Assembly: GCA_965249755.1 (NCBI GenBank)
Contig: CBDFMT010000004.1
Coordinates: forward strand, 3,371,312-3,435,311
Direction of reading: 5' to 3'
From: Ferruginibacter sp.
Lineage (GTDB): Bacteria > Bacteroidota > Bacteroidia > Chitinophagales > Chitinophagaceae
DNA: 64,000 nucleotides
Position 1 is the first letter of the stretch, and each line of letters begins with the position of its first letter. The position numbers were made by a program, and so were the translations under genes. Under the pieces are notes generated by a model that searched no databases, was not told the origin of the DNA, and saw only the letters and a list, made by a program, of their open reading frames with translations. Shown here one piece after another: positions 1 through 64,000 of this stretch.

Positions 1-287
1 ATATCCATTGGGGCAAATTGAAAGTTTTCTATGGCATCCCTAAACCATTGGACTAACCTGGAGTCATTTATCATCCCTCTTTTCAAAATGAGGTTACCGT
101 ATTTTGCCTTAACAGGCAGCCGGTAAGTAAACCTGTTTTCACCGCCCACGGCTAACTCTTCTGTCGTCATTTCTGCGGTAAGGCCGCCCACTTCCTGAAA
201 GGTGATATCCCTTGTGGTATCTGTACCAAAATTTACATTAAAGTGAAAACTGACAGGAATATTATATGGATACGCACTTGTTGCCAT
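1..287 (-). CDS. eCIS/phage T4 gp19-like tail tube protein, second copy (Afp5-like); 3' end outside window
   Basis: Not in ORF track. Manual translation from ATG at 287: MATSAYPYNIPVSFHFNVNFGTDTTRDITFQEVGGLTAEMTTEELAVGGENRFTYRLPVKAKYGNLILKRGMINDSRLVQWF. The F.F.V, FQEV.GL, GGEN...LP and NL.LKRG motifs are typical of gp19-like tubes. Confidence 0.9.
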   Translation of the reverse strand, partial: MATSAYPYNIPVSFHFNVNFGTDTTRDITFQEVGGLTAEMTTEELAVGGENRFTYRLPVKAKYGNLILKRGMINDSRLVQWFRDAIENFQFAPMD

Positions 288-311
288 AATAAGAAAAGGG
301 GGTAATAAATG

Positions 312-344
312 GGTTGCACATTTACCCTTGTAAATAATGCAACC
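312..344. promoter_or_regulatory. Intergenic stem-loop between the two tube genes
   Basis: GGTTGCA(312-318)/TGCAACC(338-344) plus inner ATTTAC/GTAAAT pairing; no good U-tract on the coding (minus) strand. Confidence 0.45.
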
Positions 345-402
345 TTTTTAGCGTGGGCTTTTACAAATTTTTACCTGATGCCATCATTTGTATAGCCGGT
401 AT

Positions 403-834
403 TTACTCATTTTGCACTACCAGCCCTTCATGTGCAAGCTCAATAGATTCAATGGCAACTTCGTTGCCGGATGCTTTTAGCCCGGGCCCTTCAACCTTTA
501 CCGGAAAAGCATTGTGGGCCTTCCATACCACAACTGCATTGTGTTCCTCATCCAGCAGGCTTATGGTAAGGTCGCGGCGTTCAATGGTATTTAGTTTTAC
601 GGTATTAAGCCATTTAAAAAAGTCATTGTCTTTTTTGGAGATGCCCCGCTTTAAAGTAATGTTGTTATACTTATGCAGGCCCGGCATTTTAATGGTAGAG
701 TAATCCGGGCTGTTACCATCCCTGTATTCAATAATTTGAAGTTCCTGTGTTAAACCGGATGCTTCTGAAAAACCTACATTGTTTCCGCCCCATTCAACTT
801 TAAAATGAAAGGCTGGAATTGGATATGTTGCCAT
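403..834 (-). CDS. eCIS tail tube protein (Afp1/gp19-like)
   Basis: 143 aa; AFHFKVEW, FSEASGL, YRDGNSPDYSTIKMPGL, NITLKRG, WKAHNAFPVKVEGPGLKASGNEVAIESIELAHEG match gp19-like tube proteins. Confidence 0.93.
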   Translation of the reverse strand: MATYPIPAFHFKVEWGGNNVGFSEASGLTQELQIIEYRDGNSPDYSTIKMPGLHKYNNITLKRGISKKDNDFFKWLNTVKLNTIERRDLTISLLDEEHNAVVVWKAHNAFPVKVEGPGLKASGNEVAIESIELAHEGLVVQNE

Positions 835-860
835 TTTGAATTTTTTTTAATTTAGGTGAA

Positions 861-2399
861 CTAAGAATTTTGCAGTTTGTGTGAAAACTTAAGGATAATG
901 AATTCTGCAGGCCTTGCAGCAGCCATACCAATTTCGATAATCATCCTTCCTTCAAGAATGTCTTGCGGCGTCATCGTTTGCCCCAGGCCAACCCTTACAA
1001 AAAAGGCATCATCAGGTTTTGCGCCTGCAAGGGCACCATCTTTCCATTTTAAGATGAGGTAATTTTCAATCATTGCCCTTACTTTGGTCCAGGTGTTTTT
1101 GTCATTGGGCTCAAACACTGCCCAGTAAGTTGATTTTTTTACAGACTCTTCCACCATGTTAAAAAACCGGCGTACATTAATATAGCGCCATTCGTTGTCG
1201 TTGCCATCCATCGTTCTTGCGCCCCAAACTTTAATGCCTTTGCCAATAAATGGCCTGATGGCATTAACCGATTTGCCATCCACCACATCTATGTTCATAT
1301 CATCCTGGTCATCATCTGTAATTTTTACTGTAGTTGCTTTAACGTAATTAAGGCTAACATTTGCCGGGGCTTTCCATACGCCCCTCGTACTGTCTACACT
1401 TGCATACACACCAGCTATGGCGGCACATGGGCTAAGTTCCACACCTATTTCATTTAGTTTTTGCTTTACCTTATTTTGGAGCATGCTGTTTAAAACCGGG
1501 TTGTCTGCATTTTGGCTGGCCATGCTTTCCGCTTGTTTGGCGGCAGTGTCTTTTCTGTCGAAGTCACGCTGTAAATTGGTGGCAACCCTTTTCTTGTCTT
1601 TATCATCGGGGTTTGCCAGGCTATCTGCATTAGCAGCATCCAGCAAGGCTTTGGCTGCAGTAGCATCGTCCCTTAATTTTTTTGAGCTGGCCTTAATATC
1701 GGCAAATGCATCGCTGGCAGCCACTTTAATACTGGCTTCATCATAATTGTAATTGATGGTTGTTTGCAGGTAAGGAAAGTAGGAGGCTGCATATTTCATG
1801 TCTACATTATCAGATGCGGCAATTGCCATCCTGAAAGCATCTACAGATTTACGCACATCAACGGCATCGGCTACCAATACATCAACAATGGCAAACCTGT
1901 CGCCCAGTTTGGTGCACTGTGCAATGGAATCGTTCATTAAAGAATAGTACTGGTCTGCGTTTAAAGAAAAAGGTGCATCTGGAAATACCAGTAAAGTAGG
2001 CTCATCTTCTTTTTCAATTGCTTTAAGGGCAGTTTCGTAAACATCTTTTGTTACGGCATCTGTATTATCTGCAAAATTGCCTGCCGAGGCTATAAAGCAG
2101 GGGCCGCCGCCATTGGCAAAATAAAGCTGCATGGCATAAAACAAAACGTTTTTCGATTTCTTAATAATGTCAATCTGTATATCCTGCGTATCGGATATGG
2201 TAACAGATATATTCTGTTCCGTTTGGGCAGCGCCAAAATACAATTGGTATTCCAGCAGCGATGTTATGCGTTTCGGTTTCTTATCACCCATTTCGGTAAA
2301 GCCAATAAACGCAGGTATTGCAGTTTCAACTTCTGCAACAGAAGGCGGCATTGTAGATATCTCTTCTACATACACGCCGGGGGTTTTGTATGTTGCCAT
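861..2399 (-). CDS. eCIS contractile tail sheath protein (Afp2/3/4-like)
   Basis: 512 aa; YKTPGVYVEEI, ETAIPAFIG, LYFANGGGPCFI, RGVWKAPANV, VWGARTM, WRYINVRRFF, VFEPND, IGMAAARPAEFIILKF. Confidence 0.95.
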   Translation of the reverse strand: MATYKTPGVYVEEISTMPPSVAEVETAIPAFIGFTEMGDKKPKRITSLLEYQLYFGAAQTEQNISVTISDTQDIQIDIIKKSKNVLFYAMQLYFANGGGPCFIASAGNFADNTDAVTKDVYETALKAIEKEDEPTLLVFPDAPFSLNADQYYSLMNDSIAQCTKLGDRFAIVDVLVADAVDVRKSVDAFRMAIAASDNVDMKYAASYFPYLQTTINYNYDEASIKVAASDAFADIKASSKKLRDDATAAKALLDAANADSLANPDDKDKKRVATNLQRDFDRKDTAAKQAESMASQNADNPVLNSMLQNKVKQKLNEIGVELSPCAAIAGVYASVDSTRGVWKAPANVSLNYVKATTVKITDDDQDDMNIDVVDGKSVNAIRPFIGKGIKVWGARTMDGNDNEWRYINVRRFFNMVEESVKKSTYWAVFEPNDKNTWTKVRAMIENYLILKWKDGALAGAKPDDAFFVRVGLGQTMTPQDILEGRMIIEIGMAAARPAEFIILKFSHKLQNS

Positions 2400-2993
2400 T
2401 TTTTGTATGGTTTTTAATTTGTAAAAAAAATTTTTTAAGCGGTTGTTATTATTAATTTTTTAAGAGCTGCTAAAAAAAATATCAACGGTTAGGCTGCTCT
2501 CAGTAAGGCATAAACGAGAAGACATAAGATTGCTATTGTCCCCCCGGGGCAAGCCCTGAAGGGAATTAAAAAATGAGGTATACCGGCACATCAATACCGT
2601 TAACATTGGGTTAACCCGTTGAAGCAAAAATGTGCTTTGCCATAATGGATATAGCCAATACTAAAGGTTGCCGAGGAGTAATAAAAGTTAGGATAAATTG
2701 GGGGGTCCACAAAGGCTTTAGTCATGTGGACTGCAAGCCTGGCTGGAGTTTCATCGTTGAATTTTAGAAGATGGCCTAACAAAGAGATAAACCATCCGTA
2801 TAACAAGCTATAAACTTTTTTTTGTTTTAGCAAATAATATTTTTCAAAAACAGCGTATTTATTTTTGCAATAAATTTTTAAAATTGTTTGCATTTATGAA
2901 ATTAATTTTCAAATTTTAAATCCGCATTTTTCCTCTGTTACCAAACCAATAATTTTTGTTTAAAAAACATTTTCATTATAAAAAATTATCACA

Positions 2994-3557
2994 ATGGATT
3001 GGAAAGGAATTGTAGGAAAAAGTTTTGCGCCGCAGGATTTTGACAGTTATTGCCACAGCATTCAATGGACAGCATGGCGCCCCTCTTTTATTGTTTTGCA
3101 CAACACCGCAACACCAACTTTGGCCCAAAGGCCGGATGGCTTAACGCAGCAACATATTGCAGGGCTTGAAGCTTTTTACAGGGATGTACAAAAGTGGAGT
3201 GCAGGCCCGCATTTGTTTGTAGATGATAAACAGATATGGGCTTTCACACCACTCAATGTGCCTGGCGTACATTCGCCATCATGGAACAATGTTGCAATTG
3301 GTATTGAGATGCTGGGCGATTATGAAACAGAAATATTTGATAGTGGCCGTGGGTTAAATGTTCGCAAAAATGCAGAGTGTGCCATTGCAACAATTTCAGC
3401 AATCCTTGGCCTTGACCCGGAATCAATGAAGCTGCACAGGGAAGACCCATTGACCACACATGCATGCCCGGGAAAAAATGTACGCAAGCTTGAAATAATA
3501 CAGGAGGTACAGGATTATATTGTTGCCAACCATGCCGGTGAACACATGATGGGTTAG
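2994..3557 (+). CDS. N-acetylmuramoyl-L-alanine amidase (Amidase_2/PGRP-like), no signal peptide
   Basis: IVLHNTA (Zn His), GPHLFVD, IGIEMLGDY, KLHRE...THACPG (His/Cys Zn ligands). Confidence 0.85.
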   Translation: MDWKGIVGKSFAPQDFDSYCHSIQWTAWRPSFIVLHNTATPTLAQRPDGLTQQHIAGLEAFYRDVQKWSAGPHLFVDDKQIWAFTPLNVPGVHSPSWNNVAIGIEMLGDYETEIFDSGRGLNVRKNAECAIATISAILGLDPESMKLHREDPLTTHACPGKNVRKLEIIQEVQDYIVANHAGEHMMG

Positions 3558-3649
3558 ATGGGTAAAGGCTGCATTACCAAATTTCTTCAATGCATAAAAG
3601 CGTTGAAGTGTAGGCCTGCTGTATGTTATAAAATTTATTAAGCGAAATT

Positions 3650-4336
3650 ATGCGGTACATCAATATACTTATTTTGATATTTTTTGTTGCCGGTTGCAAC
3701 CAAAACAATACTACACCTGCGGTTACCGATACCAGCACTGTTAAAAAAAAAGCCGATACTATTGTTGCAGCAAAACCGGATACCGCCATTACAAAAAAGG
3801 ATGTTACAGACAGTGCTGCACTTGCACCTAACGATACGGCGCTGTTAGCTTTATCCAGGCAGATTTTTACCGTTTTAAAAGAGAAAAATTATACAAAACT
3901 TGTTTCGTTTATCTACCCCGGATGGCACATCAGGTTTTCGCCTTATGGCCATATTGATACACTAACAGATCAGGCATTTAGTGCTGATACTTTGTTGCGG
4001 TGGAATAAAACGCAACAGAAAGTGTATTGGGGAAAGTATGATGGTACAGGCGATTCAATTAAACTGGGCACTAAAGATTATTTTAAAAAGTTTGTGTACG
4101 ATGCCGATTTTTTACATGCCGATGAAAAATCTGTAAACCAACTGATGCATAATGGAGGCATTTTTACCAACCTGCAAGCCATGTACCCCGGTTGCAGTTT
4201 TATACATTTTTATGTAGCAGGCACTAACCCAAAATATACCGGAATGGATTGGAAAGGTTTGGTACTTGTGTTTAAAAAAGATGGTAACGGAAAAGCGTGG
4301 CTCGTTGGCGTGGTGCATGATCAGTGGCGGGTTTAG
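3650..4336 (+). CDS. Lipoprotein of unknown function
   Basis: Signal peptide II MRYINILILIFFVAG-C, Thr/Ala/Asp-rich linker, globular domain ending GMDWKGLVLVFKK...WLVGVVHDQW. Confidence 0.7.
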   Translation: MRYINILILIFFVAGCNQNNTTPAVTDTSTVKKKADTIVAAKPDTAITKKDVTDSAALAPNDTALLALSRQIFTVLKEKNYTKLVSFIYPGWHIRFSPYGHIDTLTDQAFSADTLLRWNKTQQKVYWGKYDGTGDSIKLGTKDYFKKFVYDADFLHADEKSVNQLMHNGGIFTNLQAMYPGCSFIHFYVAGTNPKYTGMDWKGLVLVFKKDGNGKAWLVGVVHDQWRV

Positions 4337-4367
4337 GAAGAATGGTTTCACAAAATTCTTAGTACTT

Positions 4368-7300
4368 TTATATGACCTTATCCGGGTTTAAATACCTAAC
4401 ATTTTCTGCAGCTTCCAAACTTCCCCGTTGTTGATTTTGAACTTTATCTTCTAATTCATAATTATCCGGGTCATTCATAAATTTGGCTACTTCACTGGAT
4501 TTGGCCCCGGTAAACCTTCCATTACTGTTCCACCAGTTTACGGCATTGATAACATGCCCTAAATTGGCTTCTGACAACGGATGCCACTCAGTATTGTTGT
4601 AACGGTCTTGAAAATGACCCGGATGCCCGGCAGTGTCATATTTGCCCGTTTTTTTCATCCTTTCTTTGATTTTCTGTCCCGTATCACTTTTTATTTTCGG
4701 GTTGGTGCCCAGGTATAGTTGTCGTTTTGGTGCTGTAGAAGTCTGCGTTGAAATTGCTTTTGATTTTAATCCATCCATAATGTAAGATCTTAAAAAACCG
4801 GTTGGTTTGTTTTTCATATTTCCTGTATTCAAGAGCTCAAAATTTATTAAGTCTTGTCCTGCATTGGGATAGTTTTCAAATTTGGTTATTGTAGCATATT
4901 TGTTAGTGTCCTCAAATTTTAAAAGGTCACCTACTTTCAGATTTGTTTTAGCTAGGTTATTATTGACTGATATTAATGGTAACAGTTCAGACATGTTTTC
5001 AGACAGGTCTTTAAATAATTTATTAAGATCATCAATTTTGGTTGCGTTATACCCCTGTTCGGATTCTACCTGAACTTCACGGATCATGTAACTTATATTT
5101 AAAGCTATTTTTTGGGCGTTTCTATAATTGATTTTGTATTGTGCGTTTTCGTCCTTTTCTATTACCGGCCCTATTTTTTTTAAGACGTCCCTTACAGGGA
5201 GTGCAGTTGTTGCAACCATTAATTCAGCATTCTTTTTGTCACCCTGTAAAAATAAATTGTGTTGGGTATTGTCTTTTGCTTTAAACGTTTTTCTTATACC
5301 TAACCAGTTTGCTACTGCACCAACTACCTTCTTCCCTGCACCCACTACTTTCCCTTTTCCTTTTTCATACATTGCCACACCTTTATTTTTTATCCTCATG
5401 GCAGCTTCAATTGCAGGCTTGGATATGGAATAGGCTTTAGTTAAAACCCAGTCGATAACCTTATGTATTTTGTCTTGTATCCTCAGCATTATACCTTTTA
5501 CTTTTGAGCCAATATCATTGAGGCCAAGTAATGCTGCAAGAAAGCCAATGATGATTGGGATTGATTTTGCAAAAGCCATTTCAACTGCTGCCGCAGCCTT
5601 GTCTACTGCCCCTGAGGCTATCATGGCAACTGCATCCATGATGGAATTTAGCAAGTCGATAATACGGTCTTTCATTCTTACCAGCATCATTATAAACTGG
5701 TAAATGGCCATGCATGCTTTTATAAATGCTGCTACCGGGTTCAACAGGCTTAGTATAAAAGTAAGGGCAGCTTTTATTACCGATTCCTTAATAAAAGTTT
5801 TGATGGCTTCCCACACCATATCTTTAAAATCCGTTAATTTTTCTTTGATCAAGTCCCAAAGGGCACCCAGGCCACCGCTCCTTATCCGTTGAAAAATATT
5901 GGCACCTGCATCTGCAGTTTTTTCGAGCAGCGTTGCCCTGTCTTCGCCGATAAGTACCACGGCCCTTTCACGGATGGCACCATAGCTTAAACCCACCACC
6001 TGCATTACCATTCCCAAAACGGCAGAAACATCAAATTTATCGGGCAATTGTAAATTGGCTATACCCAATTGCGCTGAAAGCCACGCCATCAGGCCATTTT
6101 CGAGGTGTTCACCAATCCGGTTTTTAAACCTTTCAAAACCATGGCTAAAACCTGCGCCCAGGTTATCAAAAAATTTACCGGGGTCCGCAATGATTAAACC
6201 TATCACCGAACTGATACGGGAAAGTATAGTTTGAAAAAGATTGTAGAGGTTCTTAATTACCCTGGCAACCTCTTTTAATAAACCTATCGCTTTATCAACC
6301 AATCCTTTGTTGGCCTGTTTTAATTCGGTAATGCGGTCATCAATTTTCTTAAGGTTGTCTACATATTTTCTGGCAAGGCCATCTACTAACTGGTCTTTTT
6401 TATCATTTACAGTTTGCTCCAGCGAATCAAATTTATCTTGTATGTTTTCGGCAGCTTCTGCACCTACATTTTTTAAAGAGCCCTTAAGGCCACTTACATA
6501 ACCTGCAATTTGTTTTTTGCCATTTTTAATAGCCAGTTTGGCGGAGTTTAAATTGGTGGTAATTACATGTGCCACATGGGTAATTACCTGGTCCATCTGC
6601 TCCAGGTACCGCTGCCGGCCTGCCACATAAAATTTATTTACCCCGCCGGGCATACCAAACAATTTATCTTTGCCCCAGCGGAGCCCTCCCCAAAAACCCG
6701 AATACCGTTTGTGTTTATAGGCAGTCATTTCCCTGTCTACATAGGTTTCAAAATCTATCCTTGCTTTTTCTGATCCGGTGTCGAAAATAGTGTTGGCGAG
6801 CGTTTCGGCATTTGTAAGCAGGTTGGTTACCGTGTCTTCTGTTTTATGGTACATCGCCTGTATTTTCAATATTACTTCTGCCCTCGCATGCTCATCTTTT
6901 TGCCTGGTGGTCTGCTGCTGTTTAACCACACCATCAAAATCTTTTCCCCTGGCAGTAAACATGCCCGTCAACGTTTTTGAAGCTTCTGCCGTTGAAGTTG
7001 CCTGTGCACTTTTAAGTTCCCGGGCCTCATTTCTTCTAAACAATAATGGTTTTTCTTTTGCATCTTTTTGTGCACCTTTTTTTTCGTCCAAAGCATTGGT
7101 AAAAGAAGGTTCATTACTTTTTGCAAGTTGCCCTTCGGTGATATTGCCGGCTTGCATCTCGGTATCAAGCGACTGGCTTTGTGCATCCATCGATATCTCA
7201 GCATTTAACTTTGGCTTTGGTGCAGCATCGTTCGCACCAATGCTTTGTGGCTGGTTGCCTTTTAGCGTTGGTGGCAGGGCTACCGGCTTTTTGTTATCTG

Positions 7301-9086
7301 CTTCGTTAACCTGCAACGGTTGCCTGGTGGCATTTTCAACCGGGCCTGCTGTTTTATCTTTTTCAGCAACCACCTTTTGGGCCATGGCTGATTTTACTTC
7401 TGGTATCTTGTTATTTTCTTTAAAATCGTCAACACTCTCCAGGTCTTGGGGCGTAACTTCTGCAATCTTTTTCAGCAGTTCTGCTTTAAAAGAAGCAACA
7501 TCAAATGGCTTGTCCTCTTTTGCCACATCATCCATACCATCAGCCTTTCTTTTCTTTGCGGCACTTTCTGCTTCATTGGGTACGGCGTGGGCTGCACGCT
7601 GGGCGTGGGTTGCTTTTGCTACCGGGTCGTCGTGTTTTTTTTGGTTGCTTGCCCTTTCATTTGCCTTTTTTACCACTTTGTAAAAAGCAGCGTCTTCCGC
7701 TGGTGATGATGGCGATTTTGCCGGGTTTGGCTTTGGCATTTTACCGGCAAAAGCATCAGCCCCTTTCCTTATTTTTTTTCTTTTGCCAGATGTTTTTACC
7801 CTGCCATCCTTACCCAGTAATTGTTTTACATTGGGTTTCTTCTTGCCGGCCTTAAGCAGCATATCCTTTGTATCCGGCGTGGTATGTTTAGCCGGGCTAC
7901 GACCGGCACCCTTTTTTACTTCGCTGATGCCCTGGCGCAAACCAACAGAAAGGCCGGGTACGTTAATGGAACGTTGTTGTAAAGATTCTGCAATTTTATT
8001 GGCCAATAAAATACCGCCTTCCTCTGTATCCGGCGCATAATTGGATGGATCAAAAATGAGATGGTTGCCATCTGCGTAAGCCGGCACACCTTTAGAACGG
8101 CACAAAGAAGCAGAATCGAAATCTGCATGTATCCGGATGTCGCTTACATCAGCCTTCAGGCTATCCTCAAAATATTCCCTGGCATCGGTTGAAAGCGAAA
8201 AACCGCCGGAATTAAACAGGCCGGTAAATGGCTGTATTATATTTTTATCCCGGGCTGACTGCTGTACTAAAACGCTTTGCTTTTTATGGCCAAAACCTTG
8301 CAACGGCAATACGGGTGCCTGCAGTTTGGCAGCAACTTTATTACCTGCGGGGCTTGCACCTTGTTGTATGGTGTGGGTAAGTTCATGTGCAAGTAAAGTT
8401 TTACCACCCGACGTATGTGGGGCATACTTTCCGCTGTTAAAATAAATATCGTTTCCATGGGTAAATGCATGCGCCTGTACCTGGCTGCTCATCTGCAGCG
8501 CCCCTGCATTTGTGTGTACCCTTACGTTAGCAAAATCGGCATTAAAGCGGCTTTCCATAAAAGACCGGGTATCATTTGGCAACGGGTTGCCTGCCCCTTT
8601 TGAAGCGGATAAATTTTGCTGAAATGATGTGGAAACATCCGGAGGTGGCCTGCCGGAACGATATAAAAGGTTACCCTTTACAGCGTATGGAACCAGATTG
8701 CTGTAGGTTATATTTTGCAAGGCATCTTTTGGTGCCCGTTCCTTTTTTTGCACTACCATATCTGCTGAAAGAATGGGTTTAACGTGCAGAATCTTTTCCT
8801 TTTCTGCATCCGGCTGCCTTTGTACTTTTTCATGTTCATCAACCGGTGCCGCAGCAACCGGTGCCGCCATGGCCATTACCTTACCTGCCACTGCATCGGC
8901 TTCTTTCTCCTGCGGATCAGCAGGGCTGCTTACCTGTAATTTTGCCTGCACCCTGCTACCGAAGAACGGGGTTGTTTTTACTGCATCAAAAAAGGCTGCC
9001 CCGTCTGCCTTTTTAAAAAAGGTGGCCGGTGCTTTTTGTGGCAGCACCGAAACAGGATTATTTGTTTTTGCAGCAAGTGAAAACAT
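4368..9086 (-). CDS. DUF4157 (eCIS core) cargo protein with C-terminal GH-E-type HNH/EndoVII nuclease toxin
   Basis: 1572 aa; QAKLQVSSPADPQEKEADAVA, GNPLP..TRSFMESRFNADF.NVRVH, AQAFTHGNDIYF...Y.P....G..LLAHELTHTIQQ; long helical middle; C-terminus WHPLSEANLGHVINAVNWWNSNGRFTGAKSSEVAKFMNDPDNYELE..QN resembles GH-E (YqcG-like) nucleases. Confidence 0.82.
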   Translation of the reverse strand: MFSLAAKTNNPVSVLPQKAPATFFKKADGAAFFDAVKTTPFFGSRVQAKLQVSSPADPQEKEADAVAGKVMAMAAPVAAAPVDEHEKVQRQPDAEKEKILHVKPILSADMVVQKKERAPKDALQNITYSNLVPYAVKGNLLYRSGRPPPDVSTSFQQNLSASKGAGNPLPNDTRSFMESRFNADFANVRVHTNAGALQMSSQVQAHAFTHGNDIYFNSGKYAPHTSGGKTLLAHELTHTIQQGASPAGNKVAAKLQAPVLPLQGFGHKKQSVLVQQSARDKNIIQPFTGLFNSGGFSLSTDAREYFEDSLKADVSDIRIHADFDSASLCRSKGVPAYADGNHLIFDPSNYAPDTEEGGILLANKIAESLQQRSINVPGLSVGLRQGISEVKKGAGRSPAKHTTPDTKDMLLKAGKKKPNVKQLLGKDGRVKTSGKRKKIRKGADAFAGKMPKPNPAKSPSSPAEDAAFYKVVKKANERASNQKKHDDPVAKATHAQRAAHAVPNEAESAAKKRKADGMDDVAKEDKPFDVASFKAELLKKIAEVTPQDLESVDDFKENNKIPEVKSAMAQKVVAEKDKTAGPVENATRQPLQVNEADNKKPVALPPTLKGNQPQSIGANDAAPKPKLNAEISMDAQSQSLDTEMQAGNITEGQLAKSNEPSFTNALDEKKGAQKDAKEKPLLFRRNEARELKSAQATSTAEASKTLTGMFTARGKDFDGVVKQQQTTRQKDEHARAEVILKIQAMYHKTEDTVTNLLTNAETLANTIFDTGSEKARIDFETYVDREMTAYKHKRYSGFWGGLRWGKDKLFGMPGGVNKFYVAGRQRYLEQMDQVITHVAHVITTNLNSAKLAIKNGKKQIAGYVSGLKGSLKNVGAEAAENIQDKFDSLEQTVNDKKDQLVDGLARKYVDNLKKIDDRITELKQANKGLVDKAIGLLKEVARVIKNLYNLFQTILSRISSVIGLIIADPGKFFDNLGAGFSHGFERFKNRIGEHLENGLMAWLSAQLGIANLQLPDKFDVSAVLGMVMQVVGLSYGAIRERAVVLIGEDRATLLEKTADAGANIFQRIRSGGLGALWDLIKEKLTDFKDMVWEAIKTFIKESVIKAALTFILSLLNPVAAFIKACMAIYQFIMMLVRMKDRIIDLLNSIMDAVAMIASGAVDKAAAAVEMAFAKSIPIIIGFLAALLGLNDIGSKVKGIMLRIQDKIHKVIDWVLTKAYSISKPAIEAAMRIKNKGVAMYEKGKGKVVGAGKKVVGAVANWLGIRKTFKAKDNTQHNLFLQGDKKNAELMVATTALPVRDVLKKIGPVIEKDENAQYKINYRNAQKIALNISYMIREVQVESEQGYNATKIDDLNKLFKDLSENMSELLPLISVNNNLAKTNLKVGDLLKFEDTNKYATITKFENYPNAGQDLINFELLNTGNMKNKPTGFLRSYIMDGLKSKAISTQTSTAPKRQLYLGTNPKIKSDTGQKIKERMKKTGKYDTAGHPGHFQDRYNNTEWHPLSEANLGHVINAVNWWNSNGRFTGAKSSEVAKFMNDPDNYELEDKVQNQQRGSLEAAENVRYLNPDKVI

Positions 9087-9257
9087 GTACCCGGTTTTAT
9101 TATACCATTACAATTTTAAAGTAAGTATGCATTTTTAAAGAAGCTTGTTTTTATAATAAAGTTTAGATAAAAGCAATGGCATAAATTCTTGCTTTTCAAA
9201 ACATCTGCACTATATCTTTTTTCCGATGCGTTGATTAAATTTCAACATCAACAGCTG

Positions 9258-18621: not shown

Positions 18622-20256
18622 TCAGTAATCATTAACAGGCTGCAGGTTTTTCTTCATCACCCAGCCCTTTATGGTTTTGCCTTTGGCATCTGTAATGGCA
18701 ACGTACACAAAATCTTTTTGCTCTTCCATGGCAGTGATGGTTTCATCCCCGGGGATGATGTACACATTGCCACGGGTATGTTCATCTGGCGACGCATGGA
18801 AAAATGCCTTAGATATCACCTTGTATTCTTTTGCTGCGGCTACGGTTTTATCCACTTCTTTTTCCTGACGTTGCACAGGGTTTTGATGGGTAGTTGCAGA
18901 AGCAGTTGCGGTATTGAAAACGATACTTTTTTTCAGCTTTGGCTTTATCTTTTTAAATGGCTTCGTTACCAGCGTGGCCTGGGTATCAACAGGTTTGTTA
19001 ACCGGTGCAACCACTGCAGTTGTATCTGCCAAATGGGTTTGCGGCCGAGGGGTTAACAATGAATTGTAAGCGGTAAAACCTGCGGCACCCAACGCAATAA
19101 ACAACACCAAAAAAAACAACCCTTTGGAAACACCATTGGCTTTCGGCCTTGCCAGTGTACCAGCAGCCGCATACTGGTACTCTTCAATGGCTTTTTCTTT
19201 AGCGGCCAGTTGTGTTTGTAAATGATCAATCAGGTCATTTTTTTCTATGGATTGTGCCTCCAGTTTTTCAACCTGTTTTTTTAACTGCAGTTCATGTGTA
19301 CGGGCAACCGTTAACTGTTCTGTTGAAACGTTTACCATTTTATGTTCTTCTGCAATAATTCCATTATGAATAAATTCCTGCATTTCCATGCCATTGCGAA
19401 ACCTTTGCGATGGCTCTTTTTCAAGGCACTTCCTCATCATACTGATGAGCCAGGCCGGCACCTGCATTTCCCTGTCTTTCTTATCCTGCCCCCAATAAGA
19501 AGGAATGGCCTTGTTGCGTAATAATAGAATATCCGGCACCTGGGTTTCCATATGCGCTATCATAACTGCATTGCGGGCAACCTCGCTTTTGCCTGTTAAC
19601 GGAAACGGTACCGTGCCTGCCAGCAACTCAAATAAAATAATACCAAGGCTGTATACATCGGTTTCAAAATGCATTACACCAAGGTTTTGTTCAGGTGCCA
19701 TAAATTCAATGGCGCCTGCGTGGCGTATGCTTGTGCGCCGCTGCTCATCTGACATAATTGACAAACCAAAATCGAGCAAAATATAGTTGCCCGTACGCTG
19801 GTTAAATTTTACATTATTGCTTTTGATGTCGCCATGTTTTATATCTGCCCTATGGCAATGGGCGAGCGCATTGGATAGATGGTCCGCTACTTTTATAGTT
19901 TCCTTTATGGTGAAAACGGGGTCACTTGGCGGCGTTAGCAGTTCGCCTAAATCCGGTCCTTCTATATATTCCATTTCAATGTACGGAAGGTTGCCTGATG
20001 TGGTAATGCCCGATGCAATGATGCTTACCACATTGGGGTTAGGCGATTCATTTACCTTCTTTAATTTTTGTACTTCATTTTGAAAAGAAGAAAAATTTTT
20101 ATCGTCTTCTGTTTCACTCGCAATGGGTGTGGGCAATATTTTTATGGCCGTAATAATGTCACCGCTCCGCCTTGCTTTGTAAACAGACCCCTGCCCGCCT
20201 GATTTTAATGCACCCAGGTTTACCAATCCTTCTGTAATTGTAAAAACTTTGCCCAT
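18622..20256 (-). CDS. Hanks-type Ser/Thr protein kinase with coiled coil, TM helix and C-terminal SH3b-like domain
   Basis: SGGQGSVYKA, AIKIL, HGDIKSNN, DFGL, APEQ; TM GLFFLVLFIALGAAGF; terminal YKVISKAFFH...GWVMKKNLQP resembles a bacterial SH3. Confidence 0.9.
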   Translation of the reverse strand: MGKVFTITEGLVNLGALKSGGQGSVYKARRSGDIITAIKILPTPIASETEDDKNFSSFQNEVQKLKKVNESPNPNVVSIIASGITTSGNLPYIEMEYIEGPDLGELLTPPSDPVFTIKETIKVADHLSNALAHCHRADIKHGDIKSNNVKFNQRTGNYILLDFGLSIMSDEQRRTSIRHAGAIEFMAPEQNLGVMHFETDVYSLGIILFELLAGTVPFPLTGKSEVARNAVMIAHMETQVPDILLLRNKAIPSYWGQDKKDREMQVPAWLISMMRKCLEKEPSQRFRNGMEMQEFIHNGIIAEEHKMVNVSTEQLTVARTHELQLKKQVEKLEAQSIEKNDLIDHLQTQLAAKEKAIEEYQYAAAGTLARPKANGVSKGLFFLVLFIALGAAGFTAYNSLLTPRPQTHLADTTAVVAPVNKPVDTQATLVTKPFKKIKPKLKKSIVFNTATASATTHQNPVQRQEKEVDKTVAAAKEYKVISKAFFHASPDEHTRGNVYIIPGDETITAMEEQKDFVYVAITDAKGKTIKGWVMKKNLQPVNDY

Positions 20257-20261
20257 ATCTT

Positions 20262-21032
20262 TTAAGTACCACTGTAAGTAAATTCTAACACTGCCTGATC
20301 ACCTAAAATCACCTGGTCGCCTTCTTGCAAACGGTGGCCAACTTCAATAGCCTGCATCTTTACAGACATGCCACCGGAGGTATGTATTTTCATTTTATTA
20401 TTGGGTGGGATGCCGCCCTCATCTGCAAAAATTAAAAACGATCCGCTTGATGGCTCCCATTCAATATGTGCATGCTGCCTGCTTACGGAGCGGTTATTAT
20501 CCGCAGCACCTGCAGCAATAAATGCAATGGTATTCTTGCGCACCACGCCGCCGTTTAGCTGGACTTGTATCTCCCTGCCAATATTTATTTTTTCTTTAGA
20601 TGGCTCCAGTACATAGCTTTCTTTTTCAGCATTGCCACCCAATACTTTAATAAACCCACATGTTTTTTTGCTGATGATACCGGCCTTTCTGGTAGAGATA
20701 AAAAGGGCTGTTTTTATTTCAGCGGCCACGTAAGATTGCTCAGGAAATTTATCGGTAAAAGTGGCCTCGTATTTCCAGGATGGTGGCAAAAGAATGGCGT
20801 AATCATCAGCAATTTTTTGTACCTCGTCCCGGAACTTTTCAGGGTCGGCAGTGTACACTACAGACTCGTATAAGTATCGCTCCTGTTCTGTACAATTGAT
20901 GTACAGATATATGCCGTTAATGTTTGCACCTTCGCCACCTTGTGCCTTTTGCAACTTTTCTTTAATGAGTTGCAATAGTACATTCCTTATTTTTTTTACA
21001 TCGGCTGCCGGGGTTTTAAATAGCTTAAACAT
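20262..21032 (-). CDS. FHA-domain protein
   Basis: NIGRE ... VSRQHAHIEW ... G..LQEGDQVILG, the FHA GR / S..H core. Confidence 0.85.
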   Translation of the reverse strand: MFKLFKTPAADVKKIRNVLLQLIKEKLQKAQGGEGANINGIYLYINCTEQERYLYESVVYTADPEKFRDEVQKIADDYAILLPPSWKYEATFTDKFPEQSYVAAEIKTALFISTRKAGIISKKTCGFIKVLGGNAEKESYVLEPSKEKINIGREIQVQLNGGVVRKNTIAFIAAGAADNNRSVSRQHAHIEWEPSSGSFLIFADEGGIPPNNKMKIHTSGGMSVKMQAIEVGHRLQEGDQVILGDQAVLEFTYSGT

Positions 21033-21083
21033 GGTTGTATTTTTAAGTAGTTTATTTTTTTTCTTTTGGTAAGATGGGCTATA

Positions 21084-24000
21084 TCAATACCGTTGTTTAT
21101 TATTTTGCTGAACATCTAAATTTTGCTGTGCCAATGCCCCGGCAATCCTTTGTAATTCAGTACCATCCTCATTCTGCGGCCCATCCTTTTTCGGCGCATC
21201 AAAACTTTTAATATACTTTCTTTCAAGCAATAATGGAATGATATGGCTGCCTGCAAGCTGCACCGCTTCACTGGAACCTTTGGCCCCTTCTATGCGTATG
21301 CAGGTTACAATATGCCCTGCACCTTCGGCTTTTGGTGCAAAAAAAACATACCATCCATCATTGATAGAAATACCTTTGTATATCCTTTCAGGCGTGCCTG
21401 TTTTGCCTGCTACAAAAATGCCCAGTTTACCTTTTTTAGGGGCACTTTGTTTTTTCATGTACCTCATCAAACGCTGTGCATATATTGAATCGGCCACCAG
21501 CGCAACACCGGGCTTTGTGCTTACCGCTTTACCGTTAATATCCAGCACATATCTTTCTGGCATCATCATACCATTGTTGCTTATGCCGGCAGCAAGCCTT
21601 GCTACTGATGCAGGTGTTGCCACCAGTTCGCCCTGCCCCCACGACATACCCGAAACCCCTATTGCCCTTGTGCGGCGTATGTTGTTGGGGTTGTACCTGC
21701 GCAGGCTGGTGAACTCTGTTTTTCTCCAGAGCTCCCGCCATTTTTCCTGCTGGGCCGTATTGCCTGTTTCGTTTTCAAAATAGTAGCCACCCACCCCATG
21801 CAGGAACATACCACACTGCATATACAGCGTTGCCATCTGCTCCTGCAATTTTTCTTCGTTGGCAAGCCTGATAAAAAATGAGTTGTTGGATTTTACAATA
21901 GCTTTTTCAATATTGATCACCCCTGCTTCATCAGGCTCCGGGCCGGTAACACGGATGAGGTCTTTGGGATAAACCCTTATGGTTTTTCTTGCAGCAGCAT
22001 CGCCCAGTTTATTAAAGGCAGCCAATGCCGTAATTAATTTTGCGGTGGAGCCAGGCTGGGTGGCGTGGGTAAAACCAATGTCTGTGTTTACATTCCAGCC
22101 GGGCAAATCATTCAATTCATTTTCACCCAGGTTCAGTCGGTCCCAATCGTTTACCGGGGGCAGTGGCCACATGGCAGATGCTAATACATCACCGGTATTA
22201 TCTTCCAGGATTACCACAGAAACCCTCCTGGTATTTACACTGTCATCCTGCTGCAGGGCCAGTTGTATTTTTGTTTGCAGGGGGGCATCCATAGTGAGCT
22301 TAACATCCCGGTTGCGCTTCTTAAAATCTTCCGCTTCCTTACTGTTGATGCCCGCAATCAGCAAACCGGCCAAGGCACTGTAATCCCTTTTGGTAACCGT
22401 CATTTGTGTTTCTGCCGCAGGCTGAAATTTTTCTGGCCGGTAAGCATTTGCACTCACCTGAAATTTAATCAGCGGTGCTGGAAAACCCCTTAGTTCTGCT
22501 GCATGTGCATACTCCGCAAAGTAGCCGTTGTTGCTGCCATCAAAAACATGGGTGTTCGCATCCCCTGTCCAAAAAAACATGTGTTCCCCAAAGGGATAAT
22601 AACGGTCGGCCCTTTTATAGGCCAGCGAAGCAATATCACTTGCCGGTATACCAAATAAAGCAAGGGAATCTTTTTCATTTTGTACCTGCCTTGGGTCGCT
22701 TGTGGCAAGTATGTTTCCATTGCGGTCGGCTATATTGCCCGCCTGCAAGCGGTTCATTAAAATACTTATCCTTGGGTTATAGCTAAATAACCTTGCACCG
22801 CTGCGGTCTGCCACCAGCGCAGGTTCAGTAATCCATTTTTTGTTACGAAAGGTGTAGCCGGAAACATTTACCGATAATAAAATGATGGCCACACAGGCAG
22901 CAAGTAAGGCGGGCATCAGGTTTTTATCCTGGCGCTGCATAATGTATTTCATCTGCACTTTTGAGCCATTGATGGTGGAGACAGACAGCAGAAAACCTGC
23001 AGCAACCATACTGCACAATAATGACGTGCCGCCATAACTGGTAAAAGGCAATGCCACACCGGATAGGGGCAGTGCACCTGTTGAGCCCCCCGCTATCAGC
23101 AGGAACTGTACAAAAGTGCCGATACCAATACCGGCACATAGATAAAATAAAAATGGGGTACCGGTTTGCCTGCCGATGATAACGGAGCGGTGCAGGTAAA
23201 TAAGAAATAAAATGAAGATACAGGTAATGCCCGCCCAGCCAAACTCTTCACCTATGGCGGGCAGTATCATATCGGTATGTGCCTCGGGAATGGTTTTGGC
23301 GAAGCCTTCACCGGCGCCCTGGCCGGTTACACCGCCGCTGGAAATAGCCCAGATACCATTGGCTACCTGGTCGCCGCCAAACACCTGGTTGTTCCATGGG
23401 TTGGCCCAAATTGCTTTTCTATCTGCCAGCCTTTGTATTGGCCCTGGTATCAGCTTTGCAAGCACTGGTATTTTATCCAGCAACAAAAAACCACTTACCA
23501 CTACCAGCGCCATCACAGCAGATTCGCTGAGTTTTGTTTTGGTAAAAACCATGTATATAAAAAGTGCCGCAACGGTAACACCTGTAGCAACCCACACACT
23601 TTTAATAAGCCATGTGCAAAGTGCATAAATAATTAAGGCTGCAACCACCTGCATAAAATCGCCACGGCAAAAAGAAAATAAAATGATGAAAGTAAAACAG
23701 CAAACGATGGCCGGGCCAAGGTCGCCTAAAAGTAAAAACAAGAAAATGGCAACAAGTATGGCCGCCAACGCAAACACAAAAAAACGGAGCCTTTTATTCC
23801 AGGAAGGGTATTGCGAAATGAAGTTTTCGTTGAGTGCAAAGAAGCCTGCCAAAAAAACAATCACCAGGTATTTTACAATTTCGCTGGGCTGAAAACCAAA
23901 CAGGTTTACTTTAACCCCGCTGCCCTGCGGACCGGTACCAAACAAAATGGTAAGTGTTAGCAAACCTGTTGCAGCAAGTGCCCATGGCCATCCATTGGCA

Positions 24001-25238
24001 GCTTGCGGGTTGTTCCTGAAAATGAACATGCGGAACAAGCCTGTATCTGTAGTAAATTTTTTTAGGTTGATGAACTGCAGTATAAGAATGGCTGCCATCC
24101 CCACGCAAAAATAGAGGAAAGTGCTTTTGGCCAGGAAGCGGTCCCGTAAAGGGTCTTGCAGGCTGAACAAGGTAATAAATGAAAGCCCGGTAAGTATCAT
24201 GATCACGGGCAATATCAATTGATCTGCGCCGGGGCTGCGTAGCGAAAAAACAATATGCACCAATAAAAAGCAACAAAAAAAGGAGGTGGTAATAATCCAA
24301 AACCAACTCATTACTTCATCAGGTGAGCGCACGATAAATGCCTTTTCTTTTTTAAAAGTATTAAAATCTTTAGAAGAAAAAAGCCGGATCAAATGTGGTG
24401 ATTGGGTGAAGTTGAATGTAAGGTTACCATTTAGTTTTTCGGTGCCTTTTACCCGGCCAAATTCAAAACCAGGTTCAAGCGGCAGCACTTCATATGTTTT
24501 ACCTTCAAACAATCCGCTAAAAGAAAATGTACCCGTTGTATTTGTTCTTGCGTAAGCAAAAAAAGAAATTAAATGTTTGCCGTTGGCAGAATCTATGGCA
24601 AAAATTTTTTTAACGCCGTTCTCTAAATAGATGCTGCTATTGGTGGATAATTGTGCAGGATCAGCATCTGCCGGAGGCACCAACCTGAGCCTCAACAAAA
24701 CGCCTGCGACAGCCGCACCATCACGGTTTTTAATATTACCCGAAATAGTACCGTTGCCAAGGTTAAGGTTGTTTTGTGGATTGGCAGCAATGGGGTGTAA
24801 TTTTTCCTGGCCATAGCTGATAGAATCTGCTTCGCCAAAGCCCAACAAATTACGGGAGACGGCCACCCTGGTTTTAAATATTTTACCTCCTTTTAAAAAT
24901 GCCTCATCTGCATTTACAAAATATTTTTGTTTGTTTAGTTCACCGGCGTTGTCAATATTAATAGCGGGGTTGCCTGCCTTTTGAATAGTTGATGCAATAA
25001 AGCTAACATCCTTCGGGTCTTCAAAATACAGCCCTTTTACCAACAGGTTTTTTACCGTTGCCGAGTCACTTTTTTCATTCAGGTTTACCATGGTGCCATT
25101 TTGTAACCGGGTGTTTACTTCTGTAAAATCCCTATGCAAAACGGTATACATTTTCCAAAAAAGCATGCCCATAATAACGGCTATGCCTGCAAGGGCAAGG
25201 CGCTCAATATTTCTATTTTGGGTAGATGCGGTAACCAT
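21084..25238 (-). CDS. SEDS glycosyltransferase (RodA/FtsW) fused to class B PBP transpeptidase, with an N-terminal periplasmic Cna-B/carboxypeptidase-regulatory-like domain
   Basis: 1384 aa. SEDS motifs FQPSEIVK, DLGPA, PEAHTDMI, PFTSYGGTS. Transpeptidase motifs S-T-A-K (SxxK), S-N-N (SxN) and KTGT are all intact. Confidence 0.9.
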   Translation of the reverse strand: MVTASTQNRNIERLALAGIAVIMGMLFWKMYTVLHRDFTEVNTRLQNGTMVNLNEKSDSATVKNLLVKGLYFEDPKDVSFIASTIQKAGNPAINIDNAGELNKQKYFVNADEAFLKGGKIFKTRVAVSRNLLGFGEADSISYGQEKLHPIAANPQNNLNLGNGTISGNIKNRDGAAVAGVLLRLRLVPPADADPAQLSTNSSIYLENGVKKIFAIDSANGKHLISFFAYARTNTTGTFSFSGLFEGKTYEVLPLEPGFEFGRVKGTEKLNGNLTFNFTQSPHLIRLFSSKDFNTFKKEKAFIVRSPDEVMSWFWIITTSFFCCFLLVHIVFSLRSPGADQLILPVIMILTGLSFITLFSLQDPLRDRFLAKSTFLYFCVGMAAILILQFINLKKFTTDTGLFRMFIFRNNPQAANGWPWALAATGLLTLTILFGTGPQGSGVKVNLFGFQPSEIVKYLVIVFLAGFFALNENFISQYPSWNKRLRFFVFALAAILVAIFLFLLLGDLGPAIVCCFTFIILFSFCRGDFMQVVAALIIYALCTWLIKSVWVATGVTVAALFIYMVFTKTKLSESAVMALVVVSGFLLLDKIPVLAKLIPGPIQRLADRKAIWANPWNNQVFGGDQVANGIWAISSGGVTGQGAGEGFAKTIPEAHTDMILPAIGEEFGWAGITCIFILFLIYLHRSVIIGRQTGTPFLFYLCAGIGIGTFVQFLLIAGGSTGALPLSGVALPFTSYGGTSLLCSMVAAGFLLSVSTINGSKVQMKYIMQRQDKNLMPALLAACVAIILLSVNVSGYTFRNKKWITEPALVADRSGARLFSYNPRISILMNRLQAGNIADRNGNILATSDPRQVQNEKDSLALFGIPASDIASLAYKRADRYYPFGEHMFFWTGDANTHVFDGSNNGYFAEYAHAAELRGFPAPLIKFQVSANAYRPEKFQPAAETQMTVTKRDYSALAGLLIAGINSKEAEDFKKRNRDVKLTMDAPLQTKIQLALQQDDSVNTRRVSVVILEDNTGDVLASAMWPLPPVNDWDRLNLGENELNDLPGWNVNTDIGFTHATQPGSTAKLITALAAFNKLGDAAARKTIRVYPKDLIRVTGPEPDEAGVINIEKAIVKSNNSFFIRLANEEKLQEQMATLYMQCGMFLHGVGGYYFENETGNTAQQEKWRELWRKTEFTSLRRYNPNNIRRTRAIGVSGMSWGQGELVATPASVARLAAGISNNGMMMPERYVLDINGKAVSTKPGVALVADSIYAQRLMRYMKKQSAPKKGKLGIFVAGKTGTPERIYKGISINDGWYVFFAPKAEGAGHIVTCIRIEGAKGSSEAVQLAGSHIIPLLLERKYIKSFDAPKKDGPQNEDGTELQRIAGALAQQNLDVQQNNKQRY

Positions 25239-25244
25239 TTGTAT

Positions 25245-26642
25245 TTATCTTTTTTTAGAGGTTGTAACAGGGATAAACAGGGAGTCTTTTAAACGGCCGG
25301 ATATACTGGTATCCGGTAACAGTATCTGGTATGCCACAGGTACCCGGCAATTAATAAAGCGCACGTTTTTAAACACCACATTATTTTTTTGCACCGCAAT
25401 GGCCACAGCCAAATCTTTAAAAACTATACTATCCAACACTAGTTGTTTTACCCCATTGCCCACAATTAAAGCAGGGCCGGCCAAGGCTTGGGTACCGGTT
25501 ATTGTGGTGCCTTTTCCATTAATAACAAAACTGTCTTTGTTGATCAAAACCGGTGCAGGCAAGGTTATTAGTGCGTTCGGCTGGCTAAGTGTTAAACTTT
25601 TATCAACTCCATTAATGCTTTGTACCAACCGGCTTGCATTGGTATCCACATGTGGAAGCATAACAGCTTTTGGTATGGCTGCTTTCAATTGCTTATCCTC
25701 ATTTATTTTCAACATCAAAATATACATGAGCGATGCAGCAAGTAAAATAATCAGCGTAACGATGAGCGGTTTATGGGTGGCTGGTAAAGTTTTATTATGG
25801 GTTGTGTTACCATTTAACACAGTTGATTTGTCTTTACTATCCATGCCCTTTGTTACAGCCGGTTTTAATGCAACCCTTGCCATAGGCTGCTTGTTATTTT
25901 GTACCAGCACTGCTGTAATATTATCATTGCCACCGGCCTCGTTTGCAGCAGCTACCAACTCGGCAGCCCGTTCTGCAAGACTGGTTTTTTTTAATAATAA
26001 AGAAGTGATGGTGGTAGAAGAAAGCATATCCGAAAGCCCGTCGCTGCAAACAAGCATCGTATCACCAGGCAAAAAAGGCGACTCCCCTGTTTCGATAAAA
26101 TCAGGAGTATCTGCTATGCTTTCCTGAAAGCCAAGTGCCCTTGTAATTTCGTTGCGCCGGGGGTGGCTCATTGCATCTTCTTCTGATAAGCGGCCAGACT
26201 CTTCCAGGAAACCCACCACCGAATGGTCCCTGGATAATTTCACCAGCGACTTATCTCTCAGAAGATATAAACGGGTATCACCAACATGGGCAAAATACAA
26301 TTTATTGTTGCGGATATCAGCAATGGCACAGGTAACCACACAGGCCATCTGTTCGTTGCCACGGCCACTTTTTTTCTCTTCTAAAATTTTTTTGCTGGCA
26401 ACGGTAATGGTATTTTTAAGGGCAGCAATAATGTCTTTGCCTGCCTGAAAATAATGAAGGTCACGCAGTATAACAGACCTTGCAATGGCTGCTGCAACTT
26501 CGCCACCTTTATACCCGCCAACACCATCAATTACACAAGCTACCACAAACTCTTTCCTGCAAAATTCACGGGCAATAAACGTGTCTTCGTTTTTGTCCCT
26601 TCGTTTACCCTTGTCGGTTATGCCAATAAAATAGTCACCCAT
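25245..26642 (-). CDS. PP2C/PstP-like Ser/Thr phosphatase with TM helix and periplasmic beta-helix-like tail
   Basis: TDKGKRRDKNEDTF, IDGVGG, HVGDTRLY, DHS, RNEITRALG, CSDGLSD, GGNDNIT; TM near residue 290. Confidence 0.92.
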   Translation of the reverse strand: MGDYFIGITDKGKRRDKNEDTFIAREFCRKEFVVACVIDGVGGYKGGEVAAAIARSVILRDLHYFQAGKDIIAALKNTITVASKKILEEKKSGRGNEQMACVVTCAIADIRNNKLYFAHVGDTRLYLLRDKSLVKLSRDHSVVGFLEESGRLSEEDAMSHPRRNEITRALGFQESIADTPDFIETGESPFLPGDTMLVCSDGLSDMLSSTTITSLLLKKTSLAERAAELVAAANEAGGNDNITAVLVQNNKQPMARVALKPAVTKGMDSKDKSTVLNGNTTHNKTLPATHKPLIVTLIILLAASLMYILMLKINEDKQLKAAIPKAVMLPHVDTNASRLVQSINGVDKSLTLSQPNALITLPAPVLINKDSFVINGKGTTITGTQALAGPALIVGNGVKQLVLDSIVFKDLAVAIAVQKNNVVFKNVRFINCRVPVAYQILLPDTSISGRLKDSLFIPVTTSKKR

Positions 26643-26732
26643 TTTTATTGTGTGTTTGTTTAATTTCTGTAAAATGTGTTATCAGCAATAGTATGCTGAT
26701 GATGAGCAAGCCAGCAGCAAGTAATTTGTCCA

Positions 26733-27686
26733 TCATGATTTAAATAAATTAATGGTTACAATACCGTTCAATACAATTCTTGAGTTTACGGGAAGCTCCA
26801 CCCATTGCGGGTTTGCCCGGTCACTATTTTTAATTTCAACTTCGTTGATTATAGTTTTTTCACCAAATGAGCTTAAGTAAAACTTGTCGTCTATTTTATC
26901 AAAGCGGATAAGCAAATGCGGTGTTGATACCCACTCCGAAGGGATTTTAAAAATACCGGCCTGGCCCGATGTTTCTTCACTGCCGGACACTGTGATGAGT
27001 TCCTGCTTCATCAGATATTCCAATTTTTTGCCTGCATATTGTTTGTCAGGCAATGTAGTTTCCAGCCGGGCAAAATATTTTGCTGCGGGCTGCACGGCCC
27101 CATCTGTAACCAAGCCTGTGTTGTAGGGAATTTCATAATAGCCATCACTGTAAAAAGTAAAATCCTTCAGCAGTTCATCGGCTATATCAAAGGTTTGTGC
27201 AATGCCAGTTTGCCTGGGGATAAACGTAACCCTGATGTTATCGTCCTTTTGATGCTGTACAGAATTGCCAGGCAATAATTTACCAATAAAGCTTTTATCG
27301 CCTTGCCCGTAATCAGGATGTGACACAAAACGGAAAACCCATTTATTGGATGAAGGCGTTATTTTTTTGGCCTGTTGTTTATGCTGTTGCAGTATAGTAT
27401 AAAATGATTTTACAGCCTCCTGTATGATGAAGCCGAATATGCCTTTGTTATTATCCATAAACTTATTATAATCCGGCGGGCTAAAGCAAATAATATATTC
27501 ATGGTAAAAGATGATGCGGCCTGCAAATGAGAGTTGCGCTATCGATTCCTGAAACTTTTCGATAATAAATTTATGCACCACATCAGGTGAAAGCGTTGCC
27601 ATTGCTGCATATTCAGCTTCTTTCTTTAAAAATAAATTTTGTACGCCAATGCGTTGCCAAAAGTTAGGTGCCGTGTTGGTATGCAT
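26733..27686 (-). CDS. FhaA-like protein (DUF3662-like N-terminus, degenerate FHA C-terminus)
   Basis: RIIFYHEYIICFSPPDYNKF resembles the FhaA N-terminal R.lvPn.y.v.Lsp.Dy motif; C-terminal VSTPHLLI...TIINEV resembles FHA but lacks the canonical GR. Confidence 0.55.
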   Translation of the reverse strand: MHTNTAPNFWQRIGVQNLFLKKEAEYAAMATLSPDVVHKFIIEKFQESIAQLSFAGRIIFYHEYIICFSPPDYNKFMDNNKGIFGFIIQEAVKSFYTILQQHKQQAKKITPSSNKWVFRFVSHPDYGQGDKSFIGKLLPGNSVQHQKDDNIRVTFIPRQTGIAQTFDIADELLKDFTFYSDGYYEIPYNTGLVTDGAVQPAAKYFARLETTLPDKQYAGKKLEYLMKQELITVSGSEETSGQAGIFKIPSEWVSTPHLLIRFDKIDDKFYLSSFGEKTIINEVEIKNSDRANPQWVELPVNSRIVLNGIVTINLFKS

Positions 27687-28047
27687 GGATTTGCAGGTTT
27701 AAGCGGTTATCAATTTTTTATTATGCCGGGCTACGCAAGTGCTTACAATGCGTTAATACAATAGTCCCGTAAACAAAAAGTAATTGGTAAAATGTGAGGT
27801 AAAAATTTAAATCATGTGTGGAGATGAATGCTGAAATTAAGCCCCGAATTCTTAAGGAATTGCAAAAGCGTTTTTATAAGGATGAATAAAATGTTAAAGT
27901 AAACTACCGGCGTTTTTTAAATGTTTATGATTGCAAATAAAATGGGTAAGCAGTTGATTGAAATAGTTGCTTCTTTTTAAATCTGTAAAAACGTATAAAT
28001 TTTGAAGCGTACCAGGCAGTCGGGTTAACTGATAACGGGTAATTTTT

Positions 28048-29079
28048 TTACAGCGAAGCCCGTAAAATAAGCTTAAAAGGTATTTCAGTATGTTCTTTGG
28101 AATTGCTTAAAATTAATTGTGCAGCAGCAATGCCCATCTGATGAAAGTCGGTAGAGATGGTGGTAATGCCATTTAAAATAAATTTTTTAACGGGTGTTTC
28201 GTTGTAGGAGATTACGCCGACTTCTGTTCCGATGGCCAACCCTGAAGAGACCAGTTTTTCCAGCACTACCACCAATTCATCTTCCATTACATTTAAATAA
28301 ACCTCACCAACATTAACCTGTTCTTCTTTTATTTTATGTACCACTTTGTAGGAGAACGCATAATCCTGGCAATAATTTTTAAAGCCCCTCAAAATTTCGA
28401 CAGGGTAATAAGAATAGGAAGGAAATATTATTTTAAGGGTATGGTATTTTAAAAGATGATCAGTGGCATCTACCAAGGCACTGTAAATATCCTTCTCAAA
28501 ATTTTCATAGGCAGCGGCGTACTCCCCTGTTATACCCGGCACTACTTTATCCAGCAGTAACAACTTTTCTTTCGGGATGGTATTAATAATTTCAAACCCG
28601 TTTTCCTCCCCTTCCATAAAATGGGGAATAATAACATAGTGGGTGTAATCATTTTTATTGTTGGTGATCAGTTTTTTGAATAACAGAAAATCGTTATTGT
28701 AAATGTAAAAATCAATTATTGCATGCTCGCCCAACGTGGCCGCAAACGAATCGTAAATTGTTTTTTTGTGGGCGCTTAATTTGTTGAACAATAAAAATAT
28801 TTTCAGCGGCTGCCGTAACTCTACGTTCCTGATATAATAACCCCTTCTTGGAATTGCTTCGATAACACCAATTTGTTTTAAATGCTTATACCCTTTTTCC
28901 ACGGTATCCCTTGCTATGTCAAGGTCTAAGCTTAATTCATTTATCGATGGCATATTGTCGCCCACCTGTACATTGCCATTGGCCACCTCCCGTAAAACAG
29001 CGTTTACTATCTGCAGATATTTAGGGGTGATGGAGTGTACATCTATCTTAATCGTATCAATGGTTTGGGGTTTTTTCAT
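28048..29079 (-). CDS. GntR-family regulator with periplasmic-binding-protein-like effector domain
   Basis: PKYLQIVN...MPSINELS..LDIARDTVEKGY.HL wHTH; C-terminal VGVISYNETP...ITTISTDF. Last gene of the rha cluster. Confidence 0.85.
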   Translation of the reverse strand: MKKPQTIDTIKIDVHSITPKYLQIVNAVLREVANGNVQVGDNMPSINELSLDLDIARDTVEKGYKHLKQIGVIEAIPRRGYYIRNVELRQPLKIFLLFNKLSAHKKTIYDSFAATLGEHAIIDFYIYNNDFLLFKKLITNNKNDYTHYVIIPHFMEGEENGFEIINTIPKEKLLLLDKVVPGITGEYAAAYENFEKDIYSALVDATDHLLKYHTLKIIFPSYSYYPVEILRGFKNYCQDYAFSYKVVHKIKEEQVNVGEVYLNVMEDELVVVLEKLVSSGLAIGTEVGVISYNETPVKKFILNGITTISTDFHQMGIAAAQLILSNSKEHTEIPFKLILRASL

Positions 29080-29118
29080 GTTGCAATGGGTTTACTTAAA
29101 ATGAAATGGTGTTTCATT

Positions 29119-30294
29119 TTATCCATATTTCTGCACCAATAAATGTTCAGGAAAATCTTTAATGGTTTCGCAGCCCAACTGTTCCATCACCTGCTGCAAC
29201 TGTGCTTTTAAAATCTGAATGGTTTGTTCGCCACCCTCCTTGCCCAATGCGCCAACACCATACATAAACGGGCGGCCCATAAAAGTAAAGCATGCGCCGG
29301 AAGCAAGGCAGCGCCCAATATCCGGCCCGGAGCGAAGGCCGCTGTCTATCATTATTTTTATTTTATCACCGTATTGGCCTGCTATATTTTTTAGTGGCTT
29401 AATGGTAGATTCACCAGCATCAATCTGCCTGCCCCCATGATTGGAAACAATAATTCCATCAACACCCAACTCCACAGCTTTTTGTGCATCTTCTTCATTT
29501 ACTATTCCTTTCAACACCAGGGCCCCCTTCCACATATCACGGATCGGTTTTATTTTTTCAACATCAACCCTGCCGGTAAAAGTCTGGTTCATAAACTGGC
29601 CAAGGGCGCTTAAGTTTAAATTTTTGGGCATGTATTTTTCAAGCGTTGCAAAACCGGGTATGCCGGCCCTTAACGTTTCTATCCCCCATACCGGCCTGCT
29701 AAAAACCTGTGTTATATTTTTTACCGACATCTTTGGCGGCATGGCCAATCCATTCCTGATATCCCTTGGCCTGAAACCAAAAGAGGGTACATCCACCAAA
29801 ACCACCAACACCGGAAACCGGGCATCAGCAACCCTTTTGATGATATCATCCCTTAATTCATTTTTGGTGGGATGGTACAATTGGAACCACGCCTTGCCTT
29901 CTGAAATTTCGGCAATGCGTTCTATGCTGCTGGTAGATACCGTACTTAAAATGTAAGGGATATTACTTTTTAACGCTGCCGCTGCCAGTATCTCCGGCGA
30001 GTTAGGCCATATTAAACCCTGCAGCCCGATGGGTGAAATACCAAAGGGTGCATCGTACCGGTGGCCGAATAAATCAACGGACATATCAAGACCGGTAAAC
30101 TTTTTTAAATATTGCGGCATCAACTGTACCTGCTGTAAATCGGTAATATTTTTTGATAAGTTTATATCATCATTGCAACCCCCTTCCAAATAATCAAACG
30201 CAAATTTGGGTATCCGCTGCTTTGCTTTTTTTCTTAAATCTTCAATGGAAGGATATTGGGGATTGTATGAAATTGCTGCCTTTTTTTTCTCCAT
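29119..30294 (-). CDS. lldD: FMN-dependent alpha-hydroxy acid (L-lactate) dehydrogenase
   Basis: AFDYLEGG, APFGISPIG, VLKGI, VSNHGGRQ, DSGLRSGPD, GRPFMYG. Confidence 0.82.
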   Translation of the reverse strand: MEKKKAAISYNPQYPSIEDLRKKAKQRIPKFAFDYLEGGCNDDINLSKNITDLQQVQLMPQYLKKFTGLDMSVDLFGHRYDAPFGISPIGLQGLIWPNSPEILAAAALKSNIPYILSTVSTSSIERIAEISEGKAWFQLYHPTKNELRDDIIKRVADARFPVLVVLVDVPSFGFRPRDIRNGLAMPPKMSVKNITQVFSRPVWGIETLRAGIPGFATLEKYMPKNLNLSALGQFMNQTFTGRVDVEKIKPIRDMWKGALVLKGIVNEEDAQKAVELGVDGIIVSNHGGRQIDAGESTIKPLKNIAGQYGDKIKIMIDSGLRSGPDIGRCLASGACFTFMGRPFMYGVGALGKEGGEQTIQILKAQLQQVMEQLGCETIKDFPEHLLVQKYG

Positions 30295-30328
30295 GATTAT
30301 GCGTTTACAAAATAAGCTAAATACATTT

Positions 30329-31690
30329 TTATTGTTCCTTTGGCACAGTGTACATTTTTAATGCAATGATGTTACCAGGTATGGGATGGGTGTTCCAGTG
30401 CTGATGAATAGCTAGTGCCGCACCCATTGCGGTAGCCTGCGCCATAGATGCGGCAAACACTTCCATCTTTGGAAAAGCCTGCGCTAATAAATTCATATAA
30501 ATATGATTTTTGCTAAAGCCACCATCAACAAAAATACGTTTTACTGGTGTGCCTTTTAATACCATAGTTGTACTAATTACCTGCCGTTCAATAATATTTA
30601 TCATTAGCTGGTGATAAGCTTCTTCATAGTTATTGAATTGATCTGCCTCTAAAACAGTAAATGCTTTGGCATCCTTCGAAGAAGAAATACCACGTTTCAA
30701 TTTCATGATGATGGCCTCATCATAACCTACCTGCTGATAATAATCTAATGGTTTTGAAAAATGGAGTGATAGTTTTTTTACCTGCTGTTCATGTTCATAT
30801 CCTGCAAATAAACGGTTTGCTTTTATCGGTAAACCCTGGTACTGAAGATAACAGAGACAGTCATTGCTTAGCTCCGTTTCAGTAAGAGGTGTGTTGTTAA
30901 ACGGATTGAGGCTGATGCACCAGGTGCCGGTTGAAATCAAAATAAAAGGTTCAATAAAATGGATAAGATAGGGTATCAGTGCGGCTGAGCTGTCATGCAA
31001 GCCAATGCCTGCAATTATTTTTTTGTTGTGATGATATACATCCACCACTTTATCCCCTTTTTGTACCGGTGCCAGTTTTTTGTCAATGCCCTCATCCATT
31101 ACCCATTGATGATAACCGCCCTTTTCAAAATTCCATAAAGAGGTATGGCAGCCAATACTGGTGATGTCGGAAAATGCCTGGCCTGTAATAACAAAGCTAA
31201 GGTACTGCGGTAAGTGAAGGCAACTAAGGATGTTTTTAAAAACCGAAGGTTGCTGCTTTTTTATACGGTAAAGCTGCAGCCCCGAATTTAAATTACCAGC
31301 GGCTGGCGATGCGGTTTCTTTTTCAATTTTTGTTTGGTTACCGTAAGTGGCATAAAATTCATCTTGCAAAAAAGATGGGTAGGGTTTAAGGTAATTATAC
31401 AGCGGAAGCAGCGGTTGGCCTTGCTCCATGATGTGCACAAAGCTGGCACCATAAGCCGAAAAATTAATTGCCTTAATTTGAAAACCGGGCAAGCCCAAAA
31501 TTTTTTCGAAAGTATTTTTTTCCCACTCGGTAAGCAAGCTTAAATCTTCGCAGGCATCACCATCTTCATCAACTGTTTCTTGTAACTGTATGCTTTCTTC
31601 AAATACGATATTGTATTTTTCATCAAACAAAAATATTTTCTTGTTGGTTTTTCCAACGTCAAAAATGGCTATAACAGGTATTGGCCCCAT
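30329..31690 (-). CDS. rhaB: FGGY-family sugar kinase, probable rhamnulokinase
   Basis: IFDVGKTNKK, GLHDSSAALIPY, ISTGTW, VDGGFSKN; position in the rha operon. Confidence 0.75.
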   Translation of the reverse strand: MGPIPVIAIFDVGKTNKKIFLFDEKYNIVFEESIQLQETVDEDGDACEDLSLLTEWEKNTFEKILGLPGFQIKAINFSAYGASFVHIMEQGQPLLPLYNYLKPYPSFLQDEFYATYGNQTKIEKETASPAAGNLNSGLQLYRIKKQQPSVFKNILSCLHLPQYLSFVITGQAFSDITSIGCHTSLWNFEKGGYHQWVMDEGIDKKLAPVQKGDKVVDVYHHNKKIIAGIGLHDSSAALIPYLIHFIEPFILISTGTWCISLNPFNNTPLTETELSNDCLCYLQYQGLPIKANRLFAGYEHEQQVKKLSLHFSKPLDYYQQVGYDEAIIMKLKRGISSSKDAKAFTVLEADQFNNYEEAYHQLMINIIERQVISTTMVLKGTPVKRIFVDGGFSKNHIYMNLLAQAFPKMEVFAASMAQATAMGAALAIHQHWNTHPIPGNIIALKMYTVPKEQ

Positions 31691-31697
31691 ACAGTAA

Positions 31698-32972
31698 TTA
31701 TAATCCGGTTACAATCGTTTTTAATCCCCTTTCCCCGATTAAACGCTCCCTTACTTTTTCTTTACGATATACTTCTAACGGCTGTAATGCTGCACCAGCC
31801 TGCAGCCTGGCTTCTGCTACCAATGCCCTTACATCGGTACGAAAAGCTTGTTGCAATATTTCCTGTGCCAAAACCACATCATTATTATCCTGTGCTTCAA
31901 CCAGTTTTTTTCTATCCACCAGCAAGGCCTGGGCATAGGAAACCATAATGGCTTCCACCGATTGCAACAAATCTTCAAGTGGGTCTTTTACGTTGTGGGA
32001 TGCATCTATCATCCACCCTAAACCTGTTGCATGGTCCATTCCTTTTGCATCCATGCCTTCAATCAATTCATTAAAAATTAAAAACAACTGGTACGGTTTT
32101 ATACTGCCAACAGTAAGGTCATCATCACCATATTTTGAATCATTAAAATGAAAGCCGCCCAGCTTTCCTTCCATCAAAAGCAACGCAACAATCTGTTCAA
32201 TATTAGCATTGGGCAAGTGGTGGCCAAAATCTACCAGGGTGTATGCTTTGGGGCCAAGCTTGCTGGTGTATAAAAGTGATTGCCCCCAATCGCCAACCGT
32301 GGTGGAGTAGAAGTTGGGCTCATATGCTTTGTATTCAACAAACACTTTCCAGTCTTCCGGCAGGGCCGAATAAATTTCCTGTAAGCCTTCAAAAGTATTT
32401 TGCCATGCCTTTCTAAAATTTAACTGCCCGGGAAAACAAGAACCATCCGACAGCCAAACGGTTAATGATTTGGAGCCTAAGTTTATGCCATGCCCTATCA
32501 CTTCAATATTATGGGCCACAGCCTGTTTACGCACCGCTTTGTTTACATGCTGTAGCGAACCAAATTTATAGCTGTGTTCCTGTCCGGGCTGATCTTGAAA
32601 TGTGTTGGAGTTAACTGCATCAAAACGCAAATTATGTTCTACCGCCAATGCTTTAATGGCGGGCAGGTTATCAGGTATGTCCCATGGAATGTGCAGTGAT
32701 ATGGCGCCGCTTGATTGGTTAAGTGCATGGAGTAAACCAATGTCTTCCATTTTTTCCTGCAGGCTTCTTGGTTCGCCACCGCCGGCAAACCTCCCAAACC
32801 GGGTACCGCCTGTGCCTAAGGCCCAGCTTGGTATGGCAATTTGAAAGGCCTTTAATTTTTGTATGATATTTTGAACGTCATCAATTTCCCCGGCTGCAAA
32901 AGCAAACTTTCTTTTGTGGGCTTCTGCTACCGCTTCGTTGTATTGCTGAATGCTGGATTTTTCTATGAGCAT
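31698..32972 (-). CDS. rhaI: L-rhamnose isomerase (RhaI type, xylose-isomerase fold)
   Basis: PSWALGTGGTRFGRF, SLHIPWD, VEYKAYEPNFY, LVDFGHH, FHFNDSKYGDDDL, MIDASHN. Confidence 0.88.
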   Translation of the reverse strand: MLIEKSSIQQYNEAVAEAHKRKFAFAAGEIDDVQNIIQKLKAFQIAIPSWALGTGGTRFGRFAGGGEPRSLQEKMEDIGLLHALNQSSGAISLHIPWDIPDNLPAIKALAVEHNLRFDAVNSNTFQDQPGQEHSYKFGSLQHVNKAVRKQAVAHNIEVIGHGINLGSKSLTVWLSDGSCFPGQLNFRKAWQNTFEGLQEIYSALPEDWKVFVEYKAYEPNFYSTTVGDWGQSLLYTSKLGPKAYTLVDFGHHLPNANIEQIVALLLMEGKLGGFHFNDSKYGDDDLTVGSIKPYQLFLIFNELIEGMDAKGMDHATGLGWMIDASHNVKDPLEDLLQSVEAIMVSYAQALLVDRKKLVEAQDNNDVVLAQEILQQAFRTDVRALVAEARLQAGAALQPLEVYRKEKVRERLIGERGLKTIVTGL

Positions 32973-32994
32973 GTTGACCAGTTTTTTTATTTAA

Positions 32995-33309
32995 TTAAGG
33001 GAGGTAAAATATTTCATTTAAGGGGATGCTTATGGGCGAGTTATCAGGGTTGCATTCCATAAGATCTTTCATGTACAACCACCATTTTTGCATTACCGGA
33101 TGTTGGGGCAAGCCATCAGGCAATTGTGCATCATCAATGATTAAAGTACCAAATAAGCCATTGCCTGTTTCATCTAAAAAGATATAATATTCACTGATGC
33201 CGGATGATTTTAATAATGCTTTCAACTCAGGCCAAAGTTCATCGTGCCGCTTTTTATATTCGGCTTCTGCACCTTTGTTCAACTGCATCTTAAAAGCTAC
33301 CCTTTTCAT
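32995..33309 (-). CDS. rhaM: L-rhamnose mutarotase
   Basis: MKRVAFKMQL...EYKKRHDELWPE...GISEYYIFLD...MQKWW.YM.D.M...PDNSP. Confidence 0.92.
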   Translation of the reverse strand: MKRVAFKMQLNKGAEAEYKKRHDELWPELKALLKSSGISEYYIFLDETGNGLFGTLIIDDAQLPDGLPQHPVMQKWWLYMKDLMECNPDNSPISIPLNEIFYLP

Positions 33310-33377
33310 TTTTTAATTGTTATACCGGTGAAAATAAGTGTGTGGGAAAACTGGTTATTGTTGTAAGAAATAAATGC

Positions 33378-35564
33378 TCAACGCAAAAAAGCTGCAGCCA
33401 CTCCACCATCCACATTCAAAGTATTGCCGGTAGATTTTTTCAACAGGCCACCAACAAAAACAAAACATGCGTTGGCAATATCCTCTGGCAAAATGGCTTC
33501 ATTTAATAACGTACGCTTTGCATAATATGCAGGCAATTCTTCCACTGTAATGCCGTAAGCTTTTGCCCTTCCTTCTGCCCATCCGCCGGCCCAAATATTG
33601 CTGTCAGCAATTACAGCATCGGGGTTAACTGTGTTCACCCTTATTTTATCGGCACCCAACTCTGCTGCAAGTAACCTCGTTAAATGCGCCTGTGCTGCTT
33701 TTGCGCTTCCATAACCGGCATTGTTAGGCCCGGCAACAACGGAATTTTTGGATACCACATTTATGATGTCGCCACCAAAACCTTGCTTGCGCATGGTTTC
33801 CACGGCGGTTTTAGAAATCAGGAACTGCCCTTTAACCAGTATGTCATACAACCTGTCCCAATCAGCAATGCTGTGTTCCGCAATAGCTTTTGAAATGCTG
33901 ATGCCTGCATTGTTTACCACTAAATCCACGCCGCCAAAAGCAAGGGCTGCTGCTGCCATTGCTTTTTCAATGGTATCATTATTGGTTACATCCAGCACAA
34001 CTGAGGCTGCGGTATCTTTTCCAAACAGTTGTTTAAATTCATCCATCGCAGTTTGCAATCTTTCTTCATTAACATCATTGATTACAACGCATGCACCTTC
34101 TTCGGCAAACTTTTTTGCTATTGCTTTTCCGATGCCACCGGCACTGCCTGTAACTAATGCCACCCTGCCACTTAAAGTTTTTGGTTTGGGCATGCGCTGT
34201 AGTTTGGCCTCTTCCAATAGCCAATATTCAATATTAAATGCTTCTTGCCTGGGTAATGATGTGTATTCAGAAATCGCTTCTGCCCCTTTCATTACATTGA
34301 TGGCATTAATGTAAAACTCTGCTGCCACCCTTGCTGTTTGTTTATCTTTTGCAAACGTAAACATGCCCACTCCCGGATAGATAATTACAACCGGGTTTGC
34401 ATCTCTAATACCCGGACTGTTTGAATGCTTACAAGTGTTGTAATATTCAGCATACATTTTTCTGTAAGCAGTAAATAATGGGGCGATCTTTTCCTTTATA
34501 ATTGTTGGGTTAGATAGGTCTTCATCTACCGAAAGGTTTAAAACCAAGGGGGAAATTTTTGTCCTTAAAAAATGATCGGGGCAGCTTGTTCCTAATGGTG
34601 CCAACCTATCTAATTCGTTAGAGTTAATGAATTCCAATACACGTTCATCATCAGTAAAATGGCCAATAGCAAAGGGCGCCTTCCGTTCCCCCGTGGGTGA
34701 GAAACTGTCTGCATTGGAACAAAAGCCCCTTAATATGGGGGCCAGAGCCGCAGCCCTTTCCAGCCGTTCTTCTTCAGGTAAAGAAGTGATTTTTTGTCCG
34801 CCAAAGGTTTCGCCTTTTTTGCCGTAATTATCTTGTACATATTGCGCACAGCATTCAATTACCTGCAGGGTATTAATGTAACTTTCATAGGCCGTACTGC
34901 CCCAGGTAAACAAGCCATGTGAACCCAGCATAATGCCACGGATGCCGGGGTTTTCGTCGAGGCATTGTTTTAATTGCAAACCTAAATCGAACCCTGGTTT
35001 TTGCCAGTTTACCCAGCCGATAGTGCCGTTAAATAATTGTTGCGTAATTTTTTTTCCATCTTTTGCAGCAGCAATGGCAATGGCTGCATCCGGGTGTAAA
35101 TGGTCGATATGTTTAAACGGTAAAAAGCCATGCAACGGCGTATCAATAGATGGTGCTTTAGACGCTAAATCATAAATACAATGGTTAAACAATTCCACCA
35201 TTTCATCTTCAAACGCAATGCCCCTGTAAACGTTTTTAAGGCTGCGTAACTTGTCAACGTACAAAGCGGCAAGCCCGTTTCTTTTCATGGTGCCAAGGTC
35301 GCCGCCACTGCCCTTTACCCACATTACTTCCGCATCTTTTCCGGTAATCGGGTCTTTGGTAATGGCTTTGCAGGAGGTGTTGCCACCGCCATAATTGGTG
35401 AGCCTTAAGTCTGCACCTAACAGGTTAGACCGGTATACCAACAGGCCAACTTCATCACCTTCAAGTTCGGCAGCCCTGGCATCATCCCATAAATAACTGA
35501 CATGCCTGAAGTTGGTGATTGTTTCGGCAGTTTCTTTTTCTTTCGTTGTTATATCTTTATTCAT
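33378..35564 (-). CDS. rhaD: Bifunctional rhamnulose-1-phosphate aldolase / short-chain dehydrogenase (RhaD-ADH, RhaEW)
   Basis: NYGGGNTS, VKGSGGDL, PSIDTPLH, DHLHPD, GTSCPDHFLRTK; SDR domain TGSAGGIG, NNAG, YGSAK. Confidence 0.9.
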   Translation of the reverse strand: MNKDITTKEKETAETITNFRHVSYLWDDARAAELEGDEVGLLVYRSNLLGADLRLTNYGGGNTSCKAITKDPITGKDAEVMWVKGSGGDLGTMKRNGLAALYVDKLRSLKNVYRGIAFEDEMVELFNHCIYDLASKAPSIDTPLHGFLPFKHIDHLHPDAAIAIAAAKDGKKITQQLFNGTIGWVNWQKPGFDLGLQLKQCLDENPGIRGIMLGSHGLFTWGSTAYESYINTLQVIECCAQYVQDNYGKKGETFGGQKITSLPEEERLERAAALAPILRGFCSNADSFSPTGERKAPFAIGHFTDDERVLEFINSNELDRLAPLGTSCPDHFLRTKISPLVLNLSVDEDLSNPTIIKEKIAPLFTAYRKMYAEYYNTCKHSNSPGIRDANPVVIIYPGVGMFTFAKDKQTARVAAEFYINAINVMKGAEAISEYTSLPRQEAFNIEYWLLEEAKLQRMPKPKTLSGRVALVTGSAGGIGKAIAKKFAEEGACVVINDVNEERLQTAMDEFKQLFGKDTAASVVLDVTNNDTIEKAMAAAALAFGGVDLVVNNAGISISKAIAEHSIADWDRLYDILVKGQFLISKTAVETMRKQGFGGDIINVVSKNSVVAGPNNAGYGSAKAAQAHLTRLLAAELGADKIRVNTVNPDAVIADSNIWAGGWAEGRAKAYGITVEELPAYYAKRTLLNEAILPEDIANACFVFVGGLLKKSTGNTLNVDGGVAAAFLR

Positions 35565-35619
35565 ACAAATATTTTAATACCGTTTTTATCCGGTGATTGT
35601 TGAGAAGCAGCGTTTATAA

Positions 35620-36696
35620 TTACTTTAGCGAATTGCCATACCCTACCAGTAAGATGGAAATAATAATGGTAGCAATACCTGCGATGATAGCCGCCCTTGT
35701 TTTTTTACTTACGCCTTTCCATTCTTTTAACACTAAACCCCAAACGTTGGCAACTAAAATAATAAACGACATGTGCAGTATCCAGGAGCTGGCACCGTTG
35801 CCCAGTTTACTTTCTCCCATACCATAAAAGAAAAACTGAAGGAACCATGTTATGCCCCCAATGGCACAAAGGATATAATTTTTTAACAGCGGGGTTTTTG
35901 CGTTGGTGTAATCGCCAAAAGATTTATTGCGGTAATTTAATACCATGCACCAGATGAGGTTAGTGGTTAGGCCGCCCCAAAGGATAACAACAAATATTAC
36001 GTTGTTGCGAAAAAGAAATTCACCCTGTCCGGGGTTGGCAACTTTCCATGCTTGGTTGGCCACAACGCCCATACTGCTTCCGGCTTCAATACCAAAACTA
36101 AAACAGGCACTCAGCACACCAGAAATGATGGCCACAATTAAGCCCTTTACCAACTTAAATTCACTGCCCGAAGCATCTGTTTGTGATGCACCCAAATCGC
36201 CATCCTTCATTTTGCCGGCCTTACCACAAATAACAATACCGGCAACACAAACCAACAGCCCAAACAACACAAACCTGCCCCACGGGGTACTAACAAGGTC
36301 AGCAATGGTATCCTTGCCCTGCTTAGGATTAAAGTAATAATACACAGATGGAATGATGGCCCCGAACACAGAGCAAAGGCCGAGAATAATGGAACTGCCC
36401 AATGCAACACCGAGGTAGCGCACACCCAAACCGTACGTAAGGCCGCCAATGCCCCAAAGAAGCCCCATAATAAAAGTAGTGCCAAGGATTACAGAAGAAG
36501 CCCCTTTTATAATATCAAAAAACCCGGGTATAGTTAAGTATGCCGCAATGAGTGGTGCAATTAACCAGGAGAATATACCGCCGGTAATCCAAAAGCTTTC
36601 CCAGCTCCAGGCTTTTACTTTTTTATAAGGCATGTAAAAACTACCCGAGGCAAAACCGCCAATAAAATGAAAGAAAATTCCTGCTATAGCTTGCAT
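35620..36696 (-). CDS. rhaT: L-rhamnose/proton symporter
   Basis: GGFASGSFYMPYKKVKAWSWESFW, GLTYGLGVRYLG, WFLQFFFYGMG, SSWILHM; about 10 TM segments. Confidence 0.92.
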   Translation of the reverse strand: MQAIAGIFFHFIGGFASGSFYMPYKKVKAWSWESFWITGGIFSWLIAPLIAAYLTIPGFFDIIKGASSVILGTTFIMGLLWGIGGLTYGLGVRYLGVALGSSIILGLCSVFGAIIPSVYYYFNPKQGKDTIADLVSTPWGRFVLFGLLVCVAGIVICGKAGKMKDGDLGASQTDASGSEFKLVKGLIVAIISGVLSACFSFGIEAGSSMGVVANQAWKVANPGQGEFLFRNNVIFVVILWGGLTTNLIWCMVLNYRNKSFGDYTNAKTPLLKNYILCAIGGITWFLQFFFYGMGESKLGNGASSWILHMSFIILVANVWGLVLKEWKGVSKKTRAAIIAGIATIIISILLVGYGNSLK

Positions 36697-36840
36697 AATC
36701 GTTTACAAATATTTTGTAATAAAGTTAAATGTAGTGCAGGGATATTTATTAACTGTCCTGCTGTTACAGCAGGATAGTGGATATCATTTCGTTTATTGCT
36801 TTAAAGATGATATTAGTATTGGTTTTTTACCTGCTTTTGA

Positions 36841-38889
36841 GGATGTGTAGGCCTTTTTAACCTCAATTATTTTGCAGGTGATTATGCAGCCATCAGCGGG
36901 GCAATAGCCTTTCCCGGCCACAGTGCCTATATGCCCAACCCGGCCGATAACCGGCCGTTGTACAATGGCAATATCAGCAGCATGGCAACGGCCAGTGTAA
37001 ACTTTCCGGGTGCCACCGCAGAGAAGCAGCCACAGTTGTGCAATTACAGTTACGACCAGCTCAACAGGATAACCGGTATGGATGTGTACCGGTGCACAAC
37101 CCTTAACACCAATAGCTGGAGCGGCATGGTGGCCACCGGCGATTTTAAGGAACGCATGGCCTACGATGCCAACGGCAATATTGTAAAATACCTGCGCCAG
37201 GGCTTTGGCAGCAACCTGCCCATGGACAGCCTTAGCTACAACTACACCTACAACAGCGGCAAACTTGTTAACAACAAACTCAATTATGTAACCGACCAGA
37301 TTAATGGCAGCACAGCCCACAGCACCAACTATACCGACGATATAGAAGACCAGGCAGCAGGCAATTATGTATACGACCGGATAGGCAATTTAACAGCCGA
37401 TGCCAAAGAAGGCGTTACCAATATTACCTGGAACGTGTATGGTAAAATTAAACAGGTGCAGAGAACGGCCACTGCGGCCAACCCGGTAACCAATATTAAA
37501 TACACCTACGATGCAGGCGGCAACCGCATCAGCAAGCAGGTAACCAAAAGTGCGGCAGACTCTGTGGAGTACACCTGGTATGTAAGGGATGCCAGTGGTA
37601 ACATTATGACAACCTATTTTGCCAAAGGTGCGCCCAATGGCACTATAGCCAGTACCACCGCCAGTTTATTGCTTACCGGCCAAACCATGTATGGCAGCAG
37701 CAGGCTCGGTGTTGTAAACCGCAATGTGGATGTAAAGCCATTGTTTACTAATGGTAACCTGGTTAACTTTACCAGGGGCAATAAGTTCTTTGAGTTAACC
37801 AACCACCTGGGCAATGTAATGGAAACCATCTCCGATAAAAAGACGGGGGTAACCACCAACGGCACCAGCATAGATTATTATTACAGCGAGGTAATAACCG
37901 CCAACGACTATTATAGTTTTGGCAGCCAGATGCCGGGCAGGCAATACAAGCTGAATGCAAACTCATACCGTTATGGGTTTAATGGTAAGGAGAATGACAA
38001 CGATGTTAAAGGCGAAGGCAACCAGCAGGATTATGGGATGAGGATTTATGACCCGAGGTTAGGGCGCTTTCTTTCTGTTGACCCGTTGGCAAAATCATAT
38101 CCTTGGTTAAGCACGTACTCTTATGCCGAAAATAATCCAGTAAACTATATTGATTTAGATGGATTAGAAACACCTGTAGCTCCTGCCCAGGCAACCCCAA
38201 CATTATATGAACCGGCAATTTATTTGCCTGAAGGAGAAGGCTTAATACAACGTACAGCCCGGCCATTAAGTTTAAATCCAGACTATGCGCCAATACCAAT
38301 GCCTGGTAATGCAACCGGAGTTTATAAAGTAGATGAAAATACTGTTATTGTTACAGGAGTTAATGGAAATAGTTGGTACGAATCAACAACAGTTCCGGCA
38401 TTTAAACCAACACGAATAGATTTTTCAGTACCCCAAGGACAGTTTAAAGTCGATCTTCAGCAAGTTGTAAATTTTAAAAATTCAATTTACTCTGAACATC
38501 AAACACCGTTGCCAGTAGACCAAAAACCATTAACTAATTATTCTCCTGTCAATCAAACAACGAATAGTAAACAATCTACTTCAACTCAACAATCAAATAA
38601 TTCCGGCAACATTTATTTAGTTCGTTTTGGGCCACCAGACGATAAAGAAAAACTTACCACTCAATCATCGGCCGCAGAAAAAAACCCAGACTTTGGACAT
38701 GGAGTTTCTACAAAAATGAAAACAAAGGTTGGAGGTAACGAAAGAGCTGCGCTTTTATCCGAAGTATCGAAAGTTTTCAAAGTAAAGAAAACGGGAAAAG
38801 ATCCTAATCATTATACTGTAATTCTTCCAAAACCGATTACAGAAGAAGTCACAAAAAAGTTTAATGCAATTTTTAAAACGAAAAATTAA
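36841..38889 (+). pseudogene. 5'-truncated Rhs protein: core C-terminal part plus intact toxin tip
   Basis: Frame opens after TGA at 36838-40 in mid-domain sequence (NLNYFAGDYAAISG...LYNGNISSM). Rhs motifs ELTNHLGNV, RYGFNGKEND, DYGMRIYDPRLGRFLSVDP, NPVNYIDLDG. GC drops after DLDG (spot counts: line 37081 about 60%, line 38461 about 32%). Confidence 0.82.
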
Positions 38890-38892
38890 AAA

Positions 38893-39340
38893 ATGGATAA
38901 GGATATTTGAAATCTATAAAAAAAACGTTGGAAAAAAAACCTTCTTTGTCGATATCGAAATTGTTGATTGGTATGATAGTCCAATATCAGGCTTTGCGAA
39001 AATTAGAAATTTAAATGAGGGATGTTTTTTTTTTATAATAGCATGGGATTTAAAATCTGATGATAAAGTATTTATATTTATAAATGTAAGTTTAGCTTTT
39101 ATAAAACAATGGAAAACAAAAAATAATAAGATTGAGTATGATGAAATGAAAAAGACTCTTTTTCAAATTGTTTAAAATAATACAACTCAACCTTATTTAT
39201 ATAAATCCTCAAATTTATATTCTTTAAATTATGTCATTAAAGAATATACCAATAAAAAAATATATTTTATAGATAATATTGAGGATGTAGTTAAGCAAAA
39301 AAGTAGCAAAACTTTAAAGTGGTTTAAATATTTTAATTAA
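38893..39340 (+). pseudogene. Putative immunity gene for Rhs tip 1, disrupted
   Basis: ATG 4 nt after the toxin stop; extra base within the first codons (ATG GAT AAG G ATA TTT); in-frame TAA at 39173-75, after which the frame continues NNTTQPYLY...WFKYFN to TAA 39338-40. Confidence 0.6.
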
Positions 39341-39545
39341 ACCCTCGTTTGGCGCAAGCATGTCGGGCAGGTTAAGAGCGTTGGCATGCTTGTGCAAGGG
39401 GAGCAACCACCCGCTGGCGCATGAATGAAGCGGGGGCAAAGCGGCAAAGGTTTCCTGTGCCTTGCTACCTATAACAAATTAAATTAGTTAAGCCCCCGAT
39501 AAAAATCGGGGCAGGCTATCAGTTGTAACAAGCTGGTGGTTTTTT
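39341..39545 (+). repeat. REP-like hairpin cluster A (two units plus an 18-21 bp mini-palindrome)
   Basis: GGCGCAAGCATGTC...GGCATGCTTGTGC (39351-39395); TGGCGCATGAA...TTCCTGTGCC (39415-39461); GCCCCCGATAAAAATCGGGGC (39492-39512). 39411-39545 is roughly 80% similar by eye to 42503-42640. Confidence 0.8.
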
Positions 39546-39563
39546 TATTTACAAACCTTTAAT

Positions 39564-39730
39564 GTATCCCCTCCACCAACCCCTTGTTTTCTTACAAATC
39601 ATAGTGCTGCACCTTTGCCGCTATGGAAAATACAAATGTAGCAGAGACAATGCGATTTCATATTGAAGCCTGCAAAGTAAGTGGCATTAGTGCAAAGGCT
39701 TACTGCCTTGAGCATCAGATAAAACGTTCC
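39564..39730 (+). mobile_element. IS66-like left-end remnant with truncated tnpA (orf1)
   Basis: ATG 39623: MENTNVAETMRFHIEACKVSGISAKAYCLEHQIKRS resembles the IS66 TnpA N-terminus (..SG.S...fC..h.i); it breaks off at a REP unit. Putative terminus GTATCCCCTCCACC at 39564. Confidence 0.5.
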
Positions 39731-39732
39731 GT

Positions 39733-39947
39733 CCCCCACTGGCGCAGGAATGAGGCGGGGGCAATGTGGCAAGGGTTTCCTGTGCCTTGCATACTGTAGC
39801 AAATTAAAAAAAGTAATCCCCCTATTGGCGCAAGTAACCTCGTTTGGTTCAAGCATGTCGGGAGGGTTAAGTGCGTTGGCATACTTGTGCCGTACAACAA
39901 AAAGCCCTGGCAAATTTTTGTACAGTCAATGCCGCAAACAAAATAAT
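39733..39947 (+). repeat. REP-like hairpin cluster B (left flank of RAYT)
   Basis: 39733-39842 is an identical 110-bp copy of 42392-42501; 39838-39947 is a near-identical copy of 43747-43856. Confidence 0.85.
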
Positions 39948-40009
39948 ATGCAATTTAAAAGTTGTACAATTTGGTAAAAAGGGCATCAGCATTTTTGAAG
40001 CTTTAAACC

Positions 40010-40568
40010 GTAGGCCGTAAATATAAATTTTGGGATAGCAACAAAATGTACTTCATCAGTTTTGCCGTTATAAACCGGATAGGGTTTGTTTACCAGAAAT
40101 GAGTATAAGACGAACTGATAAAAAGCTGGCTGCATTGCCAGCAAACGAAAGGGCTTACAATATATGCCTGGTGTATAATGCCAAGCCATATTCACATGGT
40201 TATAAGCAGTAAGGATAAGCTTTTGGAAGATATTGTAAGGGACAGGAAAAGCCATACTTCATCGGTATTAAAAAAGCTGCTAAAAGAACATCCGCAGGAA
40301 AACAGAAAAGAATGGATAGTATGGATGATGGAACGGGCAGGTAAAAAGAAACAGTAATATATTAACTGGTCCCGAAGGCTTTCGGGAGCAACAGCATAAC
40401 CAGCCTATTGAAATATTAAATCGGAAGATGTATGCAGAGATGATGTTGTACATCCATCAAAACCCTGTAGCGGGCGGCTTAGTGTACGAAGCCGAACAAT
40501 GGATTTACAGCAGTGCAAAACACTATGCAAAAAACGATGGTATCATTAAACTGGCTGAATTTAACTAA
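40010..40568 (+). pseudogene. REP-associated tyrosine transposase (RAYT, IS200-like Y1 HUH) pseudogene
   Basis: Not in ORF track. Spliced across frameshifts: GRKYKFWDSNKMYFISFAVIN..LFTRNEYK-DELIKSWLHCQQTKGLTIYAWCIMPSHIHMVISSKDKLLEDIVRD...QENRKEWIVWMMERAGKK..QQHNQPIEI...YIHQNPVAGGLV...WIYSSAKHY. Contains HUH (HIH), Y..NP and YSSA motifs. Confidence 0.85.
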
Positions 40569-40595
40569 CCTACATGTTACATTACAAACCAAAGA

Positions 40596-40642
40596 GGCAC
40601 AAGGATGCCAACGCACTTTAGCTGCCCGACAACCTTGCGCCA
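40596..40642 (-). repeat. REP-like hairpin in inverted orientation (right flank of RAYT)
   Basis: Reverse complement reads TGGCGCAAGGTTGTCGGGCAGCTAAAGTGCGTTGGCATCCTTGTGCC, the same unit as 39351-39395. Confidence 0.85.
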
Positions 40643-40803
40643 ATAAGGGGGCGTAGCCTGTAAAGCGATGAGGATGATTTTTTTCTTTCAACTGAAAACA
40701 ACTGAAAAAAAAGCTGCTATCTTAGGGGCTGCGGACAGCAAAAGTTCTTTGATTAAAGCAGGTGCAAGCGGTTTTAAAATGTTGGAAAAATCAAGGTTCG
40801 GGG

Positions 40804-41915
40804 GCATATCGTTATGGATTTAACGGACAAGAAAAATCGGACGAAATTAGTGGCGAAGGTAATGCGTATAACTTCGATGCAAGGATGTATGGATCCAAGG
40901 ATAGGCAAGTGGTTTTCAACAGACCCTAATAGCAAAGCTTTTTCCAGTCCATATAATTATGTACAGAATAACCCTGTAAACAGGATTGACCCTGACGGTA
41001 AGGACGACATCCATTTTTATTTCGTTACCAATACGGCTTCTAAGACTTATGGGATAGGTGTAAGCCAAAGAACGGTAACCCATGTAACCCATTCGAGTTT
41101 TGTATACATAGAAAAAAATGCAGGCCCTGACAGGTTTTATAATCACAGGGTATCAAACGGAAAAGACAAGACCAAGGAGTTTTACCCTTTTGATTTAAGT
41201 AGTCGTACCGGCATTACTCAAAGCTATGCTCCTTTTAGTTTTGGTTTAGTCAGTAGAAATGATAGGGTTGTACATACCCTTGCGAAATATTATGACGCAT
41301 CACCTGCTTTTAAAAATTATTTGGATGCCCGTCTTAAGGACCCGAGAGTAACGGGTACTCAAAACGGAAATGATTACAAGAATACGTTTTTCCCAAACAG
41401 GGCAAATTTCAACTTTTGGAGCACCGTTTCATCAACTGCAGAAACTGCTGCAAATTTGCTGATATTAGCAGGAGGCTCTTTAAGTATTATGTCAAGGACT
41501 GCTTCAGCGGATGCTTTTGCAAGTGGTGGTACCAAATTGATGTCATCTGCTCAAATATCAGAATTTCCGGGAAGTGCAACATTTGGAAAACCTATCGGTA
41601 CATTCAAAATTGAATTAATTGCGCCGACTGCAGAAGTAAATAGTCTATTTTCGCAAGGAATAGGTAGAGCTGAAATTGCTACAAGGCTGGGAATAACAGA
41701 CCCCGCATTTTTAGAAGGTACATTGATACGAATAGATGTGAACCCAAGTACATTAAAGTCATTAAATTTAAGGGCGCCTTACGGGTACAGAAGTTGGAGC
41801 CAATAGCACGTTTGTACCAGGTGGTAAAACTGTTGGAGGGGTTACAGAAGGAGTTGTAAATGGGATTCCTACAAGTGGAGCAGGGGTATCGACATCCACT
41901 ATTCCTAAATTGTGA
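40804..41915 (+). pseudogene. Orphan Rhs C-terminal toxin cassette with two +1 frameshifts
   Basis: Starts at AYRYGFNGQEKSDEISGEGNAYNFDARMY, extra G near 40891, then DPRIGKWFSTDP...NPVNRIDPDG. Extra T near 41780 hides the true end TGTEVGANSTFVPGGKTVGGVTEGVV...PKL (TGA 41913-15). Confidence 0.8.
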
Positions 41916-41934
41916 TATATAGTAACATAAAAAT

Positions 41935-42316
41935 ATGGATAAAAAAAATAGTGATTCTTTTTTAATTCTATGTAAAGAAATTGATTTAGATGGAGTAACT
42001 CCTCCCCCAAATAAATCAAACCGAAATAATGAAAAGTATATAAAACTTATTGCAATTGCAAAAGAATACTTTAAAAATGAAGAATATGATGAATTTGCAG
42101 GGTTCTTTATGGAGGGGCAACATTTTATTCAATTATGGGCGGCTCATTTAATACTTGAGTCATGGAAGTCCAACGGAAGATTTAAAAATTAGGAGCATAA
42201 GTGTAATTAAAAAATATTCTAATAATCCTTTGGCGCCTGAAGTTGCAAAAGAAGAAAGGCAATGGATAAATGAAAATGCAGAAAAGTATAAAGATGTTTT
42301 ATCAAATCTACCTTAA
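41935..42316 (+). pseudogene. Putative immunity gene for Rhs tip 2, one +1 frameshift
   Basis: MDKKNSDSFLILC...WAAHLILE; removing the T near 42160 continues HGSPTEDLKIRSISVIKKYSNNPLAPEVAKEERQWINEN...LP to TAA 42314-16. Confidence 0.6.
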
Positions 42317-42363
42317 GTGCAAAAATATAAATGCCATAGCCACCGGTTGTAAAGAACCAGTGG

Positions 42364-42640
42364 CCTCACCTGGCGCAGGAATGAGGCGGGGCCCCCACTG
42401 GCGCAGGAATGAGGCGGGGGCAATGTGGCAAGGGTTTCCTGTGCCTTGCATACTGTAGCAAATTAAAAAAAGTAATCCCCCTATTGGCGCAAGTAACCTC
42501 GCCCGTCTGGCGCAGGAATGAGGCGGGGGCGATGCGGCAAAGGTTTCCTGTGCCTTGCCCACTATAACAAATTAAAAATTAGTAAAACCCCCGATAAAAA
42601 TCGGCGCAGGCTACCAGTAGTAAAAATCTGCTGGTTTTTT
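42364..42640 (+). repeat. REP-like hairpin cluster C (four TGGCGCA heads, two truncated, plus a mini-palindrome)
   Basis: TGGCGCA at 42371, 42399, 42485 and 42508; CCCCGATAAAAATCGG near 42589-42604. Confidence 0.85.
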
Positions 42641-42968
42641 TATGTTACAACGCTTTTAATAAGGTTTTGAATTTCTTTATCGGAGAGATTATCAATATCG
42701 CCTTTGTTGTAGATGGAAAAAAGCAGTACGGTGGTAGCAGTAATTTTTACAAAAGACAACACCCTGGCACCACCAGACTTGCCTTTGTTTTTAGAAGCAA
42801 TAGCCAGGCGTATTTATAAATATCGTTGCCCAGCGGTGTACCCATGGTAGGGTTTGTTTCCAGTTCGGTAAACAGTGCAGCAAGTTCCTGCTTTAAAAAA
42901 GGGAATTTTTTAATAAGCTTTTTGGCTTCCTTTTTAAAGTTGGCAGAAAGTTCAATTTTATAACTCAT
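42640..42968 (-). pseudogene. RelE/ParE-family type II toxin, -1 frameshift
   Basis: MSYKIELSANFKKEAKKLIKKFP.LK..L..L...P.MG.PLGNDIYK; adding one A near 42812 restores IRLAIASKNKGKSGGARV...LFSIYNKGDIDNLSDKEI to the stop at 42640. Confidence 0.82.
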
Positions 42969-43173
42969 TCAAAAAATCTTTAGCAGGGGTGGTTTTTAAT
43001 TTTCCTTTTTTAAAAAGTTTTACTTCCTGCAGCCCGGCTTTTATGTTTTGTAAAACCTGCTCTTTGGCAAGTTCGTCAGCAGCTTCAATTTTTTTTACAA
43101 ATTGTAAACTCTTGGCCAGCTCTATAAAAAACGGGTAGTTGCTATCGGGTATGTGTAAGGTAACCTGTTTCAT
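42958..43173 (-). CDS. Putative antitoxin partner of the RelE-like gene
   Basis: 71 aa, MKQVTLHIPD..YPFFIEL...KDFLNEL; overlaps the toxin start by 11 nt. Confidence 0.65.
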   Translation of the reverse strand: MKQVTLHIPDSNYPFFIELAKSLQFVKKIEAADELAKEQVLQNIKAGLQEVKLFKKGKLKTTPAKDFLNEL

Positions 43174-43200
43174 TATTTTTATTTTAAAAGCGTTTTCAAT

Positions 43201-43575
43201 TTATACGGCATAAGCTTGTTTAGCCCTGTAATCCCTGACATAAGCAGAGATGATTTTTATAAGAACGCCTTGTTCTTCTTCAGGCAACGTATCTACTTCT
43301 TTAAAGCGTTGTATCAGTTCAGAATTTTTTAATGAGGCTTTAGCCTTCTCATTCTTATCACCACTAATCAAATAATCAACAGAGGTTCCAAGAGCATCAG
43401 CCAGCTTATTCATAATGTTGGCAGGTGGTTGTACATCTTTGGTCTCATAACGAATGTATTGAGATTTAGAAACCCCGATTTTTTCTGCCAGTTCAATCTG
43501 CGTTAACCCTGCCTGCTTCCTTAAAACTTGTACTCTTTCTGCAAATATCTCTTTCGTTTTAGATAATTTTTCCAC
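43201..43575 (-). CDS. XRE-family HTH transcriptional regulator
   Basis: LRKQAGLTQIELAEKIGVSKSQYIRYE...P...L.KLADALGTSVDYL; TACTTTTG box at 43577-84 directly upstream. Confidence 0.88.
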   Translation of the reverse strand: MEKLSKTKEIFAERVQVLRKQAGLTQIELAEKIGVSKSQYIRYETKDVQPPANIMNKLADALGTSVDYLISGDKNEKAKASLKNSELIQRFKEVDTLPEEEQGVLIKIISAYVRDYRAKQAYAV

Positions 43576-43663
43576 ACAAAAGTACCTTATGCAGAACTTA
43601 TTTTTAAGGTTTAAGTGCCTTATTGTGAATAAAATTAAAAATGCGTATTTTATTAGGTGTCAG

Positions 43664-43856
43664 CCTGGCGCAGGGCACTGTCCTGTTGCCCTTTGTTAAT
43701 GCTCTTTGTAAAGGGTGATGTTGCCCAGTATTGGCGCAAGCATGTCCCTCGTTTGGCGCAAGCATGTCGGGAGGGTTAAGTGCGTTGGCATACTTGTGCC
43801 GTACAATAAAAAGCCCTGGCAAATTTTTGTACAGCCAATGCTGCAAATAAAATAAT
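43664..43856 (+). repeat. REP-like hairpin cluster D
   Basis: TGGCGCA at 43666, 43732 (truncated) and 43754; 43747-43856 is near-identical to 39838-39947. Confidence 0.85.
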
Positions 43857-43921
43857 TGCTGATTTAAAACCTGCCCTGCCCCTAAGCTTCCTGCCTTTAC
43901 CAAATGCATTTTGAACCCGGA

Positions 43922-43965
43922 AATTAAAAACCGTAAAGGCAATAGTAACTAATGCCTTTACGGTT
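43922..43965 (-). terminator. Intrinsic terminator of tRNA-Arg
   Basis: 13-bp stem AACCGTAAAGGCA/TGCCTTTACGGTT followed by a T-rich tract on the minus strand. Confidence 0.85.
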
Positions 43966-43968
43966 GGG

Positions 43969-44040
43969 TGGTCCCGACAAGAATCGAACTTGTGTCTAAA
44001 GTTTAGGAAACTTCTATTCTATCCACTGAACTACGGGACC
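43969..44040 (-). tRNA. tRNA-Arg(CCT)
   Basis: GGTCCCG acceptor / CGGGACC-A; D arm GTTC-AGTGGATA-GAAT; anticodon arm GAAGT-TT CCT AA-ACTTT; T arm ACAAG-TTCGATT-CTTGT; CCA not encoded. Confidence 0.96.
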
Positions 44041-44079
44041 GTGTTGCTGTAAGTACCTGGAGCCGGTAAATTTGGATTG

Positions 44080-44087
44080 CAAAAGTA
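44080..44087 (-). promoter_or_regulatory. Bacteroidota sigma-ABfr -7 box (TAnnTTTG) for the tRNA
   Basis: CAAAAGTA = TACTTTTG on the minus strand about 40 nt upstream of the tRNA, with TTG about 20 nt further upstream. Confidence 0.6.
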
Positions 44088-44217
44088 ATGAACAACAGCA
44101 TAGCTTCCAACATTGATTAACCAATGCACCAACTAAATTTCAGCGTTCAGCTACGGTAACCTGGCACCCGTTGTATTTTTCTTACCCTTATCTTTGCCAT
44201 CCAAATTTTTTACTTGT

Positions 44218-44889
44218 ATGAAGTGGTTAACTATTGTAATTAAATACCGGCTTTGGCTTGGCATAGCCTTATTGGCACTGGCCATTTTTACCAATGTGCA
44301 GGCAGGTTTTTGGCCGTCTTTTGTTTTATATCTTGCTGCGGTGGTGTTAATTGTAGGCCATTTTATTTTTGGCCCGATGCGGCTGATACAAGAGTGTATG
44401 GAAAGCGGCGATATGGAAGGGGCCAAAAAAGTGTTGAACGATATTTGGTTTCCGGCACTGCTTATCAAACCAATCAGGTCGGTTTATTATACCGTTAAAG
44501 GTAACCTTGATATGGCCGACCAGAATTATGAAAGTGCCGAGAAAAATTTAAAAATGAGCCAGTCGCTTATGGGCAGCGGGGGTATTTTAGGCGATCAGAT
44601 GAAGCAGGCGGAAGGTGCAAACAAATTGCAATTGGGCATGCTGGCCATGCAAAAAGGGGATATGAAACAAGCGGAAAGCTATATCCGTGGCGCCATACGC
44701 TCCGGGTTGCCCGATAAGGAAAACCAGGCTGCGGCTTATTTACAACTTTCTTCCATCATGATCAATAAAAGGGAGTTCAGGGCGGGCAAAGAATATTTTA
44801 AAAAAGCGAAGGGGTTTAAACCCACCACCCCACAAATAGCCGATCAGATAAAGCAAATGGAAAAGTATATTACCAGGATGCCCGGTTAA
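44218..44889 (+). CDS. Membrane-anchored TPR-repeat protein
   Basis: Two N-terminal TM helices then helical TPR-like repeats. Likely start ATG 44218, preceded by a TATCTTTG box at 44189-96. Confidence 0.65.
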   Translation: MKWLTIVIKYRLWLGIALLALAIFTNVQAGFWPSFVLYLAAVVLIVGHFIFGPMRLIQECMESGDMEGAKKVLNDIWFPALLIKPIRSVYYTVKGNLDMADQNYESAEKNLKMSQSLMGSGGILGDQMKQAEGANKLQLGMLAMQKGDMKQAESYIRGAIRSGLPDKENQAAAYLQLSSIMINKREFRAGKEYFKKAKGFKPTTPQIADQIKQMEKYITRMPG

Positions 44890-44969
44890 CGGCACCTGCT
44901 AAACCAATACACAAGGCTAACCAGTGCTTTCACCCTGTGCCCTGTGTATTGGGTTGCCCGGTCACAAAA

Positions 44970-45770
44970 TCATTCTACTAATCGTATAGTCCAAAAATCA
45001 TCACACAAATGGGGGTTGGTAATATAGGCATACGGCATCCAGAAATAACCTTTAAGGCCCCAGCCTGTTCCCCAACTGTTTCTTATTAAAACCAACTGCT
45101 TTTTTTCATCGTAGCCCACCGCAAGTATGGCGTGGCCTCCAATTACTTTTTCCTTGCTGAAATCAGGCATGGGCATAACGCCGCTTTTTGCCACCGCCGG
45201 TGTCATAAAACTTTCATATACCGTAAAACCAAAAGCAAAGGGATAGCCTTCTGACAGGCAGCCCTTTAAATTATTAATACTGCTGTTTACAAGGCGCTGG
45301 TAACTGGTAACCTGGCATTGCAATGCATGTGTATAGCAGGATGCTGGCGGCTTTTGAGAAAATTTTGCACCAGGTGTACCACTATCATCATAGGTCCATT
45401 CGGTTTCTTTACATACCCCGTCTTTGTTCAACGATTTTATACCATCACGCAGAAAGGCACCACTGTCGCTGGCCTGCGTATGTATGGCCACCCTCTCATT
45501 GTAATACAGAAAAAGACGGCTGGGCATAAAGTCTTTTTTACCTTGCTTTTTAGTTCCAAATTCAAATGCGCCACCCAATGCATGGGCGGTGCAACTGCCA
45601 AGGGCACCCTGGTTATACACCGGCGGGCAGCCCGGCCTCAGATCAACCTTGGCCGGCATTTTCAACATTAATTTTAAAGGCGCTGCGTAAGTAAAGTCCC
45701 GTACGTCGGGCAGGTCGGGCAGCCAGCCCATTTTAAATCCTGGTTTTGGTGTGCTTGTTTTCTTTGCCAT
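44970..45770 (-). CDS. C1A papain-like cysteine peptidase, no signal peptide
   Basis: GWLPDLPD.RD, NQGALGSCTAHA (Gln/Cys), GGHAILAVGY (His), IRNSWG (Asn). Confidence 0.92.
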   Translation of the reverse strand: MAKKTSTPKPGFKMGWLPDLPDVRDFTYAAPLKLMLKMPAKVDLRPGCPPVYNQGALGSCTAHALGGAFEFGTKKQGKKDFMPSRLFLYYNERVAIHTQASDSGAFLRDGIKSLNKDGVCKETEWTYDDSGTPGAKFSQKPPASCYTHALQCQVTSYQRLVNSSINNLKGCLSEGYPFAFGFTVYESFMTPAVAKSGVMPMPDFSKEKVIGGHAILAVGYDEKKQLVLIRNSWGTGWGLKGYFWMPYAYITNPHLCDDFWTIRLVE

Positions 45771-46048
45771 TTTTATCGGTTTATTATTAAAAAAAATCCG
45801 TTGCCATATTGATCATAAGTTAGCCTGAATAAAAAAACAGGCTGCCAGACAATACGATTTTTCTTATAGCCGAAAAAGTAAAAGAGTGTATAAAAACTGT
45901 GGAGAATAAAAACTGGTACAAGATATAAACACTTGCAGCCATTGTCAATACCCTTAAGTGGTATATTTTAAATTAAACAAAAAGCTGCACTGGCAACAAT
46001 TAAAAAACCGGCATAATACCGGTAACAAAAAAATACGGATAAAAAAAT

Positions 46049-46522
46049 CTAAGCAGGAAACTTTCCAAAAAGGGTTTCTACTTTGGCGTAGCGGTAATTA
46101 AAAATGCCGTTCAGTTGCTTCTTCACAAACAGGGTATTGGCAATATCGCCTAAAAACCAAAAAGGCATTTTGTAGTGTACGATGTCCGTCATTTCAACAC
46201 CGCCATTAACTGTCTTAAAATGATGCTGATGGTGCCATAAACTGTAAGGCCCAAAACGCTGTTCATCTACAAAATATTTTTTATCTGCCACATGCGTAAT
46301 CTCTGTCATCCAGTACAAAGGTATGCCCAGCAAGGGTTTTACGGTATATTCAATAATCTGGCCGGGGTACATTACATCACCATGGTATTTGGAAACAATA
46401 TTAAAACCCATATCGGCCGGTGTAATTTCCTGCAGGTTTTTTGGGCTGCTAAAAAACTCCCAGGCAGTGTCAAGGCTAATGGGTAACTGCTGCACGGTTT
46501 TTAAAGCGTATACTTTGCTCAT
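46049..46522 (-). CDS. SRPBCC (START/RHO/CoxG) family protein
   Basis: LPISLDTAWEFFSSPKNL..ITP, W.TEITHV, FVDEQRFGPY..WHHQH.F. Confidence 0.85.
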   Translation of the reverse strand: MSKVYALKTVQQLPISLDTAWEFFSSPKNLQEITPADMGFNIVSKYHGDVMYPGQIIEYTVKPLLGIPLYWMTEITHVADKKYFVDEQRFGPYSLWHHQHHFKTVNGGVEMTDIVHYKMPFWFLGDIANTLFVKKQLNGIFNYRYAKVETLFGKFPA

Positions 46523-46669
46523 ATTTATTTTTTACGTACAACAACAAACCATGTAATTTGTTTTTTTGGGTAGATGACCGGCCGCTAAAATAATGTAATA
46601 ACAGGCAGATGCTTTACATTCACTGCCGGTTATTTTAAACCATCCGGCATTACCATTAATTAAAGTTTT

Positions 46670-49600
46670 ATGCAAACCTATCAGCAGCAATTACAAAATA
46701 AATTTAACGAGGAGTATAAAAAATTAAACAACTTTCAGCGGCAGGCGGTTGATGCTATTGAAGGCCCGGTAATGGTGATAGCAGGCCCTGGCACAGGTAA
46801 AACACAAATACTTGCAGCAAGGATCGGCAAAATTTTATTGGATACAGATGCATTGCCAGAAAATATCCTTTGCCTTACTTATACGGATGCAGGCGCCATT
46901 GCCATGCGCAGGAGGCTGCAACAATTCATCGGGCCGGATGCCTACAAAGTAAACATCTACACCTTTCATGCTTTTTGTAATGATGTTATACAAGATAACC
47001 TTCGCCTGTTTGAAAAGAATGCTTTGGATGCCATTTCGGAACTTGAAAATATACAGTTATTTAAAACGCTTATCGACAGTTTTAAAAAAGACCATCCGCT
47101 AAAGCGTTACCGGGGCGATGTTTATTATGAAATCAACAACCTGCAGCATTTGTTCAGCAACATGAAAAGGGAGGGCTGGTTACCGGCTTTTATCAGCGAA
47201 AAAATTGACGGGTACATACAAGGCCTTCCATTTAGGGATGAGTTTGTGTACAAAAGAAAATACCGGCAGTTTAATGCAGGCGACCTTAAACAAGAAAAGA
47301 TTGATGAAGAAAAAGAACGGGTAGAAAAACTGCGTGCTGCCGTAAACGAGTTTGATAATTACCAGCAGTTAATGCGCCAAAAAAACCGTTACGATTTTGA
47401 TGATATGATTAATTGGGTGATTAAAGTTTTTGAAGAACATCCGGGTGTGCTTGCCGGGTACCAGGAAAAATTCCGGTATATTTTGGTGGATGAATTTCAG
47501 GATACCAGCGGTACACAAAACAAGCTTGTGCAATTGCTGATCAATTATTGGAGCAGCCCAAACATATTTGTGGTAGGGGATGATGACCAAAGCATTTACC
47601 GTTTTCAGGGTGCCAATGTAGAAAATATGCTGGGCTTTGCAGCCAGCTATGTGGACGTTTTACAAACCGTGGTGCTAACCAATAATTATAGAAGCACACA
47701 AGCCATTTTAGACATTTCAAAAACACTGATTGATAAAAACCAGGACAGGCTGGTGAAGCAATTGGAAGGGCTTAGTAAAGATTTGGTTTCCTCATCGGTA
47801 GCGCTGAAAGGCATACTGCACCAACCGGTAGTTACAGAATATAATTCAGTAGCAGATGAGATGGCATCGCTTACCACACAAATTACGGGGCTGTTGCAAC
47901 AAGGCATAGTGCCGGGAAAAATTGGGGTTATTTACAAAGAAAATAAATATGGCGAAGAGCTTGCAGGTTATCTCCGTTTAAAGAAAGTACCCGTTTTTAG
48001 CAAACGGTCTTTAAATATCCTGGAACATCCGTTTACCAAAAAAATTATAAACCTTTTGCGCTACCTGGATGCGGAGCATGACATACCCTATGGCGGCGAT
48101 AAAATGCTGTTTGAAATTTTGCACTATGATTTTTATACCATACCGCCCATCGAAATTGCCAAACTCACGGTGGAGGTGAATAAAAAAACGTATGGCAGCG
48201 AACCCACTTCTATACGTAAATTATTGTACGATAAAGCCAATGCCCCTGCCAAGGATTTATTTGATACAGGCATTAATGAAAACCTTAAAAACTTTAGCGG
48301 CATTATTGAGCAATTGATTGCAGAAGTATCCAACGTAACCTTGCAACAGTTGTTTGGAACAATTATTAATACAGCAGGTGTGCTTACTTATATTATGCAA
48401 AGCGATGATAAAGTAGTACTGATGCAATTGCTTACCAAACTGTTTGATTTTATAAAAGAAGAAACTGCACGCAACCCTTTTATGCAGTTGGCCGAGCTGA
48501 TAAAAATAATTAACCTGATGGAGAAGGAAGGCTTAAAACTGCCGTTCACACAGGTTTCTGGCAGCGATAAGGGGGTAAACCTTTTAACAGCGCATGGCAG
48601 TAAGGGGCTGGAGTTTGAGCATGTTTTTTTTGCAGGCACCAACGCATCAAGCTGGGAGAAAAAACGTAAACCTTCGGGTGGTTATAAAATGCCGGATACT
48701 ATTTTTTCTTCTCTGCCCAATAACCAAAATGAAGAAGAAGAATTAAGAAGGTTATTTTATGTGGCCTTAACAAGGGCCGAAAAGCACCTGCATATTTCTT
48801 ATGCAAAACATAAAAATGATGGTAAGGAAATGGAGCCTTCCATGTTCCTTGCAGAAATTTTAAGCCACCACCTTTTGCCGGTACAAAAGGTTACCGTAAC
48901 GGAAGAGGAGATGATGGTTTTTCAACAATTACAATTTACCGCACAGGCACCCCAAATAGAAAAAAGCGAAGATGATTTTATAACTGCTTTGCTCGACAAA
49001 TTTGTAATGAACGTTACGGCGTTAAGCGCTTATCTTGATTGTCCGCTTGGTTTTTATTATAAAAACTTAATCCGCATACCGGCAGGTAAAAGCGAAACGC
49101 TGGAGTTTGGCAGCGCCATCCACTTTGCTCTGGAAAAATTATTTACCAGGATGCAGGCCCACCCTGAAAATGCGTTTCCCCCTAAAGAAACCATGGTGGC
49201 CGATTTCAGTAATTACCTCAACAAGCACCGTGAAAATTTTACCCAGGAAGAATTTAACCGCCGCATGGAACAGGGCAGTATTGTATTGCCGGAGTACTAC
49301 GAAAAATATGTAGATGGCTGGAACAAAATTGTTGCAATAGAAAGAAATATTAAAGGCGTTGTGGTTAATGGCGTACCGCTAAAAGGCAAGCTCGACAAAC
49401 TTGAATTTAATGGCAAAGAAATAAATGTAGTGGATTATAAAAGTGGAAATGTAGATAACGCCCTGCCCAAGTTAAAAGGCCCGGGTGATAAAGAGCCTAA
49501 TGGTGGCGACTATTGGCGGCAGGCCGTGTTTTATAAAATTCTGGTGGACAATTATGAGCAAAAAGGCTGGCAGGTTATCAGTACAGAATTTGATTTTGTA

Positions 49601-49825
49601 GAGCCTGATAAAAAGAAAGAATTCCGTAAAGAAAAAATTGTGATTACCCCTTCGGATATGGAAACCGTTAAGCACCAAATAACCACAGTTTGGACGAAAA
49701 TTAAAGACAAAGATTTTTATACAGGCTGTGGCAAAGCCGATTGCCATTGGTGCAACTTTGTAAAAGACAATAAGCTGGCGGTTGCATTGCATGATTTAGG
49801 ACAGGAAGAAGAACCGGCTAATTAG
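46670..49825 (+). CDS. UvrD/Rep-family ATP-dependent DNA helicase with C-terminal PD-(D/E)xK nuclease domain
   Basis: AGPGTGKT, VDEFQDT, VGDDDQSIY.FQGA, NYRS, HGSKGLEF, RRLFYVALTRA; nuclease GKLDKL...VVDYKSG; Cys at YLDCP and CGKADCHWC. Confidence 0.92.
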   Translation: MQTYQQQLQNKFNEEYKKLNNFQRQAVDAIEGPVMVIAGPGTGKTQILAARIGKILLDTDALPENILCLTYTDAGAIAMRRRLQQFIGPDAYKVNIYTFHAFCNDVIQDNLRLFEKNALDAISELENIQLFKTLIDSFKKDHPLKRYRGDVYYEINNLQHLFSNMKREGWLPAFISEKIDGYIQGLPFRDEFVYKRKYRQFNAGDLKQEKIDEEKERVEKLRAAVNEFDNYQQLMRQKNRYDFDDMINWVIKVFEEHPGVLAGYQEKFRYILVDEFQDTSGTQNKLVQLLINYWSSPNIFVVGDDDQSIYRFQGANVENMLGFAASYVDVLQTVVLTNNYRSTQAILDISKTLIDKNQDRLVKQLEGLSKDLVSSSVALKGILHQPVVTEYNSVADEMASLTTQITGLLQQGIVPGKIGVIYKENKYGEELAGYLRLKKVPVFSKRSLNILEHPFTKKIINLLRYLDAEHDIPYGGDKMLFEILHYDFYTIPPIEIAKLTVEVNKKTYGSEPTSIRKLLYDKANAPAKDLFDTGINENLKNFSGIIEQLIAEVSNVTLQQLFGTIINTAGVLTYIMQSDDKVVLMQLLTKLFDFIKEETARNPFMQLAELIKIINLMEKEGLKLPFTQVSGSDKGVNLLTAHGSKGLEFEHVFFAGTNASSWEKKRKPSGGYKMPDTIFSSLPNNQNEEEELRRLFYVALTRAEKHLHISYAKHKNDGKEMEPSMFLAEILSHHLLPVQKVTVTEEEMMVFQQLQFTAQAPQIEKSEDDFITALLDKFVMNVTALSAYLDCPLGFYYKNLIRIPAGKSETLEFGSAIHFALEKLFTRMQAHPENAFPPKETMVADFSNYLNKHRENFTQEEFNRRMEQGSIVLPEYYEKYVDGWNKIVAIERNIKGVVVNGVPLKGKLDKLEFNGKEINVVDYKSGNVDNALPKLKGPGDKEPNGGDYWRQAVFYKILVDNYEQKGWQVISTEFDFVEPDKKKEFRKEKIVITPSDMETVKHQITTVWTKIKDKDFYTGCGKADCHWCNFVKDNKLAVALHDLGQEEEPAN

Positions 49826-49891
49826 GGCAACTTTATGATTTAGCAGCCTGCCGTAACACTTAAAGGGTTTAAGTTTGTACCTCAACTTTTT

Positions 49892-51289
49892 TTGATGGAC
49901 TTTAAGAATTTTTTGATTACCGCTGCTGCTTTAGTAAGTATTTATTTTGTGGCAGTTACCGGCACAGGCTGTGCACAAATTGGTGCCCCGACAGGCGGCC
50001 CAAGGGATACTATACCACCCGTTTTAATGAGCGCTTATCCAAAGTTGTTTACTACTAATTTTAAAGGCAAATTGATTACCCTCAATTTTGATGAGTACAT
50101 TAACGTAAATGAAATTCAAAAAAATGTGGTGGTATCGCCTTACCCAAAAGTAATGCCGGTGATAGATTTTAAACTTAAAACAGTTACCATAAAATTAAAG
50201 GATACCCTTATAGAAAATACTACTTATGCCATCAATTTTGGCAATGCCATTGTTGATAATAACGAAGGCAACCCTTTTAAAGAATTTACCTATGTATTTT
50301 CCACCGGGCCGGTGGTTGATTCTTTAAAACTAAGCGGTACCGTGTTGCTTGCCGAAACAGGAAAACCTGACAGCACGCTGGAAGTAATGCTGTACCGCAA
50401 TGCCAACGACTCCTCCGTACAGCAAAGAAAGCCGGATTATATTGCGAGGATAAATTCAACCGGGCATTTTATGTTTACCAATCTTTCTGCCGGCGATTAC
50501 AGGGTGTATGCCTTAAAGGATGGGGATGGAAGAAAAACCTATAATTCAAAACTGGAGGCATTTGCTTTTTTGGATAAAGATGTTACAGTGGCAGCAAAAA
50601 CAGATACCGTGTTACTCTTTGCTTATGAAGAAGAAAAGGAAAAGAAAAAAGAGGCAACAACAACAAGAACGGCCGCTGATAAAAAACTAAAATATACCAC
50701 TTCACTGGTAAACAACCCATCGCAGGATTTGCTTTCGCCATTAAAAATAAGTTTCAACAACAAGCTTAAAATATTTGATGCCACAAAAATAATTTTAACG
50801 GATACCAACCTTGTTACCATCGCAGGTACTATTGTTTCACTGGATAGTACCAAAAAAATCATCAGCATACAAAACCAATGGCCGGAAGAAGCCCGTTATA
50901 AATTGATTATTGAAAAAGATGCGGTAAGCGATTCTGCAAATGCGGTGCTGACAAAAACGGATACGCTTAAATTTAAAACAAGAAAACTGAGCGATTATGG
51001 GGCTTTAACATTGAGGTTTACAAAACTTGATTTGGGCAGGCATCCTGTAATTCAATTTTTAGGTAGTGGTGAAGTTGTAAAATCTGTGCCGGTAACGGGT
51101 GCGCTTTGGAGTGAGAAATTATTTTCGCCCGGGGAATATGAACTCAGGATCCTGTATGACAGCAACAACAATGGCATTTGGGACCCCGGCAATTACGCTA
51201 AAAAAATACAACCCGAAAAAGCAGTAACCCTCGATAAAAAACTAACCATTAAAGCCAACTGGGATAATGAGCGTAGTATTGAATTGTAG
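49892..51289 (+). CDS. Conserved Bacteroidota lipoprotein with Ig-like (Big_5) domain
   Basis: Lipobox GTG-C then AQIGAPTGGPRDTIPP; F..YVFSTG; D.NNNG.WDPG motif; TAAGTTTG box at 49870-77. Confidence 0.78.
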   Translation: MMDFKNFLITAAALVSIYFVAVTGTGCAQIGAPTGGPRDTIPPVLMSAYPKLFTTNFKGKLITLNFDEYINVNEIQKNVVVSPYPKVMPVIDFKLKTVTIKLKDTLIENTTYAINFGNAIVDNNEGNPFKEFTYVFSTGPVVDSLKLSGTVLLAETGKPDSTLEVMLYRNANDSSVQQRKPDYIARINSTGHFMFTNLSAGDYRVYALKDGDGRKTYNSKLEAFAFLDKDVTVAAKTDTVLLFAYEEEKEKKKEATTTRTAADKKLKYTTSLVNNPSQDLLSPLKISFNNKLKIFDATKIILTDTNLVTIAGTIVSLDSTKKIISIQNQWPEEARYKLIIEKDAVSDSANAVLTKTDTLKFKTRKLSDYGALTLRFTKLDLGRHPVIQFLGSGEVVKSVPVTGALWSEKLFSPGEYELRILYDSNNNGIWDPGNYAKKIQPEKAVTLDKKLTIKANWDNERSIEL

Positions 51290-51316
51290 GGTAAGCCATT
51301 TATTTTTTAAATGTAT

Positions 51317-51585
51317 TTATTGCTGCAGCAAGAGAAGGCCTGATACAAAGCCGGGCAAAAGGCTTTCACCAGAAAGTTTGTTATTAAAGCCATCAACAAT
51401 TTCTACACTGTTATCTGCCCGGTAAATAATAACCTGTTATGTACAGGATCGATAAGCCACGCTAACAGGGTAACGTTTTCAATCCAACGCAACATTTCAT
51501 TTTTTAATTGTTTTAAGTTATCGGCCTGGCTTTTCAGTTCTACAACAAATTCAGGATATACCGGGGCAAATTTATTTTTATCTTT
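51317..51585 (-). pseudogene. C-terminal remnant of a Uma2-family endonuclease
   Basis: Not in ORF track. KFAPVYPEFVVELKSQADNLKQLKNEMLRWIENV..LAWLIDP, frameshift, QVIIYRADNSVEIV...LSGESLLPGF. The 5' half is missing. Confidence 0.72.
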
Positions 51586-51589
51586 TATT

Positions 51590-54481
51590 CTATTTGCTAA
51601 GGTGCATGCTCCTTTCCTTGTAGAGCTGCCGGAAGTAAGGGTCCCGTAAATCTTTTATAAACCGGATGGCTTCTCCGGTACTCTTCATTTCTGGCCCAAG
51701 CTCTTTGCTTACACCCGGAAATTTATTGAAAGAAAAAACAGGCTCCTTAATGGCAAAACCCTGTAGCTTTTTTTCAAAAGTAAAGTCCTTTAAAGTATTT
51801 ACGCCAAGCATAATTTTAGTGGCAATGTTAAGGTAGGGTATCTGGTAGGCTTTGGCAATAAACGGAGTAGTGCGGCTTGCCCTTGGGTTGGCCTCAATAA
51901 CAAACACATTACCATCTTTAATGGCAAACTGAATATTGATAAGCCCTTTAATGCTGAGCTTTCTGGCAATCTTTTCTGCATAATGCTCCATGGTTGTAAC
52001 CACAAGCGGCGAAAGGTTGAACTGTGGCAACACCGCATTGCTATCGCCGCTATGGATGCCTGCAGGTTCAATATGTTCCATAACACCCATAATGTGAAAA
52101 TCTTCCCCATCAAAAATGGCATCAATCTCGGCTTCCTGGCAACGGTCTAAAAAATGATCAATTAAAATCTTGTTGCCGGGTAAATGTTTTATCAAACTCA
52201 AAATGCCCTTTTCTAAATCTTCATCATTTAAAACAATCCGCATACGCTGCCCGCCAATAACGTAGCTTGGGCGTATCAGCACCGGGTAACCAACTTGTTT
52301 GGCAACTTCAATTGCTTCGTCTGTATTGTAAGCCGTTCCATAATTAGGGTACGGTATACCTAGCTCTTTAAGTGTATCACTAAACCTTCCACGGTCCTCG
52401 GCAACATCCATACTGTCGAAAGAAGTACCAATTATTTTAATGCCTTTTTCATGCAGTTTTTTGGCCAGCTTTAATGCAGTTTGTCCACCGAGTTGTACAA
52501 TTACACCATAAGGCTTTTCATGCTCAATAATTTCCCAAAGGTGTTCCCAAAAAACGGGTTCAAAATAAAGCTTGTCTGCAATATCAAAATCGGTAGAAAC
52601 TGTTTCCGGATTGCAGTTAACCATAATGGCTTCAAACCCGGCTTCTTTTACAGCCAGCAATCCATGCACACAGCAATAATCAAACTCAATGCCCTGGCCA
52701 ATTCTGTTAGGGCCGCTGCCTAACACAATTACAGACCCGGCCCCCCTGCCCCCCATGGAGGGATTTTTTGACCCTTCGGATTTTGTAGAAACGATTGATT
52801 CGTTAGAGATCAGTCCTGCCCCCCCGGGGGAGTTAGAGAGGGTTTCAAACGTACTATAAAAATATGGGGTCTTCGCCTCAAACTCGGCACTGCAGGTATC
52901 TACCATTTTAAATACCCGGGTAAGGCCCATGGCTTTTCTTCTTTCGTATAACGCACCGGCATCTTCTTCTTTCATTATCCTTACAATCTGCTCATCGCTA
53001 AAACCTAAAAACTTGGCCTCCCTTAACAGTTCATCCGGCAGGGTTTTAAGGTCGTACTGCATAATCTGTTTTTCACAATCACAAATCTTTTGTATCTGGT
53101 AAATAAACCAGCGGTCAATTTTAGTACTTTCGCAAATACGCTTTACACTGGCGCCAGCCATCAGTGCATCTTTAATGCGAAACACCCTGTCCCACTTTGG
53201 TATTTTAATGTATTCCAGCAGTTCATCCGCATGCATCAGGCTTTTGCCATAATAGCCCAACCCAACAGATTCGTTTTCTAAACTCTGACAAGCCTTTTGT
53301 ATCGCCTCTGCAAAGCTCCTGCCGATGCCCATCACTTCGCCCACGCTCTTCATCTGAAAGCCAAGCGTATCATTGGCACCTTTAAATTTATCAAAATTCC
53401 AGCGGGGAATTTTTACAATTACATAATCCAGCGCAGGCTCAAAATAGGCAGAGGTCGATTGCGTTATCTGGTTCTTTAATTCATCCAGGTTATAACCGAT
53501 GGCGAGTTTTGCAGCAATTTTTGCAATAGGGTAACCGGTAGCTTTACTGGCCAGGGCAGATGAGCGGCTAACCCTTGGGTTTATTTCCACAACAATCAGC
53601 TCTTCTGTTTGGGGGTTTAAGGCAAACTGCACATTACAGCCGCCGGCAAAATTGCCCAGGGCCCTCATCATACTTATGGCAGTGTTGCGCATTAACTGGT
53701 AAGCAGTGTCGCTTAACGTCATGGCCGGTGCAACGGTAATACTGTCGCCGGTATGCACGCCCATCGGGTCAAAGTTTTCAACAGTACATATAATTACAAC
53801 ATTATCGTTGTTGTCCCTTAGTAATTCCAGCTCAAATTCCTTCCACCCAAGCACTGCTTTTTCAACAAGTACCTCATGTATAGGCGAGGCTGTTAAACCG
53901 TTATTTAAAGCTTCATCCAGTTCTTCTTTTTTAAAAACAATGCTACCGCCGCTGCCGCCCAAAGTAAACGAGGGGCGTATCACCAGCGGAAACCCAATTT
54001 CCTGCGCAAACTCTTTTCCTTCTAAAAAGGAGTTGGCAGTTTTTGCCGCACACACCGGTATGTTCATCTGTATCATCCATTGGCGAAATTTTTCCCGGTC
54101 TTCTGCTTTGTCAATAGCCTTAATATCCACACCAATAAGCCGCACATTAAATTTTTCCCAAATACCCAATTCATCTGCTTCCTTACAAAGGTTAAGCGCC
54201 GTTTGGCCACCCATGGTTGGCAGCACGGCATCAATGGTATTTTCTTCCAGTATCTGCTCAATACTCTCTACCGTTAATGGTAAAAGGTATACCCTGTCGG
54301 CCATCATCGGGTCCGTCATAATAGTGGCAGGGTTACTGTTGATCAGTACAACCTTAACACCTTCTTCCCGTAAACTTCTGGCGGCCTGGGTGCCGGAATA
54401 ATCAAATTCGCAGGCTTGCCCTATAACAATTGGGCCGCTGCCGATAATAAGGACTGTGTGGATGGACTGGTCTATTGGCAT
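51590..54481 (-). CDS. carB: Carbamoyl-phosphate synthase large subunit
   Basis: Start MPIDQSIHTVLIIGSGPIVIGQACEFDYSG at 54481; two ATP-grasp halves (GSGPNRIGQGIEFDYCCVH; NPRVSRS/NPRASRT); lacks the MGS tail, as is usual in Bacteroidota. Confidence 0.97.
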   Translation of the reverse strand: MPIDQSIHTVLIIGSGPIVIGQACEFDYSGTQAARSLREEGVKVVLINSNPATIMTDPMMADRVYLLPLTVESIEQILEENTIDAVLPTMGGQTALNLCKEADELGIWEKFNVRLIGVDIKAIDKAEDREKFRQWMIQMNIPVCAAKTANSFLEGKEFAQEIGFPLVIRPSFTLGGSGGSIVFKKEELDEALNNGLTASPIHEVLVEKAVLGWKEFELELLRDNNDNVVIICTVENFDPMGVHTGDSITVAPAMTLSDTAYQLMRNTAISMMRALGNFAGGCNVQFALNPQTEELIVVEINPRVSRSSALASKATGYPIAKIAAKLAIGYNLDELKNQITQSTSAYFEPALDYVIVKIPRWNFDKFKGANDTLGFQMKSVGEVMGIGRSFAEAIQKACQSLENESVGLGYYGKSLMHADELLEYIKIPKWDRVFRIKDALMAGASVKRICESTKIDRWFIYQIQKICDCEKQIMQYDLKTLPDELLREAKFLGFSDEQIVRIMKEEDAGALYERRKAMGLTRVFKMVDTCSAEFEAKTPYFYSTFETLSNSPGGAGLISNESIVSTKSEGSKNPSMGGRGAGSVIVLGSGPNRIGQGIEFDYCCVHGLLAVKEAGFEAIMVNCNPETVSTDFDIADKLYFEPVFWEHLWEIIEHEKPYGVIVQLGGQTALKLAKKLHEKGIKIIGTSFDSMDVAEDRGRFSDTLKELGIPYPNYGTAYNTDEAIEVAKQVGYPVLIRPSYVIGGQRMRIVLNDEDLEKGILSLIKHLPGNKILIDHFLDRCQEAEIDAIFDGEDFHIMGVMEHIEPAGIHSGDSNAVLPQFNLSPLVVTTMEHYAEKIARKLSIKGLINIQFAIKDGNVFVIEANPRASRTTPFIAKAYQIPYLNIATKIMLGVNTLKDFTFEKKLQGFAIKEPVFSFNKFPGVSKELGPEMKSTGEAIRFIKDLRDPYFRQLYKERSMHLSK
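52733..52842. repeat. Two G/C-run palindromic elements inserted in frame in carB
   Basis: CCCGGCCCCCCTGCCCCCCATGGAGGGATT and CCTGCCCCCCCGGGGGAGTTAGAGAGGG encode NPSMGGRGAG and LSNSPGGAG around the native NESIVS linker. Confidence 0.6.
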
Positions 54482-54509
54482 AGTATGTTTGCCGTAATTT
54501 GAAGGCGTG

Positions 54510-54517
54510 CAAAAGTA
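54510..54517 (-). promoter_or_regulatory. TAnnTTTG -7 promoter box for carB
   Basis: CAAAAGTA = TACTTTTG on the minus strand, 29 nt upstream of the ATG. Confidence 0.6.
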
Positions 54518-55121
54518 AGCTGTTGAGGGCAAAAAATGAAATGAGAAAAACCATTAAATGTTGCTTCCATAAAAGCAGGCAGCAATTTAAAATGATTATG
54601 ATACCAGCTAATATTTTCATAGCATCATCGTTGTGTCACAATCCGTTCAACGGCAGTGCTGCTATCGGGCTTTTATTACAGTAATTAAAAGTGTTTTTAA
54701 ATTATGGCCGGTAAGCGCAACACGACCGGCTAAAAGTTGCCATTTGTTGACAAAAATTTAAAAGGCAGTGCCCTGGTAGAAGCTGCGTCTGGCGTACATA
54801 ACAAGGGGGAGTATGTTAGCATTTTTAAAATAATTATCTAAACGAGTGTGATGTTTAATTATCTTTTTATTCTCTTATTACATGTGATGGCCAAATCTTA
54901 ATGTATAAATATTATCATTGTCAATTGTAACGATTGTATTAGCATTCCACATTTTAAAAATACCTGCCATGCAAAACAACCCCACGTTTTTATTTATTGT
55001 TAAATTAAAGGTTAGTCACCATCCAACAAGTATGCAAACAGCAGCATCAAAATAACCTTACATCCAATGCTTTTTTTACTACCTTAAATCATTGTTTACT
55101 TTTTTTTAAAACACTGCCATT

Positions 55122-55642
55122 ATAAAACGATTTAACCTTCTTGCGTTGCCCTTGCTCCTCATTTCATTTTCTTCCTGTAAAAAATACTGGGTGTGCCTGA
55201 TTGCGAACAACCCTTGACTATAACTAATTCATCTATACAGGTAATTTTTAAAGATGCTGCAACTAACAAATATTTGTATGACCAAAGTCTTCCACTTTAT
55301 AGTAAAGACAGCATCAGCATTTATGATCCACAAGGAACCTTACTATTCTTATTCAAAGGACTAAGTAATGATGTCGAAGTTCCAACTATCAGGTTTTGGG
55401 CAATAGATTTCGGTAGTCTATTTGATCCCAAAACTGATAGTGTTTCATTTAGCCGTGAGATATGCAAAGATTTTATTGTGCAATATTCTTATAATGAACG
55501 GGACACTATAAAAACCTGCTTTAGAAGTAAGGATGAAAAATGCGGATCAGTGTTTTCCACTTTAAAAATATATCATGAAGGACACCTATTGGCATCTGCC
55601 ACTAACACAATTAATGCAACAGTAAAAATTATTAAAAATTAG
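55122..55642 (+). pseudogene. Degraded paralog of the 55847 lipoprotein
   Basis: GCCATT-ATA-AAACGATTTAAC versus GCCATT-ATG-AAACGCTTTAAC in copy 2; A6 versus A7 run after the lipobox Cys (frameshift); remainder homologous (PDCE.P...SSI.VIFKD..TN.YLY...PLY.KDSI). Confidence 0.78.
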
Positions 55643-55647
55643 CAACA

Positions 55648-55797
55648 ATGAAAATCCTTATCTATATTTTTTTTAGCGTGATATTTAGTTTAAATATAAA
55701 AGCTCAAACTAATACACTTTTATGTGATGCAAAGGCTGATACGAATTATCTAAAAGCCCTTCCATGGTATACAAATACTTTTTTGCACGTTAAGTAA
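55648..55797 (+). pseudogene. 49-aa stub of a T9SS protease paralog
   Basis: MKILIYIFFSVIFSLNIKAQTNTLLCDAKADTNYLKALPWY matches the N-terminus of 56374 (IKAQTDTLLCDANADTNYLKTVPWY), then truncates. Confidence 0.8.
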
Positions 55798-55846
55798 AAT
55801 TATGCCTACATTAAATTATCGGTTACATTATTAAAACACTGCCATT

Positions 55847-56368
55847 ATGAAACGCTTTAACCTACTTGCATTGCCTTTGATCCTCATTTCATTTTTTTCC
55901 TGTAAAAAAATACTGGGTGTGCCTGATTGCGAATTACCAATAGATATAAGATATAATTCTTCAATCGGGGTAATTTTTAAGGATAAGGGTACAAATAGAT
56001 ATTTATACGCCGATTTTAATCCTTTATACAATAAGGATAGCATTCAAATAAGTAGTACACAAAATGACCCACTTATATTAATAAAAGGGCTTGTAAATGA
56101 TACAACTACAAACGAGAGTTTTTGGGGAATAAATTTTGGAAATATATACGATTATAGAACAGATAGCAGTTCATTCATTACCCAGGTATGTAAAAATTTT
56201 ATAGTGCGTTATTCTTATAATAAGACTGATACTATACGTGTTTGTTTCAAAAGTAAGTTTATAAAATGTGGGTCTACTTTTGAAACGATTAGTGTATATC
56301 ACGCCAATAAGCTCATAACAACACAAACTAATACTTCGGCTGTTAATATAACTATTTTCAAAAACTAG
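55847..56368 (+). CDS. Lipoprotein of unknown function, 5 nt upstream of the protease gene
   Basis: MKRFNLLALPLILISFFS-C lipobox; four further Cys, conserved with the upstream pseudogene copy. Confidence 0.78.
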   Translation: MKRFNLLALPLILISFFSCKKILGVPDCELPIDIRYNSSIGVIFKDKGTNRYLYADFNPLYNKDSIQISSTQNDPLILIKGLVNDTTTNESFWGINFGNIYDYRTDSSSFITQVCKNFIVRYSYNKTDTIRVCFKSKFIKCGSTFETISVYHANKLITTQTNTSAVNITIFKN

Positions 56369-56373
56369 CAATC

Positions 56374-58692
56374 ATGAAATATTTAACTCTTTTAAGCATC
56401 TTTTTATTCACTTATTGTATGTCTATAAAAGCTCAAACTGATACACTTTTATGTGATGCAAATGCTGATACAAACTATCTAAAGACCGTTCCTTGGTACG
56501 GGAACAATAGCTATCTTCAGAATTTTCTAGACAGTATTGGTTACCCTTCTGCCACAAACCGCATTGTGGGCAATGATAGGGTTAAATACAGGATACCCAT
56601 TAAGTTTTGGATTTATAGGAGTAGCGGAAGTACCACTGGTGGCCCCAATTTAGCGCAGCTACAAAGCTATATTGATAACCTTAACAGATTGTATAATGTA
56701 GACAATAACACGTTAATTGGCTTTTACATGAGATGCAATGTGAGTTATGTAAATGCAATATCTCAAGGCCCTGTGAATTTTAGTTTTTTAGAAGCATCCT
56801 TAGCAGCGCAAAGCAATAAGGAAAAGGGCTGTATAAATATACACATTGTAGATAACTTGCCGGGCAATACTATTGGAGTACAACTTAGAGCTAGATTTTT
56901 TGGCTTAGATGGAATTTTTTTAAGTAGAGTAACTTATCAAGGTTTGCCTGTGTCTTCTTATGTTTCTTCTATTTCTCATGAAGTTGGTCATTACTTACAA
57001 CTTGATCATACTCACAGTTTTAATACTTCTCCAATATGGTGGCGAGAACCCATCAGCAGAACAAGGACCTGGTCAAACGGTAAAAAAGTATGTCAAACAA
57101 CGGGTGATTTGTTAGAAGACACCCCTGCTGATCCTGAGCTGAGTACTAATTTTTCCTGTTCCTACATAAATGTTGGCAAAACAGATTTGTGGGGTGATAG
57201 TTACGGAGTGCCGCCTTCTGGATCCAGTTCGCCAGACCCTACCAATATTTTAAGTTATAACGGATTGCGTACCTGTTGTAATCATTTTTCGAGACAGCAA
57301 ATAGCCGTAATGCTATATTCAATTGAACGTGGTAAAAGTAAGGGCAATAAAACAGGCTGGAAGGATATAAGGGGCGAGTACGATGAATATGAAACAGATA
57401 ACGACATAAATACGGCAAGGCTTATACAATATGGAGAGGTGCAGGAAAGGAATTTTAATCAGCAATATACAAGTGAGGATATAGCAGGTAATGCAATCTG
57501 GACAAATTGTGATATAGACTGGATAAAATATACTGCCCCATGTTCAGGCCCTTTTTTTATCGAAACATCAGCAATGCCGGGCAGGGTAAATGCTGATACA
57601 AAGGTTACCTTGTTTAATGCAACCGGCACCACGCAATTGGCGCAAAATGATAATATTTCCGGCACCAGTTTATTTTCAAAATTATCCTACAATTTCGTTT
57701 CAGGCACTACTTATTTAATACGGGTGGAGAATATGAACCCTACTGTTACTGGATATTATTCCATATTAGTAGGCAGCGTATTTTCAATTGCAGGCCCGGC
57801 AAGTTTTTGTAACAGCGCAAACTATGTTGTTCAACAGTCTTTGCCAGCCAACAGTACAGTAGCCTGGTCTGTTAACCCTGGCAATTTAATTGGTGTTAGC
57901 GGACAGCCCGGGGCACCACAAACCACAGCATTTAGGTTGATGAATTCTACTGCGGGTACAGCCATATTAAAAGCAATCATCACCCCTGGGGCATGTGGCC
58001 CAAACCCGGCTACTGCTTTGTTACCTATCGCTATAATAAACCCATCTATTGAAGGGTACTACAGTGTTGCCCCAAGCAGTGGGCCTACAGTTAATTATCC
58101 CCTCACCACGGGAGGATCAATGGGCTTTGCCACTAACACCCGTTTAGGTTTCTTCCTCATCCTAACCACACCTAACCTAACAAATGTAACCTGGTCAGTT
58201 TCGGGCAGTTATTTGTCTTATACAAGCACAGCAAATTCATTAAACCTCAATATGATTAGCCCTGGCAACCTTAATGGGGTAAACACTGCCACTGTTTCTT
58301 TATTAAGTGCAACAGGGCCTTGCGGGTTTGTAACCTCTAATTATAATTTCCAAGCTGTTTCTACAAGCCAGGCTTTAATGTACACCGTAAAAGCGTCGCC
58401 AAACCCTGCAAAGGGTACTGTTAATCTTACCATCACAAAAGTGTTGGATACTACAGCTACAACAAATGATGCAACAAGTAGAACATCATCCGCTAGTAGC
58501 AAACAGACAGGTTATACAAGTATTGGCCTTTATGATATAAATACCAATGGTATGGTCAAACAATGGAATTATCAGGAAGCAGAAGTGGCAAGTAATTACA
58601 AATTGGATATCATTGCAGTAAAAGCGGGGTACTATATTCTTAAAATAGAAAGGGATGGCAATACAACGTCAACAAAACTATTTGTACAGTAA
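56374..58692 (+). CDS. T9SS-secreted M43/pappalysin-like zinc metalloprotease with PPC domain and T9SS CTD
   Basis: Signal peptide; HEVGHYLQLDH; GDLLEDTPADP; NILSY at the Met-turn position; PPC (DIDWIKY...DTKVTLF...QND); CTD ASPNPAKG...GYYILKI.....TKLFVQ. Confidence 0.85.
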   Translation: MKYLTLLSIFLFTYCMSIKAQTDTLLCDANADTNYLKTVPWYGNNSYLQNFLDSIGYPSATNRIVGNDRVKYRIPIKFWIYRSSGSTTGGPNLAQLQSYIDNLNRLYNVDNNTLIGFYMRCNVSYVNAISQGPVNFSFLEASLAAQSNKEKGCINIHIVDNLPGNTIGVQLRARFFGLDGIFLSRVTYQGLPVSSYVSSISHEVGHYLQLDHTHSFNTSPIWWREPISRTRTWSNGKKVCQTTGDLLEDTPADPELSTNFSCSYINVGKTDLWGDSYGVPPSGSSSPDPTNILSYNGLRTCCNHFSRQQIAVMLYSIERGKSKGNKTGWKDIRGEYDEYETDNDINTARLIQYGEVQERNFNQQYTSEDIAGNAIWTNCDIDWIKYTAPCSGPFFIETSAMPGRVNADTKVTLFNATGTTQLAQNDNISGTSLFSKLSYNFVSGTTYLIRVENMNPTVTGYYSILVGSVFSIAGPASFCNSANYVVQQSLPANSTVAWSVNPGNLIGVSGQPGAPQTTAFRLMNSTAGTAILKAIITPGACGPNPATALLPIAIINPSIEGYYSVAPSSGPTVNYPLTTGGSMGFATNTRLGFFLILTTPNLTNVTWSVSGSYLSYTSTANSLNLNMISPGNLNGVNTATVSLLSATGPCGFVTSNYNFQAVSTSQALMYTVKASPNPAKGTVNLTITKVLDTTATTNDATSRTSSASSKQTGYTSIGLYDINTNGMVKQWNYQEAEVASNYKLDIIAVKAGYYILKIERDGNTTSTKLFVQ

Positions 58693-58703
58693 ACGATGAT
58701 ATT

Positions 58704-58744
58704 AAGAAGTTGCCTGAACCAGAATTAAAAGGGCAACTTCTTTT
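58704..58744 (+). terminator. Intrinsic terminator after the protease gene
   Basis: 11-bp stem AAGAAGTTGCC/GGCAACTTCTT followed by T residues. Confidence 0.75.
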
Positions 58745-58859
58745 GTCTATTTCCCCGAAACCGTTGTGTAAAGCCTTTACCTGAGTAAATTTCAAAATTG
58801 CGGATGGCAGTAGTTTGGGTCATAGGCCATCGGAGCAAACCACTTTCTAAATAAAGTAA

Positions 58860-60579
58860 CTACACCACCTTTTTAGCCCCTTTCATCTTTACAAACATTT
58901 TTTTTCTTTTCATCACATACTTGGTTGCGTCAAAATAATTAATGTGCCAGGTAGAGGTTTCATCCAGGGGTTTTAAAAAGCCAGGGGTGCTTTCTCTTTG
59001 GGTGGTTACCTTGCTTAAATACCTGGGCCAAAAATGGACGAACAACCTGTCAAATTCTGTTAGGTAAATATCGGCCACCCTGCAATCGCCTTTTATTACG
59101 AGAGAATTTTCATCATTATTTTGAATGGAGTTGGCGCTAAAGTTTGCTGAGCCGGTAACAATCACAGGCTTGTCAGACAGTGGATCTACCAGAAAAAATT
59201 TGTTATGTACATACAGTATGCCTGCACCGGTAATGGCCTTGGTGGTAATTTCTTTTGCCCAGTTCTTTTCGTCGCCGTCGTACACCGCACCAGCAGTTAC
59301 TTTCAGGTCGGTATCATTGCTTTGTACACCTTTGGCATCGCTTAAAGATTCAAATATCAGCAGCCTTAAATAATCTTTATCTTTTTTAAAAACAGTATCA
59401 AAAATAGCATCCATGTTAAATGGAAAAACCATGCAAACCAGTTCTTTTGCACTGTCGATAAGGTTGGCATAATGCTGCAGGTGTGCAGGGGTTTCATCCT
59501 TAACAACCGGATGGTCACGTGGGCTAAAAAAAACATAAGTGCCTTTTGATAAAGCAGCCAGGTCACCATCTGCCTGTATAGCGCTGCTCATCTTTAGCCT
59601 GCTCACTCATTAAGGGGTTATTGGTAAGCGCATTCCAGTAGGTTAAATATTTTTTGGCAATGGCATCATCCACTATCCAGTGGCCGGTATTGCATTGTCC
59701 AAAAATACCGGCAAGCGTAATATTGGTAGAGCCCGTCCAAACCTGCACAGGCTTGCCGTTAAAGGAAAGCACCATAAACTTATTATGTGGCTGGCTGGGC
59801 TTAGTACGCAGGGGCTTTATCAAATCATCGAGCCCTGCTTTTTTTATCATGGATTTGTTGTTTAGCCTGATGGTGCCATTTTTATATTCTTTGTCTTCAT
59901 ACTGGTCTGCCTTGCCGCTAACCACCAACTGCACATCCACACCACGCAGGGATGCAGCTTTTAATTCATCTAAAAATGCGGGATACTGAAACTCGTAAAA
60001 AGCCCCGTAAATACTATACTTTTTATCGGTTGCCTGCTGTACAAATTTTAGCAGGCCTTCGCTCCATAAATCCCTTCCTAAAAAGGCAAGCGCATGCTGC
60101 AATGCCACGCCCTGCAAATCGCTGATGGGTTTATTGCCATATTCTTTGTTGTGGGCATATGCCTGCGAACCGGTTACGCCATAATTAAAATATACAGAAT
60201 GCTGGCCCTGCTGCAATGTTTCGGTAGTTATTTCAATGCTGGTTTCAAATACAGGTACATGGTTAATGGCAGTACCAAACATGGCCTGCACAGTGTAGGT
60301 GTAGGTTTGGGCTGGGTCTGCTGTATAATCCTGCCAGTAAAAAGTTTGCACCAGCGATGTATTCTTAATGGCCGGGTTAGGGTTGTTTTGTAAAGAGGCG
60401 AAATGTTTAGTGCCGTTTAAAAACTTAATGGTGCCGGCTTTATCTTTTCGTTGTATGCTAAACCCTAAAAAGTTTTTTTTATCGAGTTTGGTTTTTGCAA
60501 TGTCAAAAGACAATAATACGGTTTGCGTGCCGGCAACAACATAAATTTTAAGGTCGCCGCTTTCTTTTTTGTAGCGCAT
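58860..60579 (-). pseudogene. Two-HKD phospholipase D family protein split by a +1 frameshift
   Basis: Start MRYKKESGDLKIYVVAGTQTV at 60579; HNKFMVLS...WTGSTN in the 5' part and HNKFFLVD...TGSANFS in the 3' part; extra base at GCT AAA G ATG (about 59593). Confidence 0.82.
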
Positions 60580-60868
60580 GTCAATGGCTTTAAGGGTTAA
60601 AAATAAATGCACCCAACAGCACACGCCAAACAAATAACAACTACCTTTTTTAATTGGATTTTGTGGGATATGGCCTTTCAACTTTTAATAAACAAGGGGA
60701 GCTGCAATACAATGATGCTGGGACAACCTGGGGCTAAAGTAATACTTAAAAAATAAGATGGCAACATTTTTAACAGGGATATTATATTGGTAACAGCGCA
60801 AACTGTTACCATTAAAATCAGGGTCTGTTTATAAAAGAAAAATAAATGTAAACACTCTGCGGTTATGG

Positions 60869-61165
60869 CTACGATGCAGTATCTGCAGGCTTTTCTTTCT
60901 TATTGAAAATATCAGAAAAAGTTTTCTCGGCATCGCCAAGGTGCTCTTTAAAAGCTTCGGCACCTTTTGTTTTTAACTCTTCAAAATAATCTTTCGCTTT
61001 CTCAAAAGCACCTTCTGCTTCATCTTTCATTTTATGGGCCTTGTCTTTTAAATCACCAGCAAGTTTTTCTTTTTCTTCCGGCGTCATACCCATATATTTT
61101 GATGCAGCAAGTGCGGCTGCAGCACCTAATAAAAAGGTAGCTATGTGTTTTGAATTTACGCTCAT
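60869..61165 (-). CDS. YtxH-like small protein
   Basis: FLLGAAAALAA anchor then an acidic/basic coiled coil (PEEKEKLAGDLKDKAHKMKDEA). Confidence 0.7.
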   Translation of the reverse strand: MSVNSKHIATFLLGAAAALAASKYMGMTPEEKEKLAGDLKDKAHKMKDEAEGAFEKAKDYFEELKTKGAEAFKEHLGDAEKTFSDIFNKKEKPADTAS

Positions 61166-61220
61166 GGTTAAAATTTTACTATTAATAATACAATTAAATT
61201 TGCCCTTTTTATAAGCAGGT

Positions 61221-62936
61221 ATGAATGTACAAAAAACAGGTGCGGTTATAATATTTTTAATTTTTTTTATTTCAGTCAGGGCGCAAATCTTTCCTGCAAA
61301 AAATTATCCTAAAGGTTATTTTCAATGGCCTGTTACAGCAAAACATGCACTGGCAGCCAACTTTGGTGAGTTAAGGCCAAACCATTACCATATGGGGCTG
61401 GATTGTAAAACAGACCAGCGGGAAAATGTGCCGGTAAATGCCGCCGCCGCCGGATACATTGCCAGGGTTAAAATTGAGCCTTATGGTTTTGGCCGGTGCA
61501 TTTACATTAACCATCCTAATGGCCTCACTACTTTGTATGCCCACCTCAATGATTTTTATCCGGCACTGGAAAAATACATTGCGGACCAACAATACAAACT
61601 CAAAAGCTGGCGGGTATTTTTGGATATTCCTGTTGGTTTGTTCCCCGTTACTAAAGGACAGTTTATTGCGTATAGCGGCAACACCGGCGGCTCACAGGGG
61701 CCACATACGCACTTTGAAATAAGGGATACCAAAACCGATAAAGTACTAAACCCTTTGTTGTTTGGTATGGGGCTGGCAGATAATATTGCACCGGATATTA
61801 TGCGGCTTGCAGTGTACGACAGGTGCATCAGCACCTATGAGCAAAGCCCCCGTTTGTACACGCTTAAAAAAGTAAACGGAGAGTATACCACAATACCTGC
61901 CCTCATTATCAGCAATACAGATAAGGTAAGTTTTGCCATTACGGCTTTTGACCGGTACACGGGTTCCACCAATCATAATGGGATTTTTCAGTCTGTTTTA
62001 TTTGATAACGAAAGCCCGGTAATTGGCTTTCAAATGGACAGCATCAGTTACGATGAAACAAGGTACCTGAACGCACATATCGATTACAAATTAAAAAGCA
62101 GCGGCGGCCCTTACGTGCAACATTTAAGCAGGTTGCCCGGCTATACAAAAGGTATTTATAAAGAGTTTACCGGTAATGGGGTAATCAACATAAGTGATGA
62201 CAGTACCCATCAAATTAAAATTGAAGTAAAGGATGCCAATGGCAATATTGCTGTACTAAAATTTGGCATTAAAAACGGCAATAACAAAACCAACCAACTG
62301 CCACAAGACAGCATGGCTTTGTATAAATCAAACGAATTTCATCCAGGGTTTTTAAACGTTTTTGAGAATGAACAAGTAAGTATCGTTTTGCCGGAAGCAG
62401 CATTGTATGATTCTATCCGTTTCAGGTTTAAGGAAGTAAATGCAGGCAGTGCGTTTCCGGTTTACCAGGTGCACAATATCAGTGTTCCTGTGCAGACAAT
62501 GTTTACCATAAAAATTAAAAATACCACAGCAGCCTACCCGGATAAGATGGTAATGCACCGGTTTGCAAATGCTAAAAATGATTATGTAAAAACCACGGTT
62601 GAAAATGGATGGTATAAAGCTAATTTCAGGGAGTTTGGCAATTTTCAATTACTGGAAGATACGCTTGCACCTGTTATAACACCCGTTGGTTTTAAGGATG
62701 GGATGAACACCCATAAACTAAACCGTTTAGCCTTTGTTGTAAAAGATAATACAGAAGAACTGGAGAATTTTAGCGCAACAATTGATGGAGAGTGGGTCTG
62801 TTTCAGCAATGATAAAGGCCGCACTTTTATGTATAAGTTTGATGAACATTGCGGCCCAGGCCAGCACGAATTAAAAATTAGCATAGCCGACTGTGCAGGT
62901 AATATTGCTGAAAAGGTTTATCATTTTAAAAGATGA
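61221..62936 (+). CDS. M23-family metallopeptidase
   Basis: FGELRPNHYHMGLD, YAHL, GNTGGSQGPHTHFE; signal peptide; TAAATTTG box at 61195-202. Confidence 0.9.
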   Translation: MNVQKTGAVIIFLIFFISVRAQIFPAKNYPKGYFQWPVTAKHALAANFGELRPNHYHMGLDCKTDQRENVPVNAAAAGYIARVKIEPYGFGRCIYINHPNGLTTLYAHLNDFYPALEKYIADQQYKLKSWRVFLDIPVGLFPVTKGQFIAYSGNTGGSQGPHTHFEIRDTKTDKVLNPLLFGMGLADNIAPDIMRLAVYDRCISTYEQSPRLYTLKKVNGEYTTIPALIISNTDKVSFAITAFDRYTGSTNHNGIFQSVLFDNESPVIGFQMDSISYDETRYLNAHIDYKLKSSGGPYVQHLSRLPGYTKGIYKEFTGNGVINISDDSTHQIKIEVKDANGNIAVLKFGIKNGNNKTNQLPQDSMALYKSNEFHPGFLNVFENEQVSIVLPEAALYDSIRFRFKEVNAGSAFPVYQVHNISVPVQTMFTIKIKNTTAAYPDKMVMHRFANAKNDYVKTTVENGWYKANFREFGNFQLLEDTLAPVITPVGFKDGMNTHKLNRLAFVVKDNTEELENFSATIDGEWVCFSNDKGRTFMYKFDEHCGPGQHELKISIADCAGNIAEKVYHFKR

Positions 62937-63013
62937 TAGACCGCATTAAAGAAATGGAAGTGCTGTTAATTGATGCCAAACTGCCTGCATAAAAAAAGTT
63001 TTAAATAATACCA

Positions 63014-63490
63014 ATGACAACATTAACCGAGGGAAAAAAAGCACCTGCTTTTAAAGGAACAGATCAAAATGGCAACGCTATTTCATTGTCTGATTTTAAA
63101 GGAAAAAAAGTGGCCCTTTATTTTTATCCGCAAGATGATACGCCCACCTGCACCGTGCAGGCATGCAACCTGAGGGATAATTATTCAACATTAATTAAAA
63201 ACGGTTTTGTTGTAATCGGCGTAAGCCCCGACCCGGTTAAGAAACACAAAAAATTTGAAACAAAATATAGTTTACCATTTCCGCTTGTGGCAGATGAAGA
63301 TCAAAAAATAGTAAAGCAATATGGCGTTTGGGGGCCAAAAAAATTTATGGGAAGGGATTATACCGGCCTGCACCGCACCACCTTCTTAATTGGTGAAGAT
63401 GGTAAAATAAAAAAGATTATTGATAAGCCGGTATCTAAAAACCATAGTGAAGAAATTTTAAAAACATGGGCAGCAATTGAAGCCGGTTAA
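63014..63490 (+). CDS. bcp: Thioredoxin-dependent thiol peroxidase (BCP/PrxQ)
   Basis: LYFYPQDDTPTCTVQACNLRD, FPLVAD, RTTFLI. Confidence 0.92.
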   Translation: MTTLTEGKKAPAFKGTDQNGNAISLSDFKGKKVALYFYPQDDTPTCTVQACNLRDNYSTLIKNGFVVIGVSPDPVKKHKKFETKYSLPFPLVADEDQKIVKQYGVWGPKKFMGRDYTGLHRTTFLIGEDGKIKKIIDKPVSKNHSEEILKTWAAIEAG

Positions 63491-63773
63491 CTTTTTAATA
63501 AAAGAAAACTCGTGGCTGGCAAAAATAGCTGCGTGGAAGTTAAGCAGCCATTCCGTGGCGATGGTGCTTGGCAAAACAATCCACCTGCACAATACCACCA
63601 AAGCGGATTTTTTAAAAGATGAAAGATGGGTAAAGCATGAGCTTTGCCACGTAAAGCAGTTTAGGCAAAATGGGTATCTTTTGTTCCTGGTAAAATATCT
63701 GGCAGAAAGTATTAAAAAGGGATATTATAATAACCGGTTTGAAGTAGAAGCCCGGGCTGCCGAAACTTTATAA
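63477..63773 (+). CDS. Small stand-alone HExxH (DUF4157-like) protein
   Basis: AMVLGKTIHL...HELCHVKQF...Y..NRFEVEAR; overlaps the bcp stop. Confidence 0.65.
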   Translation: MKPVNFLIKENSWLAKIAAWKLSSHSVAMVLGKTIHLHNTTKADFLKDERWVKHELCHVKQFRQNGYLLFLVKYLAESIKKGYYNNRFEVEARAAETL

Positions 63774-64000
63774 CACCCATTCTATTTCCCCAAAATCAAA
63801 CCGGTGCTCTGTTGTATCCATGGTTACCAATTGCCCGGCTTCGTTAACCTTTACAATTTTGGTGTCAAATACAACCGCCCCTTTCTTTAATTTAATGTTT
63901 TTGCCGGCGCCGTAAAGCAAACAGTTGTACTCTTCTAAAAAGCCTTTGTATTGTTTTTGTTCAAGGGCAGTAAACCGCTCCAGCACGTGCACATGCAGTT
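63768..64000 (-). CDS. birA: Biotin--[acetyl-CoA-carboxylase] ligase, C-terminal part (5' end outside window)
   Basis: FLEEYNCLLYG...IVKVNEAGQLV...FDFGEIEW matches the BirA C-terminal SH3-like domain. Confidence 0.75.
   Translation of the reverse strand, partial: LHVHVLERFTALEQKQYKGFLEEYNCLLYGAGKNIKLKKGAVVFDTKIVKVNEAGQLVTMDTTEHRFDFGEIEWVL

Follow-up and report, generated by a model that had tools for sequence, protein, structure and literature searches.

The closest described counterparts of the repeats treated here are REP/RAYT elements, or REPtrons (Nunvar, 2010, PMC2817692; Ton-Hoang, 2012, PMC3333891; Bertels, 2017, PMC5581495), and among these the Bacteroidetes TnpA-Y1 subclass 2.6 (Quentin et al., 2018, PMC6006769). 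The E. coli enzyme TnpA-REP cleaves between CC and T and transfers strands in vitro (PMC3333891), and REPs influence mRNA stability and termination in Enterobacteria (PMC3333891, PMC2817692). According to their description in PMC6006769, IS200/IS605 and TIRYT/TIRtron elements have hairpin or inverted-repeat ends that are recognised single-stranded (Di Nocera et al., 2013, via PMC6006769). Toxin arrays are known as orphan rhs-CT/rhsI modules and arrays of C-terminal displacement (Poole et al., 2011, PMC3150448; Koskiniemi et al., 2014, PMC3967940), and as the rAID-1 (recombinase-associated acquired interbacterial defence) arrays of orphan immunity genes in Bacteroidales, which have been likened to integrons (Ross et al., 2019, bioRxiv 10.1101/471110). 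None of the REP/RAYT papers cited here (PMC6006769, PMC2817692, PMC3333891, PMC5581495) describes an association with Rhs arrays.

The window analysed is a 64,000-nt stretch of a Ferruginibacter sp. genome. Positions 36842-43966 are most likely what decay has left of a second Rhs toxin locus, adjacent to a tRNA-Arg(CCT) gene. This island is paralogous to the main Rhs locus, situated 1.04 Mb away on the same contig (C4), and has four segments in common with it. It contains two orphan tip/immunity modules, a scrap of IS66 and a toxin-antitoxin/XRE block, separated by repeats:

36842-38889, plus strand: orphan Rhs fragment 1 (TIGR03696, 59 bits)
38864-39340, plus: putative immunity gene 1, assigned by position
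39342-39395, plus: REP A1, CCCTCGTT linker and A hairpin, without pre-head
39408-39560, plus: B1 block, B-type hairpin (39415-39461), terminator-like hairpin and T-run
39623-39732, plus: 5' fragment of an IS66-family tnpA (NF047593, 28.3 bits)
39733-39842, plus: B'1 block, B REP, 30-nt spacer, A-type pre-head (TTGGCGCAAGTAA) and CCTCG
39843-39891, plus: REP A2, left-end hairpin of the REPtron
39960-40570, plus: RAYT (Y1 HUH) pseudogene, HIHMV and YIHQNP motifs kept
40596-40643, minus: REP A3, right-end hairpin of the REPtron, inverted
40676-41915, plus: orphan Rhs module 2, with leader, core end and tip CT2
41935-42316, plus: putative immunity gene 2, frameshifted
42362-42389, plus: partial B head, copy one of a 28-nt tandem duplication
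42392-42501, plus: B'2 block, ending in pre-head and CCTCG, after which a B REP replaces the A hairpin
42502-42656, plus: B2 block, B REP and terminator-like hairpin
42660-42968, minus: relE-family toxin gene, frameshifted (PF06296, 33 bits reading through the frameshift)
42958-43173, minus: putative antitoxin, intact ORF, named from its position only
43201-43575, minus: XRE-family HTH regulator of the relE-antitoxin-XRE block
43659-43725, plus: C-type end, a diverged solo end of the genome's second, IS-like RAYT family
43724-43869, plus: A-type left end A4, with pre-head, CCCTCGTT linker and hairpin (43753-43800)
43967-44040, minus: tRNA-Arg(CCT), right island border, synteny conserved

The core piece of Rhs fragment 1 (36842-38085) shares 95% identity with the main Rhs gene (C4:4451628-4452869), so that homologous exchange is possible; after it comes a C-terminal toxin tip, CT1, which is unique. 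Immunity gene 1 has a GC content of 24% and its frame is broken by an in-frame TAA at 39173; family searches with either putative immunity gene returned no match. Rhs module 2 carries at least two frameshifts; it has its leader in common with the orphan at the main locus (82% identity to C4:4460570-4460759). A further stretch around the XRE gene (43199-43662) is 92% identical to C4:4462588-4463052, also within the main Rhs locus. Altogether, RAYT, immunity-1, Rhs2, immunity-2 and relE are pseudogenes and tnpA is truncated. As in described rhs-CT/rhsI systems, core-end fragments with the Rhs-associated core motif are combined with variable tips and small, low-GC immunity genes; unlike them, the island is 1.04 Mb distant from the full-length gene, consists largely of pseudogenes and has its modules separated by REP/RAYT elements. 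Like rAID-1, it is an array in a Bacteroidota genome in which repetitive sequences lie between orphan immunity genes or toxin fragments, but its genes are in both orientations and mostly broken, it has no recombinase, and its repeats are HUH-type hairpin ends instead of the rAID motif. The tRNA-Arg side was found to be variable in every species of the genus examined.

The repeats are genuine REP/RAYT elements. All 12 exact TGGCGCA heads reported in the original prediction are present, 11 on the plus strand (39350, 39415, 39740, 39826, 42371, 42399, 42485, 42508, 43666, 43732 and 43754) and one on the minus strand (40636), as are the C-rich tracts 5' of them. The whole window contains 25 copies of TGGCGCA, compared with 11.9 +/- 3.2 in shuffled sequences; since the genome-wide density is 0.19 per kb, about 0.8 would be expected in the 4.4 kb that hold these 12. 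Complete copies fold as predicted, GGCGCA pairing with TGTGCC through one G-T wobble. The heads had been treated as a single motif; instead, they belong to three related REP-like kinds, A, B and C, which have the foot (C)TGGCGCA...TGTGCC in common and were not found elsewhere in the 64-kb window. Kind A is a 48-nt hairpin; the genome has about 15 copies of it, some in ordinary gaps and some next to RAYT remnants. Kind B is a second hairpin with an identical foot, found in this genome only in the window and at C4:4470160; in other Chitinophagaceae, intact RAYTs are bordered by B-type heads, which also occur as REPIN-like doublets. Kind C forms the ends of a second RAYT element that is present in several copies (4 copies, 14 ends in the genome). 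Outside the fixed foot, the stem shows covariation (GGAA/TTCC, AGTA/TACT, AGAT/ATCT, AGGT/ACCT) in a set of 95 distinct copies taken from many genomes; 73 of them form stems of at least 9 bp, compared with 46 on average and 55 at most after shuffling of the partners.

The A-type element is a REPtron, composed of a bipartite left end (pre-head, 8-nt linker, hairpin), the frameshifted RAYT gene and an inverted right hairpin. The predicted inverted flanks were recovered as a pair of hairpins at 39844-39891 (plus) and 40596-40643 (minus), which are 81% complementary. As the head of the REP directly upstream of RAYT reads TGGTTCA and not TGGCGCA, the exact head at 39826 is the pre-head. Such pre-heads are kept in five diverged copies elsewhere in the genome, and three of the four truncated heads formerly interpreted as scars turned out to be this conserved part of the left end. 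The RAYT itself contains several frameshifts and stops and scores 57.8 bits against the REP-associated profile NF047646, under the cut-off of 80, compared with 22.5 bits for IS200. No intact cognate was found in the genome, where the nearest paralogue is 34% identical. Fragments of this RAYT occur at three loci, indicating IS-like past behaviour rather than a fixed single-copy gene, and its second copy is damaged within the same 10-nt stretch, which suggests that the break predates block copying.

In several respects the element resembles known REPtrons: a Y1 HUH gene encoding H-x-H and YIHQNP motifs is surrounded by inverted imperfect hairpins, which have a conserved 5' tract, include a mismatch or wobble and are also copied elsewhere in the genome. 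The low copy number and “atypical secondary structures” recall subclass 2.6 (PMC6006769). It differs from REPtrons in having only about 20 REPs, half of them within two Rhs loci, a bipartite left end and a dead RAYT with IS-like fragments at three loci. As far as IS200/IS605 and TIRtron elements are characterised in PMC6006769, the absence of target duplication and several gene copies per genome are likewise in common, and the second RAYT family, with its C-type ends and four copies, behaves similarly. Unlike in IS200/IS605, tnpB is absent, the protein scores as REP-associated and no insertion target can be defined.

Three recurring blocks noticed earlier are real, with lengths of 110, 142 and 155 nt. 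The 110-nt repeat (39733-39842 and 42392-42501) is 100% identical between its copies and 99% identical to C4:4470160-4470268, the 142-nt repeat (39823-39960 and 43729-43869) shows 90% and the 155-nt repeat (39410-39560 and 42502-42656) 86% identity. A4 includes about 70 nt of the RAYT upstream region with no RAYT following. The proposed position of REPs at cassette borders was borne out: all five between-module gaps are filled and none of four within-module positions is. The REP A1 head lies 10 nt past the immunity-1 TAA (39338-39340), the partial B head 55 nt past the immunity-2 stop, the tnpA fragment stops exactly where B'1 begins (39733), and the relE-antitoxin-XRE block has B2 on one side and the C-type end on the other. 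Several homology breakpoints coincide with the C-tract 5' of REPs, at 39733/4, 42501/2 and 43662. At two junctions, one joining TAAA, CCCTCG and an A hairpin at 39336 and the other joining pre-head, CCTCG and B at 42497, the pentamer CCTCG at the REP foot is retained and one flank swapped. At the left island edge, homology breaks off within the Rhs core; a GATGTGT microhomology is present there, but no REP.

Mapped genome-wide, REPs are very strongly over-represented in the two Rhs loci of this genome, which hold about half of its approximately 20 copies; the expected enrichment did not extend to other genomes, where 1 of the 45 REPs that could be compared lies at an Rhs end. In relatives carrying the window's REP family (G121, G082, G113), the sites are ordinary intergenic gaps. 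RAYT genes are significantly linked to Rhs-immunity pairs across Chitinophagaceae. In 28 genomes, 11 of 123 RAYT matches were located no more than 3 kb downstream of an Rhs core end, compared with 0.62 expected (18-fold); these 11 are spread over 9 of the genomes, and a RAYT directly behind an Rhs-immunity pair occurs in 9-10 of 28 genera. The linked RAYT is usually the first gene past the immunity gene, an order checked at loci L060-L064 and L089-L093, and most linked RAYTs bear their own inverted hairpins. At least four RAYT subfamilies have independently come to occupy this slot, and the paired fraction amounts to only about 6-9% of Rhs ends and RAYTs. Tyrosine recombinases were also observed just upstream of orphan Rhs arrays in this family.

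The original prediction held that RAYT nicks ssDNA 5' of REPs, at their C-tract or foot, and rejoins the ends, thereby stacking unrelated modules into an integron-like toxin array. The REPs are indeed real, located at borders and concentrated in the Rhs loci of this genome, but no sign of RAYT-catalysed stacking was found, and we consider this scenario unlikely. It would account for the exclusive placement of REPs between modules, the breakpoints at their 5' feet, the tnpA cut, the recurrence of CCTCG with either flank swapped and the excess of several RAYT subfamilies right behind Rhs-immunity pairs, and it has a precedent in the in vitro activities of TnpA-REP. However, the decay of nearly all genes in the island, the dead RAYT without an intact cognate, a second copy suggesting breakage before copying, and the identity of three of four supposed scars with the pre-head speak against it, as do the REP-less left edge, two of five Rhs tip modules in the genome without REPs, the small paired fraction and the lack of enrichment among comparable REPs of other genomes. 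Sharp breaks at REP edges are equally expected from REP insertion or homologous exchange; moreover, the island contains no integrase or attC-like sites, and its cassettes have their own leaders and lie in both orientations. That assembly errors in a repeat-rich region produced the identical 110-bp repeats and the stacked partial heads, as the 100% identity of two copies might suggest, is highly implausible, given a nearly closed genome (one 4.82-Mb contig and three small ones), unique coding sequence flanking each copy, a third copy with 99% identity and other flanks 1.06 Mb away, and the recurrence of the architecture in independent genomes.

Between the two Rhs loci, the REP block is 98.8% identical and the RAYT remnant 90.8% (p = 2e-4); together with the complete identity of B'1 and B'2, this better conservation fits conversion between REP blocks. 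It could also reflect function, with REP blocks kept by selection after immunity genes as host terminators, mRNA stabilisers or insulators, and the terminator-like hairpins and T-runs of B1 and B2, the position of REPs 10-55 nt past stop codons and the enterobacterial effects mentioned above agree with such a role. Yet the genes to be served are pseudogenes, making selection on their expression unlikely, and full identity over 2.6 kb of distance fits recent duplication or conversion better; this account appears quite improbable. We think it rather probable that the island represents a second Rhs locus in decay, colonised by REP/RAYT elements that later served as recombination tracts, and not an integron-like machine. 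The CCTCG junctions sit uneasily with this reading, as they resemble fixed-site cutting and joining more than homologous exchange and the pentamer includes the CC-T site of TnpA-REP (PMC3333891); the same applies to the B' block, joined at an identical base to three unrelated left flanks, and to the occupation of the post-immunity slot by at least four subfamilies, which passive clutter explains poorly.

According to the colonisation model, the array itself would have been built by known Rhs processes, namely tip displacement via core homology, followed by decay, while hairpin-ended Y1-HUH elements of three related kinds would have settled in the decaying locus. RAYT-catalysed cutting at the REP foot would be historical at best in the island. 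The REP blocks may then have provided portable homology on which RecA-type recombination, gene conversion and deletion could act between Rhs loci, so that the material between the blocks would be shuffled and truncated. RAYT elements may settle or survive preferentially just 3' of immunity genes, or may travel with tip cassettes.

The island between position 36842 and the tRNA-Arg(CCT) gene (43967-44040) is composed of objects of known kinds, an orphan Rhs array and a REPtron, i.e., a REP-associated transposase (RAYT) gene bracketed by inverted REPs, and represents a largely dead example of them. It contains the following elements, in which A, B and C denote three related REP-like kinds:

Rhs fragment, N-terminally truncated, tip open (TIGR03696, 59.1 bits)
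Putative immunity gene, low GC, with an in-frame TAA
IS66 tnpA scrap of 37 codons
39960-40570, RAYT gene, dead
Second Rhs core end with tip, at least two frameshifts (TIGR03696, 34.9 bits)
Second putative immunity gene, frameshifted
relE, frameshifted
Antitoxin-like ORF and intact XRE gene
39349, 39844 (head TGGTTCA), 40596 (minus strand) and 43753, REPs of kind A
39415, 39740, 42399 and 42508, REPs of kind B, plus a 22-nt partial copy at 42371
43666, REP of kind C
39733-39842 and 42392-42501, recurring block of 110 nt, 100% identical
39823-39960 and 43729-43869, recurring block of 142 nt, 90% identical
39410-39560 and 42502-42656, recurring block of 155 nt, 86% identical

The immunity roles of the small downstream genes are putative and derive from position and low GC content; neither these genes nor the Rhs toxin tips (CT1 and CT2) matched a family in Pfam or NCBIfam. 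Five Rhs core ends exist in the genome. The full-length Rhs gene (2777 aa) is located 1.04 Mb from the island at C4:4445361-4453694 (positions on the 4.82-Mb contig), within a main Rhs locus (C4:4445361-4470610) that also comprises two further orphan modules, two tyrosine recombinase pairs, a primase and an integrase. Four island segments are paralogous to this locus: an Rhs core piece (95%), the leader of module 2 (82%), the XRE block (92%) and the B'-A-RAYT 5' block (94%). The left edge of the island is a break inside the Rhs core with 7 nt of microhomology and without a REP, which is what would remain of a formerly complete second Rhs gene after deletion of its 5' part. In a comparison with C4:4470160-4470610, 1.06 Mb away, the REP block at 39734-39905 is 98.8% identical, whereas the adjoining dead RAYT sequence (39906-40186) is 90.8% identical to the main locus (p = 2e-4 for the difference), and the two copies of the REP block within the island are identical. 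These values point to exchange among REP blocks by conversion or recombination; the excess identity requires either gene conversion or a selective constraint acting on the hairpins. In the main locus itself, the tyrosine recombinase pairs are tandem near-duplicates (L002 1677-3406 and 9946-11672 in the fetched locus, C4:4457676-4467671), and the primase (L002 7143-9863) and an XRE gene sit among the orphan modules, a composition that hints at integrative elements or at a recombinase system of the rAID type within the main Rhs array.

All 12 exact TGGCGCA heads named in the original prediction were found in their places, and its three recurring blocks are real. The heads lie within 4.4 kb, compared to about 0.8 expected from the genome-wide density (914 occurrences over 4.85 Mb, 0.19 per kb), and the whole window contains 25 TGGCGCA motifs versus 11.9 ± 3.2 in shuffled sequences. 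Searches with the repeat units revealed no further copies in the other 57 kb of the window. As the tRNA is the sole Rfam match, the REP repeats correspond to no catalogued RNA.

The 12 heads sort into the three kinds, and the REP feet of the island read TGGCGCA...TGTGCC. Kind A forms an imperfect 48-nt palindrome (TTGGCGCAAGCATG...CATACTTGTGCC) with a 12-bp stem and one G-T wobble, kind B shares the foot of A and differs in its interior (CTGGCGCAGGAATGAGGCGGGGG...GGTTTCCTGTGCC), and kind C is a diverged end of the second RAYT element of the genome. In a set of 95 distinct copies taken from many genomes, stem base pairs outside the fixed foot covary, and 73 of the copies possess stems of at least 9 bp, compared to at most 55 with shuffled partners; the folding energy taken alone is unexceptional (z = -0.2 to -1.9). 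The exact 19-mer of the B head is present in 47 stretches of Chitinophagaceae genomes, where it forms the inverted flanks of intact RAYTs (45-53% identical to the window RAYT) and REPIN-like inverted doublets about 115-130 nt apart. Judging by this distribution, the B head is a genuine REP of the protein family of the window RAYT. A separate palindrome (TGTCCTGCTGTTACAGCAGGATA) at 36740-36790, upstream of rhaT, has GTCCTGCTG in common with the C-type RAYT end, which may be due to chance.

The gene between the A hairpins at 39844-39891 (plus strand) and 40596-40643 (minus strand), which are inverted and 81% complementary, is a Y1-HUH RAYT pseudogene. Its HIHMV and YIHQNP motifs, a pattern of TnpA-Y1 subclass 2.6 of Bacteroidetes (PMC6006769), are kept when read across its frames, while several frameshifts and stops interrupt the gene. 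This broken state explains why its score against NF047646 (57.8 bits) does not reach the cut-off of 80. Intact homologues at three loci of other genomes (L051, L030, and L036) exhibit the same inverted-REP bracketing. Remnants of the window RAYT were found at three loci (the window, C4:4470534 and C4:455118) and the genome contains no intact cognate. As the window and main-locus copies are both damaged inside one 10-nt stretch, the block may have been copied only after the enzyme had died. In contrast to this A/B family, a second RAYT family with C-type ends looks currently mobile; it comprises four gene copies and 14 ends (CTGGCGCAGGACTCCGTCCTGCTGCC), among other places at C4:25676-29000, 1787608-1789257 and 4816229-4817878 outside the window, forms an IS-like unit of about 720 bp, and is partly arranged in tandem with additional solo left ends. 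Three of the four genes are intact (185 aa) and encode nearly identical proteins. Right-type A REPs at C4:566109-566215, 570632-570740 and 670199-670305 are each directly followed by a common sequence (cttcgcctggtgcatatgggggg...), which adjoins copies or fragments of a transposase-like ORF (MQFIQGNNRHQTYFTTPDDQ...); by analogy to IS1397-type elements, this unit may be an insertion sequence targeting the REP.

Several heads had been described as truncated, and a reading of them as scars of repeated nicking was considered. This did not hold for 39826, 42485 and 43732, because the same pre-head (CCC..TAT TGGCGCAAGTAA) and 8-nt linker also precede the hairpin of diverged A copies elsewhere in the genome (C4:1785264, 456177 and 1708050). 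The recurrence of pre-head, linker and full hairpin at these copies indicates that the A-type left end is bipartite. Similarly, the head at 42371 is not a scar, being the first unit of a 28-nt tandem duplication. A real break is located at 42501/42502, where a B REP instead of the A hairpin comes after the pre-head and CCTCG, and the A copy starting at 39342 carries a CCCTCG linker and hairpin without pre-head and abuts the stop codon of the first putative immunity gene. These two junctions show that CCTCG is retained where either flank is replaced. The sequence recurs 5' of young A copies and is absent 5' of older ones. For the E. coli TnpA-REP, in vitro cleavage at CC|T and strand transfer were described (PMC3333891), and the CCTCG junctions fit RAYT enzyme action, without proving it.

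The original prediction also placed REPs at the borders of Rhs cassettes, which is supported in this genome and not in others. About half of the roughly 20 REPs of the genome, which in a REPtron would be many and dispersed between genes, are located in the two Rhs loci that make up roughly 0.5% of it, and three of the five tip/immunity modules of the genome are followed by a REP at most 60 nt past the stop codon; this enrichment is real but not independent, as several copies duplicate one another. In the island, a REP is present in each of the five gaps that separate modules and in none of the four gaps inside modules; the latter are too short to hold one. As a family-wide rule, the enrichment was rejected: of 45 comparable REPs in other genomes, a single one is situated close to an Rhs end. 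The motif TGGCGCARG...CYTGTGCC is present in 10 of 28 Chitinophagaceae genomes at 1-23 copies each, which cluster near RAYTs and between ordinary-looking genes, and the 9-23 REP copies of relatives are locally clustered in ordinary gaps.

An integron-like array was rejected as a reading of the island, both from its sequence and because an integrase is absent. Integrons possess an IntI-type tyrosine recombinase and attI beside the array; a Pfam scan of the island ORFs found no PF00589 match, and genome-wide none was within the window coordinates, the nearest listed being in the main locus (C4:4458027-4472729). Instead of attC sites (R''-L''...L'-R' with GTTRRRY) located 3' of promoterless, co-oriented cassettes, the island exhibits the REP feet, cassettes with their own leaders, and a toxin-antitoxin/XRE block on the opposite strand. 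A rAID-1 system is defined by at least two co-oriented low-GC genes with a XerD-like recombinase 5' of them that shares at least 44% identity with BF9343_RS08045; no recombinase is located in the island, and the main locus has two XerC/D-like pairs. [quoted passage not shown] The imperfect palindrome with conserved 5' tract and covarying stem, the inverted hairpins and the Y1 HUH gene with HUH motif and catalytic Tyr (here a pseudogene) agree with a REPtron. In contrast to its single-copy, immobile RAYT, however, remnants exist at three loci and the second family has four copies. An IS200/IS605 assignment yields 22.5 bits (NF033573) versus 57.8 bits for the REP-associated model; elements of that type have subterminal hairpins and, at the left end, a defined target of four or five nucleotides, compared to which CCTCG precedes the young A copies and not the older ones.

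The tRNA-Arg(CCT) gene next to a TPR gene is a variable junction across the genus (loci L077-L084). The tRNA-Arg-TPR side is conserved in other species, and each of the six species for which ORFs were read has different content past the tRNA. None of the eight loci fetched from relatives carries rhaT, Rhs, RAYT or XRE there. One of them contains a serine-recombinase element, in which a large serine recombinase gene (L077 1106-2671, genome G013, contig C4) overlaps the end of the tRNA, and a series of same-strand genes comes after it. DNA searches of 40 relatives with the B+A block yielded one weak B-like REP and otherwise no match, and exact-protein look-ups of XRE and CT2 returned no match.

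A wider survey covered 28 Chitinophagaceae genomes (27 genera), chosen solely for having at most 30 contigs and matches to both families; counts refer to the matches listed (best 150) and expectations to random placement. Eleven of the 123 REP-associated transposase matches listed, from nine genomes, lie at most 3 kb from an Rhs-associated core motif (0.62 expected). All are downstream, eight of them at 1.0-1.9 kb, a bias partly forced because the side upstream of a full-length Rhs end is coding, and 11 of 14 matches listed within 10 kb share the strand of the Rhs gene. Among the tyrosine recombinases listed, which served as control since DDE_Tnp_1 had too few matches (23 in the 28 genomes), four of 149 are located at most 3 kb away (0.78 expected), for the most part immediately 5' of orphan arrays in a rAID-like position. 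The order Rhs - immunity - RAYT was read in seven genomes (G047, G059, G084, G109, G121, G123, and G144), RAYTs at array ends in two (G101 and G133), and further cases in metagenome genomes (L029, L041, and L020). This order is found in roughly one third of the well-assembled Chitinophagaceae genomes and involves several RAYT subfamilies, at least four of which are found behind Rhs-immunity pairs. Own inverted hairpins or terminal repeats are present at four of five such RAYT loci scanned, and in G109, indicating that these RAYTs are elements inserted behind the immunity gene. The affinity of RAYT/REP elements for this slot is real, and only about 9% of RAYT matches and about 6% of Rhs ends among those listed are paired. 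No mention of this gene order was found in the literature, and it is apparently undescribed.

Two loci of the survey show particular layouts. In G101 (L061, G101:C9:148000-162656), ten or more orphan Rhs tip/immunity modules, encoded on both strands, converge on one RAYT; a conserved leader of about 240 nt opens each module and, rather than RAYT hairpins, separates the modules, and a different hairpin (CAGCAACGTCC...GGACGTTGCG) follows two immunity genes. In G109 (L060 6745-9273, contig C15), an Rhs-immunity pair is directly followed by two RAYT units that are nearly identical, measure about 830 bp and have terminal inverted repeats of 70-77 nt. A small lipoprotein-like gene lies between the units, and a further right end and a RAYT from a different subfamily come after them, which makes a cassette-like layout punctuated by RAYT elements.

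The presence of RAYT/REP elements in the island is real, and the simplest account is a decaying second Rhs locus that was colonised by them, whose REP blocks may afterwards have served as portable homology for conversion or recombination. Alternatively, RAYTs could have built the array by cutting and joining at REP feet, as originally proposed. Breakpoints at REP edges do not discriminate between these scenarios, as they are expected from REP insertion, REP-REP exchange and enzymatic joining alike. Enzymatic assembly is considered unlikely, and is kept alive by the CCTCG junctions and by the Rhs-RAYT synteny of multiple subfamilies. In its broader form, which appears similarly doubtful, Y1-HUH RAYTs and their hairpin ends would be a working part of Rhs tip turnover in Chitinophagaceae, with an exchange unit of core-end handle, tip, immunity gene and REP/RAYT, and a single-stranded DNA cut at the foot of the REP (in this island CC|TCG, which lies between the pre-head and the hairpin) would start or resolve cassette insertion, excision or truncation.

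If this were true, RAYTs would gain a role in the diversification of polymorphic-toxin arrays. Two open questions meet here, namely the purpose of RAYTs and the gain and displacement of Rhs tips and orphan immunity genes, and the recurrent gene order Rhs - immunity - RAYT is possibly new. Should the link be only a landing or survival site, it would call for caution against taking REP clusters for recombination machinery and would still be a useful marker of Rhs array borders; should it be mechanistic, it would provide a testable model of cassette exchange in polymorphic toxin systems.
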